The notes under the pieces were generated by a model. That model was not told where the DNA came from, searched no databases, and worked only from the letters and a program-made list of their open reading frames with translations. The position numbers and the translations under genes were made by a program. A stretch of DNA of 64,000 nt from Candidatus Fervidifonticultor secundus (lineage in GTDB: Bacteria > Sysuimicrobiota > Sysuimicrobiia > Sysuimicrobiales > Humicultoraceae): the NCBI GenBank assembly GCA_031459385.1, contig JAVKIP010000007.1, forward strand, positions 89,387 through 153,386, read 5' to 3'. This document shows, piece after piece, positions 1-64,000 of the stretch. Numbering within the stretch: the first letter of the stretch is position 1; the number at the start of each line of letters is the position of its first letter.

Positions 1-173
1 ACCGCGCGGTCGAGACGACCAGGAGGCGCCGGGACGATCTCGATGGTGGGGACCGCCACGACCGTGGCGCCCAGCAGGCGCAGCCGCGCACACAGGTCCC
101 GGGCCTGCGCGCGGGGGCGCGTGACCAGGATGCGCCGGCCGGCGAGCGGTCGCCCGGCGCGCGCGGGCCTCAC
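1..173 (-). CDS. hemD: Uroporphyrinogen-III synthase, 5' part (runs off window)
   Basis: GTG overlaps the hemC stop; translates MRPARAGRPLAGRRILVTRPRAQARDLCARLRLLGATVVAVPTIEI, a typical HemD N-terminus. Confidence 0.85.
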   Translation of the reverse strand, partial: MRPARAGRPLAGRRILVTRPRAQARDLCARLRLLGATVVAVPTIEIVPAPPGRLDRA

Positions 174-1090
174 GGCGCGACCTCCACCATGAGCGCCCGC
201 GCGCCGCGCGCGAGCAGGCGCCGGCCGAGCGTCTCGCCCAGGGCCGCGGCGTCGGCAGCGCCGCCCGCCACCTGGTCCCGCAGCATGGCGCGTCCATCCG
301 GGGCGAGCACCGCGCCGTCCAGGGTCAGGCGCCCCTCGCGGCAGACGCCCAGGGCCGCGATCGCCGTCTGGCACGTGCCGCCCAGCGCCGTCACAAACGC
401 GCGCTCGGCGTCCACCGCCCGGCGCGTCGCCGCGTCGTCGAGGGCCGCCACCTGCACCGCCAGCGGATCACCGGCGCGCGCCTGGATCGCCACTACGCCC
501 TGGCCCACCGCCGGCAGCATCACGCGCGGATCCAGCGTCTCCGTGATCCGGCGCGCCAGGCCCAGGCGGGCCAGACCCGCCGCCGCCAGCACCAGCGCGT
601 CGACTTCGCCCGCGTCGAGCTTGCGCAGCCGCGTGTCGACGTTGCCGCGGATGCCGCGCACGTCCAGGTCGGGCCGGGCGGTCAGCAGGAAGGCGCGGCG
701 GCGCGGGCTGTCGGTGCCGATGCGACTGCCGGACGGGAGGGCGTGCAGCGGCAGACCGGCGCGCGCGACCAGCGCGTCGCGCGGGTCGTCGCGCGGGAGG
801 AACGCGGCGACGACGAGCCCCGGCGTCGTCTGGCTGTGGAGGTCCTTGGCGCTGTGCACCGCCAGGTCGATGCGGCCGTCGGCGAGCGCGTCCTCGAGTT
901 CCTTGACGAACGCGCCCGGACCGAGGACGCGCGTCGGGCGGTCGGGGTGGGCGTCGCCCCGCGTGCGGATGACGACCGGCTCGCCGTCCAGTCCGAGCGC
1001 CGACAGGGCCGCGGTCACCTGCGCGGTCATTACCAGGGCCAGGGCGCTGCCGCGCGTGCCCACGCGCACCGGCTGCCGCCGCGCCACCAT
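170..1090 (-). CDS. hemC: Hydroxymethylbilane synthase (porphobilinogen deaminase)
   Basis: VGTRGSALA, FVKELEDAL, DLAVHSAKD, IRGNVDTRLRKL, MLPAVGQG motifs; ATG at 1090 overlaps the upstream TGA. Confidence 0.95.
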   Translation of the reverse strand: MVARRQPVRVGTRGSALALVMTAQVTAALSALGLDGEPVVIRTRGDAHPDRPTRVLGPGAFVKELEDALADGRIDLAVHSAKDLHSQTTPGLVVAAFLPRDDPRDALVARAGLPLHALPSGSRIGTDSPRRRAFLLTARPDLDVRGIRGNVDTRLRKLDAGEVDALVLAAAGLARLGLARRITETLDPRVMLPAVGQGVVAIQARAGDPLAVQVAALDDAATRRAVDAERAFVTALGGTCQTAIAALGVCREGRLTLDGAVLAPDGRAMLRDQVAGGAADAAALGETLGRRLLARGARALMVEVAP

Positions 1091-1785
1091 CAGTGCCGCT
1101 CGGGAGGAGGGGCCGTGGCGCCCCGCTGGTCGGCGCGGCGGCCGGGATGGCCGGGTGCCGCGTCCTGCGCCCGCAGCATGGCGGTGAAGACGGCATCGAG
1201 GAGGTCGCTGGTCTCGAGCAGCGTGCGCACCTGTGCCTCGTCCAGCAGGCCGCCGCGGCCGCGCGGGTCGGTCACCATCTTGAGCACCACGTGCCGGAAG
1301 TAGGCGAACGCTTCCGCGGCCTCGGCGGGCCCCACGCCCGCCCGGCGGAGGTCGCTGCCGTAGCGCGCCGCGCGTTCCAGCAGCTGCTGGCGGAGCGTGC
1401 GGCGCACCTCGGGGTGGGCCATGAACTGCACGACCGCAGCGAAGAGGTGGCGGCCGTGCTCGCGCGCCCGCGCGCGCAGCGCGGGATCCAGTGCCGAGAA
1501 CCACGGCCGGCGCTGGAGCGGCCGGGCCGGCGCGCCGGCCAGGACGCGGGCGCTGCGCCGGCGCAGGAGGTGCCCGAGATCCTCGACCTTCGGCGCCTCG
1601 CGCTGCAGGAGCGCGTGCAGGTCGTCCTCGCGGAAGCGCCGGTGCCCGCCCGGCGTGCGGAACGTGCGCACGCGGCCCATGTCCGCCCAGTGCCGCAGGG
1701 TCGCCTCGTCGACGCCGAGGAGCGCGGCGGCCTGGCCGAGCGGTAGCCAGCGGCCTTCGCGGGGGCGATCGGTGCGCGCGGACAT
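1090..1785 (-). CDS. Excisionase/BldC-like (truncated MerR) HTH DNA-binding protein with helical C-terminal domain
   Basis: N-term WLPLGQAAALLGVDEATLRHWADMGRVRTFRTPGGHRRF; translationally coupled to hemC. Confidence 0.85.
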   Translation of the reverse strand: MSARTDRPREGRWLPLGQAAALLGVDEATLRHWADMGRVRTFRTPGGHRRFREDDLHALLQREAPKVEDLGHLLRRRSARVLAGAPARPLQRRPWFSALDPALRARAREHGRHLFAAVVQFMAHPEVRRTLRQQLLERAARYGSDLRRAGVGPAEAAEAFAYFRHVVLKMVTDPRGRGGLLDEAQVRTLLETSDLLDAVFTAMLRAQDAAPGHPGRRADQRGATAPPPERH

Positions 1786-1795
1786 CGGCCCTTAG

Positions 1796-1820
1796 ATTCT
1801 ATAGAAGTCTGTGTAATCCT
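1796..1820 (-). promoter_or_regulatory. Sigma-H-like promoter AGGA-N17-GAAT for HTH-hemC-hemD
   Basis: Minus strand reads GAAGGATTACACAGACTTCTATAGAATCT, ending 10 nt before the ATG at 1785. Confidence 0.55.
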
Positions 1821-1905
1821 TCGTGAATCGTGCCAAGACACACCGGCCCGCCGCACAGCCGCGCCCGGGCGGCCGATGACACCGGTGGGGAGATCGTCCG
1901 AGGCG

Positions 1906-3420
1906 ATGCTGGCAGTCGTCGCGAGCGCCACGCTCGCTGGCCTGGACGCCGTGCCCGTGTCCGTGGAGGTCGATGTCGGGCCGGGGCTGCCGACGTTCGC
2001 CATCGTGGGCCTGCCGGACGCCGCCGTGCAGGAAGCGCGGGAGCGCGTGCGCACGGCGATCAGGAACTCCGGGTACGAGATGCCGCCGCGGCGGATCGTG
2101 GTGAACCTGGCGCCCGCGGACCGCCGGAAAGAGGGGCCAGGGCTCGACCTGCCGATTGCGCTGGGGGTGTTGATCGCCACCGGCCAGCTGCGCGCCGACG
2201 CCGTGCGGGGCTACCTGGCACTGGGTGAGCTGGCGCTGGACGGCGCGCTCCGTCCGGTCCCCGGCGTGCTCTCGGCGGCCGAGACCGCGCGGCGCATCGG
2301 CGCCCGTGGCCTGCTGGTGCCCGCAGCCAGCGCCGGCGAAGCCGCCATCGTCGAGGAGGTGCGCGTCTATGCGCTCGCCAGCCTGCGTGCAGCCGTCGAC
2401 CACCTCAGCGGCGTGCGCGCCGCGTCGCCGGCGGTCGTGCCGGTGCCGGCGCAGACGCCCCACCCGCCACCGCTGGACCTGGCCGACGTGCGCGGGCAGC
2501 CGGCCGCGTGCCGGGCGCTGGAGGTCGCGGCGGCGGGCGCGCTCAACCTGCTGCTGGTCGGGCCGCCCGGGGTCGGCAAGACGATGCTGGCCCGGCGGCT
2601 GCCCTCCATCCTGCCACCGCTGCGCCGCGACGAGGCCGTCGACGTAACCCGGGTCTACAGCGTGGCCGGCCGCCTGCCGCCGGGGACGGGCCTGCTGTGG
2701 GAGCGCCCGTTCCGTGCGCCGCATCACAGCGCCAGCGCGTCGTCCCTGGCCGGCGGCGGCACCATCCCCCGGCCGGGCGAGATCTCCCTGGCCCACCACG
2801 GCGTGCTCTTCCTCGACGAGTTGCCCGAGTTCAGGCACGACGCGCTGGAGGTGCTGCGCCAGCCGCTGGAGGACGGCGTGGTCACGGTAGCGCGCGTCCA
2901 CGGCGTGGTGCGTTTCCCCGCGCGGTTTGTGCTGGTCGCCGCGATGAACCCCTGCCCCTGCGGGTTCCGCGGCGATCCGCAGCGCCCGTGCGCGTGCACG
3001 CCGGCGCAGGTCCAGCGGTACCTCGCCCGGCTGTCCGGTCCGCTGCTCGACCGCATCGACCTGCACGTCGAGGTGCCCCGGCCGCCCACCGAGGCGGTCC
3101 TGACCGGGCCGCCGGGCGAGCGCTCCGCGGCGGTGCGCGCGCGGGTGACCGCGGCGCGCGAGCGCGCCAGGGCGCGCGCAGCGCGTGCGGTCGGAGGCGA
3201 CGGCGCCGGTGCGGAGAGCGGACCGATCGCTCCCGAGGCGCTGGCGTTCGTACACCGGTGTGCCGACCGTCTGCTGCTGGGCGCGCGGGCGACGCGCCGC
3301 CTGCTGCGCGTCGCCCGCGCGATCGCCGACCTCGAGGGCGCGGAGGCTGTGCACGTGGAGCACGCGGCCGAGGCCGCGCGCTACCGGCTGCTCGACCGGC
3401 ACGCGCCGGCAGCCGTGTGA
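1906..3420 (+). CDS. comM: YifB/ComM Mg-chelatase-like AAA+ ATPase
   Basis: IVGLPDAAVQEARERV, GPPGVGKT, PFRAPHH, PGEISLAHHGVLFLDELPEF, AMNPCPCG. Confidence 0.93.
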   Translation: MLAVVASATLAGLDAVPVSVEVDVGPGLPTFAIVGLPDAAVQEARERVRTAIRNSGYEMPPRRIVVNLAPADRRKEGPGLDLPIALGVLIATGQLRADAVRGYLALGELALDGALRPVPGVLSAAETARRIGARGLLVPAASAGEAAIVEEVRVYALASLRAAVDHLSGVRAASPAVVPVPAQTPHPPPLDLADVRGQPAACRALEVAAAGALNLLLVGPPGVGKTMLARRLPSILPPLRRDEAVDVTRVYSVAGRLPPGTGLLWERPFRAPHHSASASSLAGGGTIPRPGEISLAHHGVLFLDELPEFRHDALEVLRQPLEDGVVTVARVHGVVRFPARFVLVAAMNPCPCGFRGDPQRPCACTPAQVQRYLARLSGPLLDRIDLHVEVPRPPTEAVLTGPPGERSAAVRARVTAARERARARAARAVGGDGAGAESGPIAPEALAFVHRCADRLLLGARATRRLLRVARAIADLEGAEAVHVEHAAEAARYRLLDRHAPAAV

Positions 3421-3435
3421 GCGGAGGGACCGACG

Positions 3436-4587
3436 ATGGCCTCCGCGTGGCCGCCGCCGTACCACCGGCCGCTGGAGGGCGAAGCGCTCGAGGCCGAGGT
3501 CGAGGCGTACGTCGGGCTGAGCCTGCTCCCCGGGATAGGGCCGCGCACGATCAAACAGTGGGTCGAGCAGGTAGGGCGGGCCCGTGCGGTGTGGGACCGC
3601 CTGCCGCAGATGGTCCGAACCCGGGCCGGCCGCGATGACCTCATCATCGCCTGGCGCGCGGCACACCCCGGCCGGGTGGTGGCCCGGGCACGGCGGTGCA
3701 GACAGCAGGTCGTGGTGCCAGGACACCCGGCGTATCCGGAGCGCCTGTGGCAACTCGCCGACCCGCCGCCCGTGCTGTTCGTGCGCGGCGCCCTCGATGC
3801 GCGGCCGGCCGTGGCCGTGGTGGGGGCGCGGCGGGCGTCGCCGTACGGGCTCCAGGCGGCCGCACGCCTGGCCCGCGACCTGGCGGCAGCCGGCGTCGCC
3901 GTGGTGAGCGGGCTGGCACGCGGCATCGACGGCGCCGCGCACCGCGGGGCGCTCGACGGCGGAGGGCGCACGGTGGCGGTCCTGGGGTCGGCCGTGGACG
4001 TAATCTACCCGCCCGAGCACGTGCCGCTGGCCGAGGCGATCGCAGCGCGCGGCGCGCTCGTCTCCGAGTTCCCGCCGGGCACCCCGCCCCAGCCCGGCCA
4101 CTTCCCCCGGCGCAACCGGCTGATCAGCGGGCTCTGTCTGGCGGTCGTGATCGTCGAGGGCGCGGAGGACAGCGGGGCGCTGGTGACCGTGGACTACGCG
4201 CTGGCCCAAGGACGCGACGTCTTCGCCGTGCCGGGGAGCATCTTCAGTCCGGTCAGCCGGGCGCCGCTGGCGCTGCTCCGCGACGGTGCGAAGATGGCGA
4301 CCTCTGCAGACGACATCCTGCAGGAGTTGCAGGTGCCGGCAGTGCCACCTGTCGATGCTGCGCCTGGCGGTGCGGCCGGATCCTCCGATGGCGGTCGCCC
4401 GACCGACCGGCTGCTGGCGGCCCTGGCGGGAGGACCGGCCACACTGGACGCCCTGGTGGCGTCGACGGGCCTCACGGCGGCGGAGGTCGCGGCGGCGATC
4501 ACGCTGCTGGAGGTGCAGGGCAGGGTCGTGCTGCATCCTGGCCAGCTGGTGGCCGCGCGGGCGATGCCGGATCGCCGGGAGCCTTGA
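3436..4587 (+). CDS. dprA: DNA-processing protein DprA
   Basis: VAVVGAR, VSGLARGIDGAAH, FPRRNRLISGL; C-terminal winged helix. Confidence 0.95.
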   Translation: MASAWPPPYHRPLEGEALEAEVEAYVGLSLLPGIGPRTIKQWVEQVGRARAVWDRLPQMVRTRAGRDDLIIAWRAAHPGRVVARARRCRQQVVVPGHPAYPERLWQLADPPPVLFVRGALDARPAVAVVGARRASPYGLQAAARLARDLAAAGVAVVSGLARGIDGAAHRGALDGGGRTVAVLGSAVDVIYPPEHVPLAEAIAARGALVSEFPPGTPPQPGHFPRRNRLISGLCLAVVIVEGAEDSGALVTVDYALAQGRDVFAVPGSIFSPVSRAPLALLRDGAKMATSADDILQELQVPAVPPVDAAPGGAAGSSDGGRPTDRLLAALAGGPATLDALVASTGLTAAEVAAAITLLEVQGRVVLHPGQLVAARAMPDRREP

Positions 4588-4759
4588 CAGCCCGTGCTAC
4601 CGTATAGGATGAACTTTGCGCCCCCTGGCCCCCCGACGGGCGTGGTGGCGCTTCCGGGCGCTCGATGTCTGGGGACGATGGGGGCCGGGTACTGGGGTAC
4701 TGACGATGCAGGTGCCTCACGGTGCGGGCCGGCGGCCTGCGTGACGCTGAGGGAGGTGG

Positions 4760-6901
4760 GTGGTGGCGGCGCAAAAGGCGCTGGTCGTCGTCGAGTCACC
4801 GACGAAGGCTCGCACCCTGTCCAAGCTGCTGAAGCGGCCCTACGAGGTCAAGGCGTCGATGGGCCACGTGAAGGACTTGCCCCGAAGCCAGTTGGGCGTG
4901 AACGTGGAGGAGAACTTCACCCCCAAGTACATCGTCATCAAGGGCAAGGGCCCCATCATCAAAGACTTGAAGGACGCCGCCAAGAAGGCGTCCGCGGTCT
5001 ACATGGCCACCGATCCTGACCGGGAGGGCGAGGCGATCTCCTGGCACCTGGCCGAACTCCTGGGCCAGGTCAACCCCGAGATCCGGCGCATCGAGTTCCA
5101 CGAGATCACCAAGGAAGCGGTCCAGCGGGCGCTCAGGCACCCGCGGGCCATCGACCAGAACCTGGTGAACGCGCAGCAGGCGCGCCGGGTGCTGGACCGC
5201 CTGGTGGGCTACAAGCTGAGCCCGCTGCTGTGGCGCAAGCTCCGCGGCGGCCTGTCCGCCGGCCGCGTGCAGTCGGTGGCGCTGCGCCTGGTGGTCGACC
5301 GCGAGCGCGAGATCGAGGCGTTCACCCCGCAGGAGTACTGGTCCGTCACCGGCACGTTTCGGACTGCGGGCGGCGAGGAGTTCGAGGCGCGGCTTTTCGC
5401 CCGGGAGGGCGCGCGCTACGGGTCGCCCGCAGACGAGGGCGCGACGGTCATCCGCACCGAGGCCGAGGCGCAGGCCCTGGTGGCGGCGTTGCGCGGCGTA
5501 CAGTACGCGGTCAGCGAGGTCCGGCAGCGCGATCAGCTGCGCCACCCCGCCCCGCCGTTCACCACCAGTACGATGCAGCAGGAGGCCAACCGGCGCTTGG
5601 GCTACTCCGCCGCGCGGACGATGGCGGTCGCCCAGCAGCTCTACGAGGGCCTCGACGTGGGCGACGAGGGCACGGTGGGGCTGATCACGTACATGCGCAC
5701 CGACTCGGTCAGGGTGGCCGCCGCGGCGCAGGCCGAGGCCCGCGACTTCGTCGCCAACGCCTTCGGCGACGCCTACCTGCCGGAGCGGCCGCGCCAGTAC
5801 CGATCGCGGCGCGACGCGCAGGGGGCCCACGAGGCGATCCGGCCCACGAGCATCGCCCGCACGCCCGAGCGCGTCAAACCCTTCCTCCGGTCGGACCAGT
5901 ACCGCCTCTACCGGCTGATCTGGGAGCGCTTCCTCGCCAGCCAGATGGCCGCGGCGGTGCTCGACACGCTGTCGGTGGACGTCACCGGGGGCCCGTTCCT
6001 GTTCCGCGCCACGGGCAGCCGCGTGAAGTTCCCCGGCTACCTGATTCTCTACCGCGAGGCCGCCGACAACGGCGCCCCCGAGCAGGAGAGCTGGCTGCCG
6101 CCGCTCGCGGCGGGTGAGCCGCTGGCGCTGGCGGCCGTGACGCCCGCCCAGCACTTCACGCAGCCGCCGCCCCGCTATACGGAGGCGGCGCTGGTGCGCG
6201 CCCTGGAGGAGAAGGGCATCGGCCGGCCGAGCACCTATGCGCCGACGATCGAGACGATCAAGAAGCGCGGCTACGTCACCAGCCGCGACCGCCGCCTGGT
6301 GCCCACGGACCTGGGGCGCATGGTCACCGACCTGCTGGTCGAACACTTCCCGGAAGTCGTGGACGTCGACTTCACGGCCAGCATGGAGGAGGATCTGGAC
6401 CGCGTGGAAGAAGGGCGGGCGGACTGGCGGCAGATCGTGCGCGACTTCTACGAGCCGTTCGCGCAGACGCTGCAGCGCGCCGAGGCGAAGATCCCCGTGA
6501 CGGAGCTTCCCGAAGTCGCGATCGGAGAGCCCTGCCCCCAGTGCGGGCGACCGCTCGTGCGCAAGCACGGCCGGTTCGGCGAGTTCATCGCCTGCTCGGG
6601 CTTCCCCGCGTGCCGCTACACGCGCCCGGTGGGCCTCGGTGTCGCCTGCCCGCAGTGCGGGAGCGAGCTGGTGGCGCGGCGGACCCGGCGCGGGCGGCCC
6701 TTTTATGGATGCAGCGCGTATCCCGCCTGCGCCTTCACGTCGTGGGACCGCCCCAGCCCTCGCCGCTGTCCGGTCTGCGGCGGCCTGATGGTCGTCAAGA
6801 CCATGCGGCGCGGCGACGAGCTGCGTTGCACGAACGACGCCTGCGGCCACCGCGAGCCGGCGGCTGAGCCCGCGCCGGTGCCGGTGCCGGTCTCCTCCTA
6901 G
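4760..6901 (+). CDS. topA: DNA topoisomerase I with C-terminal zinc ribbons
   Basis: LVVVESPTK, ATDPDREGEAI, SAGRVQS, LITYMRTDS, GIGRPSTY; three C4 zinc fingers. Confidence 0.97.
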   Translation: MVAAQKALVVVESPTKARTLSKLLKRPYEVKASMGHVKDLPRSQLGVNVEENFTPKYIVIKGKGPIIKDLKDAAKKASAVYMATDPDREGEAISWHLAELLGQVNPEIRRIEFHEITKEAVQRALRHPRAIDQNLVNAQQARRVLDRLVGYKLSPLLWRKLRGGLSAGRVQSVALRLVVDREREIEAFTPQEYWSVTGTFRTAGGEEFEARLFAREGARYGSPADEGATVIRTEAEAQALVAALRGVQYAVSEVRQRDQLRHPAPPFTTSTMQQEANRRLGYSAARTMAVAQQLYEGLDVGDEGTVGLITYMRTDSVRVAAAAQAEARDFVANAFGDAYLPERPRQYRSRRDAQGAHEAIRPTSIARTPERVKPFLRSDQYRLYRLIWERFLASQMAAAVLDTLSVDVTGGPFLFRATGSRVKFPGYLILYREAADNGAPEQESWLPPLAAGEPLALAAVTPAQHFTQPPPRYTEAALVRALEEKGIGRPSTYAPTIETIKKRGYVTSRDRRLVPTDLGRMVTDLLVEHFPEVVDVDFTASMEEDLDRVEEGRADWRQIVRDFYEPFAQTLQRAEAKIPVTELPEVAIGEPCPQCGRPLVRKHGRFGEFIACSGFPACRYTRPVGLGVACPQCGSELVARRTRRGRPFYGCSAYPACAFTSWDRPSPRRCPVCGGLMVVKTMRRGDELRCTNDACGHREPAAEPAPVPVPVSS

Positions 6902-6902
6902 C

Positions 6903-7829
6903 GTGGGCCGCCAGGCGCGCGGGCCCGGCGCGCCGCCCCCCCTGGCGCCGGCGCTCGCCCGCGACATCGAGGCGTTCCTCCAGATGCTGGAAGCAGAGCG
7001 CGCGGCCTCGCCGCACACCCTGGCGGCGTACCGGCGGGACCTGGAGGGCTTCGCGCGCTTTCTCGCCGGGGAGGGCATCGGCGGCTGGGACGGCGTAACC
7101 GTGGCCGTGGCCCGGCGGTACCTGGCTGCCCGCCACCACACCCACGCCCGGGCGTCGGTGGCCCGCGCCCTGTCGGCGCTGCGCACGTTCTTCCGGTTCC
7201 TGCGCCGGGAGGGCCGCGTGGCGGCGAGCCCCTTGCGGCTCCTGGCCTCCCCGCGCCTGCCCCGCCGCCTGCCCCGGGCGATCCCGCCCGATGCCGTGGC
7301 GGCGCTGCTGGGCGCGCCGCCACTGGACCGTCCGGCCGGCCTGCGCGACCGCGCGATCCTCGAACTCCTCTACGCCGGGGGGGTGCGGGTGGGCGAGCTG
7401 GTGGGGCTCAGCCTGGCGCACCTGGCGGGCGACGAGATCCGCGTGCGCGGCAAGGGGAACCGGGAGCGCGTGGTGCTCATCGGGGAGCAGGCCGCCCGGG
7501 CGCTGGCGCGCTACCTGCGCGACGGCCGGCCGCGGCTGGTGCGGCGGCCCACGGATCGCATCTTCGTCAGCGCGCGCGGCACGCCGCTGTCGGCGCGCGC
7601 CGTGCAGCTCATCGTGGGCCGCTGGGTCCGCGCGGCTGCCGTGCAGCAGCGGGTGACGCCGCACGTGCTGCGTCACACGTTCGCCACGCACCTGCTCGAT
7701 GGCGGCGCGGACCTGCGGGTCGTGCAGGACCTCCTGGGCCACGCGAGCCTGACGACCACACAGGTCTACACCCATGTCTCCCGCGAGCGCCTGAAGCGGA
7801 TCTACGCGCAGGCCCACCCCCGGGCCTGA
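6903..7829 (+). CDS. xerC: Tyrosine recombinase XerC
   Basis: RDRAILELLY, VRGKGNRER, HVLRHTFATHLL, LLGHASLTTTQVYTHV; conserved position after topA. Confidence 0.88.
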   Translation: MGRQARGPGAPPPLAPALARDIEAFLQMLEAERAASPHTLAAYRRDLEGFARFLAGEGIGGWDGVTVAVARRYLAARHHTHARASVARALSALRTFFRFLRREGRVAASPLRLLASPRLPRRLPRAIPPDAVAALLGAPPLDRPAGLRDRAILELLYAGGVRVGELVGLSLAHLAGDEIRVRGKGNRERVVLIGEQAARALARYLRDGRPRLVRRPTDRIFVSARGTPLSARAVQLIVGRWVRAAAVQQRVTPHVLRHTFATHLLDGGADLRVVQDLLGHASLTTTQVYTHVSRERLKRIYAQAHPRA

Positions 7830-7868
7830 CGCCCGCGCCGCGGGGGCCCGCGGCCGGGCGCCCAGGGT

Positions 7869-7897
7869 TTCCCTGGCGCGAGGGACCGTGGTATACT
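7869..7897 (+). promoter_or_regulatory. Sigma70-type promoter of the rpsB operon
   Basis: TTCCCT-N17-TATACT with extended TG. Confidence 0.55.
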
Positions 7898-7902
7898 ACC
7901 GC

Positions 7903-8129
7903 GGGATTTGTCGCAGGAACGCGGCATAGCGGCCCTCGCTCCCCGCAAAGTCGTGCGCGATTTTGCGGGGTTTGCATGCCGGGCGGCCTGCGCGATCCGG
8001 AGTTCGCACGCGCCCTGACCCGCCGAGCGTGCCCTGCGGGGCCTCGGCCCGGATGCGCGGGAATGAGGAGGCGCGGAGGCTGAACACGTGCGACGACCGG
8101 CGGGCCCGGCGTCGAGAGGAGGCCCAGTG
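7903..8129 (+). promoter_or_regulatory. Long structured rpsB 5' leader (probable S2 autoregulatory leader)
   Basis: About 225 nt leader with several GC stems; AGGAGG SD at 8117-8122. Confidence 0.45.
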
Positions 8130-8942
8130 GTGCCAGTAGTCACGATGAAGCAGCTCCTGGAGGCGGGGGTCCACTTCGGGCACCAGACCCGGCGGTGGAA
8201 TCCCAAGATGGCGCGCTATATCTTCACGGAGCGCAACGGCATTCACATCATCGATCTCCAGAAGAGCGTGCCCCTGCTGGAGGAGGCCTACCGCTACGTG
8301 CGCGAGGCAGTGGCCGGCGGCGGCGACATCCTCTTCGTCGGCACCAAGAAGCAGGCCCAGGACGCCATTCAAGAGGAAGCCACCCGCGCCCAGCAGCCCT
8401 ACGTGAACCAGCGGTGGCTGGGCGGGATGCTCACCAACTTCCAGACGATCCGCCGGCGGGTCGAGCGCCTGAAGGAGATCGAGGACATGCGCACCCGCGG
8501 CACGCTGGAGGTGCTGCCCAAGCGCGAGCAGGCGCGCCTGCTGGACGAGGCGGCCCGCCTGGAGAAGTACCTGGGCGGGATCAAGCACATGACGCGGCTG
8601 CCGGCCGCCGTCTACATCGTGGACACGCGCAAGGAGCACATTGCCGTGGCCGAGGCCCGCAAGCTCGGCATCCCGGTCATCGCGATCCTGGACACCAACT
8701 GCGATCCCGACGAGGTGGACTACGCCATCCCCGGCAACGACGACGCGATCCGCGCCGTGCGGCTCATCACCAACCGGATGGCCAACGCGTGCCTGGAGGG
8801 ACTGGAGGAGCGGCGCAAGCGCGAGGTGGTGGAGGAGGCGCCGGCCGAGGCAGCCGACGCCGAGGAGGCGGAGGAGGCGTTGACGTTGCCGGACGTGCGC
8901 GAGCACGAATTTGGCCAGACCACGGTGGAGACGCGAGGCTGA
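8130..8942 (+). CDS. rpsB: 30S ribosomal protein S2
   Basis: [42 protein letters not shown]. Confidence 0.98.
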
Positions 8943-8945
8943 GCG

Positions 8946-9518
8946 ATGGCGGTGACCACGGAACTCGTGAAGGAACTGCGGGCGCGCACCGGCGCGGGCG
9001 TCATGGACTGCCGCCGGGCCCTCGAGGAGACCGGCGGCGACCTCGAACGCGCTGCGGAGCTGCTGCGCGCCAGGGGGATGGCCGCAGCGGCCAGGCGCGC
9101 GGGCCGCGAGACCTCCGAAGGCCTGGTGGAGGCCTACATCCACACGGGCGGCCGCCTCGGCGCCCTGGTGGAGCTAAACTGCGAGACCGACTTCGTGGCC
9201 CGGACCGAGGAGTTCCGGACGCTGGCCCGCGAGCTGGCCATGCAGGTGGCGGCCGCGAGGCCGACCTGGGTCTCGGTCGACGAGATCCCGGCCGAGGTGC
9301 TGGCCGCCCGGCGGGCGGCGCTCGCCGGTGAGGCGGACGGCGGCGCACCGCACGTCGAGGCGCGCCTGGCACAGTGGATCGCCGAGGTGGCGCTCCTGGA
9401 GCAGCCCTACATCCGTGACCCCGGGCGGCGGGTGCGCGACCTGATCGCCGACGTGACCGCGCGCGTGGGCGAGCACGTCCGCGTGCGGCGGTTCGCACGG
9501 TTCCAGCTGGGCGAGTAG
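8946..9518 (+). CDS. tsf: Elongation factor Ts (short form)
   Basis: [35 protein letters not shown]. Confidence 0.96.
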
Positions 9519-9562
9519 CCGGGCGCGCGCCGGCCCGGTCCAGGACCACCAGGAGGGGCCCG

Positions 9563-10306
9563 ATGGATGCCGCGGCAGGGCGGCCAATCTACACGCGGAT
9601 CCTGTTGAAGCTCAGCGGCGAGGCGCTCGCCGGCGAGGGTGGCGTGGGCCTCGACCCGGCGGTCCTGCAGCTGGTGTCCAGCGAGGTGCGGGACGTGCAG
9701 GCCCGCGGCGTGCAGGTGGCGATCGTGGTGGGCGGCGGCAACATCGTGCGCGGCGCCGACCTCAGCCGGCGGCTGGGCATCGACGAGGTCACCGCCCACA
9801 CCATGGGCATGCTGGCCACGGTCATCAACGGTCTGGCCCTCATGGATGCCATGGAACGCCTGGGCCTGGTGGTCCGCGTGCTGTCGGCGATCGAGATGCA
9901 CCAGGTAGCCGAACCGTACATCCGGCGCCGCGCGATCCGGCACCTCGAGAAGGGCCGCGTCGTGATCTTCGTGGGCGGCACGGGCAGCCCGTACTTCACT
10001 ACCGATACCGCGGCCGCGCTGCGCGCCATCGAGATCCAGGCCGGCGCGCTGCTGATGGCCAAGCGGGGCGTCTCGGGGGTCTACGACAAGGACCCGCGCC
10101 AGCATCCCGACGCCGTCATGTACACCCATCTCGACTACATGGACATCCTCAACCGGGACCTGCGCGTCATGGACGCCACCGCTGCCGCGCTGTGCAGGGA
10201 CAACAACATGGACATCGTGGTCTTCGACGTCACCCGGCCCGGCAACATCACCCGGGCCGTGCTCGGGGAGGCGATCGGCACCCTGGTGGGAGGCGGCCGC
10301 CGGTGA
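9563..10306 (+). CDS. pyrH: UMP kinase
   Basis: [37 protein letters not shown]. Confidence 0.97.
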
Positions 10307-10317
10307 ACCCCGGTGAT

Positions 10318-10875
10318 ATGACCGACGAGGTCCTGGCCGATGCCCGGGGGAGGATGCAGAAGGCGATCGAGGCCACCCGCCGCGAGTTCGCGGCCCTGCG
10401 CACCGGGCGGGCGAGCCCGGCGCTGCTGGAGCACGTCCGCGTCGACTACTACCAGACGCCCACCCCCATCACCCAGCTGGCGACCGTCTCGGTACCCGAG
10501 CCGCGGCTGCTGGTCATCCAGCCCTGGGACAAGAGCATGGTGAAGGAGATCGAGCGCGCCATCCTCAAGAGCGACCTGGGCCTGACGCCGAGCAGCGACG
10601 GCGTGGTGATCCGCCTGCCGATCCCGCCGCTGACCGAAGACCGTCGGCGCGAGCTGGTCAGGGTCGCGCGCCGGCACGCCGAGGAGGGACGCGTCGCCAT
10701 TCGCAACATCCGGCGCGAAGCCAAGGAGATGCTGGAGGAGCTGGAGGAGGCGGGTGACATCTCGGAGGACGCGTCGCGCCGCGGCCTGGAGCGGCTGCAG
10801 CAGCTCACCGACGAGATGATCGCGCAGTTGGACCGGCTGCTGGCGGCCAAAGAGAAGGAGATCATGGAGGTCTAG
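10318..10875 (+). CDS. frr: Ribosome recycling factor
   Basis: [31 protein letters not shown]; alternative GTG start at 10303. Confidence 0.97.
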
Positions 10876-10881
10876 GCCGGG

Positions 10882-11091
10882 ATGCTCGACCTGCTGGGGC
10901 GCCCGCTGGCGGAGGTCCGGGCGCTGCTGGACGCGGAAGGCTACGCGGTGGAGGTGCGCGAGACCCGGCCGCCGCGGCCGGGCGTGCAGCTGGTCGGGGC
11001 CTTGCGCGTCGTGCGCCAGGCCTTCGCCGGCGGCACCGCGCGGCTGGTCGTCGTGCACGAGCGCTACGTGCCGCCCGCCCGACGCGCGTGA
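10882..11091 (+). CDS. Small PASTA-like hypothetical protein
   Basis: MLDLLGRPLAEVRALLDAEGY...LRVVRQ resembles a single PASTA domain; stop overlaps the uppS start. Confidence 0.6.
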   Translation: MLDLLGRPLAEVRALLDAEGYAVEVRETRPPRPGVQLVGALRVVRQAFAGGTARLVVVHERYVPPARRA

Positions 11092-11837
11092 GTCACCTGC
11101 GCCCCGCTCCTGCGCCGGCGGCGATCGACCGCACCCGCGTACCCGCCCACGTGGCCATCATCATGGACGGCAACGGCCGGTGGGCCGGCGAGCGGGGGCT
11201 GCCCCGGGCTGAGGGACACCGCGCCGGCCGCGAGGCGATCCGTCGTACGGTCGAGGCTTGCCGCGAGCTGGGCGTGCAGGTCCTGACGCTCTACGCGTTT
11301 TCCACCGAGAACTGGCAGCGGCCGCCCGAGGAGGTCGAGGCGCTGATGCGCCTGCTCCACCAGGCGCTCCTGGAGGAGGCCGAAGAGCTGCACCGCCAGG
11401 GGATCCGCCTGCGGTTCGCCGGCGATCTGGACGGCCTGGCGCCGGCCATTCGCGAGGAGATCGCGCGGGTCGAGGCCCTCACCCGTGGGAACCAGGCGAT
11501 GGTGCTGAACATCGCGCTGAACTACGGCGGCCGAGCCGAGCTGGTCCGGGCCGTGCGGCAGCTCGCCGCCGATGTACGCGCCGGTCGCCGGCGCCTCGAA
11601 GAGATCGACGAAGCCGCGGTGGCCGGGGCGCTCTATACGGCGGGCCTCCCCGATCCCGACCTGCTGATCCGGACCGGTTGCGAGCAGCGCCTGTCCAACT
11701 TCCTGCTGTGGCAGGCGGCGTACGCCGAACTCTACTTCGCCGACGTGTTCTGGCCCGACTTCGACCGCGCACACCTCCTGGCGGCTCTCGTCGAGTACCA
11801 GCACCGGCAGCGCCGCTTCGGCGGGATCCGTGACTAG
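11088..11837 (+). CDS. uppS: Undecaprenyl diphosphate synthase (isoprenyl transferase)
   Basis: HVAIIMDGNGRWA, YAFSTENW, NYGGR, RLSNFLLWQ, RRFGG. Confidence 0.97.
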   Translation: MSHLRPAPAPAAIDRTRVPAHVAIIMDGNGRWAGERGLPRAEGHRAGREAIRRTVEACRELGVQVLTLYAFSTENWQRPPEEVEALMRLLHQALLEEAEELHRQGIRLRFAGDLDGLAPAIREEIARVEALTRGNQAMVLNIALNYGGRAELVRAVRQLAADVRAGRRRLEEIDEAAVAGALYTAGLPDPDLLIRTGCEQRLSNFLLWQAAYAELYFADVFWPDFDRAHLLAALVEYQHRQRRFGGIRD

Positions 11838-12639
11838 CGCGCGGGCGTGGCCCGACCGCGCGCTGGGCGCCCGCGTCGCGACCATCGTCGTCGGCGGGCC
11901 CGTCTTCCTGGCTGCGGTCTGGGCCGGCGGTCTCGCGCTGCTGGCGGTGGTGCTGGCACTGGTGGCCGTAGCGCTGGTGGAGTACCGGCGGCTGGCGCAG
12001 ACCGCCGGGCTGCGACCTGCCGGCGTCGTGCTGGGCGGCGGCGTGGGCTTTCCGCTCCTGGCGGCGTGGGGACTGTGGCCGCACGCCGGTGCGCTGGTGG
12101 CGGCGCTCGTGGCGGCGGCCGCGGGGACGGGGCTGTGGCCCGAACGGCGGGCGGGGGCTCTGGCACACGCCGGGGCCGCCGTGCTCGGCGCGGTGTACGT
12201 GGGCCTGCTGTTCGCGCACCTGGTGCTCGCGCGTGCGGCGTTCGGGCCCGGCCCGCTGCTCGCGCTGCTGGGCGTCGTGTGGGCCAGCGACATCGCGGCG
12301 TACCTGGTGGGCGTGCGGTGGGGCCGGCGCAGGCTGCTGCCGGCGGTGAGCCCGGGCAAGAGCGTGGAAGGCGTCGCCGCTGGCCTCGCTGCGGGGGCGG
12401 CCGTGGCGGCCGCGGCCGGCGGGGTCATCGGGTGGCCTGCCGCGCAGAGCGCGCTGGGGGGAGTGCTGGTCGCGGCGATCGGCGTCGTCGGCGACCTGTG
12501 GGAGTCGGCGCTGAAGCGCGCCGCCGGCGCCAAGGACTCGGGGGCCTGGCTGCCCGGACACGGCGGCATCCTGGACCGGTTCGACGCGGTGCTCTTTGGC
12601 GTGCCCGCCGGGTACTACCTGATGGGATGGCTCCGATGA
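11830..12639 (+). CDS. cdsA: Phosphatidate cytidylyltransferase
   Basis: SDIAAY, SPGKSVEG, GDLWESALKR...KDSG..LPGHGGILDRFD. Confidence 0.95.
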   Translation: MTSARAWPDRALGARVATIVVGGPVFLAAVWAGGLALLAVVLALVAVALVEYRRLAQTAGLRPAGVVLGGGVGFPLLAAWGLWPHAGALVAALVAAAAGTGLWPERRAGALAHAGAAVLGAVYVGLLFAHLVLARAAFGPGPLLALLGVVWASDIAAYLVGVRWGRRRLLPAVSPGKSVEGVAAGLAAGAAVAAAAGGVIGWPAAQSALGGVLVAAIGVVGDLWESALKRAAGAKDSGAWLPGHGGILDRFDAVLFGVPAGYYLMGWLR

Positions 12640-13784
12640 GGCGGCTGGTCGTGCTGGGCTCCACCGGGAGCGTGGGACGCGCCGCGCTCGAGGTCGCCGC
12701 GGCACTGGGCGACGTCGAGGTCGTCGGGTTGAGCGCGCGGCACCGCCACGCGCTGCTGGCCGCGCAGGCGCGCCGGTTCCGCGTCCGGGCCGTGGCCGTG
12801 GAGGATCCGGCTGCCGCCGCAGCGCTCGAGGATGCGCTGCCGGCCGGCACACGGGTCTTGAGCGGCCCCCAGGCCGCCACGACGCTGGCGCTGCTCGACG
12901 GCGCGGACGTCGTCCTGGTGGCACTCGTGGGCGTCGCGGGCCTGGCGCCGACGCTGGCCGCACTCTCCGCCGGACGCGACGTCGCGCTGGCCACCAAGGA
13001 AGCCCTGGTCGCTGGCGGGCACCTGGTCGCCGCAGCCGCAGCCCGGTCGGGCGCGCGGCTGATCCCCATCGACAGCGAGCATGCGGCCATCGCCCAGTGC
13101 CTGCTGGGGCAGGACCGCGGGGCGGTGCGGCGGCTGATCCTCACCGCCTCCGGCGGCCCGTTCCTGCGGCGGGCCCCAGACGAGCTGTGGACGGTGACCG
13201 TGCAGGAAGCGCTCGCGCACCCCACGTGGAACATGGGGACGAAAGTCACGATCGACTCCGCCACGTTGATGAACAAGGGCCTGGAGATCATCGAGGCCCG
13301 ATGGCTGTTCGACGTCGCGCCGGAGCAGATCGACGTCGTCATCCATCCCCAGAGCATCGTGCACGCCATGGTGGAGTTCGCCGACGGGATGGTCCTGGCG
13401 CAGATGAGCCGCCCGGACATGCGTGGCCCCATCCAGTTCGCGCTGACCGGGCCGCAGCGCCGGCCGGGGCTGGTGGCGCCGGTGGACTGGCACCGGCTGG
13501 GACTGACGTTCGAGGCGCCAGAGGCAGGGCGCTTCCCGGCGCTGGACCTGGCCAGGGAGGCGCTGCGCCTGGGCGGGACGGCGCCCGCCGTGCTGAACGC
13601 GGCCAACGAGGTGGCCGTGGGGCAGTTCCTGGAGGGAAGGATTCGCTTTCCCGAGATCGTTGAAACGGTGCGCGCGGTGCTCGCGCGGTGCAGCCCGCTC
13701 CCGGCGCCGACCCTGGACGCCGTGCTCGCCGCCGATGCGTGGGCCCGGGAAGAGGCGGCCCGGGCCGCCCGCGTGGTGAGGTGA
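12636..13784 (+). CDS. dxr: 1-deoxy-D-xylulose-5-phosphate reductoisomerase
   Basis: LGSTGSVG, PIDSEHAA, LTASGGPF, HPTWNMG.KVTIDSATLMNKGLE. Confidence 0.97.
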   Translation: MRRLVVLGSTGSVGRAALEVAAALGDVEVVGLSARHRHALLAAQARRFRVRAVAVEDPAAAAALEDALPAGTRVLSGPQAATTLALLDGADVVLVALVGVAGLAPTLAALSAGRDVALATKEALVAGGHLVAAAAARSGARLIPIDSEHAAIAQCLLGQDRGAVRRLILTASGGPFLRRAPDELWTVTVQEALAHPTWNMGTKVTIDSATLMNKGLEIIEARWLFDVAPEQIDVVIHPQSIVHAMVEFADGMVLAQMSRPDMRGPIQFALTGPQRRPGLVAPVDWHRLGLTFEAPEAGRFPALDLAREALRLGGTAPAVLNAANEVAVGQFLEGRIRFPEIVETVRAVLARCSPLPAPTLDAVLAADAWAREEAARAARVVR

Positions 13785-14806
13785 CTGCCGTGCCCAACAT
13801 CCTGGCCGCGATCGTGGCCTTCGGCGCCATGATCTTCTTCCACGAGCTCGGCCATTTCCTCATGGCCAAGCGGGCGGGCGTGCGCGTGCACGCCTTCGCC
13901 ATCGGATTCGGCCCCGCCCTGGTGAGGTGGACCCGCGGCGGGACCCGGTACGCGCTCAACCTGCTGCCCTTCGGCGGCTACGTGCGCATGGAGGGCGAGG
14001 ACAGCGCCACCGCCGGCGAGGGCAGCTTCCAGGCCAAGAGCGTGGGCGCCCGGATCAGCATCATCGCCGCCGGCCCCCTGATGAACCTGGTGATGGCGGT
14101 CGTGATCCTGGCGGTGGCGGCGGCCGCCGGCGGGGTCGCCACCAGCACGCGGGTGCGCACCATCGAGGCGGGCTGGCCGGCCGAGGCCGCGGGGTTGCAG
14201 CCGGGGGACCGCATCGTCGGCATCGGCGGCCAGGTGATGGGGACCGACCAGCTCATCGACACCATCAACCGCAGCGTGGACCGGACCCTGGTGCTGGACG
14301 TACGCCGCGGGGCAGAGGCGCTCTCCGTGACGGTCACGCCCCGTCTGGATCCCGCGCGCGGCGTGGGCCGCATCGGGTTCGCGCCCGAGCCGGTGTTCAC
14401 CCGCCTCCACCCCGGCGCGGCGCTGGTCTGGGGCGTCCACCAGACCGGCCGGTACATCGTCCTGCTGGCCGGCATCATCGAGCGGCTCGTCCGCGAGGGC
14501 CGGTTACTCGAGCACCTCGGGGGACCGCTGGCGGCCGGCGACCAGCTCCGGCAGGCGGCCGAGCTGGGGATCCTGGTCTTCCTGCACCTGACGGCGCAGT
14601 TCAGCATTCTGATCGGCTTCTTCAACCTGCTGCCGATTCCCGCGCTGGACGGCGGACGCCTGGCGTTCCTGCTGGCCGAGGCCGTGCGCCGGCGGCCGGT
14701 GCTGGACGCCCGGCGCGAGGGGCTCGTGCACACCGTCGGGCTGGCCCTCCTGCTGCTCCTGCTGGCCACGGTGACGCTGCGCGACCTCCGGCGGCTGTTC
14801 GAGTAG
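13781..14806 (+). CDS. rseP: M50 intramembrane metalloprotease with PDZ domain
   Basis: HELGH, LPFGGYVRM, AGPLMN, NLLPIPALDGG. Confidence 0.93.
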   Translation: MTAVPNILAAIVAFGAMIFFHELGHFLMAKRAGVRVHAFAIGFGPALVRWTRGGTRYALNLLPFGGYVRMEGEDSATAGEGSFQAKSVGARISIIAAGPLMNLVMAVVILAVAAAAGGVATSTRVRTIEAGWPAEAAGLQPGDRIVGIGGQVMGTDQLIDTINRSVDRTLVLDVRRGAEALSVTVTPRLDPARGVGRIGFAPEPVFTRLHPGAALVWGVHQTGRYIVLLAGIIERLVREGRLLEHLGGPLAAGDQLRQAAELGILVFLHLTAQFSILIGFFNLLPIPALDGGRLAFLLAEAVRRRPVLDARREGLVHTVGLALLLLLLATVTLRDLRRLFE

Positions 14807-14820
14807 TCCGGGACGGCCCG

Positions 14821-15957
14821 ATGCACCGGACACAGACGCGCACCGTCAGGGTCGGCAAGGTCGAGATCGGGGGCCAGGCGCCGGTCTCGGTGCAGTCCAT
14901 GACGATCACGGACACCCGTGACGTGGACGGCACGCTGGCGCAGATCTACCAGCTGGCGGCCGAGGGGTGCGAGATCGTCCGGCTCGCGGTGCCCGACCGG
15001 GAAGCCGCAGCGGCGCTGGCGGCGATCAAGCCGCGGAGTCCGCTGCCGATCGTGGCCGACATCCACTTCGACCACCGCCTGGCGCTGGCGGCCCTGGAGG
15101 CGGGGATCGACAAGCTCCGCATCAACCCCGGCAACATCGGCAGCCTGGACCGCGTCCGCATCGTCGCCCGCGAGGCCGCGGCGCGCGGCGTGCCCATCCG
15201 CATCGGCGCCAACATCGGCTCGCTCTCCAAGGCCACGCTGCGCAGGTGGGGGCGCCCGTGTGCCGAGGCCCTGGTGGACTCGGCGATGGAGGACGTGAAG
15301 GTCCTGGAGGATCTCGGCTTCCACGACATCGTCATCTCCGTCAAGGCATCCGACGTGCCCACGATGATCGAGGCGTACACCATGATCAGCGCGCTGGTCT
15401 CCTACCCGCTGCACGTCGGGGTGACCGAAGCGGGCACCGCGTGGGCGGGCGGCATCAAGTCCGCGGTGGGGATCGGCGCCGTGCTGGCCCGCGGCATCGG
15501 CAACACCATTCGCGTCTCGCTGGCCGCAGACCCCGTCGAGGAAGTGCGCGCCGGGTACGAGATCCTCAAGAGCCTGGGTCTGCGCACCCGGGGGGTGCAG
15601 TTCGTGGCGTGCCCGTCCTGCGGGCGCGCCGAGGTGGACATCATCCAGATCGCGCAGGAGGTCGAGCGGCGGCTGCGTGGCATCCCCGCGCCCGTGAAGG
15701 TGGCGGTGATGGGCTGCGCCGTCAACGGCCCGGGCGAGGCGCGCATGGCCGACCTGGGCATCGCCTGCGGCCGCGGCATGGGGCTGATCTTCCAGGACGG
15801 CAGGATCGTCGCCAGCCTGCCGGAGGACCAGCTTATCGACGGCCTGATGGCCCACGTCTGGCGGGTGGCGCGCGAGCGCTACGGGGTCGCGGCACCGGCG
15901 GCCGTCGCGCCGGCGGGGAGCGGTGCGGGGACCGCGGGGGCCCCGGCGACGCCATGA
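14821..15957 (+). CDS. ispG: 4-hydroxy-3-methylbut-2-en-1-yl diphosphate synthase
   Basis: VQSMT, ADIHFD, RINPGNIG, LHVGVTEAG, CPSCGR, MGCAVNGPGEA. Confidence 0.97.
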   Translation: MHRTQTRTVRVGKVEIGGQAPVSVQSMTITDTRDVDGTLAQIYQLAAEGCEIVRLAVPDREAAAALAAIKPRSPLPIVADIHFDHRLALAALEAGIDKLRINPGNIGSLDRVRIVAREAAARGVPIRIGANIGSLSKATLRRWGRPCAEALVDSAMEDVKVLEDLGFHDIVISVKASDVPTMIEAYTMISALVSYPLHVGVTEAGTAWAGGIKSAVGIGAVLARGIGNTIRVSLAADPVEEVRAGYEILKSLGLRTRGVQFVACPSCGRAEVDIIQIAQEVERRLRGIPAPVKVAVMGCAVNGPGEARMADLGIACGRGMGLIFQDGRIVASLPEDQLIDGLMAHVWRVARERYGVAAPAAVAPAGSGAGTAGAPATP

Positions 15958-16604
15958 CTCCCTGGTGGGAGGCCCTGGCGCGACTGCTCCTGGCGGTGAC
16001 GCTGGGCGGCGTCATCGGCTTCGAGCGCGAGAGCGTCGACAAGCCCGCCGGCTTTCGCACCAACATCCTGGTCTGCGTGGGCGCCGCGCTGTTCGCCCTG
16101 GTGTCCAGCGCGGGCTTCTTCGGGACGGGCGCTGATCCGGCCCGGGTGGCCAGCAACATCGTGGTCGGGATCGGCTTCCTGGGGGCCGGCACCATCTTCC
16201 GCACGGGCGGCGGCGTCCAGGGCCTGACCACAGCCGCCACGCTGTGGACGGTGGCCGCCATCGGCACGGCGTGCGGCATCGGGTACTACGCGGGCGCGTT
16301 GGGTGCCACCACCATCGTCATCCTGGTGCTGACGCTGATGAAGAGCGTGGAGCGGTTCCTCCCCCGGCGCGGGATCGGCCACTGCTTCGTGCAGATGGCC
16401 GACGTGCCCGGGCAGCTGGGCAAGATCGGCACCGCGCTGGGCCTGCTGGGCGTCAACATCGACCGTGTGGAGTTCACCGCGAAGACCGACACCAGGGTCA
16501 CGCTGGACCTGACGCTGCGCCTGCCGGCGAGGGTGAGCCGGGGCGACGTCCTGGTGGCGCTGGGGGAGATCGAGGGCGTGGACGAAGCCCACTGGGAAGC
16601 CTAG
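15954..16604 (+). CDS. MgtC/SapB family membrane protein with C-terminal ACT-like domain
   Basis: IGFERE..KPAGFRT, DPARVASNIVVGIGFLGAG, GLTTAATLW. Confidence 0.9.
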   Translation: MTPWWEALARLLLAVTLGGVIGFERESVDKPAGFRTNILVCVGAALFALVSSAGFFGTGADPARVASNIVVGIGFLGAGTIFRTGGGVQGLTTAATLWTVAAIGTACGIGYYAGALGATTIVILVLTLMKSVERFLPRRGIGHCFVQMADVPGQLGKIGTALGLLGVNIDRVEFTAKTDTRVTLDLTLRLPARVSRGDVLVALGEIEGVDEAHWEA

Positions 16605-16607
16605 TCC

Positions 16608-17273
16608 ATGCTCCCGCTGCGGGACCTCAACCCGTCGCGCTCCACCCCGGTCGTGGTCTACATGCTCATCGCGACCTGCGTCGCCATCTTCCTGTACACC
16701 ATGGGCCTGGGGAGCGAGGCGGCGCAGGCCGCCTTTTTCGCCCGCTACGGGGCGGTGCCGGCGCAGATCACCGGCGGCCTCGCCGGCGCCCGCGGGCTCG
16801 TCACCTCCATGTTCCTCCACGGCTCGTGGATGCACCTGGGCGGGAACATGCTGTACCTGTGGGTGTTCGGCGACAACGTCGAGGACGCCATGGGGCACGG
16901 CCGCTTCATGGTGTTCTACCTCACCGGCGGGGTCATCGCCGGCCTGGCCCACGTGGTTACGCAGCCGGCCTCGCCGGTGCCGCTGGTAGGCGCCAGCGGC
17001 GCGATCGCCGCCGTCCTGGGCGCGTACCTGGTGCTCTACCCCCGCGCGTCGATCCTGTCGCTGGTGTTCTTTGGCGTCTTCGTCCGCTTCATGGAGCTCC
17101 CCGCGCTGCTGGTGCTGTCGCTGTGGTTCGTGCTGCAGGTCGTGCAGGGGGTGGCGACGCTGGGCATGCCCGGGGTGACCACCGTGGCCTGGTGGGCGCA
17201 CATCGGGGGGTTCGTCGCCGGCGTGGCGCTCGTGGGGCTCTTCGCCCGGCGGCGCGCACCGCGCATCATCTGA
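16608..17273 (+). CDS. Rhomboid intramembrane serine protease
   Basis: SMFLHGSWMHLGGNMLYLWVFGDNVED, GASG, AHIGGF. Confidence 0.93.
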   Translation: MLPLRDLNPSRSTPVVVYMLIATCVAIFLYTMGLGSEAAQAAFFARYGAVPAQITGGLAGARGLVTSMFLHGSWMHLGGNMLYLWVFGDNVEDAMGHGRFMVFYLTGGVIAGLAHVVTQPASPVPLVGASGAIAAVLGAYLVLYPRASILSLVFFGVFVRFMELPALLVLSLWFVLQVVQGVATLGMPGVTTVAWWAHIGGFVAGVALVGLFARRRAPRII

Positions 17274-17288
17274 CCCCGGGGTGGCCGC

Positions 17289-17317
17289 TTGGACGCCCCT
17301 GTCCGGTCTGCTATAGT
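17289..17317 (+). promoter_or_regulatory. Sigma70-type promoter for the SAM synthetase gene
   Basis: TTGGAC-N17-TATAGT with extended TG. Confidence 0.6.
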
Positions 17318-17351
17318 GTGGCGCGTGGTGAATGGCACAGAGGAGGGGCGC

Positions 17352-18554
17352 ATGCGCAACATCGTGGTGGACGTCCTGGCCAGGACCCCGGTGCCCGAGC
17401 AGCAGGTGGAGATCGTGGAGCGCAAGGGGGTCGGGCACCCCGACTCGATCTGCGATGCCATCATGGAGCAGGTCTCCGTCGAGCTGAGCCGCGAGTACCT
17501 GCGGACGTGCGGGCGGATCCTCCACCACAACATCGACAAGGCGTTCCTGGTGGCCGGGAACGCGGAGATTCGCCTGGGCGGCGGCGTGGTCACCGAGCCC
17601 ATGCGGCTGATCTTCGGCGACCGCGCTACGGCCGAGTGCAACGGCCAGCGCATCGCGGTGGACGAGATCGCCGTGCGCACGGCCAAGGCCTGGATCCGCG
17701 ACAACCTGCGCTTCGTCGACCCCGAGCAGCACGTGGTCTACGACGTGCAGATCAAGCCGGGCTCGCCCGAGCTGATGGACATCTTCCAGCGCGAGCGTCC
17801 TACGGCCAACGACACCTCGGCCGCCGTGGGCTTTGCCCCGCTCTCGCCCACCGAGCGCGCGGTGCTGGACGTCGAGCGGCTGCTCAACAGCCGGGAGTTC
17901 AAGCAGCAATACCCGGAGGTCGGCGAGGACGTGAAGGTGATGGGCTTCCGGCGCGGTGACGCGCTGCACCTGACGACCGCCGTGGCCTTCGTGGACCGGT
18001 TCATCGACAGCGAGGCAGCCTACTTCCGGCGCAAGAGCATGCTGCGCGATGCCATCATGAGCTTCCTGGACGGCCGTCCCGAGTTCCGCGAGGTGCAACT
18101 CGACCTCAACACGCTGGACCAGCCCGGGCGCGGGCTCGGCGGCATGTACCTGTCCGTCACCGGGACCTCGGCAGAGAGCGGGGATTCGGGCCAGGTGGGT
18201 CGCGGCAACAGGGTCAACGGCGTGATCTCGCTGAACCGGCCCATGGGCACCGAGGCTGCCGCGGGCAAGAACCCCGTCTCGCACGTGGGCAAGATCTACA
18301 CGGTGCTCACCAAGAAGGCAGCCGAGCGCATCCACCGCGAGGTGCCCGGCGTGCGCGAGATCTACGTCTGGATGTTAAGCCAGATCGGCGCGCCCATCGA
18401 CGAGCCGAAGGTCGCTGCCGCGCAGGTGGTGCTGGAGCGCCACGCCCGGCGGCGGGTTGTCGAGCGGCGGATCCGCGAGGTGCTCGACGACGAGTGTGCC
18501 CGCATCTCCACCCTCACGCAGGAACTCGCCAGCGGCCTGCACCCGATGTGGTGA
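17352..18554 (+). CDS. Methionine adenosyltransferase, archaeal type
   Basis: VEIVERKGVGHPDSICD, ILHHNIDK, ANDTS, GEDVKVMG, GTSAESGDSGQVGRGNR, AGKNPVSHVGKIY; SD AGGAGG. Confidence 0.92.
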   Translation: MRNIVVDVLARTPVPEQQVEIVERKGVGHPDSICDAIMEQVSVELSREYLRTCGRILHHNIDKAFLVAGNAEIRLGGGVVTEPMRLIFGDRATAECNGQRIAVDEIAVRTAKAWIRDNLRFVDPEQHVVYDVQIKPGSPELMDIFQRERPTANDTSAAVGFAPLSPTERAVLDVERLLNSREFKQQYPEVGEDVKVMGFRRGDALHLTTAVAFVDRFIDSEAAYFRRKSMLRDAIMSFLDGRPEFREVQLDLNTLDQPGRGLGGMYLSVTGTSAESGDSGQVGRGNRVNGVISLNRPMGTEAAAGKNPVSHVGKIYTVLTKKAAERIHREVPGVREIYVWMLSQIGAPIDEPKVAAAQVVLERHARRRVVERRIREVLDDECARISTLTQELASGLHPMW

Positions 18555-18564
18555 GTCGGGCGCC

Positions 18565-19599
18565 GTGCGCCGGGGGACGGCTGCGGCGCTCGTCATCGCA
18601 GCGGTGCTGGCCACGGGGTGCGAGGTGCGCCGGCAGCCCCCGCCGGTGGGAGTGGCGTTCCTGCGGGTCGAGGGCGTCACCCGTGCCACCCGGCAGTCGG
18701 CGCTGAGCCCGGTCGCGTGGGCGTCGGACGGCCAGCGGTTTGCGTTCGGCGCCCAGGACGGCGTGTGGGTGCAGCGCGCCGCGGGCTCCGCCGCCTCGCG
18801 CCTGGCTCCCGGCCACGTCGTCACCGCCGTGGCGTGGGCGCCGGTGGTAGATGCCCTGGCGTACATCGACCGCGGCGAGGTGTGGGTCGTGCAGCCCGAC
18901 GGTCAGCGCCGTCACCGGGTGGAACTGCCCGCGCCCGCCGTCGCCCTGGCCTGGGCCCCGGTCGGCGACCGGCTGGCCGTCGTGGTGCACGCGCCGGGTC
19001 CGCAGCGCCGCTCGGAGCTGTGGTGGACGAGCGTCGGCGGCAACATCCTGCGCCGCGTGCAGTGGGCCCCGCCGCGCCCGGTCGCGGGGATCGGGTGGTT
19101 CCCCGAAGCGCTCTACCTGTTCGTGCCGCTCGAGCACGACGGGGGGAGCGGCGAGTGGTGGAAGGTCCGGATCGCGTACCCCGACATGCGTCTCCTGCAG
19201 CGCCGGGACCCACCGGCCCGCGAGGCGGCCCTTTCGCCCGCGGGTGACTGGGTCGCCTTCGTGGCGCGCGGCAACCGCGACCAGGTCTTCGTGGTGCGCC
19301 CGGACGGCTCCGGGCTGCGCGCCGCCTCGCCGCCGGCGCCACGCATCGCTGGCCTGGCCTGGGCGCGCGGCGGCGACAAGCTGGCGTATGCGGTGCTCCT
19401 GGATGAGGCGAACGCCGAGATCTTCGTCACGACGCCGTCCGGTGCGTCCCGCCGCCTGATCACCTACCGGCTCGAGTTCCCGGCTCCCAGCGCGGCCCTG
19501 GCGCTGGCGTGGGCGCCCGGGGACACCTACCTGGCCTACGGCACGAACACCGGCGCGCTGGCGGGTCCTGTATGGCTCGCGCGCTTCGGCCGGGATTGA
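18565..19599 (+). CDS. TolB/PD40-like beta-propeller lipoprotein
   Basis: Lipobox LATGC; repeated AW[AS]xxGxxLA motifs. Confidence 0.75.
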   Translation: MRRGTAAALVIAAVLATGCEVRRQPPPVGVAFLRVEGVTRATRQSALSPVAWASDGQRFAFGAQDGVWVQRAAGSAASRLAPGHVVTAVAWAPVVDALAYIDRGEVWVVQPDGQRRHRVELPAPAVALAWAPVGDRLAVVVHAPGPQRRSELWWTSVGGNILRRVQWAPPRPVAGIGWFPEALYLFVPLEHDGGSGEWWKVRIAYPDMRLLQRRDPPAREAALSPAGDWVAFVARGNRDQVFVVRPDGSGLRAASPPAPRIAGLAWARGGDKLAYAVLLDEANAEIFVTTPSGASRRLITYRLEFPAPSAALALAWAPGDTYLAYGTNTGALAGPVWLARFGRD

Positions 19600-19684
19600 C
19601 AGCGCCGCGGCCGGCCCGCGCATAATAGTACTCGTTGACCCGCCGCCGAAGGCGGCGTGCAGTCGTTACGCTGGAGGGTTCGTC

Positions 19685-19981
19685 ATGCCCGTGTACGAGT
19701 ACCGCTGCCGTCAGTGCCGACACCAGTTCGAGCAGGTGCAGCCGGTCGGGCAGCCGGCACCGGTGTGCCCGCGCTGCGGCGGGGAGACCCGGAAGGTCTA
19801 CTCATCTGTAGGGCTGATCTTCAAGGGCAGCGGCTTTCACACCACGGATTACCGCAAGCCCGCACGGGCCAACGGCGACGGCGCGACTCCGCCCGCCGGC
19901 GCTTCCACCAAGAAGGAAGACACGGCCGCGCCAGCCAGTGCGCCGCCGTCACCGCCGGCGTCCGCACCGCCGTCCCGCTGA
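19685..19981 (+). CDS. FmdB-family zinc-ribbon protein
   Basis: MPVYEYRCRQC...CPRCG...GLIFKGSGFHTTDY; SD GGAGG. Confidence 0.9.
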   Translation: MPVYEYRCRQCRHQFEQVQPVGQPAPVCPRCGGETRKVYSSVGLIFKGSGFHTTDYRKPARANGDGATPPAGASTKKEDTAAPASAPPSPPASAPPSR

Positions 19982-21699
19982 GCGTCCTGCAGGCCAGGCT
20001 GGTCCCGGGCCGCGTCTTCCTCGCGGTTGCGGCCGTGCTGCTCCTGCCGGGGCCGGCTCCCGCGGCGTCTGCGGGCGGCATCACGGCGGTCGCGGCCGGG
20101 TTCGACGGTCGTGCCCGGATGGGGGCGTGGACGCCGGTCTGGGTGGACGTCGAGGCGCCGACCGCTGGCCTTGAGGGCGTGCTGGCCCTGGAGGCGACCT
20201 CGCCGGTGGGCGGCGTGGCGGCGCGCTACGCGGTGCCGGTACGCGCCGGTCCGGGCGCCCGCGTGCGTGTCTTCCTCCCCGCGGTCTTCTACGACGCACG
20301 GGCCCCGGGGGCGCTGACCCTGGAGGCTGCTGGAGGCCGCCTCGCGCGCCTGGAGCTGGGGCGCCTGCGGCCGGTAGACGAGATCGTCCTGGCCCTCTCC
20401 CGCGCGCCGCTCGCCGGCGGACGGCTCGCGCCGGGCGTCGAGCGCCTGGAACTCGTCTACCTCTCGCCCGAGCGCCTGCCGCCGGCCTGGCAGGCCTACG
20501 AAGCCGTGCGCCTCGTGATCGTCCGCGACCTGGACGAGCGCCGCGTGGACGAAGAACAGCGCCGCGCGCTGCGCGACTGGGTGCTGGCAGGTGGCCGGCT
20601 GCTGGCCATGCCGTCGGGCGACGACGTCCGCGGGCTGCAGGGGCCCACGCTTCGCCCGTTGCTGCCGGCCGCGCTCTCCGTGGCCCGCGGCGGCGACCTG
20701 CTCATGACACCAGAGGCCGGCGCCCGGGCCGACGGCCCCCGCGGCGCGCGCATCGTGCGCGCCGCGCGCGGCCGAGGCCGGGTCGTGCTCTGGGAATGGG
20801 ACGGCAGCCGCCCGGTGCGCGCGGACATCGAGGCACGGGCCTGGGAGGAGGTGCTGCAGGCCGGGCCGGCGCCCATCCCGCCCGACCTGGAGAGCACGCT
20901 GCCGCCGCAGCGCCCGTTGCCGCTGCGGATGCAGGTCGGCACGGCGGTGGTCGTGCTCGCATACATCGCCGCGGTGCGTCGGGTGAGCCGCCTGGCCGCG
21001 CGCGGCCAGATGGCCGGGCTGGCGGTCGTGCTCCTGATCGCCCTGGCCGCCACGGCCGGCGCAGTGACGCTGGCCGCGCGGGTGCGACGCGATGCCTCCG
21101 GGCCGGTGGCCTCCGTCGTGGTCGAGGCCCTGCCGGGCACCGCGGTCGGCCGCGTGCTGGTGGTGGCCCGCACGGTGGCCGCACCCGGCGTCACGTACGC
21201 GTTCCGCGTGGGTGCGGGTATGCTGATCCGGCCGGCCGTGCCGTCGCCGGTGACGGTGGTCGTGGGGGCCGATGGTGCCGAGGTCTCCGGCACCGGCAGC
21301 GTGCGGCTGGTGGCGACCGCGCTGGCGCCGGTGCGCGTGCGGGCCGCGCTGGATGCGGCCCGCACGCGCCTGGCCGTCGAGACCGCAGACGGCGTCCGCG
21401 TAGACCGGGGATGGCTCTACGTCGCCGGCCGCGTCCACGCCGTCCCGGCAGTCGCCGGGCGCGTCCAGGTGGCGCTCGCCGACTCCCGCTGGCTCTCGCG
21501 CGACCGGCTCGCGCGTACCGAGCCCAATCACGCGCTGCTGCTGTGGGCGTTCTCGTTGCTGGAGTCCGATGCTATACTCAAGGCACACCCGGCGTGGCTG
21601 CTGGGCTGGACGCGGGATCCCGCGCTCGGCTTCCGGTGGAACGGCCGCGTGGAGGCGCTCTGGCAACTCGTGCTCGTTCCGGTGGCCACTGCGGAGTGA
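19978..21699 (+). CDS. Exported/membrane hypothetical protein of the MoxR cluster (start uncertain)
   Basis: Signal-peptide-like N-term, GFDG...GAWTPV, GATase-like LRDWVLAGGRL segment, two TM helices; no clear ATG, CTG overlaps the upstream stop. Confidence 0.65.
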   Translation: MSVLQARLVPGRVFLAVAAVLLLPGPAPAASAGGITAVAAGFDGRARMGAWTPVWVDVEAPTAGLEGVLALEATSPVGGVAARYAVPVRAGPGARVRVFLPAVFYDARAPGALTLEAAGGRLARLELGRLRPVDEIVLALSRAPLAGGRLAPGVERLELVYLSPERLPPAWQAYEAVRLVIVRDLDERRVDEEQRRALRDWVLAGGRLLAMPSGDDVRGLQGPTLRPLLPAALSVARGGDLLMTPEAGARADGPRGARIVRAARGRGRVVLWEWDGSRPVRADIEARAWEEVLQAGPAPIPPDLESTLPPQRPLPLRMQVGTAVVVLAYIAAVRRVSRLAARGQMAGLAVVLLIALAATAGAVTLAARVRRDASGPVASVVVEALPGTAVGRVLVVARTVAAPGVTYAFRVGAGMLIRPAVPSPVTVVVGADGAEVSGTGSVRLVATALAPVRVRAALDAARTRLAVETADGVRVDRGWLYVAGRVHAVPAVAGRVQVALADSRWLSRDRLARTEPNHALLLWAFSLLESDAILKAHPAWLLGWTRDPALGFRWNGRVEALWQLVLVPVATAE

Positions 21700-21780
21700 G
21701 GCGGGAAACCGGTCGCCGGCGGGTGGGGCCACGCCGGCTGGCCTGGCGCGGGGGGAGCCGCAACGCGAGACCTCAATCCT

Positions 21781-22491
21781 GTGACCCGCGGCGACCTGCG
21801 TGCCCGCCTCGGCACATCCCGGGGCCGCGGGGTACAGACGTTCTACCTGCTGCTGTGCAGCGCGTTCCTCTTCCTGTCGCTGCCCCCGGAGATCGGGCGG
21901 TTCGAGCTGCGCGACGCGCACCTGCTGCTCGCCCTGCTGGCCGCGCAGACCGTGGCAGTCACCTACCTGACCTCGGCGTTCGCCTCGGGCGAGGTGGCTC
22001 TCGACGGGGAGAAAGCGCTCCCGGACCTGGTGCTCTCGGCGTTTTCCACAGCGGTCATCACCGCGGGCAAGGTGCTCTCCGGCGCCCTGTACGCTCTCTA
22101 CCTGGTGCTGATCGCGGCGCCGCTGGTCGTGTTTGCCGTGGCGCTGCGCGGCGCCCCGCTGGCCATTGCCCTGTGGGCCGGTGCGGTCTCCGCCGCGGTG
22201 GGCGCGGCGGCGGGGGCGTGGGGGGCGTGGCTTGCTGGCCGGTTCGCCTCCGAGTTCACCCGCAGCATCGTGCACTGGAGTCTGCTCGGTGCGATCTTCG
22301 TCGGCACGGCCCTGCTGCCGCCGCCCTGGTCGCTGGTCAATCCGATCCGCGCGCTCGACGGGCTCACGAGCGGCGTGGCGCCGGCACTGCTGCTGGCGGT
22401 CGTCGCGGGCTACCTGGCTGTGGCGCTCGCCGGGGCCGCGGCGATCGCCGCCCACGTGCGCGCCGCGCGGTCGGAGGCCGCGCCGCTGTGA
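21781..22491 (+). CDS. ABC-2-type permease-like membrane protein
   Basis: About 6 hydrophobic helices; LPDLVLS...VITAGKV and VNPI patterns. Confidence 0.65.
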   Translation: MTRGDLRARLGTSRGRGVQTFYLLLCSAFLFLSLPPEIGRFELRDAHLLLALLAAQTVAVTYLTSAFASGEVALDGEKALPDLVLSAFSTAVITAGKVLSGALYALYLVLIAAPLVVFAVALRGAPLAIALWAGAVSAAVGAAAGAWGAWLAGRFASEFTRSIVHWSLLGAIFVGTALLPPPWSLVNPIRALDGLTSGVAPALLLAVVAGYLAVALAGAAAIAAHVRAARSEAAPL

Positions 22492-22527
22492 TGGCCAGGC
22501 TGTCGGGCAACAGCCGCGAGGTGAGCG

Positions 22528-24078
22528 GTGGAGCCTGAGGTCGTCAGGGAGGTCGTCGAACAGGCACGGCGGCGGCTCGCGGCGCGCCGCGCGTGGCAGT
22601 GGGGAAGCCGGCTGGCGCTGGCGCTGGCAGCACTGGCCCTGCTGGGGGAGCTCGCGCGCACGGTCGTGCCGCTGGCGCTGCCCGCGGGCGCGCTGGCCGC
22701 GGCCAGCATCGCCGCCGGCGTGCTGGTCGCGGGCGCGCTGGCGCGGCTGTGGCGCGTACCGCCGCAGCTGGCCGCCCAGGTGGTGGACCTGCGCCTGGGG
22801 TGCGCCGACCGCCTGGCGACGGCGGTCGAGGTCCTGACAGGGCAGCACCGCCCGACGGCCCTGACCGATGCGCTCGTGGCCGACGCGGCGCGGACGGCCG
22901 CATCGCTCGACCTGCGGCGCGGGCTGGCCGTGCGGCCCCCGCGGCTGATGGCGCTGGCTGTCGTCGTCGCGGTGCTGGCGATGGCCTCCGATGTCGCGCT
23001 GGTGGGCCTGACGGTGCCCGGCACGCCCGCGCGCATGGTCGTGGAGACGATCCGCCGCGAAGGCCGGCGCCTGGAGCGCAGCGCCGAGGCGTTGGAAGAG
23101 CAGGCGCGCCTCGACCGGGCCCGGCTCACGCGACGGTTCGCACCGTCCCTGCGCGCGCTGGGCCAGAGCCTGCAGCGCGAACGGCTGGAGCGTCAGGATG
23201 CCCTGGCCCGGCTCGAGGCGCTGGCCAAGCAGGTGGAAGCTGCGCGCCGCCAGGTGCAGCGCCGCGCGTCCGACCTGGGGGGGCAGCCGCCGCCCGCCGA
23301 GCGGCCGTCCGACCTGTTCCGGCGCCGCGCTGCGGCCGAGCGCACCCTGCGGCAGATCCGCGAGATCGCAGAGCGCCTCACGCAGAGCCGGTCCCCGGAG
23401 GAGCGCCAGGCCTTGCTGCGGCAGCTCGCTGCCCTGGCCGGCGGCGGTGAGGACGGCGACGTGCCGGCGCGCGCGCGCCAGCAGGCGGCCGAGGCGCAGC
23501 GCCACCTGGAGGCCGGGGACGCGGCGGGCGCGCGCCGCGCGCTGCAGCAGGGCGCCAGCGACCTCGAAAATCTGCGCGCGATGCTGGCTGACGAGGAGGG
23601 CCTGCAGCAGACGCAGCGAGACCTCCAGCGGTCGTCGCAGCAGATCGCCCGCGGCCGGCCGGTGTCCGCCGATGACGCCGAACAGACGCCGCAGGCAGCG
23701 GCGCAGCCTGGCCAGGTCGCGCCCGGTACCCGCCCACCCCAGGAACGCAATGCGCCCGATGGCCTGGAGCCGCCGCCGGGGCCGAACCAGGGCACCACGC
23801 CCGGCCAGGGCGCGCCGGCGGAGAAGCTCGGCGAGCGCACCCCGCGGCTGGACGCCGACAGGCAGTCGTCTCGCGTGCGTGGCCTCCAGGGTGAGGGGCG
23901 CGTGACCACCTCCGAGCTGCTCGGACCGGGACGCGCCGCCGAGGTCCGGGCGCCGCAGGGCCCGGCGCTGCGGGTGGCGCGCGCCGAGGCCGACCGCTAC
24001 ATGGCGCGCTGGCGCATTCCGCCCGAGTACCGGGAGATCGTGCGCCGGTACTTCGAGGCGCTGGCCGCGCAGCGCTGA
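22528..24078 (+). CDS. Membrane-anchored coiled-coil protein of the MoxR cluster
   Basis: TM helices, DRLATAVE, long coiled coil, C-term IPPEYREIVRRYF. Confidence 0.75.
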   Translation: MEPEVVREVVEQARRRLAARRAWQWGSRLALALAALALLGELARTVVPLALPAGALAAASIAAGVLVAGALARLWRVPPQLAAQVVDLRLGCADRLATAVEVLTGQHRPTALTDALVADAARTAASLDLRRGLAVRPPRLMALAVVVAVLAMASDVALVGLTVPGTPARMVVETIRREGRRLERSAEALEEQARLDRARLTRRFAPSLRALGQSLQRERLERQDALARLEALAKQVEAARRQVQRRASDLGGQPPPAERPSDLFRRRAAAERTLRQIREIAERLTQSRSPEERQALLRQLAALAGGGEDGDVPARARQQAAEAQRHLEAGDAAGARRALQQGASDLENLRAMLADEEGLQQTQRDLQRSSQQIARGRPVSADDAEQTPQAAAQPGQVAPGTRPPQERNAPDGLEPPPGPNQGTTPGQGAPAEKLGERTPRLDADRQSSRVRGLQGEGRVTTSELLGPGRAAEVRAPQGPALRVARAEADRYMARWRIPPEYREIVRRYFEALAAQR

Positions 24079-24114
24079 CGGCGCGCCCACACCAGGCCCA
24101 GGAGGCTCGACCGG

Positions 24115-25107
24115 ATGGACGCCACGACGTTTCGACGCACCTACACGGCGCTGCGGGAAGAGATCCACAAGGTCATCGTCGGCCACGAGGCGCTGGTCGA
24201 GCACGTGCTGATCGCGCTGCTGGCCAACGGGCACGTGCTCCTCGAGGGTGTGCCGGGGCTGGGGAAGACGTTGCTGGTGAAGACGCTGGCGGCAGCGCTC
24301 GACCTGCGCTACTCGCGGATCCAGTTCACGCCCGACCTCATGCCCGCCGACATCATCGGCACCAACGTCATCCACCAGGACGCCGAAGGGCGGCGGTTCT
24401 TCGAGTTCCAGCGCGGCCCGATCTTCTCGCAGATCGTCCTGGCCGACGAAGTGAACCGCGCCACGCCCAAGACCCAGTCGGCCCTGCTGGAGGCCATGCA
24501 GGAGCGCACCGTGACCGCCCCCGGCGGTCCCTATGCCCTGGAGGAGCCGTTCCTGGTCCTGGCCACCCAGAACCCCATCGAGATGGAAGGGACCTACCCG
24601 CTGCCGGAGGCGCAGGTCGACCGGTTCCTCTTCAAGCTCAAGGTCGAGTTCCCGGCGCTGGACGACCTGGTGGAGATCATGGACCGCACCACCGGCCCCG
24701 AGCCCCCCGCCGTCCAGGTCGTGGCCTCGGCGCCGGTGATCCGCGCCATGCAGGCCCTGGCGCGCGAGGTCCCGGTCGCCGAGCACGTGAAGCGCTACGT
24801 GGCGCGGCTGGTGCGCGCCACGCATCCCCGTGACGAAACGGCCAGCAGCCTGGCCAGGCGCTACGTCCGCTACGGCGCCAGCCCGCGCGGCGCGCAGGCG
24901 CTGTTGCTGGCCGGCAAGGTGCGTGCCCTCGTCGACGGCCGCGTGAACGTCAGCGTCGACGACGTGCGAGCGCTGGCCCTGGCCGCCCTCCGGCACCGGG
25001 TGATTTTGAACTTCGAGGCCGAGGCCGAGGGCATCGACCCCGACCAGGTGATCCGCGCCACTCTCGATGAGGTCCCGGTCTCGCCGGCGGCCTCGGTGGC
25101 GTACTAG
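24115..25107 (+). CDS. moxR: MoxR-family AAA+ ATPase
   Basis: GHVLLEGVPGLGKT, RIQFTPDLMPADI, LADEVNRATPKTQSALLEAMQE, ATQNPIEMEGTYPLPEAQ. Confidence 0.96.
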   Translation: MDATTFRRTYTALREEIHKVIVGHEALVEHVLIALLANGHVLLEGVPGLGKTLLVKTLAAALDLRYSRIQFTPDLMPADIIGTNVIHQDAEGRRFFEFQRGPIFSQIVLADEVNRATPKTQSALLEAMQERTVTAPGGPYALEEPFLVLATQNPIEMEGTYPLPEAQVDRFLFKLKVEFPALDDLVEIMDRTTGPEPPAVQVVASAPVIRAMQALAREVPVAEHVKRYVARLVRATHPRDETASSLARRYVRYGASPRGAQALLLAGKVRALVDGRVNVSVDDVRALALAALRHRVILNFEAEAEGIDPDQVIRATLDEVPVSPAASVAY

Positions 25108-25110
25108 CCG

Positions 25111-25997
<887 letters not shown>

Positions 25998-25998
<1 letters not shown>

Positions 25999-27809
25999 TG
26001 GTGCTCGGCACGCCTGCCGCGCTGTGGGGCCTCCTGCTCATTCCGCTGGTGGTCCTGCTCTACCTCCTGCGGGCGCGGCGCGAGCCCCGCGTCATCTCCA
26101 GCACGCTCCTGTGGGAGCGCGCCGCGCGGGATCTCGTGGCGCGCCTGCCGGTCCGCAGGCTGGAGCGCAGCGTCCTGCTGCTGCTGCAGCTCCTCGTCGT
26201 CGCCGCCGTGGTGGGCGCCCTGGCACGGCCCCTGGTCGCGCTGCGTGGGTTCACCGGCGACGCCGTGGTGCTCGTGGTCGATGCCACCGCCAGCATGCAG
26301 GCCACCGACGTGCCGCCCTCGCGCCTGGCCGCTGCGCAGGCTGAGGCGCTGGCCGTGCTGGCCGGCCTGGGCCCGCGTCAGCCGGCCGCGGTCCTGGCCG
26401 TGGCCGGACGGCCCCGGCTCCTGCTGGAGTTCACCACCGACCGCGCCGCGGCCCGTGCGGCGCTCGGCGGGGTGCGGCCCACCGACACTGCGGGTGGCCT
26501 CGAGGACGCCGTGGCGCTGGCCGCCAGCCTGCGCGCGGGCGGCCGCCCCGCCGTCGTGCACGTCTTCAGCGACGAGCCGCCCGGCGCCCCAGGTGTGGTC
26601 TGGCACCGCGTCGGCCGCGGCGCGCCCAACGCGGGCATCACGGCACTCCGGGCGCGCAACGATGCGGCCCGGCGTGCCCACCTGATGGTGCGGGTGGAGG
26701 CGGTCGGCGCGCCCGCCGACCGCCGGCTCGTGGCCCGCATGGGGCCGCGCGTGCTGGCCGAGCGCCGGGTACGCGTCGTCCCTGGCGCGCCGCAAACGGT
26801 GCTGCTAGACCTGGGCCACGCCTCGGGCGTCGTCACGGTCACCCTCGAGGGATCCGACGCGCTGGCCGCAGACGACCGCGCCGTGCTCGCGGTGGGCGCC
26901 GACGGACGCCCGCGCGTGCTCGTCGTGGGCGATGCCACCCCGGTCCTGGACGCCGCGCTCGCCGCAGTCCCCACCGGCGGCATCGAGCGCGTGCCGGACG
27001 CCTCGCCGGCACAGTGGGGCCGGGCGTCGGTGGTGGTCCTGGATCGCGTGCCGGTCGCCCAGCCGCTGCCGCCGGGCGCGTACCTGCTGGTAGGGACTGT
27101 CGCGCCCAACCTCCCGCTGCAGATCACGGGCGTGGCCGGGCCGCAGGTGGTGCAGGCGGTCGCGTCCACGCATCCTGTCGTGCGCCTGGCCGATCTGCGC
27201 GGCGCCCGCGTGGCCGAGGCGCTGGCCCTGCGGCCCCACGGCGGGGCCGTGCTGGCGGAGGGGGAGACGCCGCTCGTGTGGGCGTTCGATGCCCAGGGGC
27301 TGCGGGTCGTGCTGCTGCCGTTCGATCCGTCATCCAGCGAGCTGGCTGTGCACCCGGCGTTCCCGGTGCTGGTGGCCAACGCCATCGACTGGCTGACCGG
27401 CGGCGGACAGGTGGCCGCGGGCGCGCAGCCTGTGGTGCCGGCCGGGCCGTGGGCACGCGCAAGCCTGCGTGGACCTGACGGCCACGCCGTCGACGTCGAG
27501 GCGCGCGATGGCCGGTTCGCGCTGCCGCCGCTCGACCGCATCGGGGCCTGGCGCCTGCGGACCGGCGGCTGGGAGCGCCTGTGGGTCGTGGCAGCTGCAG
27601 ACGCTCGCGAGACCGCTGCGGTTGCGGTCCCGCCGCCGACGCCTGCGGCGGCCGCGTCCGGCAGCGCCCAGGTCGCCCAGGTGAGCCTGACCCCGGCGCT
27701 GCTGGCCATGGCCGCGGTGCTGCTGGGTCTGGAGTGGGCACTGTGGACCCGGTCGCTGCCCCGCCGCGGCCAGGAGCCGCAGGCACGCCTTAGGGGCGCA
27801 CGCCGGTGA
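25998..27809 (+). CDS. BatA-domain/VWA membrane protein
   Basis: LLLIPLVVLLYLLR..SSTLLW, LARP, MIDAS-like DATASM, FSD, HPAFPVLVAN. Confidence 0.85.
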
Positions 27810-30529
27810 TCCGCCTGGCGTCGCCCTTCATGCTGGCAGCCCTGCTGGTGCTGCCGCTGGTGCTGCTGTCCACCCGCCGCCGCACGCCCCGGCGTCACCT
27901 GCTGGGGCTGCGTCTGGTGGCCCTGGTGGCGCTGGCGCTGGCCGCCGCAGGCCTGGAACTGATGGCGGTTGTCCCGGACATCACCGTCGTGCTGGTCGCC
28001 GACCGCTCCGACAGCATCGGGCCCGAGGGCGCGCGGGCGATCCGCGCCTTCCTCGACGGCGTGCGCGCGGTGGCCGGTCCCCACCACCGCGTGGGCCTGG
28101 TGACGTTCGGCGGCGATGCCGTGCTCGAGGAGGCGCCGTCTCCCCAGCCCCGGCTGGCCCTGACGTCTCGTCCCCGCGCCGACGGCACGAACCTGGCGCT
28201 GGCCATCGAGCGCGCGCTCACGGCCGTCCCCGAAGGGCGTCGCGCCCGCATCGTGCTGCTCACCGATGGCAACGCCACGACCGGCAACCTGCCGCAGGCC
28301 CTCGATGCGGCTCGCGCGCGCGGCGTCGAGCTCGCCGTCGTCCCCGTGGCGTCGGCGTCCGGGCCTGACGTGCTGGTCGAGGACGTGAGCGTGCCGTCCG
28401 TCGTGTCCCTGGGAGAGCGCATTCCGGTCAGGGTGACGTTGCGCGCGACCGCGCCCGCCGAGGCGACGCTGCGCGTCCGCGGCAACGGCACGCTGCTGCT
28501 GGTCCGCGACCTGCAGCTGCGGCCCGGACGCACCGAGGTCGACCTCGAGCCGGTGACGACGCAGGGGGGCCTGCTGCGCGTCGACGCCGCGGTGGACGCG
28601 GACCCCGACGGCGAGCCCGGGAACAACCGCGCCTTCGCGCTGGCATTCGTGCAGGGCCGGCCGTTCGTGCTCTACGCGGGCGACCCGCCCGGCCCCCTGG
28701 CCGACGTGCTCGCGGGCCAGGGGTTCGAGGTCCGGCGCACCGCTCCGGGACAGCTGCCGACGTCGCCGGCCGCCTATCAGGGGGTCGCCGCCGTGGTGCT
28801 GGACGACCTGCCGGCTTACCGGCTGAGCCCGCACCAGATGACGGCCCTGCGCGACTACGTGGCCGCAGGCGGCGGGCTCGTGGCCGCAGCGGGCCGGCAG
28901 TCGTTCGGGATCGGCGGATATGCCGATACGCCGCTCGAGGAGGCCCTGCCGGTCAGCATGGACGTCCGGCACCGGTTGGCCATTCCGTCGATGGCGGTGG
29001 TGCTGGTGCTGGACGCGTCGGGCAGCATGGGGAGCTTCGGGCCGGAGCTGGCCAAGGTGGAGCTCGCCAAGGAGACGGCGCAGTCGGTGATCGACCTCCT
29101 CGGCGAGCGCGACCTGGTGGGCGTGATCGCGTTCGACCAGCAGCCCCGCTGGCTGGTAGAGCTCACGCCGGCCGGGCGGCGCGCGGCGATCCTGGACGCG
29201 GTGGCGCGCATCAAGGCCGGCGGCGGCACCAACCTCTACCCGGCTCTGGTGGCGGCAAGGGACGCGCTGCGCCGCGCCGAGGCCAAGGTGAAGCACGTGA
29301 TCGTGCTCTCCGACGGGCAGACCGATCCGGGTGACTTCCGCGGCCTGACCGTGGGCATGGCCGACGAGCGGATGACGGTCAGCACCGTGGCCATCGGCCG
29401 CGACGCCGACGTGGAGATCATGCGGAACATCGCGGCCTGGGGCCGCGGGCGCGCGTACGTCGCGCAGGACCTCTACAGCATCCCGCAGATCCTCACCGCC
29501 GAGGCGATGCTGGCCACGCGCGCCTATGTCGTCGAAGAGCGTTTTTCGCCCCGTATCGTCGGCGCCCCGGCGCCCCTGGCCGGCATCGCGGGCCTGCCGC
29601 CGTTGCGCGGGTACCTGGCCACGGCGCCGAAGCCGGCAGCCGAGGTCGCGGTGATCTCGCACCAGGACGACCCGGTGGTGGCGCTGTGGGCGTACGGGCT
29701 CGGCCGCGCCGTGGCTGTTGCGACCGACGCCCGCCTCCGCTGGACCGCTGAGTGGAGCGGGTGGCCCGACGCCCCGCGCTTCTGGTCGCAGCTGGTACGC
29801 TGGGCGTCGGCGACAGCCAGCTGGCCCCTGGACGTGCACGTGGACACGGAGGCCGGCCGGGTGCGCGTGGTCCTGGACGCCCGGGCCGCGGACGGGACGC
29901 CGATCGTCTCCTGGACGGCCCAGGCCACGGTGGCCGGCGACGGCGCCGAGACCGTGCGCGTGCCGCTGGAACAGACCCAGCCGGGCTGGTACGAGGCGTC
30001 GCTGCCGCTGCCCGCGCCCGGCGCCTACCTGGTGACCGTGGCCGCATACGACGGCGGGCGGCTGGTCGGCCGGGCGGCGCGCGGGCTGGCCGTCCCCTAC
30101 TCGCCCGAACTCCGTCAGGTCGGCCTGAACCGCGCCTTGCTCTCGCAGATCGTCGAGACCGCAGCCGCGCGCATCGTGACCCGGCCCGCCGAGGCGCTGG
30201 CGTCCCCGGCACACCCGGAGCGCCGGCCGCGCCCGGTCTGGCCCGCGCTCGCGGCGGTGGGGCTGATGGCGTTCCTGGCGGAGGTGACGCTGCGGCGGGT
30301 GCCGGTCATCGAGCACCACGTCGCGCGCCTGGCGGCGGCCGCGGTGGCGCTGGTGCGCCGCACCCCGCCGCCGGACGTGCTGGCCGGGGACGCAGAGTAC
30401 GATGCGGCCGACCGCTGGCGCATCGACGAGCCGGCCGAGGCCGCGGCGCGTGCCGCCTCGATGGAGGCAGCCGCGCGGTTGTACATCGCGCGGCTCCGGC
30501 GCCAGCGCGAGGACGACCAACCGGCGTGA
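27806..30529 (+). CDS. Double VWA + GATase1-like membrane protein
   Basis: DRSDSI / LLTDGN, LRDYVAAGGGL...SFGIGGY, DASGSM / LSDG, YGLGRAVA. Confidence 0.88.
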   Translation: MIRLASPFMLAALLVLPLVLLSTRRRTPRRHLLGLRLVALVALALAAAGLELMAVVPDITVVLVADRSDSIGPEGARAIRAFLDGVRAVAGPHHRVGLVTFGGDAVLEEAPSPQPRLALTSRPRADGTNLALAIERALTAVPEGRRARIVLLTDGNATTGNLPQALDAARARGVELAVVPVASASGPDVLVEDVSVPSVVSLGERIPVRVTLRATAPAEATLRVRGNGTLLLVRDLQLRPGRTEVDLEPVTTQGGLLRVDAAVDADPDGEPGNNRAFALAFVQGRPFVLYAGDPPGPLADVLAGQGFEVRRTAPGQLPTSPAAYQGVAAVVLDDLPAYRLSPHQMTALRDYVAAGGGLVAAAGRQSFGIGGYADTPLEEALPVSMDVRHRLAIPSMAVVLVLDASGSMGSFGPELAKVELAKETAQSVIDLLGERDLVGVIAFDQQPRWLVELTPAGRRAAILDAVARIKAGGGTNLYPALVAARDALRRAEAKVKHVIVLSDGQTDPGDFRGLTVGMADERMTVSTVAIGRDADVEIMRNIAAWGRGRAYVAQDLYSIPQILTAEAMLATRAYVVEERFSPRIVGAPAPLAGIAGLPPLRGYLATAPKPAAEVAVISHQDDPVVALWAYGLGRAVAVATDARLRWTAEWSGWPDAPRFWSQLVRWASATASWPLDVHVDTEAGRVRVVLDARAADGTPIVSWTAQATVAGDGAETVRVPLEQTQPGWYEASLPLPAPGAYLVTVAAYDGGRLVGRAARGLAVPYSPELRQVGLNRALLSQIVETAAARIVTRPAEALASPAHPERRPRPVWPALAAVGLMAFLAEVTLRRVPVIEHHVARLAAAAVALVRRTPPPDVLAGDAEYDAADRWRIDEPAEAAARAASMEAAARLYIARLRRQREDDQPA

Positions 30530-30530
30530 C

Positions 30531-31793
30531 GTGACCGGCACCGCCGCGCTGCCCCCCATGTTCCGGATCGCCCGGCGCCTGCCGCGGCCGCGCGTGGGCG
30601 ATCCCGGCCGCGCCACCGAGGACGCCCTGGCCCGCCTGGACCTGGCCCCGCGCGTCGCCGGCCGCCGCATCGCTGTCACCGCCGGCAGCCGGGGCATCCG
30701 CGACATCGTTCCCGTGCTGCGCGCAGTGGTCGCGCACCTGCGGCGCCTGGGCGCCGACCCCGTGGTCGTGGCCGCGATGGGCAGCCACGGCGGCGGCGTG
30801 GCCGACGGCCAGCGCCGGGTCCTTGAGCACCTGGGCATCACCGAGGCCGCGCTCGGGGCGCCGGTCTCCACCGCGATGGAGGCGGAGGTCGTCGGGCGCA
30901 CGCCGGAGGGCCTCCCGGTCTGGTGCGATGCGGTCGCCGCGGCGTGCGACGGCATCGTGGTGGTCAACCGCATCAAGGAGCACACGGGGTTCTTCGGGCC
31001 GTTCGGCAGCGGTCTGATGAAGATGCTGGCCGTCGGGCTGGGCAAGGTGGCGGGCGCCTCCCAGGTCCACCGCCACGGTCCCGGCGCTCCCATGGCCGGG
31101 GCGATCCGCGCCATGGCCCGGGTCCACCTGGCCCGGGGCGCCGTCGTGGCCGGGGTCGCGATCGTGGAGAACGCCTACGACGAGACCGCGCACATCGAAG
31201 TGGTCCCGCCCGAGCACCTGCCCGAGCGCGAGCTGGAGCTGTTCGGCCTGGCCCAGCGGCTGCGTCCGCGGTTGCCGCTGGACGACCTGGACGTGCTCAT
31301 CGTGGATGCGATCGGCAAGGACTATTCGGGCACCGGCATGGATCCCGTGGTGGTGGGCCGGATGCGCGTGCCCGGGCTGCCAGAGCCCCCGGCGCCGCGC
31401 ATCCGGCGCATCGTGGCGCTGCGCCTGTCGGCCGGGTCGGAAGGCAACGCCCAGGGCGTGGGCCTGGCTGATCTCGTGACGCAGCGCCTGGTCGACGCCA
31501 TCGACCGGCGGGCCACCTACCTGAACGCGATCACGAGCACGTTCCTCCAGCGCGCGTTCATCCCGGTGACGCTGCCCTCGGATCGCGACGCGATCACCAC
31601 GGCCCTGGACACGCTGGGTCTGGCCGACCCGCGCGAGGCCCGCATCGTGCGCATCGCCAACACGCTGCATCTGGAGACGCTGCTGGCATCCGAGGCGGCG
31701 GTGGCGGCGCTGCGGGGGCAGGAGGGGCTGGAGATCGGCGGACCCGTGCCGTGGCGCTTCGCGCCCGACGGCCAGCTCGCCGACCTGCCGTGA
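30531..31793 (+). CDS. Lactate-racemase-domain (LarA/DUF2088-like) protein
   Basis: IAVTAGSRGI, AMGSHGGG, VNRIKEHT, GKDYSGTGMD, GNAQGVGLAD. Confidence 0.8.
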   Translation: MTGTAALPPMFRIARRLPRPRVGDPGRATEDALARLDLAPRVAGRRIAVTAGSRGIRDIVPVLRAVVAHLRRLGADPVVVAAMGSHGGGVADGQRRVLEHLGITEAALGAPVSTAMEAEVVGRTPEGLPVWCDAVAAACDGIVVVNRIKEHTGFFGPFGSGLMKMLAVGLGKVAGASQVHRHGPGAPMAGAIRAMARVHLARGAVVAGVAIVENAYDETAHIEVVPPEHLPERELELFGLAQRLRPRLPLDDLDVLIVDAIGKDYSGTGMDPVVVGRMRVPGLPEPPAPRIRRIVALRLSAGSEGNAQGVGLADLVTQRLVDAIDRRATYLNAITSTFLQRAFIPVTLPSDRDAITTALDTLGLADPREARIVRIANTLHLETLLASEAAVAALRGQEGLEIGGPVPWRFAPDGQLADLP

Positions 31794-32602
31794 TCGGGCC
31801 CGTGCGTCAGGGCGCCCTGGACGCGGCCGTGGCCCGGCTGCGGAAGGCCCGCGCGGCCGTGGCGTTCACCGGCGCGGGCATCAGCACGGCGTCGGGGCTC
31901 CCCGACTTCCGCTCGCCCCAGGGCCTGTGGGCCACGGTCGACCCCGCCACCGTCGCCTCGCGCTCCGCCTTCGAACGCGACCCCCGGCGGTTCTACCAGT
32001 TCTACCGCGAGCGCCTCGACCGGCTCCGTCATGCCGCCCCCAACGCCGCCCACCACGCCATTGCGGCGCTCGAGCGCGCCGGCCGGCTGCGCGGGGTGAT
32101 CACGCAGAACGTCGACGGTCTGCACCAGGCCGCCGGCTCCCGGCGGGTGATCGAACTGCACGGCAACCTGCGGGAAGCGGTCTGCCCGCGCTGCGAGGAG
32201 CTGTGGCCCATCGCCGTGGTGGTCGAGGCGCTGGCGCAGGACCGGGTGCCGCTGTGCCAGCGGTGCGGCGCGGTGCTCAAGCCCAACGTCGTGCTGTTCG
32301 AGGACCTGCTCCCCGCGCGCGCGTGGCAGGCGGCGGCCGCGCTGGCCCGGGCGGCGGATGTGATGCTCGTCGTGGGGTCGTCGCTCCAGGTGACCCCCGC
32401 GGCCTACCTTCCCCAGGACACCCTGGATGCCGGCGGCGTGCTGGTGATCGTGAACCGCGAGCCCACGCCCTACGACGATCGCGCGGCGGTCGTCCTTCGC
32501 GCCGACGCGGCCCTGGTGTTGCCCGCGATCGCGGCCGCGCTCGGCGCCTGGGAGGACCGCTGCGACGCGCCGCCGAATCACTTCCCACAGCCAGAGGAGT
32601 AG
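31790..32602 (+). CDS. cobB: NAD-dependent protein deacylase (sirtuin)
   Basis: TGAGISTASGLPDFRS, TQNVDGLHQAAG, ELHG, CxxC...CxxC, VGSSLQV. Confidence 0.93.
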   Translation: MIGPVRQGALDAAVARLRKARAAVAFTGAGISTASGLPDFRSPQGLWATVDPATVASRSAFERDPRRFYQFYRERLDRLRHAAPNAAHHAIAALERAGRLRGVITQNVDGLHQAAGSRRVIELHGNLREAVCPRCEELWPIAVVVEALAQDRVPLCQRCGAVLKPNVVLFEDLLPARAWQAAAALARAADVMLVVGSSLQVTPAAYLPQDTLDAGGVLVIVNREPTPYDDRAAVVLRADAALVLPAIAAALGAWEDRCDAPPNHFPQPEE

Positions 32603-32661
32603 ACCCCGCGGCCCGGCGACGCCGGGCCGATTCGTGTGTGGCGGCGCGAGGTGGTCACGGC

Positions 32662-33459
32662 ATGGTCCAGGCGGAGATCGGCGTGTTCGGCGGCTCGGGA
32701 TTCTACGCGCTGCTGGACGACGCGCAGGAGATCACCGTCGAGACGCCCTACGGCCCGCCCAGCGACACGATCACCGTGGGCGAGATCGCGGGGCGGAGGG
32801 TCGCATTTCTCCCGCGGCACGGGCGGCGACACCAGTATCCGCCCCACGCCATCAACTACCGCGCCAACGTGGCCGCGATGAAGCAGCTGGGGGTCACGCG
32901 CCTGCTGGGACCGTGCGCGGCGGGCAGCCTGCAGCCCCATGTGCGTCCGGGGGAGTTCGTGCTGTGCGACCAGGTCGTGGACCGCACCGCCGGCCGGAAG
33001 GACACGTTCTACGACGGCCCTGAGACGGTCCACGTGAGCCTGGCCGATCCGTACTGCCCGCAGCTCCGCCAGGTCGCCTGGGAGGCGGCGCAGCGCCTGG
33101 CCGTGCCGGTGCACCGCAGAGGCACCGTGGTGGTCATCCAGGGGCCGCGCTTCTCCACGCGCGCCGAGAGCCGCTGGTTTCGCGCCGCCGGCTGGGAGGT
33201 CATCAACATGACCCAGTACCCCGAGGTGGTGCTGGCGCGCGAGCTGGAGCTGTGCTATCTGAACATCTCCCTGATCACCGACTACGACGTGGGGGTCGAG
33301 GGCGATCCGACCGCGAGGCCCGTCACGGCCGAAGAGGTGCTCAAGGCGTTCGCGGCCAACCTCGGCCGCCTGCGCGAGCTGCTGGGCGCCATCATCGCGG
33401 CGATCCCCGCGGAGCGCACGTGCCCCTGCGGGCGGGCCCTGTCCGGCGCGCGCGGGTAG
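32662..33459 (+). CDS. mtnP: S-methyl-5'-thioadenosine phosphorylase
   Basis: IGVFGGSG, TPYGPPS, FLPRHG, INYRAN, GPRFSTRAES, NMT, TDYD. Confidence 0.93.
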   Translation: MVQAEIGVFGGSGFYALLDDAQEITVETPYGPPSDTITVGEIAGRRVAFLPRHGRRHQYPPHAINYRANVAAMKQLGVTRLLGPCAAGSLQPHVRPGEFVLCDQVVDRTAGRKDTFYDGPETVHVSLADPYCPQLRQVAWEAAQRLAVPVHRRGTVVVIQGPRFSTRAESRWFRAAGWEVINMTQYPEVVLARELELCYLNISLITDYDVGVEGDPTARPVTAEEVLKAFAANLGRLRELLGAIIAAIPAERTCPCGRALSGARG

Positions 33460-33529
33460 CGCCGGGTCCGGGCGCTGCGGGGCGAGGCGTGCGGGACGGG
33501 CTGCGGCAGAGGACGCGAGGAAGGCAGGG

Positions 33530-33823
33530 ATGCAGATGCGACGATCCACCGACGACCCGTCGGGCAAGTGGATGGGCCTGGCCGTGTTCCTGCTGGGCGT
33601 GGTGTTCCTGACGATCGTCTTCATCATGGCGTACCGGGACGTGGTGGCCTCCGGGGTGCTGGGCAGGGTGGCCGCCGCCGGGCCGACGCCCGAGCCTGGC
33701 CCTGCCCTGGTGGCCCTGGCGATCAAGGGCGTCCTGCTGGTCGTCATGGCCGTCGCCGGCGGGGCGCTGGCCAACCGGGGCATCGGCCTGTACGCGGCCG
33801 CGCGTGGGTCCGATGAAAGCTGA
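33530..33823 (+). CDS. Small two-TM membrane protein
   Basis: Two hydrophobic helices; overlaps the ltaE start. Confidence 0.65.
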   Translation: MQMRRSTDDPSGKWMGLAVFLLGVVFLTIVFIMAYRDVVASGVLGRVAAAGPTPEPGPALVALAIKGVLLVVMAVAGGALANRGIGLYAAARGSDES

Positions 33824-34877
33824 GCTCTCCCGCTCGCAGGTGGCCGCGGGGCACGTCATCGACCTCCGCAGCGACACCGTCACCCAGCCGACGGACGCGA
33901 TGCGCGAGGCCATGGCCCGGGCCGAGGTCGGCGACGACGTGTACGGCGAGGACCCCACCGTCAACGCGCTGGAGGCGCTGGCAGCCTCGCGCACGGGCAA
34001 GGCCGCTGCGGTGTTCCTGCCCACGGCGACGATGGCCAACGCCGTGGCCGTGCTGAGCCAGACGCAGAGGGGGGACGAGGTGATCGTCGAGGCCGAGTCC
34101 CACCTCTACAACATGGAGGCGGGGGGCCTGAGCGCGCTGGCCGGCGCGATCCCGCGGCCGGTGGTCACGGAGCAGGGCGTCATCAGGGTCGCGCAGCTCG
34201 AGGCCGCGCTGCGCCCGCCCGACCCCCACCACGCGCCAGCCCGGCTGGTCGCGCTGGAGAACACCCACAACCGCCACGGCGGGACCGTCGCCACGCCCGA
34301 GGAGACCGACGACCTGGGGGCTGCGGCGCACCGCGCGGGGCTGCGGTTCCACCTGGACGGCGCGCGCCTGTTCAACGCGGCGGTCGCGCTGGGCGTGCGG
34401 GCCGCGCGGCTGGCCGCCGCCGCCGACACCGTCACGCTGTGCCTGTCCAAAGGGCTCTCGGCGCCCGCCGGCGCGCTGCTGTGCGGCGACGCCGAAGTCA
34501 TCGCCGTGGCCCGGCGCTTCCGCAAGATGCTGGGCGGGGGCATGCGCCAGGCCGGGGTCCTCGCCGCCGCGGGCATCGTGGCCCTGGAACAGATGGTCGA
34601 CCGGCTGGCCGACGATCACCGCACAGCCCGGGCGCTGGCCGAGGCGCTGGCGTCGGTCCCTGGCGTGGCCGTCGAGCTGCACCGGGTGCAGACCAACATC
34701 GTCCGCATCGAGGTGCCCGGGCGCGATGCGCGCCAGGTAGCCGCCCGGCTGCGCGAGCTGGGCGTGCGGGCCAGCGTGATCGGCGCCGCGCGCCTGCGGC
34801 TCGTGACCCACCGGCACGTGGGCCCCGACGACGTGCCGGTGGTGCGCGAGGCATTCCGTGCCGCGCTCGGGGGTTGA
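33813..34877 (+). CDS. ltaE: Low-specificity L-threonine aldolase
   Basis: IDLRSDTVT, GDDVYGEDPT, LENTHN, HLDGARLFNA, CLSKGL, GGGMRQAG. Confidence 0.94.
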   Translation: MKAELSRSQVAAGHVIDLRSDTVTQPTDAMREAMARAEVGDDVYGEDPTVNALEALAASRTGKAAAVFLPTATMANAVAVLSQTQRGDEVIVEAESHLYNMEAGGLSALAGAIPRPVVTEQGVIRVAQLEAALRPPDPHHAPARLVALENTHNRHGGTVATPEETDDLGAAAHRAGLRFHLDGARLFNAAVALGVRAARLAAAADTVTLCLSKGLSAPAGALLCGDAEVIAVARRFRKMLGGGMRQAGVLAAAGIVALEQMVDRLADDHRTARALAEALASVPGVAVELHRVQTNIVRIEVPGRDARQVAARLRELGVRASVIGAARLRLVTHRHVGPDDVPVVREAFRAALGG

Positions 34878-34958
34878 TGACTACGCCGGCGCGCCGCTGG
34901 GCATCTGCTCTTCGAGGGTCGTGCCGCCGCGCTTGGCCAGCCGCGCCTGGCCAAAAGA

Positions 34959-34983
34959 AGGAGATCGCGGCGCGGTCGCGAAT
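34959..34983 (+). promoter_or_regulatory. Sigma-H-like promoter AGGA-N17-GAAT
   Basis: GAAGGA gatcgcggcgcggtcgc GAATAT upstream of the micropeptide ORF. Confidence 0.5.
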
Positions 34984-35039
34984 ATACGCGCGCGAAGACG
35001 GGCGACCGTCACGCGCGCGTTCGAAAGGAGGCGACCTCG

Positions 35040-35084
35040 ATGGCCAAGAAGGCGAAGAAGGCGGCCAAGAAGAAGGGCAAGTAG
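35040..35084 (+). CDS. 14-aa lysine-rich micropeptide MAKKAKKAAKKKGK
   Basis: SD AAAGGAGG at 35024-35031, ATG, all Lys codons AAG, own promoter candidate and terminator. Confidence 0.7.
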   Translation: MAKKAKKAAKKKGK

Positions 35085-35109
35085 CTCGCTGGCTGCCTTG
35101 CGGATGGGC

Positions 35110-35150
35110 AAGGGAGCACTGCAGGCGCGGTGCTCTCTTCTTTATTGTTT
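35110..35150 (+). terminator. Intrinsic terminator after the micropeptide (convergent with mlaD)
   Basis: 13-bp stem AAGGGAGCACTGC/GCGGTGCTCTCTT, loop AGGC, T-rich tail. Confidence 0.8.
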
Positions 35151-35158
35151 GGGCGCGC

Positions 35159-36520
35159 TCAGAACCGGCGAAAGTACCCTAGCCCCAGGGTCGGCGACTG
35201 CAGGAGGTCGGTGGCGCGCAGGGTGATGCCGTAGTCGCGGTGGAGGAAGTAGGACGCGTAGAGGTTCAGGGTGAGGCGGTTGAGGTTGGAGAGGTCCAGG
35301 GAGTACACGGGGCCCGGCGGTGTCCCGTAGTCGACGCCAGCGCCGAGCTGCGAGTCCACCAGGCCGTAGCGCAGGAAGACCGGCGGGCGCTGCAGCCACT
35401 GCCCGACCTGCAGCCCGATCCGGTTCTCCATGCCCACGTCCCGCCAGGTGAAGATGTAGCGCCGCGGCGCGTCGGGGAGCAACGTGAACATGACGTCGTG
35501 GCCCAGCCGCGTCGTGTACCACAGCTCGTACTGGAGGCGGTAGCTGGTGCGCAGGTCGGGCAGCTCCAGCCGCTCCGGTACCACCCGGTTCACGCGCTCG
35601 ACGACCCGGTCGGCCCGCTGGATCAGCGCCCGGGCTTCCCCCACCGCCTGGCGCGCTTCGGTGACCGCCGCCTGCGCCTCGCCCAGCGCCACACGCACCT
35701 GCCGGATCTGCGGCTCGTTGATGACGCCCTGCAGGTCCCTGACCATGCGGTCGATGCCCTGCGCCGCGCGCTGCACGGCGGCCACCGTCTCGCGCACCTG
35801 CTGCGCGGTCTGGCCCCCCGCGGCCACGTCCGCCACCAGTGCCCGCATGTCGTGGGCCGCGGCGGCCAGGTCGTCGGCGGTGGCCCGCACGCCGGCCATC
35901 ACGGCGGGCACGTCTTGCCCGGCCATGCGCTCCAGGGTGCGCGTCATGCGGTCCACGGTGTCGGCGACCCGGCGCATGACCGCGGTCGCCTCGCGGGTGT
36001 TGCGCACCGCCTCGGCCAGCGCCTGGCCCAGCTCCGGATCGCCGATCAGCCGGTTGACGTGCCCGAGAGCGTCTTCCGCCTGGCGCGCGACGGCGATGAC
36101 TCGGGTGATGACGTCCTCGACCGTGAACGGGTCCAGCCCCTGGACGACGCTCTCGGGCGGCAGCGGTGGCGCAGTGGGCAACCCGGGCGAGATGGTGACG
36201 AACCGCTCGCCCAGCAGGCCCGTGGTGGCGATGGCGAAACGCGAACCCTGCGGGATGGCGAACCGGGACCGGATGCGCAGGACGAGCTCGGCCTGGCCCG
36301 ACGGCGTGAGCCCGATGGTGCGCACCTCCCCGATCTGCACCCCTGCCATCTGGACCGGCGCGCCCTCGACCATGCCGCCGGCGTTGCCGACCCGTAGGCG
36401 GATCACGTAACGGGGCTCGAACAGCTCGGTCACGCCCCCGCTCAGGAAGACCACGGCGCCCAGCAGCGCCGCCACGAAGAGGACGACGGCCACGAGCCCG
36501 ACTCTGGCTTCAGTGGTCAT
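35159..36520 (-). CDS. mlaD: MlaD/MCE protein with long coiled coil and beta-rich C-terminus
   Basis: MTTEARVG TM anchor, AGGMVEGAPVQMAGVQIGEV, GLLGERFVTI; ends LGLGYFRRF. Confidence 0.88.
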   Translation of the reverse strand: MTTEARVGLVAVVLFVAALLGAVVFLSGGVTELFEPRYVIRLRVGNAGGMVEGAPVQMAGVQIGEVRTIGLTPSGQAELVLRIRSRFAIPQGSRFAIATTGLLGERFVTISPGLPTAPPLPPESVVQGLDPFTVEDVITRVIAVARQAEDALGHVNRLIGDPELGQALAEAVRNTREATAVMRRVADTVDRMTRTLERMAGQDVPAVMAGVRATADDLAAAAHDMRALVADVAAGGQTAQQVRETVAAVQRAAQGIDRMVRDLQGVINEPQIRQVRVALGEAQAAVTEARQAVGEARALIQRADRVVERVNRVVPERLELPDLRTSYRLQYELWYTTRLGHDVMFTLLPDAPRRYIFTWRDVGMENRIGLQVGQWLQRPPVFLRYGLVDSQLGAGVDYGTPPGPVYSLDLSNLNRLTLNLYASYFLHRDYGITLRATDLLQSPTLGLGYFRRF

Positions 36521-37308
36521 GTGCGCACGACCTCGGCGCCCGACATGAGGAACCCCCGCACAACCGGATGGGACGACGCGCGGATCGCCGCGGGCGTGCC
36601 GGCGGCGATCAGGCGGCCGGCGTCCATCACAGCCAGCCTGTCGGCCAGCCGGAACGCGCTGGCCAGGTCGTGGGTGACGACGACGGCCGTGGTCCCCAGC
36701 TCGGCCCGCAGGCGCAGGATCAGCTCGTCGACGGCGCGGGCCGTGACCGGGTCCAGGCCGCCGGTGGGCTCGTCGTAGAGCAGGAGATCCGGCGCCAGCG
36801 CCAGCGCCCGGGCGATGCCCACGCGCTTGCGCATGCCCCCCGACAGCTGCGCGGGCATCAGCGACTCGGCGCCCGCGAGTCCGACCAGGGCCAGCAGCTC
36901 GCTGACCCGGGCGTCGACGGCGCGCGGGCTCATCCGGCGGTGGCGGCGGAGGGGGAAGGCCACGTTCTGCGCCACGGTCATCGAGTCGAACAGCGCGGCC
37001 GACTGGAAAACCACGCCCACCTGCAGGCGCAACGCGTTCAGCTCCTCCTCGGGCAGGGTGTGCACGGGCTGGCCGAAGACATAGACCAGGCCGCGGTCGG
37101 GCCGCAGCAGCCCCACCAGGTGCTTGAGGAGCACGCTCTTGCCACACCCGCTGGGGCCCATGATGACCTGCACCTGGCCCCGCGCCACCTCCAGGGTGAC
37201 GCCGGCCAGCGCCTGCGTGGCCCCGAATGCTTTCCAGACGTCCTGCACGCGCACCACCACGTCGCCGTCGGCGGGCTGTGGTGGCGTCGCGGGAGCCGCG
37301 CCGGCCAT
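36517..37308 (-). CDS. mlaF: MlaF-type ABC ATPase
   Basis: GPSGCGKS, VFQSAALFDSMTV, LSGGMRKRVGIARA, YDEPT, VTHD. Confidence 0.92.
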   Translation of the reverse strand: MAGAAPATPPQPADGDVVVRVQDVWKAFGATQALAGVTLEVARGQVQVIMGPSGCGKSVLLKHLVGLLRPDRGLVYVFGQPVHTLPEEELNALRLQVGVVFQSAALFDSMTVAQNVAFPLRRHRRMSPRAVDARVSELLALVGLAGAESLMPAQLSGGMRKRVGIARALALAPDLLLYDEPTGGLDPVTARAVDELILRLRAELGTTAVVVTHDLASAFRLADRLAVMDAGRLIAAGTPAAIRASSHPVVRGFLMSGAEVVRT

Positions 37309-37310
37309 CG

Positions 37311-38117
37311 CTACCTCACCTGGAAGAGGAGCTGGTTCAGGAAGTAGTTGACGGCCATGATCAGCACGATGGCGCTCACGACCGCGCCGGTGGCCGCGCG
37401 CCCCACCCCTTCCGCGCCGCCGCTGGCGTGCAGCCCGCGATACGCGCCCACGGCGGCGATGATGAGCCCGAAGAAGACCGCCTTCAGCAGGCCCGCGTAG
37501 AGATCCCACGTCCAGGTGAACTGCCGCAGCGAGGCCCAGAACGACCCGGCCGGCACGCCGGCGGCCACCGCCACGAACGAGCCCCCGACGGCGCCCACGA
37601 CCTCCGCGAACATCGTCAGCACGGGCAGGGCCACCGCAGCGGCCAGCAGCCGGGGCACCACCAGGAAGCGCACCGGGTCCGTGGCGAGCACCCGCAGCGC
37701 GTCCACCTGCTCGGTCACGGTCATCGTGCCCAGCTCGGCCGCGATCCCCGCGCCCACCCGGCCCGCCGTGACCATGGCCGTGAAGACCGGGCCGGCCTCT
37801 CGCGCCAGCGAGACGCCCACCAGGCCGCCCACGAAGCCCTGCGCCCCGAACTTGCGGAACACGCCCGCGGTCTGGTAGGCCAGGACCATGCCGGCGAACA
37901 GCCCGGTGACCAGCACGATGAAGATCGAGTCCCAGCCGATGCGTTTCAGCTGGACGATCGTCTCGCCGAGCTCCAGGTGGCCCCGCCGCACCCAGCGGAA
38001 GGCCTGCACCAGCATCCCTGCGGCGCGGCCGGTGTCGGCGAGCACCGCCAGGACCGCCCGGCCGGCGGCGGCCAGCCCCCCGGCCGACGGCTCGCGCGCG
38101 AGCGCCCCGTTGCTCAT
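37311..38117 (-). CDS. mlaE: MlaE-type ABC permease
   Basis: REAGPV, AGRVGAGIAAELGTMTVTEQVDAL, LVVPR, GAEGVGRA. Confidence 0.93.
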   Translation of the reverse strand: MSNGALAREPSAGGLAAAGRAVLAVLADTGRAAGMLVQAFRWVRRGHLELGETIVQLKRIGWDSIFIVLVTGLFAGMVLAYQTAGVFRKFGAQGFVGGLVGVSLAREAGPVFTAMVTAGRVGAGIAAELGTMTVTEQVDALRVLATDPVRFLVVPRLLAAAVALPVLTMFAEVVGAVGGSFVAVAAGVPAGSFWASLRQFTWTWDLYAGLLKAVFFGLIIAAVGAYRGLHASGGAEGVGRAATGAVVSAIVLIMAVNYFLNQLLFQVR

Positions 38118-38174
38118 CGCCTGACTCTCTTCGGTGCGGCCGCAGGCCGATCCCTCTGCGGCGGCCGCACCGCG

Positions 38175-38203
38175 TTGACGCCGCCCCCCGCCGATGCTAT
38201 ACT
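38175..38203 (+). promoter_or_regulatory. Sigma70 promoter of infC-rpmI-rplT
   Basis: TTGACG-N17-TATACT with extended TG. Confidence 0.75.
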
Positions 38204-38209
38204 CCGCCC

Positions 38210-38370
38210 GGTTGTGCGGCCCTAAGAAGAAGCCATCCGCTTCTCACCCGAGCGCCCCCAGGGTGCGCCTCGGGTGGCCGCAGTGCGAAGGGTTCCTGCG
38301 GGGATGGCGTGGGCCGTCCCCGCTTGAATTTCCACCGTCCGGCCGGGGTGCCGGCGGGTGGCCGGGAGGG
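38210..38370 (+). promoter_or_regulatory. Structured infC leader (probable L20 leader)
   Basis: TAAGAAGAAGCCATCCGCTTCTCACCCGAG...CTCGGGTGG stems upstream of infC. Confidence 0.55.
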
Positions 38371-38378
38371 CGACAGGC

Positions 38379-38891
38379 ATCGACCGCGAGATACGGGTCA
38401 ACGAGCGCATCCGCGCACGCGAGGTACGGCTGATCGGGCCCCACGGTGAGCAGCTGGGAATCCTGCCGACGCGCGATGCCCTGGCGAAGGCGCAGGAACA
38501 CAATCTGGACCTCGTGGAGGTCGCGCCAACCGCCACCCCGCCCGTCTGCAAGATCATGGACTTCGGCCGGTACAAGTACGAGCAGAGCAAGCGCGAGCGC
38601 GACGCGCATCGCAAGGCCAAGGGCGGCGACCTCAAGGGTATGCGTATGAGCCCCAAGATCGGGGAGCACGACTTCCGGGTCAAGGTCCGCCAGGTGCACG
38701 AGTTCCTCCGGGAGGGCCACAAGGTGCGGGTGGCCATGTGGTTCCGGGGCCGGGAGATGGCGCACCCCAAGGTGGGCGAGGACCTGCTGCGGCGCCTCGC
38801 CGAGCAGGTGGGCGACGTGGGGGCCGTCGAGCGCATGCCCATGCTGGAAGGGCGCAACATGATCATGATCCTCACCCCGAAGAAGGCGTGA
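38379..38891 (+). CDS. infC: Translation initiation factor IF-3 (likely ATC start)
   Basis: IRVNERIRAREVRLIG, PPVCKIMDFGRYKYE, FRGREMAH; GGAGG 9 nt before ATC. Confidence 0.96.
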   Translation: MDREIRVNERIRAREVRLIGPHGEQLGILPTRDALAKAQEHNLDLVEVAPTATPPVCKIMDFGRYKYEQSKRERDAHRKAKGGDLKGMRMSPKIGEHDFRVKVRQVHEFLREGHKVRVAMWFRGREMAHPKVGEDLLRRLAEQVGDVGAVERMPMLEGRNMIMILTPKKA

Positions 38892-38913
38892 GGCATCACG
38901 CAGGAGCAGCGCA

Positions 38914-39111
38914 GTGGCGAAGGTCAAGACCCACCAGGGGACGGTCAAGCGCATCGGCACCACCGGCACGGGGAAGCTGACGCGGGGCCGCCAGCACGGC
39001 GGGCACCTGAAAGTGAAGAAGCGTCCCAAGCGGAAGCGGTCGCTGCGCGAGCGCCGGCTGGTGCACGCTGCCGATGCGGCCCGGGTGCGCCGGCTGCTGC
39101 CGGGCACATGA
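38914..39111 (+). CDS. rpmI: 50S ribosomal protein L35
   Basis: KVKTHQGTVKR...TGTGKL; position between infC and rplT. Confidence 0.93.
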   Translation: MAKVKTHQGTVKRIGTTGTGKLTRGRQHGGHLKVKKRPKRKRSLRERRLVHAADAARVRRLLPGT

Positions 39112-39177
39112 CGCGCAGCGCTGCAGGGTGCACCACCGCACCACACGTCGGGGAACGCGCGCGAGGGTGAGACGACG

Positions 39178-39537
39178 ATGGCACGGGTGAAGCGCGGCGT
39201 CACCGTTCGGCGACGCCACATCAAGGTTCTGAAGCTGGCCAGAGGATATCGGGGGGCCAAGAGCCGCTGGTACAAGCTGGCCAAGCAGTACACGACCCGC
39301 GCGCTGGCCCGGGCCCGCGTCGATCGGCGGTTGCGCAAGCGCGAGTTCCGCGGCCTGTGGATCGTGCGCATCAACGCCGCCGCGCGGGCGCAGGGCCTCT
39401 CGTACAGCCGGCTCATCAGCGGGCTGCGCCGAGCCGGCGTGGCGGTCAACCGGAAGGTTCTGGCCGAGCTCGCGGTCCGCGACCAGGCGGCCTTCGACGC
39501 CCTGGTCGCCCAGGCGAAAGCCCACCTGGACGGGTAG
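39178..39537 (+). CDS. rplT: 50S ribosomal protein L20
   Basis: [33 protein letters not shown]. Confidence 0.97.
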
Positions 39538-39578
39538 CACGCCCGGGTGGAGCGCCCCGGCGCTCCGGTGACCGGCGG

Positions 39579-40931
39579 ATGGCGCGAGCTCTCCCGGTAC
39601 CCCAGCGGTGGCAGCTGCTGCGCTTCACGCTGAGCCCGGCGCAGTCGCTCCTGGCAGGGTTCGCCGCCGTCATCGTGCTGGGCGGCGTGCTGTTGAGCCT
39701 GCCCGTCGCCTCCGAGACGGGCCAGCCCACCCCGTTCCTCACGGCGCTGTTCACCGCCAACTCGGCGGTCTGCGTGACCGGGCTCGTGGTGGTGGACACG
39801 GCCGACCATTACTCGACCTTCGGCGAACTGGTGATCCTTGCGCTGATCCAGATCGGGGGGTTCGGGTACATGACCTCGTGGGCCCTGCTGGCGCTGCTGC
39901 TCGGGTGGCGCATCGGACTCCGGGAGCGGATCGTCCTCACCGAGGCCCACGGGCTGTACCGGGTGGGCGGCGTTGTGCGCTTCACGCGCCGCATCGTGGC
40001 CCTGGCCCTGATCGTGGAGGCCGTGGGAGCGGCGCTCTTGACCCTGCGCTTTGCCGCAGAGATGCCGCTCGGCCGGGCGGCCTACCTGGGCGTCTTCCAC
40101 AGCATCTCGGCCTTCAACAACGCCGGCTTCGACCTCATGGGCGGCTTCCGCAGCCTGACCGCCTACGTCGCCGACCCGGCGGTCTCGCTGCTGGTGGCGG
40201 CGCTCGTCATCACCGGCGGCCTGGGGTTCGTGGTGCTCTTCGACCTGCTGGGCCGGCGGCTGTCGTTCCACTCGAGGGCCGTGCTGGTCACCACCGCCGC
40301 GCTGCTCGGCGGCGGGACGCTCGCGATCCTGGGGCTGGAGTACGCCAACGCCAGGACGCTCGGTGCCCTGCCCTGGCCGGCCAGGGTGCTGGCGGCGTTC
40401 TTCCAGGCAGTGACCCCGCGCACGGCGGGGTTCAACACGGTGGAGATGGGCGCCCTGACGCAGCCGACCCTGATGCTGCTGGTGGCGCTGATGTTCATCG
40501 GTGCCTCGCCGGGCGGCACCGGCGGTGGCATCAAGACCACCACGTTCCTGACGCCGCTCGCCGTGATCGTCAGCACGATCCGCGGCTCACCCGAGCCCGT
40601 GCTGTTTCGACGGCGCCTGCCGGCGTTCGTCATCCACAAGGCCGTGACCATTGCGTTCCTGGCCGTGGCGTTCGTCTTCACCATGACCGTGCTGCTCACG
40701 CGCGTAGAGGGGGCCGACCTGCTGCCCAGCCTCTTCGAGGTGACCTCGGCCTTCGGCACCGTCGGGCTGAGCACCGGGCTGACGCCCCGGCTGTCGGCGC
40801 TGGGCCGCGTTATCATCATGGTGACCATGTTCACCGGCCGCGTGGGCCTGCTGACGCTGGCCTTCGGCCTGACGCGCCGGGAACGGCCGGTCCGGATCCG
40901 CTATCCTGAAGAGCGGCTCTACATCGGCTAG
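39579..40931 (+). CDS. ktrB: Ktr/Trk potassium uptake membrane subunit
   Basis: SAVCVTGL, SAFNNAGF, PRTAGFN, GGGIKTTT, SAFGTVGLSTG. Confidence 0.92.
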   Translation: MARALPVPQRWQLLRFTLSPAQSLLAGFAAVIVLGGVLLSLPVASETGQPTPFLTALFTANSAVCVTGLVVVDTADHYSTFGELVILALIQIGGFGYMTSWALLALLLGWRIGLRERIVLTEAHGLYRVGGVVRFTRRIVALALIVEAVGAALLTLRFAAEMPLGRAAYLGVFHSISAFNNAGFDLMGGFRSLTAYVADPAVSLLVAALVITGGLGFVVLFDLLGRRLSFHSRAVLVTTAALLGGGTLAILGLEYANARTLGALPWPARVLAAFFQAVTPRTAGFNTVEMGALTQPTLMLLVALMFIGASPGGTGGGIKTTTFLTPLAVIVSTIRGSPEPVLFRRRLPAFVIHKAVTIAFLAVAFVFTMTVLLTRVEGADLLPSLFEVTSAFGTVGLSTGLTPRLSALGRVIIMVTMFTGRVGLLTLAFGLTRRERPVRIRYPEERLYIG

Positions 40932-40967
40932 CCGGCGTGGAGGCCGGCACTGGCGCAGGAGAGGACC

Positions 40968-41618
40968 ATGGCGGAGTTCGCAGTCATCGGGATGGGACGC
41001 TTCGGCCGGAGCGTGGCGGTGACCCTGCAGCAGATGGGCCACCGCGTGCTGGCCATCGACAAAGACGAGGAACCGCTGCGGCGCGTGGCGGAGGAGGTGA
41101 CGCACGCCGTGCAGCTCGACGCCACCGACGTCGAGGCGCTGCGCGGCGTGGGCATCACCAACTTCGATGCGGTAGTGGTGGCCATCGGCAACTACATCCA
41201 GGAGAGCATCCTCACCACCCTGGTCCTCAAGGAGCTCGGGTGCAAGAAGGTCGTCACCAAGGCGGTGGATGAACTGCAGGCCCGCGTGCTGGAGAAGGTA
41301 GGCGCCGATATCATCGTCCGGCCCGAGAAGGAGATGGGCATCCGCGTCGCCCACCTCCTGGCGTCGCCCAGCTTGGTGGACTACCTGGAGGTGTCGCCGA
41401 CGTTCTCCATCGAGGAGATCAGCATCTCCGACCGGCTACAGGGCCAGACGCTCCGCGACCTGGACCTGCGCGGCCGGTTTGGCGTCAGCGTGCTGCTCAT
41501 CCGGCGCGACGGCCAGCTGCTCATCTCCCCGCCGGCCGAGACGGTGCTACGTGCGGGCGACGTGCTGGTCGTCGTGGGCGAGAACCGACAGCTCAGTAAG
41601 CTCGAGTCCAGCCTGTGA
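40968..41618 (+). CDS. ktrA: Ktr/Trk NAD-binding RCK subunit
   Basis: FAVIGMGRFG, VVVAIG, PEKEMG, RCK-C domain. Confidence 0.92.
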   Translation: MAEFAVIGMGRFGRSVAVTLQQMGHRVLAIDKDEEPLRRVAEEVTHAVQLDATDVEALRGVGITNFDAVVVAIGNYIQESILTTLVLKELGCKKVVTKAVDELQARVLEKVGADIIVRPEKEMGIRVAHLLASPSLVDYLEVSPTFSIEEISISDRLQGQTLRDLDLRGRFGVSVLLIRRDGQLLISPPAETVLRAGDVLVVVGENRQLSKLESSL

Positions 41619-42424
41619 GGCCCCCGCCGCGGATCACCTCGTCGCGGCATCCCCTGGTCCAGACCTGCAAGCGCTTGGCGGCGCACCGGCACCCCGATCC
41701 CGACGGCCGCATCCTCCTGGACGGCCCGCGGCTCATCGAGGCCGCCCTGGACGCCGGCGCGCCCCTCGAGGTCGCCCTGTTCGCGCCGCAGGCCGCGCTG
41801 TCGGCGACCCACCGGGTTGTGGCACGGCTGCGGGACGCTGGCGTCCCCGTCTATCAGGCCACGGAGCGCGCAGTCCAGGCGGCGAGCCAGGTGACGACCA
41901 GCCAGGGTCTGGTCGCCATCGGCCGCGCGCCGCGGCCGCGCCCCGAGTTCGACCTAGTGCGCGAGCCCGATCTCGTCTTGCTGGTCGCCGACCGGGTGCA
42001 GGATCCCGGCAACGTGGGCACGATGGTCCGCACCGCCGTGGCCGCCGGTGCCACGGCCTTCGCGACTACCGAGGGCACGGCCGACCCCTTCGCGCCCAAG
42101 GCCCTGCGGGCCACCATGGGCGCCGCCTTCGCGCTGCCGATGGTCCAGATCGGGCGCGCTCGCCTGCAGGAGTTCCTCCACGCGGCTCGCCCGGCGATCT
42201 ACATCGCCGACCCGCGCGCCGGGCACCTCTACACCGACGTGCCGTGGAGACCGCCGCTCGTCATCGTGGTGGGGAACGAGGCAGCCGGGCCCCACCCCAG
42301 CTGGTCCAGCATGGGTGAGCTGGTGCGCATCCCCCTGTACGGGCCCGTCGAGTCGCTCAACGTCGCCGTGGCCGCCGGCTTGCTGCTCTACGAGGTGGCG
42401 CGGCGGCTGCGCGGGCGTCGCTGA
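41615..42424 (+). CDS. TrmH/SpoU family RNA methyltransferase
   Basis: QDPGNVGTMVRTA, KALRATMGA, GNEAAG, ESLNVAVA. Confidence 0.92.
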   Translation: MRPPPRITSSRHPLVQTCKRLAAHRHPDPDGRILLDGPRLIEAALDAGAPLEVALFAPQAALSATHRVVARLRDAGVPVYQATERAVQAASQVTTSQGLVAIGRAPRPRPEFDLVREPDLVLLVADRVQDPGNVGTMVRTAVAAGATAFATTEGTADPFAPKALRATMGAAFALPMVQIGRARLQEFLHAARPAIYIADPRAGHLYTDVPWRPPLVIVVGNEAAGPHPSWSSMGELVRIPLYGPVESLNVAVAAGLLLYEVARRLRGRR

Positions 42425-42469
42425 CGGGGTGGATGCGCAGGCACGCGACGTCGGGGCGTCGGTGGTTGC

Positions 42470-42499
42470 TTGCGTCGTCTTGCGGCGCTGTGTTATACT
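42470..42499 (+). promoter_or_regulatory. Sigma70 promoter upstream of the yqzL-like ORF / T-box / pheST
   Basis: TTGCGT-N18-TATACT with extended TG. Confidence 0.65.
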
Positions 42500-42578
42500 C
42501 GCGCCGTCGCGCACCGGCGGAGCCTGATCTGACGCGGGTTTGCGCCGGCGGCGCGGTGACGCGCACGCGGAGGGACTG

Positions 42579-42707
42579 GTGACGCCGCGCTGGTCGGCCG
42601 AGGTGTGCTGGCAGCTGTTCGTAGCCACCGGGTCCGTCTGGGCGTATCTCGGGTATCGCTACGCGCTCCGCGCGGCGCTGCTGGACCGCTGGTCCTCGCT
42701 GAACTGA
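42579..42707 (+). CDS. YqzL-like small protein (42 aa), absent from the ORF track
   Basis: GGAGG SD; VTPRWSAEVCWQLFVATGSVWAYLGYRYALRAALLDRWSSLN has the W..F..TG...AYL.Y pattern. Confidence 0.7.
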   Translation: MTPRWSAEVCWQLFVATGSVWAYLGYRYALRAALLDRWSSLN

Positions 42708-42714
42708 AGACGAT

Positions 42715-42990
42715 CGGCGATGACGGAGCGAGTACCGGCAGGCGGCCTCGCCCCTGGCGACCCCGGGGGAAGGGAGGGAGGGCCACCGACTGCAAGCCCT
42801 CTCGAGCGCGGCCCGCCGGGAAGTTCCCTCCTGAGCTGCCGGGCTGAACGCGGCCTGCGTCAGTAGGCCCGGCCGGAGTCCCGCCGTTACCCGGGAGAGA
42901 GGGCCGGATGCGTGGCGCCGGCCGAAGAAGGGTGGTATCGCGGAAGCGGCGCTTTCGCCCCTGCGGGGCGAAGGCGCCGCGGGCGTTTTG
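42715..42990 (+). ncRNA. Phe T-box riboswitch with terminator
   Basis: GCGATGACGGAG..AGTA stem I start, GAAG-TTC specifier, AGTA/GCCGTTA stem II elements, T-box GGGTGGTATCGCG, terminator GCGGCGCTTTCGCCCC/GGGGCGAAGGCGCCGC. Confidence 0.9.
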
Positions 42991-43004
42991 AGAGGCGGTG
43001 CGGT

Positions 43005-44003
43005 GTGCGGATCGAGGGCGGGCTCGAGGATCTCGAGCGGCTGGTGGCCGAGGCGCTGGCGCGCCTGGAAGCAGCATCGACGCCCGAGGCGGTGGAGGAC
43101 ATCCGCCGCGAGGTGCTGGGGCGACGGGGCCGGCTGGCCGCGCTGCTGAAGACGCTGCCGACGCTACCCGCCGACCAGCGCCCGGCCGCCGGCGCGCGCC
43201 TGAACGCCGCCCGGGCCCGGCTCGAGGCGGCGGTGGCCGCGCGCCGGGACGCGCTGGCCGGCCGGGTCACCGTCGCGCGCCTGGCCGCGGAGGCCATCGA
43301 CGTCACGCTGCCCGGGCGGCGGGCGCCGCTGGGGCGGCGGCACGTGCTGCGCCGTACCCTGGAGGAGATCGAGCGCATCTTCATCGGGCTCGGCTTCGAA
43401 GTCGTCGACGGCCCGGAGGTGGAGACCGAGGAGTTCAACTTCGAGCGGCTGAACATGCCGGCCGACCATCCCGCGCGCGACACCCAGGACACCTTCTACC
43501 TGGGCGGCGACCGGCTGCTGCGCACGCAGACGACGGCGGTGGACACCCGCGTGATGCTGGAGCGCCGGCCGCCCATGCGCATTCTGACCTCGGGCCGGTG
43601 CTACCGGCGCGACGCCATGGATGCCACGCACATGCCCGTCTTCCACCAGGTGGACGGGTTCATGGTCGGGGAAGGGATCACGTTCGCCGACCTGAAGGGC
43701 GTGCTGGCCGCGTTCGCGCGCGAGATGTTCGGCCCGGAGGCCCGCACGCGCTTCCAGCCCAGCTACTTCCCCTTCACCGAACCCAGCGCCGAACTGGCGG
43801 TGACCTTCGAGGGGCGCTGGCTCGAGCTGGGCGGGTGCGGCATGTTCCACCCGCGGGTGCTGGAGATGGGCGGCATCGACCCGGAGCGGTACACGGCGTT
43901 CGCCTTCGGGCTGGGGATCGACCGGCCGGCAATGGTCCGCTACGGCATCCCCGATATCCGCCTCTTCTGGGACAACGACCTGCGCCTGCTGGAGCAGTTC
44001 TGA
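43005..44003 (+). CDS. pheS: Phenylalanine--tRNA ligase alpha subunit
   Basis: HPARDTQDTFY, LLRTQT, FHQVDG, YFPFTEPS, FAFGLG. Confidence 0.97.
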   Translation: MRIEGGLEDLERLVAEALARLEAASTPEAVEDIRREVLGRRGRLAALLKTLPTLPADQRPAAGARLNAARARLEAAVAARRDALAGRVTVARLAAEAIDVTLPGRRAPLGRRHVLRRTLEEIERIFIGLGFEVVDGPEVETEEFNFERLNMPADHPARDTQDTFYLGGDRLLRTQTTAVDTRVMLERRPPMRILTSGRCYRRDAMDATHMPVFHQVDGFMVGEGITFADLKGVLAAFAREMFGPEARTRFQPSYFPFTEPSAELAVTFEGRWLELGGCGMFHPRVLEMGGIDPERYTAFAFGLGIDRPAMVRYGIPDIRLFWDNDLRLLEQF

Positions 44004-46126
44004 TGCGCGTGCCCCTGGGCTGGCTGCGCGAGTTCGTCGACCTCCCCGAGCCGGTCGAAGTCCTGGCCGAGCGGCTGCCCATGCTCGGCCTGGGGGTCGA
44101 GCGCGTGGAGGCCGCCGGCAACGGCGAGACGGTGCTGGACCTGGAGATCGCCTCGAACCGCCCGGATCTGCTGAGCCTCGTCGGCATCGCGCGCGAGCTG
44201 GCGGCATGGGGACGACGCGCGGTGCGCCTCCCCGACGACGTGGTGGGCGAGCACGACCCCGCAGCAGCGCAGGCTGCCGCCGTCGAAATCGCCGACCCCG
44301 ACCTCTGCCCGCGGTACATCGCCCACGTCATCACCGACGTCCGCGTCCGCCCCTCGCCGGCCCCGATCGCCGCCCGCCTGGAGGCGGCCGGCATCCGGCC
44401 CATCAACAACATCGTCGACGCCACCAACTACGTGATGCTGGAGTGGGGCCAGCCCATGCACGCGTTCGACCTGGCGCGCTTGGCCGACCGCCGCATCGTC
44501 GTGCGCCGCGCCCGCGAGGGCGAGACGCTCCTCACCCTCGACGAGATCCCGCGCCGGCTGGACCCGGAGATGCTGGTCATCGCCGACGCCCGTCGGCCGG
44601 TCGCCCTGGCCGGCATCATGGGGGGCGCCGAGACCGAGATCGCCCCGGCGACTACCACGGTGTTGCTCGAGGCGGCATCGTTCGCGCCCGCTACCGTGCG
44701 GCGGACCAGCCGCCGCCTGGGCCTGCGCACCGAGGCCTCGGCCCGCTTCGAGCGTGGGGTCGATCCCGACCTGACCCCCCGGGCTGCCCGCCGGGCGGCC
44801 CGGCTGATCGCCGAGCTGAGCGGTGGCCGGGTGCTGCGCGGCGCCGTGGACGTCTACCCCACGCCGGTTGCGCGGCCGGCGATCCGGCTGCGCCTGGCGC
44901 GGATCCGGCGCCTGCTCGGGACCGACGTGCCGGCCGCGGAGGTCGTGGAGATCCTGACGCGCCTGGGGCTCGAGGTCACGCCGCCATCGCCTGGGGCGGG
45001 GGACGCCGCCGCGGTCGTGGCGATCCCGCCCGTGGGCCGGCGTGACCTTGAACGAGAGGAGGACCTCATCGAAGAGGTCGCGCGCCACCACGGGTACGAC
45101 AGGATCCCGGAGACGATGCCCGTCGAGGCCCTGGCCCAGGGCCGGCGCAGCCCTCGCCTGGAGGCCGAGGCCGCAGCTCGCGACGTGCTGATCCGAACGG
45201 GCCTTACCGAGGCGATGACCGTGTCGCTGGCCCACCCGCGCCTGATCGAGCGCCTGGGGCTGGCCCCCGACGACCCGTGGCGGCAGATGGTGCCCATCGC
45301 CAACCCGCTCACGGCCGAGCACACCCATCTGCGCTCGTGCCTGCTGCCCGGCCTGTTGGAAGCCGCACGCGTCAATACCAGCCGCCGGCAGCCGGCGGTG
45401 CACCTCTTCGAGATCGGGCGGGTCTTCCGGCGGACCGCCGGGCCGCCCCGCGCCGCGATCGACGAGCGTCGGGCGCTGGGTGTGCTCATGCGCGGCCGCT
45501 GGATGGTCGGCGACTGGCAGGCTCCCGAGGCAGACCGCGCGGTGACCTTCTACCACCTCACCGGCGCCCTGGAGGCGCTCGTGCGCGAACTGCGCGCCGG
45601 GCGTCTGGAGGTGATAGCGGGCGGGCCCGGGTGGCTGCATCCCCACCGCGCCGCGCGCCTGGTGCTGGACGGTCTCGTCCTGGGCGTTGCCGGCGAGCTG
45701 CACCCCGAGGTCGCCGGGCGGTTCGAGCTGCCCGGCCGCACCTACGTCGCCGAGGTCGACCTCGACGCGCTGCTGGACCGGGCCGTGCTGAAGCCGCAGT
45801 TCGTGGCGCCGCCGCGCTACCCGGCGGTGCGCCGGGACGTCGCGGTGGTCGCCCCGGTGGCCCTGCCGCACGCCGCCGTCGCAGGTGCGCTCCGCGAGAT
45901 CGTGGGAGAATGGCTCGAGGCCATCGAACTCTTCGACGTGTACACAGGGCCCCCGCTGTCCCCCGGGACGCGGAACTTGGCCTACACGCTGACGCTGCGC
46001 GCGCCCGACCGGACGCTGACCGGCGAGGAGGTGGAGGAGGTCATGCGGCGCCTCGAGGCGGTCCTCCCCGCGCGCCTGCCGGTCGCGATCCGCGGCTCCG
46101 CGGCGGGAGGAGGCGGCCCGGCATGA
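44003..46126 (+). CDS. pheT: Phenylalanine--tRNA ligase beta subunit (lacks B2 OB domain)
   Basis: MRVPLGWLREFV, NRPDLLS, INNIVDATNYVMLEWGQPMHAFD, SARFERG, DLIEEVAR, FDX-ACB C-terminus. Confidence 0.96.
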   Translation: MRVPLGWLREFVDLPEPVEVLAERLPMLGLGVERVEAAGNGETVLDLEIASNRPDLLSLVGIARELAAWGRRAVRLPDDVVGEHDPAAAQAAAVEIADPDLCPRYIAHVITDVRVRPSPAPIAARLEAAGIRPINNIVDATNYVMLEWGQPMHAFDLARLADRRIVVRRAREGETLLTLDEIPRRLDPEMLVIADARRPVALAGIMGGAETEIAPATTTVLLEAASFAPATVRRTSRRLGLRTEASARFERGVDPDLTPRAARRAARLIAELSGGRVLRGAVDVYPTPVARPAIRLRLARIRRLLGTDVPAAEVVEILTRLGLEVTPPSPGAGDAAAVVAIPPVGRRDLEREEDLIEEVARHHGYDRIPETMPVEALAQGRRSPRLEAEAAARDVLIRTGLTEAMTVSLAHPRLIERLGLAPDDPWRQMVPIANPLTAEHTHLRSCLLPGLLEAARVNTSRRQPAVHLFEIGRVFRRTAGPPRAAIDERRALGVLMRGRWMVGDWQAPEADRAVTFYHLTGALEALVRELRAGRLEVIAGGPGWLHPHRAARLVLDGLVLGVAGELHPEVAGRFELPGRTYVAEVDLDALLDRAVLKPQFVAPPRYPAVRRDVAVVAPVALPHAAVAGALREIVGEWLEAIELFDVYTGPPLSPGTRNLAYTLTLRAPDRTLTGEEVEEVMRRLEAVLPARLPVAIRGSAAGGGGPA

Positions 46127-46647
46127 CGTACCTCGACTGGATCGTCGTCGCCCTCGCGCTCTGGTTCGTGCTCCAGGGGCTCCTCAAGGGCGCCGCCACC
46201 GCGGCCTTCGGCGCGCTCGCGGTGCTCGTCGCCTACGTCGGGGCCTGCCTGCTGGTACCCGCGGTGGTCGATCCCGTGGCGAGGGCGCTCATGGGCCTGG
46301 TGCGCGATCTCCCGCGGGACTGGGCGCGCACGTCGGCGTTCGCGGTCACGTTCCTCGTCGGCTACGTGCTCCTGCTGGTGCTGGTCAGCATCGTGGGCGG
46401 GGCCGCGCGCCCCGAGACGACCGGGCAGGTCCTCGGCGCGTTCGTGGGCCTGATCAAGGCCGCCGCGTGGGGGATGGCGCTGGTGGGCCTCTTCCTGGCC
46501 TCGCCGTTCGGCGAGGCGGGCGCCCGCGACGTGGAGCGGTCCGTGCTGGCCCGTCCCCTGGCGCAGGCACAGCGCGTGACGATCGAGGCGCTGCGCGACC
46601 GCAGCCCCGTGCCCCTGACCCCGGTGGGCGCGGGCCACAGGCTGTAA
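46123..46647 (+). CDS. cvpA: CvpA (colicin V production) family membrane protein
   Basis: MTYLDWIVV..QGLLKG, LGAFVGLIKA, SVLA; synteny with polX-mutS2. Confidence 0.75.
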   Translation: MTYLDWIVVALALWFVLQGLLKGAATAAFGALAVLVAYVGACLLVPAVVDPVARALMGLVRDLPRDWARTSAFAVTFLVGYVLLLVLVSIVGGAARPETTGQVLGAFVGLIKAAAWGMALVGLFLASPFGEAGARDVERSVLARPLAQAQRVTIEALRDRSPVPLTPVGAGHRL

Positions 46648-46650
46648 CCC

Positions 46651-48390
46651 GTGCAGAACCGCGCCGTCGCCCAGCGCCTCAACCAGATCGCCGACCTGCT
46701 GGAGATCAAGGGCGACCAGATCTTCCGCATCAACGCCTACCGCCGGGCCGCCCGCGCCGTCGAGAGCTTGACGGAGGACATTGCGGACGTGGCGGCCCGC
46801 GGCGAGCTCACGCGGATCCCCGGGGTCGGGCAGAGCATCGCCGAGAAGATCGAAGAGTTCCTGCGCACGGGGACGATGCAGGCCTACGAGGAGCTGGCGC
46901 GGTCGCTGCCGCCCGGCCTGGCCACGCTCATGAGCGTGCCCGACGTCGGTCCCAAGACGGCGCTGCTGCTCTACAAGCACCTGGGCATCACGACGGTCGA
47001 CGAACTGGAGCAGGCGGCCCGCGCAGGGCGGCTGCGCGCGCTGCCCCGCATGGGCGCCAAGACCGAGGAGAACATCCTGAAGGGCATCGCCGTGCTGCGC
47101 CGCTCCGCCGCGCGCCGGCCGCTGGGGGTCGTGTTGCCGCTGGCGGACGACCTGGTCGCACACCTGCGGCGTGCGCCGGGGCTGCAGGAGATCGAGGTGG
47201 CTGGCAGCCTGCGCCGGCGGAAGGAGACGATTGGCGATATCGACATCCTGGTGACCAGCACGAAGCCCGAGGCCGTGATGGACGCGTTCGTGCGCGCCCC
47301 GCAGGTGGCCCAGGTGCTGGCTCACGGCCCGACGCGCTCCAGCGTGATCCTCGACGCCGGCATCCAGGCCGACCTGCGGGTGGTGGAGCCGGCCGCCTAC
47401 GGCGCCGCCCTCCAGTACTTCACGGGCAGCAAAGAGCACAACGTCAAGCTCCGCGAGCGCGCGGTGCGCCGGGGCCTCAAGCTCAACGAGTACGGGGTCT
47501 GGCGCGCCTCCGACGATCGGCGCGTGGCGGGGCGCACCGAGGAGGAGGTCTACCGCGCCGTGGGGCTGCCGTGGATCCCGCCCGAGCTGCGGGAAGACCA
47601 GGGCGAGCTCGAAGCGGCCGAGGCCGGCCGGCTGCCGCGGCTTGTCGATCTCGACGCGCTGCGCGGCGACCTGCACGTACACACCAGGTGGTCCGACGGC
47701 GCCGAGACCGCCGAGGCCATGGCACAGGCGGCCAGGGCACTGGGCTACGAGTATCTCTGCATCACCGACCACTCGCAGTCGTTGAAGTTCGCGGGCGGTG
47801 TGCCGCCCGACGACCTCCGGCAGCACGCGGCCGAGGCGCGGCGCCTCTCGGCGCGGCTGGGGATCGCGGTGTTGATCGGCACCGAGTGCGACATCCTGCC
47901 CGACGGCCGGCTCGACTATGCCGACGACGTGCTGGCCGAGCTCGACGTGGTCGTGGCGTCCGTGCACTCTCGCTTCGCCATGTCGCGCGAGCAGATGACC
48001 CGGCGCATCGTCCGCGCCCTGGAGAGCGGCCGCGTCCACGTCCTGGGGCATCCCACCGGCCGCCTGCTCGGCCAGCGGGACCCCTACGAGGTCGACCTGG
48101 AGGCGGTCGTGGAGGCGGCGGTGCGGACCGGCACCGCGCTGGAGATCAACGCCTCGCCCGAGCGGCTCGACCTCAACGACGCCCACGCGCGCATGGCCCG
48201 CGAGCGGGGCGCGCGCTTCGTGATCAGTACCGACGCCCACCAGCGCGGCCATCTGCGACACATGGTCTTCGGCGTCAGCATGGCGCGCCGCGGCTGGCTC
48301 GAAGCCACAGACGTGCTGAACACGCTGCCGCTCGCCAGGTTCCGGGAAGCCCTGCGCCGGCCGACGCCCGCCCGCCGCCGCCGGGCCTGA
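46651..48390 (+). CDS. polX: DNA polymerase X / PHP exonuclease
   Basis: [51 protein letters not shown]. Confidence 0.95.
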
Positions 48391-48406
48391 GCCTGCCGCG
48401 GCACGG

Positions 48407-49012
48407 GTGAGCCGGTACCGTCCCCTGCCGCGCCGCTTCTTCGCCCGCGACGCCGTGGCCGTGGCGCGGGCGCTGGTGGGTTGCCTGCTGGTGCACGAGA
48501 CGCCGCGCGGCCGCCTGGTGGGCCGCATCGTCGAGACCGAGGCCTACCGCGGTCCCGACGACCCGGCCAGCCACGCCTACCGCAAGACGGCCCGCAGCGC
48601 CATCATGTACGGGCCGCCCGGACGGGCCTACGTGTACTTCACCTATGGCATGCACTGGTGCCTGAACGTGGTCACCGGCGCGCGGGGCGTGCCGGGCGCG
48701 GTGCTGCTGCGGGCGGTCGAGCCCGTGGCAGGGGTCGCGCTCATGCGCCGGCTGCGCGGCGCGGGGCCCGACGTGCCGGCCGCGCGCCTGGCCGCGGGAC
48801 CAGGGCGGCTCACGCGGGCGCTGGGCGTCGGGCCGCGCCACAACGGGCGCGACCTCACCCGGCCGCCGCTCTACCTGGCCGCCGGCGCACCGCGGCGCAA
48901 GACGGTGCTCGTCGGACCTCGCGTCGGGATCACGGCTGCCCGCCGGCGGCGGTGGCGGTTCGGGCTGGCGGGATCGCCCGCGCTCTCGCGGCCCTTTCCC
49001 CGCCGCCTATAA
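48407..49012 (+). CDS. mpg: DNA-3-methyladenine glycosylase (AAG/MPG type)
   Basis: IVETEAY..DPASHA, YVYFTYGMHWCLNVV, AVLLRA, GPGRL, RVGI. Confidence 0.93.
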   Translation: MSRYRPLPRRFFARDAVAVARALVGCLLVHETPRGRLVGRIVETEAYRGPDDPASHAYRKTARSAIMYGPPGRAYVYFTYGMHWCLNVVTGARGVPGAVLLRAVEPVAGVALMRRLRGAGPDVPAARLAAGPGRLTRALGVGPRHNGRDLTRPPLYLAAGAPRRKTVLVGPRVGITAARRRRWRFGLAGSPALSRPFPRRL

Positions 49013-49019
49013 TGGGACC

Positions 49020-49931
49020 ATGTCGGTGTTGCTCTGCTTCCTCGACGGTGTCGGGCTCGGGCCCGACGATCCGGCGACGAACCCCATGGCGCGGGCCCCG
49101 ACGCCCGCGCTGCGGGCACTGCTGGGCGGCCCGCTCGTAGCACCCGGTGCCGTGGAGCGCGACGGCGCCCTGCTCGCCCCGGCCGACGCCACGCTCGGCG
49201 TGCCCGGGCTGCCGCAGAGCGCCACCGGCCAGACCGCACTGCTGTGCGGCGTGAACGCGCCAGCGGTGGAAGGCCGGCACGTCACCGCGTATCCCACCGA
49301 GGGCCTGCGCGCCCTGCTGCGCCAGCACAGTCTGTTCGCGCGCCTGGCGCGCCGCCGCCGGCGCGCGACCCTGGCCAACGCCTACAGCCCCGAGTACTTC
49401 GCGGCGATCGCCGCCCGGCGCCTCCGCATGGCGGCGGTGACGTTCGCCGCGCAGGCGGCCGGCGTGCGCCTGCGCTCGGTGGACGACCTGCGCCAGGGCC
49501 ACGCGGTCTTCCATGACCTCACCAATGCTCGCCTGCGGGCGTGGGGGCACGACGTGCCCGAGGTCACGCCCCGCGAGAGCGGTCGGCGCCTGGCGCGGCT
49601 GGCCGGCGACGCTGACCTGACCTTCTTCGAGTTTTTCCTGACCGATCTGGCCGCGCACCGCCGCATCGCGCTCTCGGCCGACCACGTCGTCGGCATGGTG
49701 GACGACCTGCTGGCCGGCATGCTGGAGGCGCGCGAGCCGGCGACGACCGTCATCGTCACCAGCGACCACGGCAACCTGGAAGACGACACCTCGCCGCAGC
49801 ACACCACGAACCCCGTGCCGGTCCTGGTCATCGGGCCGGGCCGGACAGCGTTCCGCTCCGTGCGCGCCATCACCGACGTGGCGCCGGCGATCCTGGCCCT
49901 GCTGGCCGCCGGCGACACCGGACCGGCATGA
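49020..49931 (+). CDS. Alkaline-phosphatase-superfamily metalloenzyme (iPGM-like)
   Basis: FLDGVGLG, GLPQSATGQTAL, TDLAAH, TSDHGNLED, HTTNPVP. Confidence 0.8.
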   Translation: MSVLLCFLDGVGLGPDDPATNPMARAPTPALRALLGGPLVAPGAVERDGALLAPADATLGVPGLPQSATGQTALLCGVNAPAVEGRHVTAYPTEGLRALLRQHSLFARLARRRRRATLANAYSPEYFAAIAARRLRMAAVTFAAQAAGVRLRSVDDLRQGHAVFHDLTNARLRAWGHDVPEVTPRESGRRLARLAGDADLTFFEFFLTDLAAHRRIALSADHVVGMVDDLLAGMLEAREPATTVIVTSDHGNLEDDTSPQHTTNPVPVLVIGPGRTAFRSVRAITDVAPAILALLAAGDTGPA

Positions 49932-52297
49932 CCGCTCCGGCCGACGCGCGCACCCTGCGCGTGCTGGAGTTCCCCCGGGTGCGGGAGGCGCTGGCGGCGC
50001 ACACGGTGACCGCAATGGGCCGCGAGCGGGCCCTGGCGCTGGAGCCCGCGGACGACCTCGAGACGGTGCGCGACCTGCTGGCGCAGACCCGCGAGGCGGT
50101 CGCGCTCGCGGCCGAGGCCGAGATCCCGGTGCGCGGCGCGCGCGACCTGCGGGGGCTGGCGCAACGGGCTGCGGCCGGCGCCGCGCTCGAACCGGGCGAC
50201 CTGCTGGAGGTCGCGCAGACCCTGGCGGTGACCCGCGCGGTGCACCAGTTCCTGCATCGGCACCGGGCCAGCGCACCGCGCCTGGCGGCGGACGGCGCGC
50301 GGCTGCAGCCCCTTCCCGACCTGGAGGTCGACCTCGGGCGCGCCCTCGACGAGCGCGGCCAGGTGCGAGACGACGCCTCGCCCGAGCTGCGGCGCCTGCG
50401 CTCCGAGCAGCGCGACGTGGAGCGCCGGCTGCGCGCGACCCTCGAGGCGCTGGTGCGCGACGCTGCCTACGGTCGCCTGCTCCAGGAGCCGCTCGTCACT
50501 ACCCGCGGAGACCGCTTCGTGGTGCCGGTGAAGGCCGAGCACAAGGGCCAGTTCCCGGGCCTCGTGCACGACGTCAGCGCGAGCGGCGCCACCGTGTTCA
50601 TGGAGCCTCTGGCGGCCGTCCCGCTGGGGAACCGGCGCCGCGAGCTGGCAGCGGCCGAGGCCGCCGAGGTCGGGCGCATCCTGCGGCGGCTCTCGGCGCG
50701 CGTGGGCCAGGCGGCCGCCGTGCTGGCGACCAACGGCGACCTGCTGGGCGGGTTCGACCTGCTCAACGCCAAGGCGGCGCTGGCTGCGCGCCTGGGGGCC
50801 ACGCTGCCGGCCGTGGCCGACGACGGCATCGTGCGCCTGCGCGCCGCCCGCCACCCGATCCTGGTCCTGACCCGGGGCGAGGCCGCCGTCGTCCCGGTGG
50901 ACATCGAGCTGGGCGAGCGCTTCCGCACCCTGGTCATCACCGGCCCCAACACCGGCGGGAAGACCGTGACCCTCAAGACGGTCGGGCTGCTGGTGCTCAT
51001 GGCCCAGGCCGGGTGTGGCATTCCCGCCGCCGACGGCAGCCGGGTCACCGTCTTCCGTCAGGTGCACGCCGATATCGGCGACGAGCAGTCCATCGAGCAG
51101 AACCTCTCGACCTTCTCCTCTCACATGCGCACCATCGTCGAGACCCTGCGCCGCGTGGCGCCCCCGGCCCTAGTGCTCCTGGACGAGATCGGGGCCGGCA
51201 CCGATCCCACCGAAGGGGTCGCCCTGGCTCGAGCCATCATCGAGACGCTCCACCGCCGGGGCGCGCATACCGTGGTGACCACGCACTACAACGAGTTGAA
51301 GCTGCTGGCGTCGCTGCACGACGGCATCGAGAATGCGTCGGTCGAGTTCGACCCCGAGACGCTGCAGCCGACGTTTCGGCTGCGGGTGGGCCTGCCCGGC
51401 CGCAGCAACGCCCTGATCATCGCCCAGCGCCTGGGCCTCGACCCCGCCGTGGTCGCCCAGGCGCGGGCGCACCTGGCACCCGAGCAGGTGGCGATCGAGC
51501 GCGTCCTGGAGGACCTCGCGCGCGATCGCCAGGCCGCCGAGCGGGACCGCGCCGCCGCCGAGGCTGCCCGCCAGCGCGCCGAGCACGCCGCAGCCCGGCT
51601 GCAGGACGAGGTCGAGCAGCTGCGCGTGGCGCGCCACGAGCGGCTGGCCGAAGCGCGCCGGGCCGCGGAGGCGCTGGTCGCCCAGGCCCGGCGCGAGGTA
51701 GAAGCTATCCTGGCCCAGGCGCGCGCGGCGCGCATCGAGGCTGCGGCCAGGGCCGCGCAGGAGCGGCTGCGCGCGGTGCTGGCCTCGCTGCCGGCCCCGG
51801 AGGCGCCGGCCGGGCCGCCGGGCGCGCCGCCGGATGCGATCGAAGTAGGTCAGCCTGTCCTGGTCGCGCCGCTTGGCGCCGTGGGCGTCGTGCGCTCGGC
51901 TCCCGACGCACGCGACGAGGTGGAGGTCGAGGTGGGCGCGGTGCGCACCCGCGTCCCGCGCGCGGCGCTGCGCCGGCTGCCGGAGCCCGCAGGGACGCTG
52001 CGCACACCGGACGTGACCACACCCCAGCCGCCAGTGGTGCCGCTGTCGCTCGACGTGCGGGGCCTTCCGGCCGATGAGGCCCTGGCGCGGGTGGACCAGT
52101 ACCTCGACGAGGCGGCGCGCGCCAGCCTCCCGTTCGTCACGATCGTCCACGGCAAGGGGACCGGCCGGCTGCGGGCGGCCCTGCACCAGTTCCTGCGCGG
52201 CCACCCGCACGTGCGCCGCTTCCGCCTGGGCGCCCGCGGCGAAGGCGAGGAGGGCGCGACGGTCGTGACGCTGGCGTCGGAGGACCCGTCGGAGTAG
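49928..52297 (+). CDS. mutS2: Endonuclease MutS2
   Basis: [47 protein letters not shown]-terminal Smr IVHGKGTG. Confidence 0.96.
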
Positions 52298-52385
52298 GCT
52301 ACCGCTGGGACGCCGCCGCGGATACCGCCGGGGTACCGTCACGGTGCCGGCGGCGCGGGCGGCCGGGCCGGCCACGGAGGGTGCG

Positions 52386-53666
52386 ATGGGATTTCTGCCA
52401 CCGGAAGAGCAACTGGCGCGGCTGCGCCGCGGGGTCGTCGAGATCATCACCGAGGAAGACCTGCTGGCCAAGCTGCGCGAGGGACGGCCGCTGCGGGTGA
52501 AGCTCGGGCTCGACCCCTCGGCGCCCGACCTGCACATCGGGCACGCCATCGTCCTGCGCAAGCTGCGCCAGTTCCAGGACCTGGGCCACGAGGCCATCCT
52601 GGTCATCGGCGACTTCACGGCCATGATCGGCGACCCCACGGGCAAGAAGCAGACGCGCCCGATGCTCACGCCCGAGGAGATCGAGGCCAGCGCTGCCACG
52701 TACCGCGGCCAGTACAGCCTGATCCTCGACCCCAACCGCACCCGCGTCGTCTTCAACAGCCAGTGGCTGGCCCCCATGGGCTTTGCCGACGTCATCCGCC
52801 TCGCCGCGAAGGCGACGGTGGCGCGCATCCTCGAGCGCGACGACTTCGCCACCCGCCTCCGCGGTGGCGTGCCGGTGTACCTGCACGAACTGCTCTACCC
52901 GCTGTGCCAGGCCTACGACTCGGTGGCCATCGAGGCCGATGTCGAGCTGGGCGGCACCGATCAGAAGTTCAACAACCTCATGGGCCGCGAGTTGCAGCGG
53001 GAGGTGGGTCAGCCCCCGCAGGTGGTGGTGCTGACGCCGCTGCTGCCCGGCACCGACGGCGTCGAGAAGATGAGCAAGTCGCTGGGCAACGCCATCGGCA
53101 TCACCGAGCCGCCCGAGCAGATGTACGGGAAGGTGATGTCGATCCCCGACGTGCTGATGCCGGCGTACTTCGAGTGCTGCACCGAGGTGCCGCTGGACGA
53201 AGTGCGGGCCATCGCGCAGGGCCTGGCCGACGGGTCGGTCCACCCCCGCGACGCCAAGCGGCGGCTGGCACGCGCGGTCGTCGAGGTCTGGCACGGGCCG
53301 CAGGCGACCGCTGCCGCCGAAGCCGCGTTCGACCGCGTCCACATTCAGCGGGCGGCACCGGAAGCGATACCGGAGGTGCGGATCAGAATCGAGGCGAGCG
53401 CGGCCGACGACCTCGCGGGCGGTCGCGCGGGCGACGAGGTCCTGCTCTCCCCGGACGACGCGCCGGGCGGACGGATGCGCCTGACGAAACTGCTGGTGGT
53501 CAGCGGGCTGGCCGAGAGCAACAACGAGGCGCGGCGGCTGATCAGCCAGGGCGGGGTGGCCGTCGACGGCGCCCGTGTCCACGACATCAACGCCACCGTC
53601 GAGGTCCGCGACGGAGTGGTGGTGCAGGTAGGCCCCCGGCGCTTCGCCCGGCTGCGCGTCGGCTGA
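52386..53666 (+). CDS. tyrS: Tyrosine--tRNA ligase
   Basis: [31 protein letters not shown]-terminal S4 domain. Confidence 0.97.
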
Positions 53667-53758
53667 GCGTCGTCCGGCGCCTCGCCCGGCCGGCAGGACG
53701 GCGCGCGGCGCGCGCCGAAGCCGGCCGGCAGTCCAGTCCGCGGAGGCCTGATCCGCCC

Positions 53759-54937
53759 ATGCACGAACGCATCGTGGCCGCCATCGATGCGGCCGCCGAC
53801 GAGCTCATCGCGCTGTCGCGCCGCATCCACGCCACCCCCGAGACCGCGTTCGCCGAGCACAAGGCCGCGGCGTGGCTGACCGAGGCGCTCGAGCGCTACG
53901 GCTTCGCCGTCGAGCGCGGCATCGCCGGGCTGGAGACCGCCTTCCGCGCCCAGATGCGCGGCGCGCGGCCCGGGCCCACCGTGGCCCTGCTGGCCGAGTA
54001 CGACGCGCTCCCCGAGATCGGCCACGCCTGCGGTCACAACCTGATCGCGACAGCGGCCGTCGGCGCCGGGGTGGGGCTCGCGGCGGTGCGCGAGGTCCTG
54101 CCCGGCACCGCGGTCGTGCTGGGGACGCCTGCCGAAGAAGGCGGTGGGGGCAAAGTCATCATGCTCGAGCGGGGCGCCTTCGCCGGTGTGGATGTCGCCA
54201 TCATGTTCCACCCGGCGGGCTACACGCTGGCCGAGCGGCCCTCCCTGGCCTCGTACCGGCTGACGGTGAAGTTCACGGGCAGGGCGGCCCACGCGGCGGC
54301 CGCGCCCTACGAGGGCGTCAACGCCCTCGATGCGCTGGTCCAGACCTTCACCGCCGTTGGCCTGCTGCGGCAGCAGCTGCGCGACGACGCCCGCGTCCAC
54401 GGCATCATCACCTATGGCGGGGCCGCCCCCAACATCATCCCCGACCGCGCCGAGGCCGTCTTCACCTGTCGGGCCGCCGACGCCGCCTACGCCCGGGAGG
54501 TGCTGGAGAGGGTGATCGCCTGCGCCCGGGGCGCGGCCGTGGCCACCGGCGCGACCCTCGAGCACGCCGCGCGCAAGGGCTACGACGCCATCCGGCCCAA
54601 CCGCGCCCTCGCGCAGGCGTTCGCCCGGCACCTTGAGCGGCTGGGCATCGCTCAGGACGAGCCGCCGGAGCGGCCGCGCATGGGGTCCACCGACATGGGC
54701 GACGTCAGCCAGGTGATCCCGGCCATTCACCCCTACGTGTCCATCGGGCCCACCGATCTGGCCGGGCACACCGTGGAGTTCCGCGAGGCCGCCGTTTCCG
54801 CGAAGGGCTTCGCCGCCATGCTGGCGGCCGCCAAGGCCATGGCGCTGACGGCCTACGACGTGCTGGCCGACCCCGCGCTGCTCGAGCAAGTCCGCCGCGA
54901 CTTCGGCGCCGCGGCGCCGGCTCCCGCCGCGTTTTGA
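53759..54937 (+). CDS. M20 family amidohydrolase/peptidase
   Basis: EYDALPEIGHACGHNLI, GTPAEEGGGGK, GVNALD, GSTDMGDVS. Confidence 0.92.
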   Translation: MHERIVAAIDAAADELIALSRRIHATPETAFAEHKAAAWLTEALERYGFAVERGIAGLETAFRAQMRGARPGPTVALLAEYDALPEIGHACGHNLIATAAVGAGVGLAAVREVLPGTAVVLGTPAEEGGGGKVIMLERGAFAGVDVAIMFHPAGYTLAERPSLASYRLTVKFTGRAAHAAAAPYEGVNALDALVQTFTAVGLLRQQLRDDARVHGIITYGGAAPNIIPDRAEAVFTCRAADAAYAREVLERVIACARGAAVATGATLEHAARKGYDAIRPNRALAQAFARHLERLGIAQDEPPERPRMGSTDMGDVSQVIPAIHPYVSIGPTDLAGHTVEFREAAVSAKGFAAMLAAAKAMALTAYDVLADPALLEQVRRDFGAAAPAPAAF

Positions 54938-54997
54938 GCGCGTCAACCAGCGCGCGGCGGCCGTCGTGCGACGGTGCCGTGCTACAATAAGCGGGCC

Positions 54998-55753
54998 ATG
55001 GCTTTCGGCGTGCAAGACTTCCACGACTTGGTCCGGCTGCTGGAGCAGCACCCGGAGTGGCGGGCGGAGCTGCGTCGGCTCCTGCTGACCGAAGAGATCC
55101 TGTCCCTGCCGCAGGTGGTGCGCGAGCTGGCGGAGGAGGTCCGACGGCTGGCGGCGGCGCAGCGCCGGACAGAGGAGCGGCTGGAGGAACTGGCGGCGGC
55201 GCAGCGCCGGACAGAGGAGCGGCTGAAGGAACTGGCGGCGGCGCAGCGCCGGACAGAGGAGCGGCTGGAGGAACTGGCGGCGGCGCAACGGCGGACAGAG
55301 GAGACCGTGCAGTTGCTGGTGCGGGACGTCGCGGGATTGAAGGGCGAGAGTCTGGAGCGGCGGTACCGGGAGCGGGCGGCGTCGTACTTTCAGCGGATTT
55401 TGCGGCGGATTCGCGTGATCGACCACCAGCAGCTAGGGTTGTTGCTGGACGAGGCGGTAGACAGCCAGCGGCTGGGGATGGAGGAGCGTGCGGATCTGCT
55501 GGAGGCGGACGTGGTGCTGGCCGGCGTGGTGGAGGGGGAGGGCGTCTACCTGGTGGCCGAGGTGTCGGGGGTGATCACGGCGCAGGACGTGCGGCGGGCG
55601 CGGCGGCGGGCTGCGGTGCTGGAGAAGGCGACAGGGCGGCGGACGCTGCCGGTGGTGGCAGGGGAGCGGCTGTTGGAGGAGGACCGAGAGACGGTGGAGG
55701 AGGCTGCCGGGGTGTGGAAGGTAGTGGACGGACGGACCGAGCCGCCGGCCTGA
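54998..55753 (+). CDS. Coiled-coil repeat protein with PD-(D/E)XK-like C-terminal domain
   Basis: HPEWRAELRRLLL, (LAAAQRRTEERLEE)n, LKGESLERRY, ADVVLAG...LVAEVS; extended -10 TGcTACAAT 9 nt upstream. Confidence 0.8.
   Translation: MAFGVQDFHDLVRLLEQHPEWRAELRRLLLTEEILSLPQVVRELAEEVRRLAAAQRRTEERLEELAAAQRRTEERLKELAAAQRRTEERLEELAAAQRRTEETVQLLVRDVAGLKGESLERRYRERAASYFQRILRRIRVIDHQQLGLLLDEAVDSQRLGMEERADLLEADVVLAGVVEGEGVYLVAEVSGVITAQDVRRARRRAAVLEKATGRRTLPVVAGERLLEEDRETVEEAAGVWKVVDGRTEPPA
55148..55303 (+). repeat. 42-bp in-frame tandem repeat (about 3.7 copies)
   Basis: CTGGCGGCGGCGCAGCGCCGGACAGAGGAGCGGCTGGAGGAA at 55148, 55190, 55232 and partially at 55274. Confidence 0.95.
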
Positions 55754-55814
55754 CGCCGGCCGGAGACTTCCGCCTTCTCGCCTGACCGACGCGGATTCAC
55801 CTGCCCCGCGCCGG

Positions 55815-55844
55815 TTGCTCTCCGCTCCACGCGCCCGGTATACT
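55815..55844 (+). promoter_or_regulatory. Sigma70 promoter of tRNA-Ile
   Basis: TTGCTC-N18-TATACT, 12 nt before the tRNA. Confidence 0.65.
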
Positions 55845-55856
55845 TGCAGGTGCCCG

Positions 55857-55933
55857 GGGCCCTTAGCTCAGGTGGTGAGAGCGCACCCCTGATAAGGGTG
55901 AGGTCGGTGGTTCGAGTCCACCAGGGCCCACCA
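55857..55933 (+). tRNA. tRNA-Ile (GAT)
   Basis: Acceptor GGGCCCT/AGGGCCC, anticodon stem CACCC/GGGTG with loop CTGATAA, T arm GGTGG-TTCGAGT-CCACC, encoded CCA. Confidence 0.97.
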
Positions 55934-56010
55934 CCACCAGGGCGTATCATTAGGGCCCACCAGGGCGTACCATTAGCGCCCTCCAGGGGCTCACCATCAG
56001 GGCGCACCAT
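55934..56010 (+). repeat. Degenerate 23-24 bp repeats derived from the tRNA 3' end
   Basis: CAGGGCGTATCATTAGGGCCCAC, CAGGGCGTACCATTAGCGCCCTC, CAGGGGCTCACCATCAGGGCGCAC. Confidence 0.75.
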
Positions 56011-56075
56011 CCCAGGTTCCCGGCGGCTGCGGGCCGCCAGGCATCGCCGGCAGTGTGCGCGTCCCTTGCGCTCAA

Positions 56076-56100
56076 GGGAAGCGATTTCGGCGAAGCGAAT
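56076..56100 (+). promoter_or_regulatory. Sigma-H-like promoter GGGA-N17-GAAT
   Basis: AAGGGA agcgatttcggcgaagc GAATA, 12 nt before the rmlA ATG. Confidence 0.45.
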
Positions 56101-56112
56101 ACACCCGGGCAT

Positions 56113-56293
56113 ATGAAAGGCCTCGTCCTCGCCGGTGGCAGGGGTACGCGGCTGCGGCCGCTGACCTACACTACCGCGAAGCAGCTCATTCCGGTCGCCA
56201 ACGTGCCCATCGTCCACTACGTCATGCGCCACCTGGCGGACGCCGGGATCCGGCAGGTGGGGGTCGTCATCGCCCCGGAGACCGGCGAGCAAG
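56113..56293 (+). pseudogene. rmlA: Glucose-1-phosphate thymidylyltransferase 5' fragment
   Basis: [32 protein letters not shown]...IAPETGEQ; similarity ends after about 60 aa. Confidence 0.85.
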
Positions 56294-57124
56294 TTGGGCA
56301 CTGCCCTGGTGGCGTTCCTGCAAGAAGCGGGCAGCGACGTCGTGCCCCTCGACCACGAGGCCGTGGAGTGCACCGACCCTGCGTCGGTGGACGCTGCCCT
56401 GGCCCGGAGCGCGCCCGATGTGGTGGTGAACTGCGCCGCGTTCGTGCGCGTCGACGAGTGCGAGGACCGGCCTGATGAGGCGTTACGTGTGAACGCGCTG
56501 GGCGCGCTGTACGTGGCCCGCGCCGCCGCCAGCCTGGACGCCCGCTGCGTCTACATCAGCAGCGACTACGTCTTCGACGGGCGCCGTCCGCCGCCGGCGG
56601 CCTACGCTGAGACCGATGCGCCTGCCCCGGTCAACGTGTACGGCGCCTCGAAGCTGGCCGGCGAGCACCTGGTGGCGCAGACATGTCCCGACGCGCTGAT
56701 CGTCCGCACCGCCAGCCTCTTCGGCGGGCGCGGCGCGCGCGGCAAAGGGGGGAACTTCGTCACGGCGATCCTGACGCGGGCGCGCGCCGGGGAGCCGCTG
56801 CGGGTCGTCGACGACGTGTGGATGACGCCCACCTACGCGCCCGACGCGGCGTGGGCGCTGGTCAGGCTGCTGGCCGGCGGCGCGACCGGCATCGTGCACG
56901 TCGCCAATGCCGGTGCGTGCACGTGGTACACTTTTGCCCGCCACGCGCTGGCCCTGGCCGGCGTCGACGCCGCCGTCGAACCCGTGCCGGCCGCGACCTA
57001 CCCCATGCGGGCCAGGCGTCCGACCAACTCGGCGCTGGATACTGCGCGCGCGGCTGGATTGCTGGGCGGCCCACTGCGCACGTGGGAGGACGCGCTGGCC
57101 GAGTACGTGCGCGGGCTGGCCTGA
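56294..57124 (+). pseudogene. rmlD: dTDP-4-dehydrorhamnose reductase lacking its N-terminal GxxGQ start
   Basis: [47 protein letters not shown]; begins out of frame right after the rmlA fragment. Confidence 0.8.
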
Positions 57125-57159
57125 CCCGGCGCAGCCGGCGCATTCGCCCTCCCCTCACG

Positions 57160-57184
57160 AGGAGTCGGTTTGGCGACGTTGAAT
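57160..57184 (+). promoter_or_regulatory. Sigma-H-like promoter AGGA-N17-GAAT
   Basis: GAGGA gtcggtttggcgacgtt GAATA upstream of the regulator gene. Confidence 0.5.
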
Positions 57185-57224
57185 AGGTGCCACAACTTCC
57201 ATTTGTCACGCAACTTCACGACAG

Positions 57225-58376
57225 ATGCGGATCGCGCTGGCGGATCGCCAGATATACGTCGAGGGCCGGCGGCTGCACGTCAGTCCCAAGTTCTTCCAGC
57301 TGTATTGCCGGCTGGCCCTCGAGCGGGCCCAGGGCCGGTTGGAGTTTCTGGCCTTGCGCGAGATTCACCGTCTACCGGCCTGGAGCCGCGGGAGCCTGGC
57401 CAGTGTTGGCAAGGAAGTCAGCCGGCACGCGCGGCGGATGCGCGCAGCCGGGTGGGACCTGCTGGAGTCGCCGCCGCGGAAGGCCACGCACCTAGTGCGC
57501 CTGCAGCCCAGGGTCGTGCAGGTCGAGTTCGACCGGCCGCTGGCCGAGGTACGTGCCTGGCTCGGGCTCGACCTCCGGGCGGCTGGCGGCGACCCCCACC
57601 AGGCTGAACGCGCGTTCGAACTGGCGGCCGCGCTGGCCGCCGCGCGGGCGGCGCTCGAGCGTGGAGCCCTGCACCAGGCTCGGGCCGCGCTGGCGCGCGC
57701 CGAGCAGGCCGGACCGGACGACGTGCGCGACCGCGTGCTGGTGGCCCTGTGGTGGTCACGGCTGCTCGACCGGGAAGGGCACGACGCCGAGGCCCTGGCG
57801 CGGGCATCCGAAGCCGAGGCGCTGTGCGCCGCCAGCGGCGTCGACCACCTGACGTGCGCGCGAGTGCAGATCTGGATCGGCCATCTGGGCTGGCGCTCCG
57901 GGCGGGCCAACCTGCTGGCCGCAGCCCGCGCGCACTACCGCTGTGCCCAGGACCTCCTGGGCGCAGCGCCGCACTTCGCCGAGCTGGCGGAGATTGCCAT
58001 CGGACTGGGCCACGTAGCACGCCTCGAGCGTGACTGGCCGTCGGCGACTGCGTACCTCCGGGGGGCGCTGCGCTACGCGACCGCCGACGGGTGGGCTTGG
58101 GGCATCCAGGCAGCCGCGTACTACCTGGGCCTGGTGTGCGCCGAGCATGCCGAACATGTGGAAGACCCCGGCTCCCGCTCGCGGCTCTACCGCGAGGCGC
58201 GCGACTGGGCGGAACGGTGCATCCGCCTGGCCGGCGAGGCTGGCGTGGACGCCGCCACAGCCGAGGCGGAAAGCCTGCTCGCCGACCTGCGGGCAAAACT
58301 GGGCCAGCCGGCCAGCCCAGGCCCGGTAGGTGAGCACAACAGGCGCCGGTCGGTCGTACCGAGCGTCAGGCCGTAG
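57225..58376 (+). CDS. Putative regulator: OmpR-like winged-helix N-terminus plus TPR-like repeats
   Basis: RQIYVEGRRLHVSPKFFQLYCRL...VSRHARRM resembles Trans_reg_C; helical repeats (IGLGHVARL, YYLGLV). Confidence 0.6.
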   Translation: MRIALADRQIYVEGRRLHVSPKFFQLYCRLALERAQGRLEFLALREIHRLPAWSRGSLASVGKEVSRHARRMRAAGWDLLESPPRKATHLVRLQPRVVQVEFDRPLAEVRAWLGLDLRAAGGDPHQAERAFELAAALAAARAALERGALHQARAALARAEQAGPDDVRDRVLVALWWSRLLDREGHDAEALARASEAEALCAASGVDHLTCARVQIWIGHLGWRSGRANLLAAARAHYRCAQDLLGAAPHFAELAEIAIGLGHVARLERDWPSATAYLRGALRYATADGWAWGIQAAAYYLGLVCAEHAEHVEDPGSRSRLYREARDWAERCIRLAGEAGVDAATAEAESLLADLRAKLGQPASPGPVGEHNRRRSVVPSVRP

Positions 58377-58594
58377 ACCGGAGGGCGGTACGGCCTGGCA
58401 CAGGGTTCCCCGTAGAAATTCAGAGGAATCTGAGAATCAAAGAATGTGAAATTTTGTGTCAAGTCAAGAGACCCTGGGGAAGGAAAGTTGTGCCACAATA
58501 TTATATAGAGACACACTGCCGGACTGCACAGGCTGGGCTGATAGATCTGGCAGGGCGATCAGCGCGTGGGTCGCGGCTTCGGGACCGTCAAGGG

Positions 58595-59146
58595 ATGGCT
58601 GCGCCGCTTCCTCACATCCCACCGCCTGACGGGGCCATAGTCCAGGATTGCGCGCGGTGGTTTGTCGTGCAGACCAGGCCGCGCGCCGAGGATCGGGCGT
58701 GCGAGTCCCTGCGGCTGCGGGCGGTCGACACGTACCTGCCTCGCCTGCTGGTCTGGCGGCGCCATGGCTCGCGGCGGTGGCAGGCGCTCGAGCCGCTGTT
58801 CCCCGGCTACCTGTTCTGTCGCTTCCCGCCACGTTCCCAGGACATCGCGCGCGTGCAGTGGACGCCCGGCGTACGCCGCCTGCTGGGTGACGACGACGGC
58901 CCCATCCCGGTCGACCCCGAGATCGTCGCCTACCTGCAACGGCGCGAGGCCGGCACCGGGTACATCAGTGCCGGGAGGCCGCTGGCGCCGGGCAACCGCG
59001 TGCGGTTCCGCGGCGGGCCGTTCGCGCTGCTGGAGGGTATCATCGAGCGGCCGGCCGGTCGGGCCGACCGCGTGCGGGTGCTGCTGACGTTGATGAACAC
59101 CGCCGTAGTCGTCGAGGCCGACGCGGCGGATCTGGAACGCTGCTGA
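58595..59146 (+). CDS. NusG paralogue (RfaH/UpxY/LoaP-type transcription antiterminator)
   Basis: WFVVQTRPRAE, YLPRL, EPLFPGYLF, TPGVRRLL, KOW GNRVRFRGGPFALLEG. Confidence 0.92.
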   Translation: MAAPLPHIPPPDGAIVQDCARWFVVQTRPRAEDRACESLRLRAVDTYLPRLLVWRRHGSRRWQALEPLFPGYLFCRFPPRSQDIARVQWTPGVRRLLGDDDGPIPVDPEIVAYLQRREAGTGYISAGRPLAPGNRVRFRGGPFALLEGIIERPAGRADRVRVLLTLMNTAVVVEADAADLERC

Positions 59147-59337
59147 CCTGATCGCGCCCGCGCGGCCGCATGCCGGCAGGTGCGGCGGCGGGCGCCACGG
59201 GCAGCGCAGGCCGCTACGGTGGTGCGGCCGAAGCGTGCGCAACTCCTGGTGGCTTTGCGGTACGTGGCGTGTACCGCACCGGCGGAGCCATGCGCGGCGG
59301 GTCGTGCCCCGCGTGTCCCTCACCGTGGAGGCCCACA

Positions 59338-59565
59338 ATGAGCGCACCGTTGCCCGCGCACGACCGGTCGCCGGCGCACCCCGGGGGCTCCCGCGCCGAG
59401 CCGGCCCTCCGGCCGTGCGAGGCGAAACTGCTGACCTGCATCCGCAACCACTGGGCGCTTGACTTCGGCACACGGGAAGTCCGGCTGGTCATCGAGTACC
59501 AGGACGGCAAGCCGGTGCTCATCCGCGTGACCGGGAACATCGTCAGGGAAGAGAAGCTGCGGTAG
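59338..59565 (+). CDS. Small protein (75 aa), DUF2292/YezD-like
   Basis: GGAGG SD; EAKLLTCIR...LDFG...LVIEYQDGKPVLIRV...EEKL resembles DUF2292. Confidence 0.6.
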   Translation: MSAPLPAHDRSPAHPGGSRAEPALRPCEAKLLTCIRNHWALDFGTREVRLVIEYQDGKPVLIRVTGNIVREEKLR

Positions 59566-59600
59566 CACGCTGAGGGTCGCCACAACCGCATAGCCAGACA

Positions 59601-59705
59601 GACGGGTCCCTGACCCGACGATGCGGGAGGGGGCCGTCCGCGGTGCACACCACGCCCGGGCCAGGATCGGCGCGGTGTGCCTGCGGACGGCCCCTTCCAT
59701 TTTTT
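59601..59705 (+). terminator. Leader terminator with an overlapping alternative (antiterminator) hairpin upstream of wza
   Basis: 18-bp stem 59626-59643/59681-59698 followed by A-T6; alternative hairpin 59601-59638 uses the same 5' arm. Confidence 0.75.
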
Positions 59706-59766
59706 CCGCGCCGCGTGCAGCCGCCAGCGTGCGGCGGCGTGGCGGCGCGTCGAGGAGGTCACCGGC

Positions 59767-61002
59767 ATGACGCGGCATGCGCTGGTTGCTTTGCTGGCCG
59801 TCACTTTGGCGGGCGCAGCGCCCCTGGGCGCGCAGCCCGTGCCGCCGTCACCTGCGGCGCCCGGCACACCGGCGGCGCCGCCCGGCGGGGCGGCCTACGT
59901 GCTTGGCCCCGAGGACGTGCTGGAGATCTCGGTCTGGGGCTACCCCGACCTTACGCGCGTGGTGGCCGTGCTGCCCGACGGGCGCATCAGCGTGCCGCTG
60001 GTGGGCGCGGTGATAGCCGCCGGCCTCACCGTCGAGCAGCTGACCCGCGCGCTGGTGCGCGGCTTTGCCCGCTACATCCGCGACCCGCAGGTCACCGTGA
60101 TCGTCAAGGAGTTCCGCCGCGTACGCGCCGCGGTGCTGGGCCAGGTGCTCAAGCCCGGCACCTACGCGCTGCCACCTGGCGCGCGCCTGCTCGACCTGCT
60201 GTCGGCGGCCGGCGGCGTGACCGAGCTGGCCTCGCTGAGCGATGCCCAGCTGCTGCTGGGGCCAGGCCGGCCGGCCGCGGTCGTAGACCTCGAGCGCGTC
60301 CTGGCCGGCGACCCGGAGGCCAACGTGGCACTGACCGGCGGCGAGACGCTGGTGGTGCGTGAGGACCTGATCAACGTCGTCAACGTTGCAGGCGAGGTGG
60401 CCAGGCCTGGCCGTTACCGGCTCAAGGGCGAGATGCGCGTGCTCGACGTGCTGCTGCTGGCCGGAGGGCTCACCGAGAAGGCGTCGGTCACCGAGGCGCG
60501 CCTGGTGCGCGGCGGCCAGGCGCTGCCGCTGGGGCTCGACGCGCTGCTTCTGCGCCAGGAGATGAGCCGCAACATCCGCCTGGCGCCCGGTGACGCGCTG
60601 ATGGTGCCCGAAGAGACCAACAACAAGATCTACGTCGTCGGCGACGTGAACCACCCCGGCGTCTTCCCCCTCAAGGGCGACGTCACGCTCCTGCAGGCAG
60701 TGGCCCTGGCCGGCGGGCCGGTGCAGCGCGGGCCGGCCACGGCCAGGACGGTCCACATCGTGCGCCGCGGCGGCGTCGAACGCGCGGTCGTGGCCGGCGC
60801 GGGGCGCGAGGTGAAGGTGGAGGCGCTGCCCGGCGGCCGCGCGCTCATCAGCGCCGACCTGCAGGCTCTGCTGCGTCACAGCGCCACCCGCGACATCGCC
60901 GTGCAGCCCGGCGACGTGATCGTGGTGCCCCAGTCAGGCCTGACAGGCCTGCAGGTCGCCCTGAACATCCTGGCCGGGCTGGTGTGGCCGTTCCGGTGGT
61001 AG
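59767..61002 (+). CDS. wza: Polysaccharide export protein (Poly_export + SLBB domains)
   Basis: Signal peptide, YVLGPEDVLEISVWG, PDGRISVPLVG, three SLBB repeats (V.GEV..PG.Y); SD GAGGAGG. Confidence 0.9.
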   Translation: MTRHALVALLAVTLAGAAPLGAQPVPPSPAAPGTPAAPPGGAAYVLGPEDVLEISVWGYPDLTRVVAVLPDGRISVPLVGAVIAAGLTVEQLTRALVRGFARYIRDPQVTVIVKEFRRVRAAVLGQVLKPGTYALPPGARLLDLLSAAGGVTELASLSDAQLLLGPGRPAAVVDLERVLAGDPEANVALTGGETLVVREDLINVVNVAGEVARPGRYRLKGEMRVLDVLLLAGGLTEKASVTEARLVRGGQALPLGLDALLLRQEMSRNIRLAPGDALMVPEETNNKIYVVGDVNHPGVFPLKGDVTLLQAVALAGGPVQRGPATARTVHIVRRGGVERAVVAGAGREVKVEALPGGRALISADLQALLRHSATRDIAVQPGDVIVVPQSGLTGLQVALNILAGLVWPFRW

Positions 61003-61113
61003 GATCAGTGGGGTGGCGCACCGTCTGGCCGTCTGGTGGTAGCATGGCGAACGCGGGCCCGGGGAGTGGCGGCGTCGGTCCGGTGCGCCGACGGCGCGGC
61101 CCGCGGTGAGCCC

Positions 61114-61488
61114 ATGCCGATCTACGAGTACCGCTGCGCCGACTGCCGGGCGCGCTACACCGTGTTCTTCCTGCCGCCCGAGCAGCCTGAGCCGCGCTGC
61201 CGCCGCTGCGGCAGCACCAACGCCGTGCGCCTGATGTCGCGCTTTGCCACCGTGCGGTCCGACGAGGCCCGCCTCGACGCCCTGGCCGATGACCCCGACC
61301 TCACCCGCTTCGACGAGTCCGACCCGCGCAGCGTGGCGCGGTGGATGAAGCGCCTGGGCCGCGAGATGGGCGACGACCTGGGCCCCGAGTTCGACGAGGC
61401 GGTCGAGAAACTGGAAGCTGGCGGTGGCCTCGACGACGCCACCGGGGGAACGACAGGCGACGACCTGTCGCCTCCCACCGACCTGTAA
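61114..61488 (+). CDS. FmdB-like zinc-ribbon protein with acidic C-terminal domain
   Basis: MPIYEYRCADC...CRRCGS..RLMSRF, DPRSVARWMKRLGREMGDDLGPEF. Confidence 0.85.
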   Translation: MPIYEYRCADCRARYTVFFLPPEQPEPRCRRCGSTNAVRLMSRFATVRSDEARLDALADDPDLTRFDESDPRSVARWMKRLGREMGDDLGPEFDEAVEKLEAGGGLDDATGGTTGDDLSPPTDL

Positions 61489-61562
61489 CCGGTAGCGACC
61501 GAACACACGCGCTGCGGCGGCAACAGCCGCGTGGGCATGCCAGTCACGCCCCTACGCCCGCA

Positions 61563-63038
61563 GTGACTTCGAGCGCGTCACCATCCAGAGCGCTGTCCTC
61601 CAGAGCGCTGCTCTCCTGGGCGCTTGCCGCCTGCTGCGCCGGACTGGTGGCCGGCGCGCTGGCCGCTGTCTGCGCGCAGGGTGCCGCGGCGGCCCCCGGT
61701 CCCAACGCCGTCGTGCCCGCCGACCACTGGGCCTACGGCGCGCTCTACCGCCTGGCCGCCTTCGGGGTGGCGCCGCTGTGGGCGGCCTCGGCGCGGCCGC
61801 TGCCGCGGCTCGAGGTGGCACGCATGGTCGCCGAGGCGCTAGAGCGCGTCGGCGCAACCGACGGGGTGTCGCGCGCCGGCGCTTTGGCCGCCGCATCTGA
61901 CGCCGTGCGCACCGACCTCGACGCCCTGCGCGCCGAGTTCGCCGCCGAGCTGCGCCTGCTGGCCGCCGGGCGCGACGCCCGACCGGATCCGATGGCCGTC
62001 GGGGCCGCCGCCACCGCCCGCGTCGTCAGCGGCGCGCCCCCGCGCTTCCTCCGCCATGACGGCGGCGGAGTCGAGCTCAGCCGCCTCTACCTGGCCGGGC
62101 GCGTGGGCGATGTGGCCGTCCAGGCCGGCCGCGACGCCCTCTGGTGGGGCCCGGGCTCGCGCGGCGCGTTCCTGCTCTCCGACAACGCCGGTCCCCTGGA
62201 CGCGCTCACGCTGACGCTGACCTCGGGCCGCTTCCGTGCGGTGAAGATGGTAGCGCCTCTGGCAGACGGCGCACGCTACCTCTACGGCCTGCGGGTCGAC
62301 TGGCAGGCCCGCGACGACCTGCGCGTGGGCTTCGGCGAGGTCATGGTGGGCACAGGCGGGCTCGAGCCGCTCTACGCGCTGAACGTCGTGCCGGGGGTGG
62401 CCTACGCGATCGCCACCCGCGTGCGCGCACCGGTCCGCAACGACAACTACAACTTCACCGTCGACCTCGACTGGCGGCCGCGGCCGGGCGTGGTGGCTTA
62501 CGGCGAGCTCTACGTCGACGACCTGGTACTCACGGCAGACAACCCCTTCCCGCACCGCCTGGGCGGCACGGTCGGCCTCTACCTGGCCGACCCCTTCGGC
62601 GATGGCCGCACCGGCGTGCGCGTCGAGCACAGCCGCGCCACCAACTGGATCTACGCCACGCCCGACGCGGCCGCTGCCTACATCCGCGCCGGCAGGGCGC
62701 TGGGCCACTGGTGCGCCCCCGACTGCGAACTGTGGTCGGTGACCGTCACCCGCACCTTCTCGCCCGCCGCCGCGGTCCTGGTAGGCTATGACCTCATCCG
62801 CAAGGGGGAAGGCGTGCTGGGCCAGACGTGGACCGACCCCGACGACGCGCGCCGGCGCTACTACCTGTCGGGCGTCATCGAGACCTCTCACGCCCTGCGC
62901 GCGGGGATCACGCGCGCGTGGGGCGAGGCCCGCGCCGCCGCTACGGTGGTGTGGACCGCGTCGACCAACGCCGGGCACGTGGCCGGGGCCACCCGGCAGG
63001 GATGGTTCGTCCTGGTGGAGGCGTCCTATGGATTCTGA
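61563..63038 (+). CDS. wzi: Capsule assembly Wzi-family outer-membrane protein (start uncertain)
   Basis: GRDALWWGPGSRGAFLLSDNA, YGELYVDD, LGHW; SLH-like DHWAYGAL; C-terminal YGF. Confidence 0.75.
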   Translation: MTSSASPSRALSSRALLSWALAACCAGLVAGALAAVCAQGAAAAPGPNAVVPADHWAYGALYRLAAFGVAPLWAASARPLPRLEVARMVAEALERVGATDGVSRAGALAAASDAVRTDLDALRAEFAAELRLLAAGRDARPDPMAVGAAATARVVSGAPPRFLRHDGGGVELSRLYLAGRVGDVAVQAGRDALWWGPGSRGAFLLSDNAGPLDALTLTLTSGRFRAVKMVAPLADGARYLYGLRVDWQARDDLRVGFGEVMVGTGGLEPLYALNVVPGVAYAIATRVRAPVRNDNYNFTVDLDWRPRPGVVAYGELYVDDLVLTADNPFPHRLGGTVGLYLADPFGDGRTGVRVEHSRATNWIYATPDAAAAYIRAGRALGHWCAPDCELWSVTVTRTFSPAAAVLVGYDLIRKGEGVLGQTWTDPDDARRRYYLSGVIETSHALRAGITRAWGEARAAATVVWTASTNAGHVAGATRQGWFVLVEASYGF

Positions 63039-64000
63039 ACCGCGCACTCCCGCAGAGGAGCCCCGCGCGCCGGATCGGACATGGGCCGGCTCGACCGCGC
63101 CGCCGTCCGGGCGCGAGTCCGACGAGCCCGGGCTGCGCGACTACCTGGCAGTGCTGCGCCGCCGCTGGTACCTGCCGGCGGTCACCACGGTCATCGCCCT
63201 GGCCGTGGCCCTGGGGTTCAGCCTAGGCGCCGCGCCAGTCTACCGCGGCCAGGCCACCGTGGTGGTCGACCGCAGCGGGGCGTCGTTCGCCATGACCGCC
63301 GACCTCACCGGTATCAGCCAGCAGGCCTTCGTCGACACGCTGGCCGAACTGGTGAAGAGTCGCGCCGTGGCCGCGCAGGCCCTCGAGCGCCTGGGCACCC
63401 CTGAGGACGAGCGGCCCGCCCTGCTGGCAGCCCTCCAGCGCGGCCTGAAGGTGCGCCGCGTGCGCAACGCCGACCTGATCGTCATCGAGGCCGAAGGACC
63501 CACGCCGGCCGCCGCCGCCTACTACACCAACGCCGTGGCCGAGGCGCTGCTGGCCTGGCACGTCGACTCGCGCCGCCAGCAGGCCTCCGCCGGCCGCCGC
63601 TTCATCGAAGAGCAGGTGACGGCCGTGGGCAACGAGCTGCGCGCCGCCGAAGACGCCCTGGCCCGCTACAAGGTCGAAGGCGGGCAGGTCTCGCTCTCAG
63701 AGCAGAGCACCCTGGCCGTGACCAAGCTGGCCGAGTTCGAGGCGCAGCGCCGCGCCGCCGCCGCTGAGCGCCGGGGGGTCGAGGCCAGCCTGCGCGAGGC
63801 CCGCGCCGCCCTGGCCCGCCAGGCACCCACGGTGCCCGCATCGTTCATCGAGGGCGAAGACCCTGTCGTGGCCCAGATCCGCACCGACCTGGCCAAACTG
63901 GAACTGGAGCTGGTCGGCCTGCAGCGCCAGTTCACCGACCGTCATCCCCAGGTGCTGGCCACGAAGGCCCGCATCGAGGAAGCCAAGGCGCGCCTGCGCC
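63028..64000 (+). CDS. wzc: Polysaccharide co-polymerase Wzc/GumC, 5' part (runs off window)
   Basis: LRDYLAVLRRRW, PVYRGQATV, FIEEQV, FTDRHPQV. Confidence 0.88.
   Translation, partial: MDSEPRTPAEEPRAPDRTWAGSTAPPSGRESDEPGLRDYLAVLRRRWYLPAVTTVIALAVALGFSLGAAPVYRGQATVVVDRSGASFAMTADLTGISQQAFVDTLAELVKSRAVAAQALERLGTPEDERPALLAALQRGLKVRRVRNADLIVIEAEGPTPAAAAYYTNAVAEALLAWHVDSRRQQASAGRRFIEEQVTAVGNELRAAEDALARYKVEGGQVSLSEQSTLAVTKLAEFEAQRRAAAAERRGVEASLREARAALARQAPTVPASFIEGEDPVVAQIRTDLAKLELELVGLQRQFTDRHPQVLATKARIEEAKARLR

Follow-up and report, generated by a model that had tools for sequence, protein, structure and literature searches.

The tiny polybasic proteins of the ribosome, such as bS22, bL37, Thx and eL41, have conserved Arg-rich sequences and occupy fixed rRNA pockets. 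Lysine- and alanine-rich proteins of the histone H1 type are known from bacteria as well, with chlamydial Hc1 and Hc2 and the tail of mycobacterial HupB as examples, and polyamines, among them spermidine and the long or branched forms of thermophiles, are small flexible polycations that are not made as proteins. A different kind of very short gene is represented by SR1/SR1P of Bacillus subtilis, a small protein-coding sRNA.

The micro-gene described here shares features with each of these systems and departs from each of them. It agrees with the tiny ribosomal proteins in size class, in charge and in being missed by gene callers, whereas the oligolysine family to which it belongs varies in length and residue order, is basic through Lys only and is encoded outside ribosomal operons. 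The H1-like proteins (HC2, PF07382) have in common with it an AKK-type low complexity, an excess of Lys over Arg and a presumed non-specific binding of polyanions; however, our peptide has 14 residues, is specified by its own gene instead of forming a tail, contains no globular or repeat domain, and its family matches HC2 only below threshold. Polyamines provide a functional analogy only, as small flexible polycations that neutralise nucleic-acid charge, with the difference that a gene-encoded, ribosome-made peptide has a level that a sigma factor could set. The micro-gene resembles SR1/SR1P in that its transcript would be short and independent, would end at a terminator of its own and would contain an ORF of very few codons, and an RNA role is possible for its paralogue (copy B, see below); its peptide, however, is much shorter and low in complexity. 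As read from the sequence, it is a real, unannotated and self-contained gene that has a second copy in the genome and is conserved throughout a class of hot-spring bacteria known only from uncultured members.

The window, i.e. the whole stretch of 64,000 nucleotides that was analysed, stems from an assembly of 3.30 Mb with 71.9% G+C. The micro-gene (copy A; 34959-35151, + strand) is preceded by ltaE, a threonine aldolase gene outside the unit (33804-34877, + strand; Pfam PF01212, 335.9 bits, with a threonine aldolase match also from the ESM Atlas), and faces an mlaD-like gene (35159-36523, - strand; Pfam PF02470, 64 bits, residues 39-114), which is the last gene of mlaE-mlaF-mlaD and which served as the synteny anchor for copy A. 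The initial annotation had proposed a stand-alone transcription unit at this place, and promoter, leader hairpin, Shine-Dalgarno sequence, micro-ORF and terminator are indeed all present. The candidate promoter is SigH-type and spans 34959-34983, with a -35 element AGGA (34959-34962), a 17-nt spacer and a -10 element GAAT (34980-34983); transcription would then start at about 34990, a few bases 3' of GAAT. A two-tier hairpin is predicted for the 5' leader (34986-35020), formed by an outer 9-bp stem between ACGCGCGCG (34986-34994) and CGCGCGCGT (35012-35020) and an inner GACGG/CCGTC stem. This hairpin is followed by the strong Shine-Dalgarno sequence AAAGGAGG (35024-35031), 8 nt upstream of the ATG, and by a 45-nt ORF (35040-35084) with ATG at 35040, 14 codons and TAG at 35082-35084. 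Its translation is MAKKAKKAAKKKGK, in which eight of the 14 residues are Lys, every one of them encoded by AAG, and none is Arg. Hairpin, Shine-Dalgarno sequence and ORF thus lie where the initial annotation had placed them.

Between the stop codon and the terminator, sequence and fold indicate a small CCTTGC/GCAAGG hairpin (35096-35113), the CTTGC of which has an alternative partner in the GCAAG at the end of the ORF. The intrinsic terminator (35110-35151) was recovered by a terminator scan as a G+C-rich stem-loop followed by a U-tract, with 13 pairs at 35110-35139 just as had been claimed, the core GGGAGCACTGC...GGTGCTCTC and the T-rich tail CTTTATTGTT; the same scan gave three terminator-like sites in 2 kb, where 0.4 were expected. 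Folding of 34959-35160 beats that of shuffled sequences on both strands (z about -3.4). With 14 codons, the gene is missed by every standard gene caller, as the initial annotation had anticipated. The adjacent mlaE-mlaF-mlaD operon (35159-38117, - strand) ends in a MlaD of 454 aa in which the MlaD domain (residues 39-114) is followed by a long C-terminal extension, and the last residues of this protein, ...GLGYFRRF, resemble an outer-membrane beta-barrel ending. A trans-envelope MlaD, which the protein in the window resembles, has reportedly been found in the diderm firmicute Veillonella.

Since spurious ORFs are abundant in genomes of high G+C content, we considered whether the frame could have arisen by chance in an intergenic region whose only role is to hold the terminators of ltaE and mlaD. 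The probability of this is negligible, and the conservation of the frame detailed below refutes it. When all six frames of the genome were scanned for short ORFs (8-45 residues) in which Lys accounts for 35% or more of the residues, only two were returned, namely copy A and its paralogue. Lysine is scarce in this organism: in about 1,100 long frames with high GC3, Lys makes up 1.58% and Arg 9.24% of the proteome (K/R 0.17), and at this frequency of Lys the probability of at least eight Lys in 13 residues is 4.6e-12 per ORF. Variation of the frame in relatives, where it was found for the paralogue, is confined to third codon positions, which likewise speaks against a chance ORF.

To follow copy A through the class, the C-terminal 250 residues of the mlaD-like product were used as anchor and searched in 94 class genomes, which belong to one order and seven families. 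A match was present in 41 of the 94 genomes, and 30 loci were returned. At 21 of the 30, in families f1, f5 and f7, a Lys-rich micro-ORF with a Shine-Dalgarno sequence lies just past the mlaD-like stop on the opposite strand. The earlier statement that the ORF is not a leader peptide, given that the next gene is convergent, therefore holds for the window, where the mlaD-like gene is on the - strand, and for all 21 syntenic loci. The frames have 10, 11, 12, 13, 14, 20, 27, 29 or 30 codons and always possess a Shine-Dalgarno sequence (of GGAGG type upstream of every homologue found), a start and a stop. In family f1 the peptides have 10-14 residues, with one of 20 (MAKKKAKKKK, MAKKKAAKKKR, MKKKAAKKKGK, MAKKKAAKKKGK and MAKKAKKAKKKGK among them), and in families f5 and f7 they have 27-30 residues, e.g. 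MAAKKAAKKATAKKTSAKKTAKKAARKKR. All are Lys/Ala in character, and the order of Lys and Ala is shuffled between loci. Conservation of the reading frame in relatives, on which the initial annotation had staked its proposal, was thus observed. Genus g11 contributes two of these 21 loci, from G019 (unpublished) and its sister G012, which have the same peptide; no conclusion rests on G019.

The nine loci that lack copy A comprise seven of genus g4, one at a contig end (G001) and one in G003. In G001 the locus is cut by the contig end, and its copy A is located on another contig. In genus g4, ltaE and mlaD are convergent and abut without a spacer (L184-L189, L192), and copy B is kept in seven of eight genomes; judged from these junctions, this is a clean loss of the copy-A unit with retention of both neighbours. 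In genera g3 and g9 (L055 and L040), units that resemble copy A and share its promoter and terminator were found at a different location. The leaders of copy A are completely different between genera, each of them holding a hairpin at the same place, and within the genus of the window the leader stem is kept through a compensatory change (ACGCGT..ACGCGT versus ACACGT..ACGTGT). The core of the terminator stem and the T-rich tail recur in other genera. A subsurface metagenome contig of 2,432 nt, with 165 differing letters and 20 gaps, runs from ltaE across the micro-gene into mlaD (34389-36808 of the window), and at about 93% identity it represents a relative living outside hot springs.

The paralogue, copy B, is encoded on the - strand at G000:C59:56398-56442 (= L177:5999-6043), with a GTG start and a TAA stop, and specifies the same 14-residue peptide as copy A. 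Two Ala codons differ between the copies, and their leaders and terminators are unrelated. The stretch from the Shine-Dalgarno sequence to near the stop (35025-35083 of the window versus G000:C59:56399-56457) is 90% identical over 59 nt between unrelated flanks, and it is only in the genus of the window that the two peptides are identical; this likeness is probably the result of gene conversion between the paralogues. A search with the back-translated peptide pattern, allowing two mismatches, in the 34 genomes of the window's family (12 genera) gave 22 sites in 19 genomes and six genera, all with 0 mismatches, and the reversed pattern, used as a control in the same genomes, gave no sites. Of the 22, three represent copy A and belong without exception to the genus of the window; the remaining 19 represent copy B, and their frames comprise 10 distinct DNA sequences from six genera that encode a single peptide, with all six variable sites at third codon positions (AAG/AAA, GCN and TAA/TAG). 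Three further genera have the same copy-B leader with shortened or altered frames (MAKKAKKAKKKGK, MAKKAKKKKGK and MAKKATKKKAGGKKKGR).

The control region of copy B is conserved in its own right, with a TTGTG block upstream of AGGA-N18-GAAC; the latter was located 82-84 nt before the start by script in 17 of 19 loci and by alignment in the remaining two. A GACGGCA/TGCCGTC hairpin in the leader is conserved, the CATCTTCCARGAGAAGGAGGCGAGGACG leader is invariant, and so is a GGGCAAG...CTTGCCC stem, of which the last two codons form part and which is analogous to the CCTTGC/GCAAGG hairpin of copy A. The terminator of copy B has six pairs, with compensatory changes on both sides. Indels in the leader are of +1 and +2 (L017, L038, L033 and L027) and hence no multiples of three, which indicates that the frame begins at the GTG after the Shine-Dalgarno sequence and has no upstream extension. 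In the three genera examined, copy B is divergent to a gene for a protein with SLH, SPOR and NAGPA (phosphodiester glycosidase) domains (L177:5444-8134, + strand; L024:1677-3044, + strand; L032:1-1482, - strand) and lies near an acyl-CoA dehydrogenase gene, while the genes downstream of it differ from genus to genus. SLH, SPOR and NAGPA make an unusual combination of domains for a wall-binding protein.

The promoter candidate AGGA-N17-GAAT of the initial annotation has the form of a published SigH motif. In Sporomusa sphaeroides, the dRNA-seq account describes SigH promoters with -35 AGGA, -10 GAAT and spacers of 17-18 nt, lists 322 SigH start sites and notes a resemblance to the SigH promoters of B. 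subtilis and C. difficile (PMC12456013). Among the copy-A loci of the window's family, AGGA-N17-GAAT is located 76-99 nt before the start in 14 of 15, with differing spacers, and the 15th has AGGG. Five copy-A loci of family f5 have AGGA with GTAW instead of GAAT, and no SigH assignment is made for these. Genome-wide, AGGA-N17-GAAT occurs at 34 sites, compared with 3-11 for other spacings in the same codon phase, and AGGA-N17/18-GAATW occurs at 26 sites versus 1-5 in five order-2 Markov simulations. AGGA-N17-GAAC is also over-represented at that spacing (67 sites). The genome contains a SigH orthologue (G000:C11:57678-58316, - strand; L214:2679-3317) that exceeds three NCBIfam equivalog cut-offs (NF006148 with 367.8 bits against 208 and TIGR02859 with 351.1 bits against 294.8 among them). 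It lies directly downstream of rlmB, a gene order also known from Bacillus subtilis. The promoter of copy A is therefore, in our judgement, likely to be of SigH type, and the over-representation of AGGA-N17-GAAT and AGGA-N17-GAAC suggests that SigH has a regulon of considerable size here, in an organism that is not a firmicute.

Canonical promoters are in evidence elsewhere in the genome (TTGAC-N18/19-TAnnnT at 54 and 41 sites versus 2-13 at other spacings), and a consensus scan found no sigma-70-type (SigA-type) promoter at copy A. At copy B, TTGTGT-N19-TATATG is a possible housekeeping promoter with an off-optimal spacer. The copy-A promoter resembles the SigH promoters of Firmicutes in its AGGA and GAAT elements and 17-nt spacer, in a genome with a SigH orthologue; copy B differs from them in having GAAC, an 18-nt spacer and the conserved TTGTG block. 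SigH dependence is a prediction from sequence. The genes 3' of the other 33 AGGA-N17-GAAT sites are transporter- and enzyme-like and gave no functional clue. The initial annotation had also mentioned stationary phase; since SigH regulons can be broad, with 322 sites in Sporomusa (PMC12456013), the promoter type alone does not imply it. A link to sporulation was considered and dropped, as Spo0A has no match above cut-off in the genome.

We next turn to the question of whether peptide or RNA is the product. The micro-gene is very probably a genuine, protein-coding and translated gene, because changes within the frame are synonymous only, length changes are in frame, and Shine-Dalgarno sequence, start and stop persist even as the leaders of copy A drift. 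The product under selection is most likely the peptide, which both copies specify as MAKKAKKAAKKKGK in the genus of the window. Across six genera, the third codon positions of copy B vary more than its untranslated parts, and this suggests that a further constraint acts on the RNA. It could even be the RNA that matters most, as a small regulator or a molecule with two functions, in which the ORF mainly loads ribosomes, stabilises the RNA or provides a second function. Such a role would fit a transcript of small-RNA size, a copy-A terminator stem whose sequence is kept across genera, and a copy-B leader and 3' region that are invariant in 19 sequences from six genera. It would also fit the RNAalifold structure of copy B, in which GCCGUCC..CUUCC paired with GGAGG..GGACGGU hides the Shine-Dalgarno sequence and the GUG and competes with the GACGGCA/UGCCGUC hairpin, so that two mutually exclusive leader folds could act as a translational switch or thermosensor. 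However, the fold that hides the Shine-Dalgarno sequence has no covariation, its bases being invariant, and three of its pairs are broken in L027. The leaders of copy A are wholly divergent between genera while the Lys-rich frame persists, and the synonymous and in-frame changes noted above are those of a coding sequence. A search of Rfam 15 with the micro-gene gave no family at gathering threshold, and the sole match (ctRNA_pGA1, on the terminator) scored 17 bits against a gathering score of 45 (E 1.6). We therefore consider the RNA an improbable main product.

Two metatranscriptomic and metagenomic observations belong here. In one metatranscriptome run there was no assembled contig over 34826-35281, contigs being unable to show absence, and the same run had one identical contig of 199 nt inside mlaD. 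A metagenome scan with the leader and start pattern of copy B gave six DNA contigs and no transcript-like record. A CsrA-type GGA sponge was also tried as an explanation and rejected, because by eye the frame has AAGG but no GGA outside the Shine-Dalgarno sequence.

Alternative hairpins and a terminator (GCAAG / CTTGC / GCAAGG) downstream of a run of one and the same amino acid are reminiscent of an attenuator, and the eight Lys codons might in that case report the supply of charged tRNA-Lys or lysine and exert control in cis through translation. Such a sensor would need a gene to control, but there is no conserved co-oriented downstream gene: copy A faces a convergent gene, and the genes downstream of copy B vary by genus. 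The Rfam search also found no L-box or other riboswitch at the copy-A locus. We regard a translation-coupled sensor as very improbable.

The reading that we prefer is that of a separate gene for a 14-residue peptide that acts as a nucleic-acid polycation. It is the best explanation overall, and we put it forward tentatively, at somewhat less than even confidence. Transcription would proceed from the SigH-type promoter AGGA-N17-GAAT and yield an mRNA of about 160 nt with the leader hairpin, the strong Shine-Dalgarno sequence and the 14-codon frame, ending at the intrinsic terminator. Two genes with different control regions would contribute, copy A beside the mla operon and copy B beside the SLH-SPOR-NAGPA envelope gene, and the dose of the peptide would be set by an alternative sigma factor. 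The product would be a small, unstructured, Lys-only polycation of the cytoplasm that binds polyanions, most likely DNA or RNA, and that acts like a free histone H1-type tail or a gene-encoded polyamine, i.e. through charge neutralisation, compaction or stabilisation. A peptide of 14 residues may be quickly degraded unless it is bound.

The composition of the peptide bears on this proposal. The proteome has a K/R of 0.17, yet the peptide contains eight Lys and lacks Arg, and in the peptides of relatives Arg is confined to the last one or two positions; this indicates that lysine itself is selected and not mere positive charge. In the same genome bL34 has K4/R16 and bL36 has K7/R6, and the two HU proteins, of 91 and 92 residues and without tails, have K12-13/R9. 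As an argument for an H1-like role, composition carries little weight, because bL36 keeps Lys just as HU does. Family signals are faint as well: the only one for a 30-aa homologue of the class is a sub-threshold HC2 match (PF07382; 11.2 bits against a gathering threshold of 40), and a 107-aa look-alike scored 14.9 bits against the same threshold. A cytoplasmic role in nucleic-acid binding leaves unexplained that both loci flank envelope genes, and this counts against it.

That neighbourhood leads to the idea of a polycation directed to the envelope, where it would act on anionic envelope polymers or lipids. Across genera both paralogues keep their places beside envelope genes, copy A next to mla lipid transport and copy B next to the SLH-SPOR-NAGPA wall protein. 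The orientation of the genes argues otherwise, since copy A is convergent and copy B divergent to its neighbour, so that neither is co-transcribed with it, and genus g4 lost copy A yet kept the mla operon. The unit moreover encodes no signal peptide, hydrophobic stretch or exporter. We consider this role quite improbable.

Another candidate is a ribosome-bound micro-protein in a fixed rRNA site, in the manner of bS22, bL37, Thx and eL41. The peptide is very small and very basic, its gene has a strong Shine-Dalgarno sequence and is conserved class-wide, and at least one copy is always kept, all of which would suit a ribosomal protein. A length of 10-30 residues for copy A and a shuffled Lys/Ala order fit poorly to a fixed pocket, and this variation argues for action through bulk charge instead. 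The promoter is of an alternative-sigma type, though the genome uses canonical TTGACA-N17/18-TAnnnT, and the micro-gene lies outside any ribosomal operon. The Lys-only composition differs from that of the bL34 of the same genome. Searches of NCBIfam and Pfam with six homologues of 27-44 aa returned chance-level rows only and no relevant family, and a PDB sequence search with the 30-aa homologue gave 0 matches. A ribosomal micro-protein is thus unlikely, though we would place it slightly ahead of an RNA product. The evidence leans from a fixed ribosomal protein toward a loose H1-tail-like polycation, and that the peptide is such a loose nucleic-acid polycation remains a tentative assignment, held with just a shade less confidence than the overall reading.

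Finally, we looked for peptides of this kind beyond the class. A scan for GGAGG followed after 5-10 bases by M-A-K-K-A-K-K, with one genome per species, matched at least 120 stretches. Among the 120 matches listed, 80 are short complete ORFs (45 residues or fewer, 35% Lys or more), and 43 of these share a type of 28-35 residues with the core AKSAVKKTAKKT that occurs in Bradyrhizobium, Afipia, Tardiphaga, Rhodopseudomonas and uncultured Alphaproteobacteria; a further nine matches are longer AKK-repeat proteins (46-150 residues). The same matches form a continuum in other phyla from ORFs of 13 aa to AKK-repeat proteins of 84-144 aa, and none of those listed is from the window's own lineage. The longer look-alikes (84-144 aa) add a Pro/Ala-rich, acidic C-terminus. 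The flanks of one Bradyrhizobium look-alike were uninformative, and a search of 5.8 billion proteins with a 44-aa look-alike gave 320 candidates, none of them scoring. A literature search, at the level of abstracts and in main texts for the peptide strings, found no description of such a gene and no relevant main text with the strings. Homology between phyla cannot be demonstrated for peptides of such low complexity.

A broader possibility, which we regard as doubtful though less so than the ribosomal alternative, is that oligolysine micro-genes form a widespread, unannotated class of 'gene-encoded polyamines' of 10-30 residues that are dosed by sigma factors (here SigH) and tune the charge of nucleoid, RNA or ribosome, with two differently wired copies in this class of hot-spring bacteria that, in the genus of the window, give the same peptide, as though one coding segment had been copied over the other. 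At 14 codons, the gene described here is among the shortest stand-alone genes that are clearly conserved at the protein level, and it has gone unannotated. That a lineage in which almost all lysine has been replaced by arginine keeps a Lys-only peptide in two copies argues for a lysine-specific role, and the SigH-type promoter offers a concrete experimental handle on it. Given the look-alikes in many phyla, a function found here could apply widely, including in cultured Bradyrhizobium.

Follow-up and report, generated by a model that had tools for sequence, protein, structure and literature searches.

The genes for a specialized NusG paralogue and a small protein of 75 aa, together with a leader RNA element (R1), form what comparison of related loci supports as a conserved, co-inherited module before wza. 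We read this module as an antitermination gate that encodes its own factors and would control wza-wzi-wzc together with the long polysaccharide operon, and assign this reading a probability of about 0.55. The host is an uncultured hot-spring bacterium of the phylum CSP1-3 / Sysuimicrobiota, and the module spans about 1.2 kb of the window, i.e., of the whole 64,000-nt stretch of DNA that was analyzed.

Layout of the Locus

The order on the + strand was NusG paralogue, 75-aa ORF, leader RNA, wza, FmdB-type gene, wzi, and Wzz/Wzc. The following features were identified:

58595-59146, + strand: specialized NusG paralogue, 183 aa (Pfam NusG NGN)
59327-59331, + strand: Shine-Dalgarno sequence GGAGG, 6 nt 5' of the small-gene ATG (read from the sequence)
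59338-59565, + strand: small protein gene, 75 aa (50 homologues, 20 invariant alignment columns)
59576-59711, + strand: R1, conserved leader RNA element, full covariance-model match (69.2 bits, E 5e-17)
59583-59593, + strand: CAACCGCATAG motif, conserved, in the 5' part of R1 (three alignments)
59605-59635, + strand: candidate antiterminator hairpin, 31 nt (inner stem 59614-59627)
59626-59698, + strand: long predicted terminator hairpin (5' base 59626-59635 common to the candidate antiterminator hairpin)
59700-59705, + strand: U-tract TTTTTT, one base (A) past the terminator stem (sequence)
59707-59749, + strand: third hairpin, 3' of the terminator and 5' of the wza ribosome-binding site (predicted in the minimum-energy leader fold)
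59752-59758, + strand: wza ribosome-binding site GAGGAGG (sequence)
59767-61002, + strand: wza, outer-membrane polysaccharide export protein (Poly_export 9e-26, SLBB 2.3e-32)
61111-61488, + strand: FmdB-family zinc-ribbon gene, between wza and wzi (Zn_ribbon_8 2.8e-11, TIGR02605)
61500-63038, + strand: wzi-like capsule assembly protein (Caps_assemb_Wzi 1.5e-25; start approximate)
63040-64000, + strand: Wzz/Wzc-type chain-length determinant, N-terminal part (Wzz 8.6e-07, TIGR03007 1.7e-26)

An earlier sequence-only reading had proposed a NusG paralogue at 58595-59146, an ORF of 75 aa led by a Shine-Dalgarno sequence and, after the leader, the genes wza-wzi-wzc. All three assignments were borne out, the last by domain matches to Poly_export and SLBB, to Caps_assemb_Wzi, and to the N-terminus of Wzz/Wzc; wza also exceeded the cut-off of TIGR03027 (185.8 vs 180 bits). 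The ORF of the wzi-like gene is open from 61341, and its start at 61500 is approximate. The Wzz/Wzc gene runs past the end of the window, which is also the end of the contig, and its N-terminal part alone is visible. The FmdB-type zinc-ribbon gene (61111-61488) was absent from the earlier reading.

An ORF of 383 aa upstream of the module (57225-58376) belonged to no family found and had no counterpart at any related locus. The spacer between the NusG paralogue and the small gene (59147-59337) showed no unusual structure (z = +0.58). A scan of 58200-60000 found no sigma-70-like promoters, although promoters of this phylum may differ. No terminators were found in the same interval by a simple scan, which missed the leader terminator because its loop and stem exceed the limits of the scan. 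Four DNA sequencing runs of one hot-spring study carried the sequence; no RNA run was among the matches listed.

The NusG Paralogue

The product of 58595-59146 matched Pfam NusG (PF02357, NGN) over residues 21-112 with 64.3 bits against a cut-off of 22.2 (1.5e-17), and consisted of an NGN domain and a C-terminal KOW-like beta domain. The best-scoring named subfamily was RfaH (TIGR01955, 90.7 bits). The protein nevertheless stayed below every curated cut-off: those of RfaH (TIGR01955, 90.7 vs 144.5 bits; NF006534, 64.4 vs 124), UpxY (NF033644, 58.1 vs 100 bits), LoaP (NF033641, 51.8 vs 125 bits), and the NusG subfamily (38.9 vs 135.7 bits). Only two NusG-family genes were encoded in the genome (completeness 97.6%), one of them a specialized paralogue. 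An AF2 model built from a 20-row alignment (pLDDT 81.5) predicted residues 135-182 to be all beta, a prediction that is compatible with fold switching. The paralogue has a conserved arginine-rich loop, RRRHGSRRW.

The Small Protein

The small-protein family comprises 50 homologues and only 18 clusters among 1.84 billion representatives. Its N-terminus is variable, and the conserved core covers residues 24-75 (LRxCEAKLLxxIRNHWALDFGTREVRLVIEYQDGxPVLIRVTxNxVxEEKLR). The family alignment (A1) had 20 invariant columns, including five invariant glutamates, and the core was mildly basic (median pI 8.8). Differences between the genes fell predominantly on the third codon position (2460/1765/5838 for the three positions) and were more often synonymous than non-synonymous (4509 vs 3007). 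Judged by this pattern, the small ORF, which is conserved, evolves as coding sequence under purifying selection.

No Pfam, NCBIfam or PDB sequence match was obtained for the small protein, and its profile had no matches to PDB sequences at E<=10. Searching the 51 family members against all Pfam-A at E<=10 gave neither UpxZ nor any other shared family, and the CAT RNA-binding domain of BglG/SacY was likewise without a Pfam match in them. The AF2 model (pLDDT 66) contained a helix at residues 26-42 and three strands. Structural searches with this model listed no CAT domain and revealed no resemblance to a known RNA-binding fold: Foldseek gave no match to the PDB at E<=0.001; the best hits of the wide VIA-align search were PAS-like domains, with a Z of 5.0 inside the noise range of the tool; and the best ESM Atlas scores (0.82-0.83), to viral clusters without a name, were below the level reached by shuffled proteins. 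Complex prediction for the NusG paralogue and the small protein returned a score of 0.00, which bears on binding neither way.

The sequence-only reading had also called the small protein DUF2292-like, a label that was not confirmed. None of the 51 family members matched PF10055 at E<=10, nor did any of 10 distant members at E<=1, and a six-frame translation of the whole genome contained nothing at E<=10. Profile-profile comparison by hhalign of A1 with DUF2292 gave an E of 0.028 and a probability of 1.8% over 38 columns, the DUF2292 profile being shallow (5 sequences). PF10055 did recover true DUF2292 genes (about 1e-13) elsewhere, 6 of the 94 related genomes containing them.

The Leader RNA and Its Two Folds

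R1 is a conserved RNA element of about 105-135 nt, with one covariance-model match only in the 3.3-Mb genome. Rfam 15 at E<=1 returned for 57000-61000 a chance-level match to M23 alone (59165-59200, 22.8 vs 41.2 bits). The 5' half of R1, a stretch of about 55 nt that precedes the terminator stem, is invariant and was kept across genera. A 5' stem closing the CAACYGMAUAG motif was considered and rejected: it formed 7 bp with compensatory changes in L016 and L017, and was unrecognizable in the window and in several other loci. The R1 model was built without it.

The predicted terminator hairpin of the leader (59566-59766) was very stable, with -66.6 kcal/mol, z = -6.3 and none of 200 shuffles as stable. 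By its sequence, 59626-59698 followed by A and U6 is a textbook intrinsic terminator. The terminator base was 98.7% paired with 4 compensatory pairs (0/500 shuffles), and the upper stem differed wholly in sequence between loci, its pairing always being retained. In the relatives, too, the stem was followed by a U-rich tail, with the U-tract interrupted in some (e.g., L001, L003).

Upstream of this stem lies the candidate antiterminator hairpin, 59605-59635, the sequence of which (GGUCCCU-GA-CCCG-ACGAUG-CGGG-A-GGGGGCC) is nearly invariant. Folded alone, it took the same shape in 22/22 sequences (-13.7 to -19.9 kcal/mol), and in 16 of the 22 it was also the fold of lowest energy for the truncated transcript. 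Its cells were paired in 97.5% of cases, compared with 47-71% when the partners were slid. The inner pair 42/49 covaries (GC 12, AU 6, GU 4), and the pyrimidine strand changes only from C to U, which keeps the pairing with G. Since most positions are invariant, with 6 of 11 pairs never varying, covariation cannot prove this hairpin.

Bases 59626-59635 are common to the 3' side of the candidate antiterminator hairpin and the 5' base of the terminator stem. The full-length minimum-energy fold contained the terminator base in 22/22 sequences and the outer pairs of the antiterminator hairpin in 0/22. The two leader folds, which had already been noticed in the window, are mutually exclusive in all 22 sequences tested. 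The leader had -83 kcal/mol with the full terminator vs -43 with the alternative hairpin; the terminator being far more stable, read-through would need a factor or kinetic trapping.

Two further candidates were rejected. The GGGAGG of the terminator arm was considered as the ribosome-binding site of a leader peptide, but the downstream stem sequence is not conserved. Attenuation by a ribosome ending at the small ORF does not agree with a stop-to-hairpin distance ranging from about 20 to about 190 nt, nor with the loci L013, L023 and L024, in which R1 is kilobases away.

Linkage across Loci and Genomes

Co-occurrence in other genomes, which the sequence-only reading had made a test of its proposal, was found. 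The NusG paralogue lay directly 5' of the small gene at 8/8 genome loci and at 14/14 metagenome loci with upstream DNA (22/22, two of these carrying the paralogue in part only), and R1 was present in 23 of the 25 loci bearing the small gene. At L005, the NusG paralogue and the small gene were present, but a search of 3 kb gave no R1. The small gene and strong matches to R1 were found in the identical 9 of 94 genomes of the phylum; this joint presence or absence counts as a single observation per genome because all three parts share one locus, and the related genomes compared are not independent.

Other genes intervene between the small gene and R1 in L013, L023 and L024, with R1 still just before wza; as these arrangements indicate, R1 stays with the downstream operon. 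In L008, the small gene and R1 were tandemly duplicated, and both were kept where the NusG paralogue was reduced to a KOW remnant. The pair occurred with two different clades of NusG paralogues; in other members of these clades (L037, L038), wza follows immediately, and both the small gene and R1 are missing. The pair behaves as a unit, the small gene tracking R1 and not one NusG lineage.

The FmdB-type gene was a frequent companion of the module, immediately following the small gene in L004, L005, L008, L013, L020, L023 and L024. In a genome of the same genus (G001), the module was followed by wzc, five GT4 glycosyltransferase genes and genes for a flippase, a methyltransferase, epimerases, and a family-4 glycosyltransferase; all of these genes point the same way and together cover about 20 kb.

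Proposed Mechanism

In the antitermination gate that we propose, transcription would start 5' of the NusG paralogue and yield the paralogue and the small protein before reaching R1. By default, the hairpin 59626-59698 with A and U6 would terminate transcription before wza, presumably at 59705. The 31-nt hairpin 59605-59635 would emerge first, sequestering ten bases of the terminator foot that adjoins the U-tract; if it were held by a protein, the terminator would stay incomplete and RNA polymerase would enter wza. The clamp would be one of the module proteins, most likely the small protein, which is preferred because its presence tracks R1 and not any single NusG lineage. After loading on the polymerase in the leader, the NusG paralogue would sustain processive transcription of the long operon, which extends over at least 20 kb in the relative from the same genus. 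The module proteins would promote read-through. Several observations speak against this mechanism: the core of the small protein is only mildly basic, with five invariant glutamates in the protein and no likeness to RNA-binding folds; L008 has a mere KOW remnant of the paralogue; R1 is missing at L005; and some relatives have interrupted U-tracts.

A more specific proposal is tentative, and we consider it doubtful as a whole. The small protein may found a new class of RNA-binding antiterminators, in which a dimeric alpha+beta mini-domain would clamp the 31-nt hairpin and block the terminator. The hairpin and its protein would form a portable gate cassette, joined to at least two NusG-paralogue lineages and placed before wza clusters or genes of GAF/HD-GYP c-di-GMP phosphodiesterases. 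The switch would have two steps, the protein-stabilized antiterminator licensing the loading of the processive NusG paralogue.

Alternative Explanations

The small protein could instead be an anti-factor of the UpxZ kind, binding a NusG paralogue (its own or that of a second locus), blocking its loading and setting a hierarchy or delay, with R1 as a LoaP-like recruitment and termination site for the paralogue alone. This explanation, which we regard as unlikely, accounts for the gene order, the same as that of upxY-upxZ at the head of polysaccharide operons in the cited account (PMC11685472). It also fits the second specialized NusG paralogue held by several module-bearing relatives, that of G001 heading another wza-wzc locus without the small gene, and the five invariant acidic residues of the small protein, which may be set against the arginine-rich loop of the paralogue. 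LoaP is reported to counter NusA-stimulated termination without an extra protein factor (PMC12691694). However, the genome under study holds one specialized paralogue only, at the completeness given above, and therefore no non-cognate target is present; no family member (0/51) matched UpxZ at E<=10; and the small gene follows R1, with which it was duplicated in L008, not the paralogue lineage.

A ligand-sensing riboswitch, with an aptamer in the 5' half of R1, the terminator as expression platform and both proteins acting elsewhere or in elongation only, seems to us quite improbable. An antiterminator/terminator pair that lies behind some 55 nt of invariant 5' sequence has the appearance of one. 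In addition, c-di-GMP-I riboswitches were found 5' of the NusG paralogue in 4/19 related loci, and the module shows linkage to HD-GYP genes, so a nucleotide signal belongs to the regulon. R1 itself, however, had no Rfam match at E<=1, its conserved part is essentially one hairpin, in which neither a multi-helix junction nor a pseudoknot was supported, and it occurs only where the small gene does, which a free-standing riboswitch would not need.

That R1 is a plain terminator ending a two-gene regulatory transcript, with wza under its own promoter and the small protein in a non-transcriptional role (e.g., polysaccharide export), is likewise very improbable: a hairpin with U6 is indeed what a textbook intrinsic terminator looks like, but ordinary terminators lack 55 nt of invariant sequence 5' of the stem across genera, the gap from R1 to wza is only 56 nt and partly occupied by a hairpin, no sigma-70-like promoter was found in 58200-60000, and, where insertions part R1 from the small gene, R1 keeps with wza after opposite-strand genes and therefore cannot be the terminator of those genes.

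Novelty and Significance

Specialized NusG paralogues are known as activators of long operons for capsules, toxins and antibiotics; to our knowledge, only RfaH, UpxY and LoaP have been dissected so far, each with its own mode of recruitment. The present module would be a fourth, compact case, from the uncultured phylum CSP1-3 / Sysuimicrobiota. It offers a sharply defined cis element, a 31-nt invariant hairpin overlapping a terminator, and a second protein that is obligate and belongs to a family not yet described. Being only about 1.2 kb long, it is small enough to be reconstituted in vitro or in a heterologous host, and it makes testable how antitermination is divided among a NusG paralogue, an accessory protein and nascent-RNA structure. 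Should the proposed function hold, the module could provide an orthogonal read-through switch for the expression of long gene clusters.

A full-text literature search gave no description of the small-protein family, the R1 element or the triad, and the main text of the paper on the phylum contained no NusG or polysaccharide terms. The combination had been thought undescribed, which stood in part: the small-protein family and the RNA motif are new, but the regulatory logic is already known from UpxY/UpxZ and LoaP, as the cited accounts present them (PMC11685472, PMC12691694).

Comparison with Known Systems

The trio looks like a variant of the read-through switches of long polysaccharide operons. 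Capsule operons of Bacteroides start with upxY, encoding a NusG paralogue, followed by upxZ, and UpxZ binds non-cognate UpxYs, according to the cited account (PMC11685472). Both systems, as far as the two sources describe UpxY/UpxZ, have a locus-specific NusG paralogue and a small gene as the first two genes and are regulated in a leader (PMC11685472, PMC7593976). UpxZ is described, however, as inhibiting non-cognate UpxYs in genomes with many paralogues, whereas here there is one. The small protein has no sequence similarity to UpxZ, and the NusG paralogue, at 58.1 bits, fell short of the UpxY cut-off (100). The regulated leader of Bacteroides is 5' of upxY; here, the conserved element is 3' of both regulator genes.

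For LoaP of Bacillus velezensis (dfn), a leader RNA hairpin is reported as required and a leader terminator as overridden (PMC12691694). Shared with it, on the same account, are a paralogue encoded beside its target and a leader that contains both a small hairpin, required there, and an intrinsic terminator (PMC12691694). The LoaP hairpin is described as UNCG-type and lying apart from a NusA-dependent terminator (PMC12691694), whereas the hairpin here, with its 6-nt AYGAGA loop and additional internal loop, overlaps the terminator foot. That account also presents LoaP as needing no extra protein, in contrast to the second conserved protein always present here. The HMM score of the paralogue was 51.8 bits against the LoaP cut-off of 125.

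RfaH, the targets of which are long envelope-polysaccharide operons, resembles the paralogue in this kind of target and as the best-scoring named subfamily (90.7 bits). However, this score does not reach the cut-off (144.5), and the paralogue is encoded in cis, whereas RfaH is a lone gene. The AF2 model predicts an all-beta C-terminal domain, in contrast to the alpha-hairpin of autoinhibited RfaH. The ops element of E. coli, the consensus of which we take to be GGCGGTAGnnTG, had no match in the leader (59566-59766) with 0 or 1 mismatch; with <=2 mismatches, 107 sites were counted in the window vs 105.6 expected, i.e., chance level. One ops-like site with 2 mismatches lies at 59558-59569, across the stop codon of the small gene.

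The small protein shares with DUF2292/YezD (PF10055) its size and the succession of a helix ending in FG, a strand, QDG, a strand, and EK.R, and hhalign aligned 38 columns at 32% identity with a probability of 1.8%. No HMM match was found, however, in 51 close or 10 distant members of the small-protein family, and the true DUF2292 genes occur in another family of the phylum, not beside NusG paralogues.

In the antiterminators BglG, SacY and LicT, an RNA-binding domain of about 55 aa stabilizes an imperfect RAT hairpin of about 30 nt, the 3' side of which shares bases with the 5' foot of an intrinsic terminator, and thereby prevents termination. By analogy, the imperfect hairpin of about 30 nt overlapping the terminator foot makes the small protein a candidate stabilizer. 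It differs from BglG, SacY and LicT in having no CAT-domain match and no PRD or sugar-sensing domains, and a NusG paralogue is added here as a partner. By analogy with these systems, the best reading is that of a gate which would combine the gene order of UpxY/UpxZ with a leader hairpin and terminator of the LoaP or BglG type.

Organization of the locus and the NusG paralogue

The genes and RNA elements of the locus, given in window positions, were as follows.

Features of the NusG paralogue–wza region
58595–59146, +, NusG paralogue of 183 aa with an NGN domain (Pfam NusG, 1.5e-17)
59327–59331, +, Shine–Dalgarno sequence GGAGG preceding the small gene
59338–59565, +, small gene encoding 75 aa
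small gene to wza, +, leader of 201 nt
59605–59635, +, alternative hairpin, GGUCCCU-GA-CCCG-loop-CGGG-A-GGGGGCC
59626–59698, +, terminator stem, followed by A and U6
59767–61002, +, wza, directly 3' of the leader
61111–61488, +, FmdB-type zinc-ribbon gene between wza and wzi
after the zinc-ribbon gene, +, wzi
after wzi, +, start of a Wzz/Wzc gene continuing past the contig end

The top named subfamily for the paralogue was RfaH (90.7 bits vs. a curated cut-off of 144.5), and the protein fell below every curated subfamily cut-off, including UpxY (58.1 vs. 100 bits), LoaP (51.8 vs. 125 bits) and NusG (38.9 vs. 135.7 bits). In its AF2 model (pLDDT 81.5) the NGN domain is joined by a C-terminal domain made entirely of beta structure. 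Apart from the paralogue, the genome of the organism (3.3 Mb, 59 contigs, 97.6% complete) has a single NusG-family gene, the housekeeping NusG. By its relatives, the organism belongs to the candidate phylum CSP1-3/Sysuimicrobiota and stands near 'Ca. Fervidifonticultor' (PMC11604079).

A simple sequence scan of 58200–60000 revealed no promoter. A motif C(A/T)GAGAAT(A/C) or GCAGAATA, which may be part of a promoter, recurs within A+T-rich sequence ahead of the paralogue gene (58430–58438 in the window); the same type of motif lies about 150–200 nt upstream of the paralogue in the related loci L001, L003, L004, L006, L012, L015, L018 and L039. A 383-aa ORF (57225–58376) adjoining the paralogue upstream had no family match except a sub-threshold one to DUF6381, and none of the related loci contained its counterpart beside the module.

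The leader RNA element R1 and its two folds

The sequences behind the small gene in the related loci share a pattern, designated R1 (59576–59711 in the window). It opens with CAACYGMATAG and continues with a near-invariant part, GTCCCTGACCC-R-AYGAGA-Y-GGGAGGGGRCCG; the third part is a long stem, which pairs in every locus though its sequence is wholly different between loci, and the last is CGGYCCCCTTC with a T-rich tail. The covariance model, built on 21 copies, gave 22 full-length matches (E<1e-14) from 20 sources and a single match in the entire genome of the window. In the model-based alignment 98.7% of cells were paired with compensatory changes at four pairs, and the observed level of covariation was reached by none of 500 shuffles. 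The sequence GCGGTAGC, lying across the small-gene stop codon (59558–59569), has two mismatches to the E. coli ops consensus, a similarity at chance level within the window. However, a remnant of the type CTGAGRTAG was also kept ahead of R1 copies no longer standing beside the small gene (L004, both copies of L013, and L023).

The isolated invariant stretch 59605–59635 formed the same hairpin in all 22 sequences (−13.7 to −19.9 kcal/mol), and the 3' strand of this hairpin doubles as the foot of the terminator stem. When transcripts were cut before the 3' arm of the terminator, the hairpin was the minimum-energy fold in 16 of the 22, partial in five and missing in one; full-length RNAs had the terminator base in 22/22 and the outer hairpin pairs in 0/22. 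Pairing in the hairpin reached 97.5%, vs. 47–71% with slid partners, and the sole variation in its pyrimidine strand was C-to-U opposite G. Because most positions are invariant, this evidence speaks for compatibility and conservation of the hairpin and is not covariation proof.

The small protein family

The small protein had no match in Pfam or NCBIfam, even at E≤10. A word-indexed search retrieved 50 homologues with identities of 57–90%, and a profile search with HMMER over 1.84 billion cluster representatives gave no more than 18 clusters (E≤0.001), including a spurious repeat protein. The N-terminus is variable, and the C-terminal core of 52 residues has 20 invariant positions. Among 23 loci, differences at codon positions 1, 2 and 3 numbered 2460, 1765 and 5838, and codon differences were 4509 synonymous vs. 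3007 non-synonymous; since third-position and synonymous differences predominate, selection acts on the protein and not on the RNA alone. Judged from its sequence conservation, the small ORF is thus a genuine and conserved gene belonging to a family undescribed in the open-access literature searched. AF2 predicted a helix (residues 26–42) followed by three strands (core pLDDT 70–85), for which neither Foldseek nor VIA-align produced a convincing structural relative.

The sequence-only reading had called this protein DUF2292-like. The resemblance in layout is real; membership in the family is unsupported. The Pfam HMM of DUF2292 matched none of 51 close and 10 distant members of the small protein family and nothing in the six-frame translation of the window's genome, and it picked up true DUF2292 genes (~1e-13) in 6 of the 94 genomes examined from the phylum. 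Profile–profile comparison with these true sequences, using a shallow profile, aligned 38 columns with 32% identity (E=0.028, probability 1.8%).

Linkage and variation of the module

A NusG paralogue stood directly 5' of the small gene in 8/8 loci from species genomes (in L008 reduced to a KOW remnant) and in 14/14 metagenome loci with upstream DNA, including L025, a coverage-1 contig with a paralogue match confined to residues 90–183; L020 begins at the small gene. R1 was present in 23 of the 25 loci carrying the small gene, the exceptions being L025, which stops 26 nt past it, and L005, without a match within 3 kb. These loci include duplicates (L006/L022, L023/L024, and some metagenome loci identical to genome loci), leaving about 18 distinct ones. 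Within the phylum, the small gene was found in 9 of 94 genomes and a strong R1 match in the same nine, with a weak match (27 bits) in one further genome; the tallies, in which first-look filters scored only part of the candidates, include two unpublished genomes, G016 and G024, both negative and neither of them the sole basis of any conclusion. Because all parts share one locus, they amount to a single presence/absence pattern rather than to three independent observations.

In L013, L023 and L024 a zinc-ribbon gene and opposite-strand inserts (Uma2-like, VapBC-like) separate the small gene from R1, which still lies immediately 5' of wza; R1 therefore goes with the downstream operon. L013 has two R1 copies, one on either side of the insertion. 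The stretch from the regulator genes to R1/wza is an insertion hot spot (L013:5601–7093, L018:1069–2188, L034:1984–2709, L035:4231–4977). Its inserts, named by motif recognition, are Uma2-like nuclease ORFs, a VapBC-like pair with an R1 copy on each side, and a HepT/MNT-like pair accompanied by duplicates of the paralogue and of the start of the small gene. In L034 and L035 a Uma2-like ORF stands where the small gene would be, and neither genome gave an R1 match. A frequent fourth member is the FmdB-family CxxC zinc-ribbon gene, found in the window and in L001–L005, L008, L012, L013, L020, L023, L024, L034, L035 and L039. It follows either wza, which is its place in the window, or the small gene at a distance of 1–4 nt; it was absent from L007, L015, L019, L021 and L026.

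The small gene and R1 were jointly duplicated in L008. There (L008:5061–5136 and 5678–5884), the paralogue is cut down to a KOW-like C-terminus beside a tRNA gene, with two small genes and two R1 elements remaining; the locus of this MAG is either decaying or misassembled.

Specialised paralogues without the small gene also occur in the phylum (42–59% identity). L037 (G001:C1:1002145–1002636, in a same-genus relative) and L038 (G047:C2) are second specialised paralogues that lead directly into a second wza–wzc locus with a different leader and neither the small gene nor R1; some relatives thus have two polysaccharide loci that are gated differently. A maximum-likelihood tree was built from 25 paralogues and housekeeping NusG; its deep branches do not resolve, and its root is only the long NusG branch. 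In it, the paralogues L037 and L038 grouped with those of L015 and L019 (clade support 97/100), two loci that have both the small gene and R1. The two elements therefore accompany two paralogue lineages. In L015 and L019 the small protein was 71% identical to that of the window vs. 42–44% for the paralogue; by these identities, it is the more conserved of the two.

Connections to c-di-GMP

Four of 19 related loci have, 5' of the paralogue, aptamers of c-di-GMP-I type (or its GGC variant), all above Rfam gathering scores, and the module appears, from this arrangement, to be under c-di-GMP control in those four relatives. No such riboswitch was detected in the region of the window scanned with Rfam. 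GAF/HD-GYP genes (c-di-GMP phosphodiesterase-like) are also tied to the module, either directly behind R1, where L006 and L018 have such a gene and not wza, or directly 5' of the paralogue; the window has none. In L004 the GAF gene follows a degenerate R1-like element at 971–1078 (35.9 bits).

Elements related to c-di-GMP in the related loci
Riboswitch aptamers: L014:412–499, L015:2114–2194, L019:4069–4146, L021:3855–3942
GAF/HD-GYP genes: L018:3127–4434, L006:6369–8126, L004:1130–3250, L013:1907–4015, L023:934–1827

Proposed mechanism and comparison with known systems

The arrangement noticed in the sequence, with its exclusive folds, is real and conserved. The sequence-only reading of a three-part read-through module for the EPS operon was right in outline and wrong in its DUF2292 label. 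The best-supported reading is a gate. Transcription would start upstream of 58595, so that the paralogue and the small protein are made, and would by default halt at 59700–59705. Held by a protein, the hairpin 59605–59635 would prevent the terminator foot from forming, and the paralogue, loaded in the leader, would take the polymerase through the long operon. The same-genus relative G001 has the module with R1 and with proteins 75% and 87% identical. Behind it, in one co-directional run longer than 20 kb, come wza, the zinc-ribbon gene, wzi and wzc, then genes for five GT4 glycosyltransferases, a methyltransferase, a flippase, two epimerase/dehydratases and a family-4 glycosyltransferase.

We infer that the hairpin's partner is the small protein and not the paralogue, because the small gene is duplicated with R1 in L008, accompanies two paralogue lineages and is more conserved. 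LoaP, however, is a NusG paralogue able to bind a leader hairpin itself with no helper needed (PMC12691694). A serious rival is that the small protein would be inhibitory and bind the paralogue like UpxZ, for which the UpxY/UpxZ pair offers a precedent (PMC11685472), although the genome of the window has no second paralogue to inhibit. Reading R1, in a region matched by no Rfam family, as a riboswitch or as a plain terminator is less likely.

Protein-dependent antiterminator/terminator pairs, e.g., RAT sites, share the arrangement seen in R1. Judged against the open-access literature searched, the module varies the theme of NusG-paralogue antitermination, R1 being a new RNA motif and the small protein representing a new protein family.

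Follow-up and report, generated by a model that had tools for sequence, protein, structure and literature searches.

The window (the whole stretch analysed, 64,000 nucleotides of Candidatus Fervidifonticultor secundus DNA) contains on its plus strand the gene of a 183-residue RfaH-like NusG paralog (58595..59146; Pfam NusG, E 2.6e-17), the start codon of which was placed at 58595 from a purine-rich stretch upstream. It is followed by a short hairpin (59257..59277), read from the sequence and matched by similar inverted repeats seen by eye in many relatives, and directly thereafter by the ops-like 12-mer GGCGGAGCCATG (59281..59292), a putative pause and loading site of the paralog. Beyond these come a small open reading frame (ORF) encoding 75 residues (59338..59565, with GGAGG at 59327-59331 and a conserved core at 59410-59562), an AACYGMATA box, here AACCGCATA (59584..59592), and, 3' of the box, a candidate antiterminator hairpin (59605..59635) and a terminator-like fold (59626..59705). 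The first gene past this gate is a wza-like polysaccharide export gene (59767..61002; Pfam Poly_export and SLBB), after which lie a wzi-like capsule assembly gene (61341..63038; Pfam Caps_assemb_Wzi, E 1.5e-25), whose true start may be further in, and a wzz/wzc-like chain length gene (63025..63999; Pfam Wzz, E 8.9e-7) that extends beyond the window. As the wza ribosome-binding site GAGGAGGT (59752-59759) lies outside both folds, control by these folds would be at transcription.

A consensus promoter scan of the window found no promoter. A 383-aa ORF (57225-58376) that matches no family over cut-off looks like a helical-repeat regulator and is a possible input to the switch proposed below, and the AT-rich stretch that follows it (58430-58510) may contain the promoter of the RfaH-like gene. 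Farther upstream, positions 55857-57124 hold a tRNA and then, from 56053 and identified by eye, the short beginning of a nucleotidyltransferase-like gene, which seems to give way abruptly to an RmlD-like gene; the stretch may be an island edge that has been rearranged. An FmdB-like zinc-ribbon gene (PF09723; 61114-61488) travels with the cluster, and in the relatives L005, L189, L195, and L196 an FmdB-like gene stands between the small ORF and the hairpin.

Among five NusG-family models the best match of the NusG paralog was RfaH (TIGR01955), with a score of 91 bits that does not reach the cut-off of 144.5; UpxY gave 59 bits, LoaP 52, and NusG 40, and the protein stays under every NCBIfam cut-off. 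RfaH-like paralogs were found in 43 of 94 genomes of the phylum, a collection in which many genomes are incomplete, and the weakest few may be ordinary NusG. Loci were fetched for 30 of the 52 matches, and 29 of these had downstream DNA. Of these 29 genes, 27 are followed within 400 nt by GGCGGAGC, in one case inside a coding region, and none by the same sequence on the opposite strand. Position 11 of the 12-mer is T in 23 of 27 and position 12 is G or A in 24 of 27. We take GGCGGAGCCATG to resemble the letters of E. coli ops, with differences at the middle positions. The 12-mer GGCGGAGCYRTR is found phylum-wide (loci L321-L350), in most cases preceded by a short hairpin, and its copy in the window matches no Rfam family. 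It is likely to be a recruitment site for an uncharacterised clade of NusG paralogs.

The hairpin and the overlapping predicted terminator

RNAfold on the isolated hairpin, pair counts, and a covariance model gave at 59605-59635 the structure GGUCCCU-GA-CCCG-(6 nt loop)-CGGG-A-GGGGGCC, which has a GA/A internal loop and a U-G closing pair. The preliminary description of this DNA, which had quoted the letters of the region correctly, proposed a longer hairpin with a UGA/A internal loop. That hairpin is present and excludes the terminator, but there is a G-G mismatch within its 10-bp lower stem, the outer GACGG/CCGUC pairing is not conserved, and the loop had been read one base off. Folding energy cannot separate the alternatives, as three registers of the window sequence lie within about 1 kcal/mol (-22.4, -22.9, and -23.5 kcal/mol). 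RNAfold returned the GA/A register for the isolated hairpins of close relatives; over 18 of these the competing registers are similar (97% versus 92% of cells paired), and covariation within the close family showed no clear excess over shuffles (17 and 23 of 500).

The register was assigned by comparison of 42 loop-anchored hairpins from several lineages. The closing pair is U-G in 33 and C-G in 9 of them, that is, where the U is replaced it is replaced by C and the opposite base is always G, whereas the UGA/A register would make the second pair G-G in 22 of the 42. We therefore read the loop as GA/A, with a Y-G pair closing it. The loop bases are GA in 41 of the 42 hairpins and AA in one, which is the copy at L198 1093-1125. 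Stem pairs are swapped between lineages in a compensatory manner (C-G/U-A and C-G/G-C/A-U). It is these swaps, and not the 42 of 42 pairings, that carry weight, since selection of the hairpins required pairing at several positions and the pair counts are thus partly forced. As alignment A5 put the 3' strand wrongly between lineages, the cross-lineage counts were taken from a script anchored on the loop. A likeness of CCCUGAC/GAGGG to a tetraloop-receptor motif and to kink-turns was considered and dropped; the conserved register differs and tandem G-A pairs are absent.

The terminator-like fold consists of a long stem, of which the 5' arm includes the 3' strand of the hairpin, followed by A-U6. 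As had been described from the letters, all 18 positions of 59626-59643 pair with 59681-59698 (two G-U pairs among them), the stem is extended by 7 bp between GCACACC (59645-59651) and GGTGTGC (59674-59680), and ATTTTTT stands at 59699-59705. The two folds are incompatible because they share that strand, and the overlap recurs in relatives. Folding of positions 59560-59720 gives -92.9 kcal/mol (z = -4.76), a value equalled by 0 of 200 shuffles. At full length the terminator forms at -78.3 kcal/mol when folding is free versus -62.1 kcal/mol with the hairpin forced, a gap of about 16 kcal/mol. In stepwise equilibrium folding the upper stem of the hairpin is preferred at most lengths to 59683 and the terminator from 59693, and at 59663-59668 a rival short hairpin holds about half of the ensemble. 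As the terminator wins at full length and the hairpin's upper stem at shorter lengths, the default is likely a stop near 59705.

The reading of the region as an attenuator held up in comparison. Each of the 22 complete close copies has the hairpin's 3' strand within the base of its terminator, with the distal stem freely replaced; a terminator likewise overlaps 24 of the 25 hairpins behind DUF2292 genes in Bacilli described below, and stem changes are compensatory. At least 5 U per 8-nt window follow the stem in 17 of the 22 close copies, the U tract being weak in 5. In the genome of the window a relaxed hairpin pattern alone gave 38 matches versus 34 in the reversed genome and is thus common by chance; the hairpin with an overlapping terminator gave 1 versus 0. 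A simple terminator scan, limited to loops of 3-8 bases and at most 20 pairs, missed the element. The one RNA run searched for expression gave short partial matches alone, from other organisms. As also first described, the hairpin matches no riboswitch, since Rfam gives nothing at gathering level on it; across the whole window tRNA was the only Rfam match at gathering score, and permissive Rfam scans of the element region and 26 related loci placed no family on the hairpin. By sequence comparison, then, the element is a conserved attenuator-type RNA absent from Rfam.

The same data bear on a reading that we think very unlikely, namely that the terminator is a fixed, leaky step-down and the hairpin a binding or stability element for the message of the small gene itself. 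The 16 kcal/mol lead of the terminator fold would suit a fixed terminator and the weak U tracts of 5 of 22 copies would leak, but such an arrangement does not explain why the part of the terminator stem shared with the 3' strand of the hairpin is retained and the remainder freely replaced, nor why copies recur before separate downstream genes.

Co-occurrence of the hairpin and the small ORF

The small ORF was found in 10 of 61 relatives, with one match spurious, and the hairpin stands behind the ORF in all nine true genomes. When the search was made over the 94 genomes of the phylum, an ORF profile gave 9 strong matches (E <= 3e-28) and one weak match, and the hairpin covariance model gave the same 9 strongly (E <= 4.5e-8) plus two weak matches, in G036 and G034. 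ORF matches in G015 and G036, which are weak and in other frames, were set aside, as was the weak covariance-model match in G036, which is apparently in a coding region. The eight RfaH-like loci with the ORF all have the hairpin, seven within 1.5 kb and the eighth beyond. The other 21 RfaH-like loci with downstream DNA gave no ORF match and one borderline hairpin (L346), and most of them still have the ops-like site; the hairpin pattern run over the RfaH-like loci also gave one chance match inside an ORF. The hairpin is also present in 12 of 14 metagenome loci selected for the ORF; the other two stop at a contig edge. Hence the ORF and hairpin occur in the same 9 of 94 genomes and the paralog in 43, and the hairpin goes with the small ORF whereas the ops-like site goes with the paralog. 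The nine genomes that carry the ORF and the hairpin belong to one family, which has the closest RfaH-like genes, and probably go back to a single acquisition.

These counts bear on the possibility that the NusG paralog itself overrides the terminator in the manner of LoaP or UpxY, loading at the hairpin or at the ops-like site with the small ORF a passenger or cofactor. We regard this as unlikely, notwithstanding that the paralog adjoins the hairpin unit in 8 of 9 genomes and in 13 of 14 metagenome loci (the remaining metagenome locus is cut off) and that, in passing no NCBIfam cut-off, it need not behave as does E. coli RfaH. LoaP lowers hairpin-dependent termination, according to part of PMC9630627. 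However, most RfaH-like loci of the phylum keep the ops-like site and lack both hairpin and ORF, and at the Bacilli and phage loci inspected the hairpin follows a DUF2292 gene and precedes sulfur or phage genes.

Some genomes carry more than one copy. Among close relatives there are two ORF-hairpin units in G024 and two box-hairpin copies in L189, where two sets of box, hairpin, and terminator (5241-6242) flank an apparent PIN-type toxin-antitoxin pair on the opposite strand, identified by eye. At L149 (G096:C7:103745) a further gene is preceded by a duplicate of the box, hairpin, and terminator along with the final codons of the small ORF. This duplicate lies 2.8 kb from the full ORF and would be a natural in-trans target.

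Probable kinship with DUF2292 proteins and their hairpins

The small ORF has no direct match in Pfam or NCBIfam. A search among 50% representatives gave 21 relatives at E <= 0.001, and three of these, which are long proteins, are left out of the small-ORF alignment. PF10055, the DUF2292 model (22-bit cut-off), finds neither the window protein nor any protein of its own genome; it matched 0 of 10 window-family members in one set and 1 of 24 in another, at E 0.051. Direct comparison of the window-family profile with that of Bacilli DUF2292 proteins was weak (probability 23-30%). A link is provided by phage proteins: L233, L235, and L224 pass the PF10055 cut-off at 41, 43, and 29 bits, and L233 and L235 also match the window-family profile (E 2e-5 and 3.5e-5, in a small database). 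The window-family profile matches that of nine bridge proteins, some of them picked by eye, with a probability of 95%, and in a search with the bridge profile the window ORF came first among 45,432 frames, yet at E 2.2. The bridge argument is partly circular, as some bridges were chosen by likeness. The predicted model of the window protein is a helix plus a beta-hairpin (H2-14, E20-31, E34-48; pLDDT 87) and that of a Bacilli DUF2292 member is H2-8, E14-21, E24-32 (pLDDT 90), this being a common and simple topology. A fold search of 48,161 chains with the 51-residue model, a short query for such a comparison, gave no match to a known RNA-binding protein (best Z 3.5; CsrA, CAT, HutP, and ANTAR folds were considered), and a PDB sequence search with the window protein returned repeat-protein noise only. 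The nearest named Atlas cluster was DUF2292 at 0.76, which is a lead only. From these comparisons the small ORF appears to encode a remote relative of DUF2292/YezD/OscA, linked through phage proteins. The literature we searched gave no molecular function for that family.

PF10055 is present in 74 of 201 Bacilli genomes, and we examined 31 genes, the 30 best loci plus one from Kurthia. With a relaxed pattern a hairpin with the same loop was found within 200 nt after 25 of the 31 genes (14 with the strict pattern); in the controls it was found for 0 of 31 genes when the opposite strand was searched and for 2 of 31 when the DNA upstream was. Six genes have no nearby hairpin. By inspection of translations the genes that follow are of cysH, sbp, ssu, and siroheme types, and a SAM riboswitch lies upstream of the small gene in 8 of 13 Bacilli loci scanned. 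The window hairpin shares with the DUF2292-linked hairpins of Bacilli and phages the C-Y-GA / A-G-G loop, paired flanks, and overlapping terminator. Covariance model R1, built from 18 near-identical close copies, gave one true match (E 0.29) on 32 Bacilli loci. As R1 misses the Bacilli copies, the link to them rests on loop, position, overlap, and protein homology. The box-plus-hairpin pattern is too strict for Bacilli, where it was found in 3 of 201 genomes.

A pattern-only scan of all genomes gave 120 matches, mostly by chance, of which four have an overlapping terminator. One of the four (L054) is probably spurious, two lie behind a similar small ORF (Terriglobia or kin; L041), and one is a Kurthia cysH leader behind promoter-like sequence with no ORF in cis. 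Elsewhere in the Kurthia genome a second, compensated hairpin copy stands behind a true DUF2292 gene, the product of which scores under the cut-off of the OscA model. A viral pattern scan gave 120 matches, nine with a terminator. Upstream of the nine phage loci inspected are three PF10055 proteins over cut-off, one sub-threshold match, and three look-alikes without a DUF2292 match; at one of these loci a portal gene follows the hairpin. In the titles and the starts of abstracts searched the hairpin is undescribed, and subscription papers or the supplement of PMC11109978 may list the motif. The terms sought are absent from the supplement of PMC6429828, and yezD from that of PMC10221552. The same searches gave no paper on a DUF2292-type hairpin in a polysaccharide or RfaH setting.

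That the hairpin instead binds another host factor or a small ligand, acting as a riboswitch-like or Nus-factor-dependent element with the ORF linked by shared regulation only, seems quite unlikely. In its favour is the AACYGMATA box, which lies at most 45 nt upstream of the hairpin in 17 of 23 close copies and, in 3 of its 7 other occurrences in the genome of the window, directly before c-di-GMP-I, SAM-I, and cobalamin aptamers (G000:C10:15421, C23:58957, and C34:107810), as it also does at L375 in G002 (1 of 7 there). The box may conceivably be half of an rRNA boxA. The same reading draws on stand-alone copies without an ORF in cis (the Kurthia cysH leader and the second copy in L189). However, the box is absent before all 25 Bacilli hairpins behind DUF2292 genes and is unenriched by count in G002 (8 versus 6 in the control), and the checked genomes with stand-alone copies also carry the small gene. 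Moreover, an RNA of about 31 nt with a single 2x1 loop would be a small aptamer, and the downstream genes have no obvious metabolite in common.

It is highly improbable that control is by ribosome-coupled attenuation, in which translation of the small ORF and not its product would set the fold. The stop codon lies about 30 nt or less from the hairpin in many copies, and in two Bacilli loci the UGA of the hairpin itself is the stop codon of the small gene. Such coupling fits poorly with a stop-to-hairpin distance of 0 to more than 1 kb (about 20 nt to more than 1 kb in close relatives), with the genes that intervene in L005, L189, L195, and L196, or with copies that have no ORF in cis. The protein is also strongly conserved with a predicted folded core, unlike a leader peptide.

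The proposed switch and its closest known systems

Sequence and comparison establish that the two folds exclude each other, that both are conserved, and that the hairpin and small ORF co-occur. We consider it fairly probable that the hairpin is an antiterminator bound at its GA/A loop by the small DUF2292-like protein encoded upstream, which would allow read-through into the export genes. If transcription stops near 59705 by default, read-through requires that the hairpin be held in place, and for this role the small protein is suggested by the unpaired conserved GA/A loop, by the co-occurrence, and by the lack of relation among the target genes. Targets as varied as sulfur, phage, and polysaccharide export genes fit a dedicated protein better than they fit one metabolite. 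A gap of 16 kcal/mol is large for a small protein to overcome at equilibrium, and hence control would have to be kinetic.

In the proposed sequence of events a single transcript would run from the RfaH-like gene through the ops-like site into the small ORF. The hairpin would form first and be displaced by the terminator as 59684-59698 emerge, giving the default stop near 59705. Small protein accumulating from the short transcripts would then clamp the hairpin, and all that remained of the terminator would be a shortened stem, separated from the U tract by about 13 nt. Thereafter the RfaH-like protein, having loaded at the ops-like site, would carry transcription through the long operon. RfaH is reported, in part of PMC9630627, not to reduce hairpin-dependent termination, and a second factor would thus be useful here. 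The outcome would be a local two-key or delay switch.

More broadly, and as a tentative reading to which we give somewhat less than even weight, DUF2292/YezD/OscA proteins and their GA/A hairpins may form a portable two-part antitermination cassette of less than 300 bases that is placed by bacteria and phages before operons as unrelated as those for sulfur assimilation, phage late functions, and polysaccharide export, and which here would serve as a two-key or delay capsule switch behind the RfaH-like protein and its ops-like site. The diverged window protein and diverged hairpin may constitute an orthogonal pair. If this is true, a widespread protein family of unknown function, represented in Bacillus subtilis and by OscA in Pseudomonas, would be assigned a molecular role, and an RNA family missing from Rfam would be defined. 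It could also explain termination control in sulfur-operon leaders, for which we know of no identified factor. RfaH-like systems reportedly do not override hairpin terminators, and one could in this way gain an extra gate; with about 50 residues in the protein and 31 nt in its target, the pair would also make a very small synthetic transcription switch.

Several known systems resemble parts of this arrangement. The gene for a BglG-type regulator is found near or inside the unit under its control, as the small ORF would be here. In BglG/SacY/LicT regulation the RAT stem-loop partly overlaps an intrinsic terminator and is stabilised by the protein (from part of PMC4347634), and both there and in the window a short RNA antiterminator hairpin overlaps a terminator. 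The proteins differ, those of BglG/SacY having CAT and PRD domains whereas the small ORF has no Pfam match and is predicted to have a 51-aa helix plus beta-hairpin core, to be used with one GA/A loop. The targets there are sugar uptake genes and here polysaccharide genes, with sulfur and phage genes in kin, and no signal input is known here. By analogy the window would share the logic of BglG/SacY-RAT with unrelated parts.

In conAn of plasmid pLS20 and in EAR, a protein plus RNA or an RNA, respectively, stands near the start of long operons as in the window, the EAR lying in an exopolysaccharide operon; conAn and EAR act processively on distant terminators, whereas the window RNA of about 31 nt overlaps one terminator and has no Rfam match (the known systems as given in part of PMC8955417). 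RfaH with ops/JUMPStart (from part of PMC9630627) likewise has a NusG paralog before a polysaccharide operon and a conserved 12-nt leader site. The window differs in that its paralog stays at 91 bits below the RfaH cut-off of 144.5, there is no Rfam JUMPstart match, and an intrinsic terminator gate and a small ORF lie between the site and wza.

A further likeness is to the DUF2292/YezD/OscA family (PF10055, NF033785), whose members share with the window protein their size, the helix-(F/Y)G-strand-(Q)DG-strand-EK pattern, and the predicted topology, and whose genes, like the window ORF, stand directly before a GA/A hairpin-terminator. The window protein differs in having insertions and in missing the Pfam cut-off, and the window hairpin in having a longer lower stem and a 6-nt loop. 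The setting there is one of sulfur genes, OscA being reported (in part of PMC3596284) as co-transcribed with a sulfate-binding protein gene, whereas here it is one of polysaccharide genes. On these sequence features the window element appears to be a diverged member of the DUF2292-linked hairpin family set inside an RfaH-like/ops leader.
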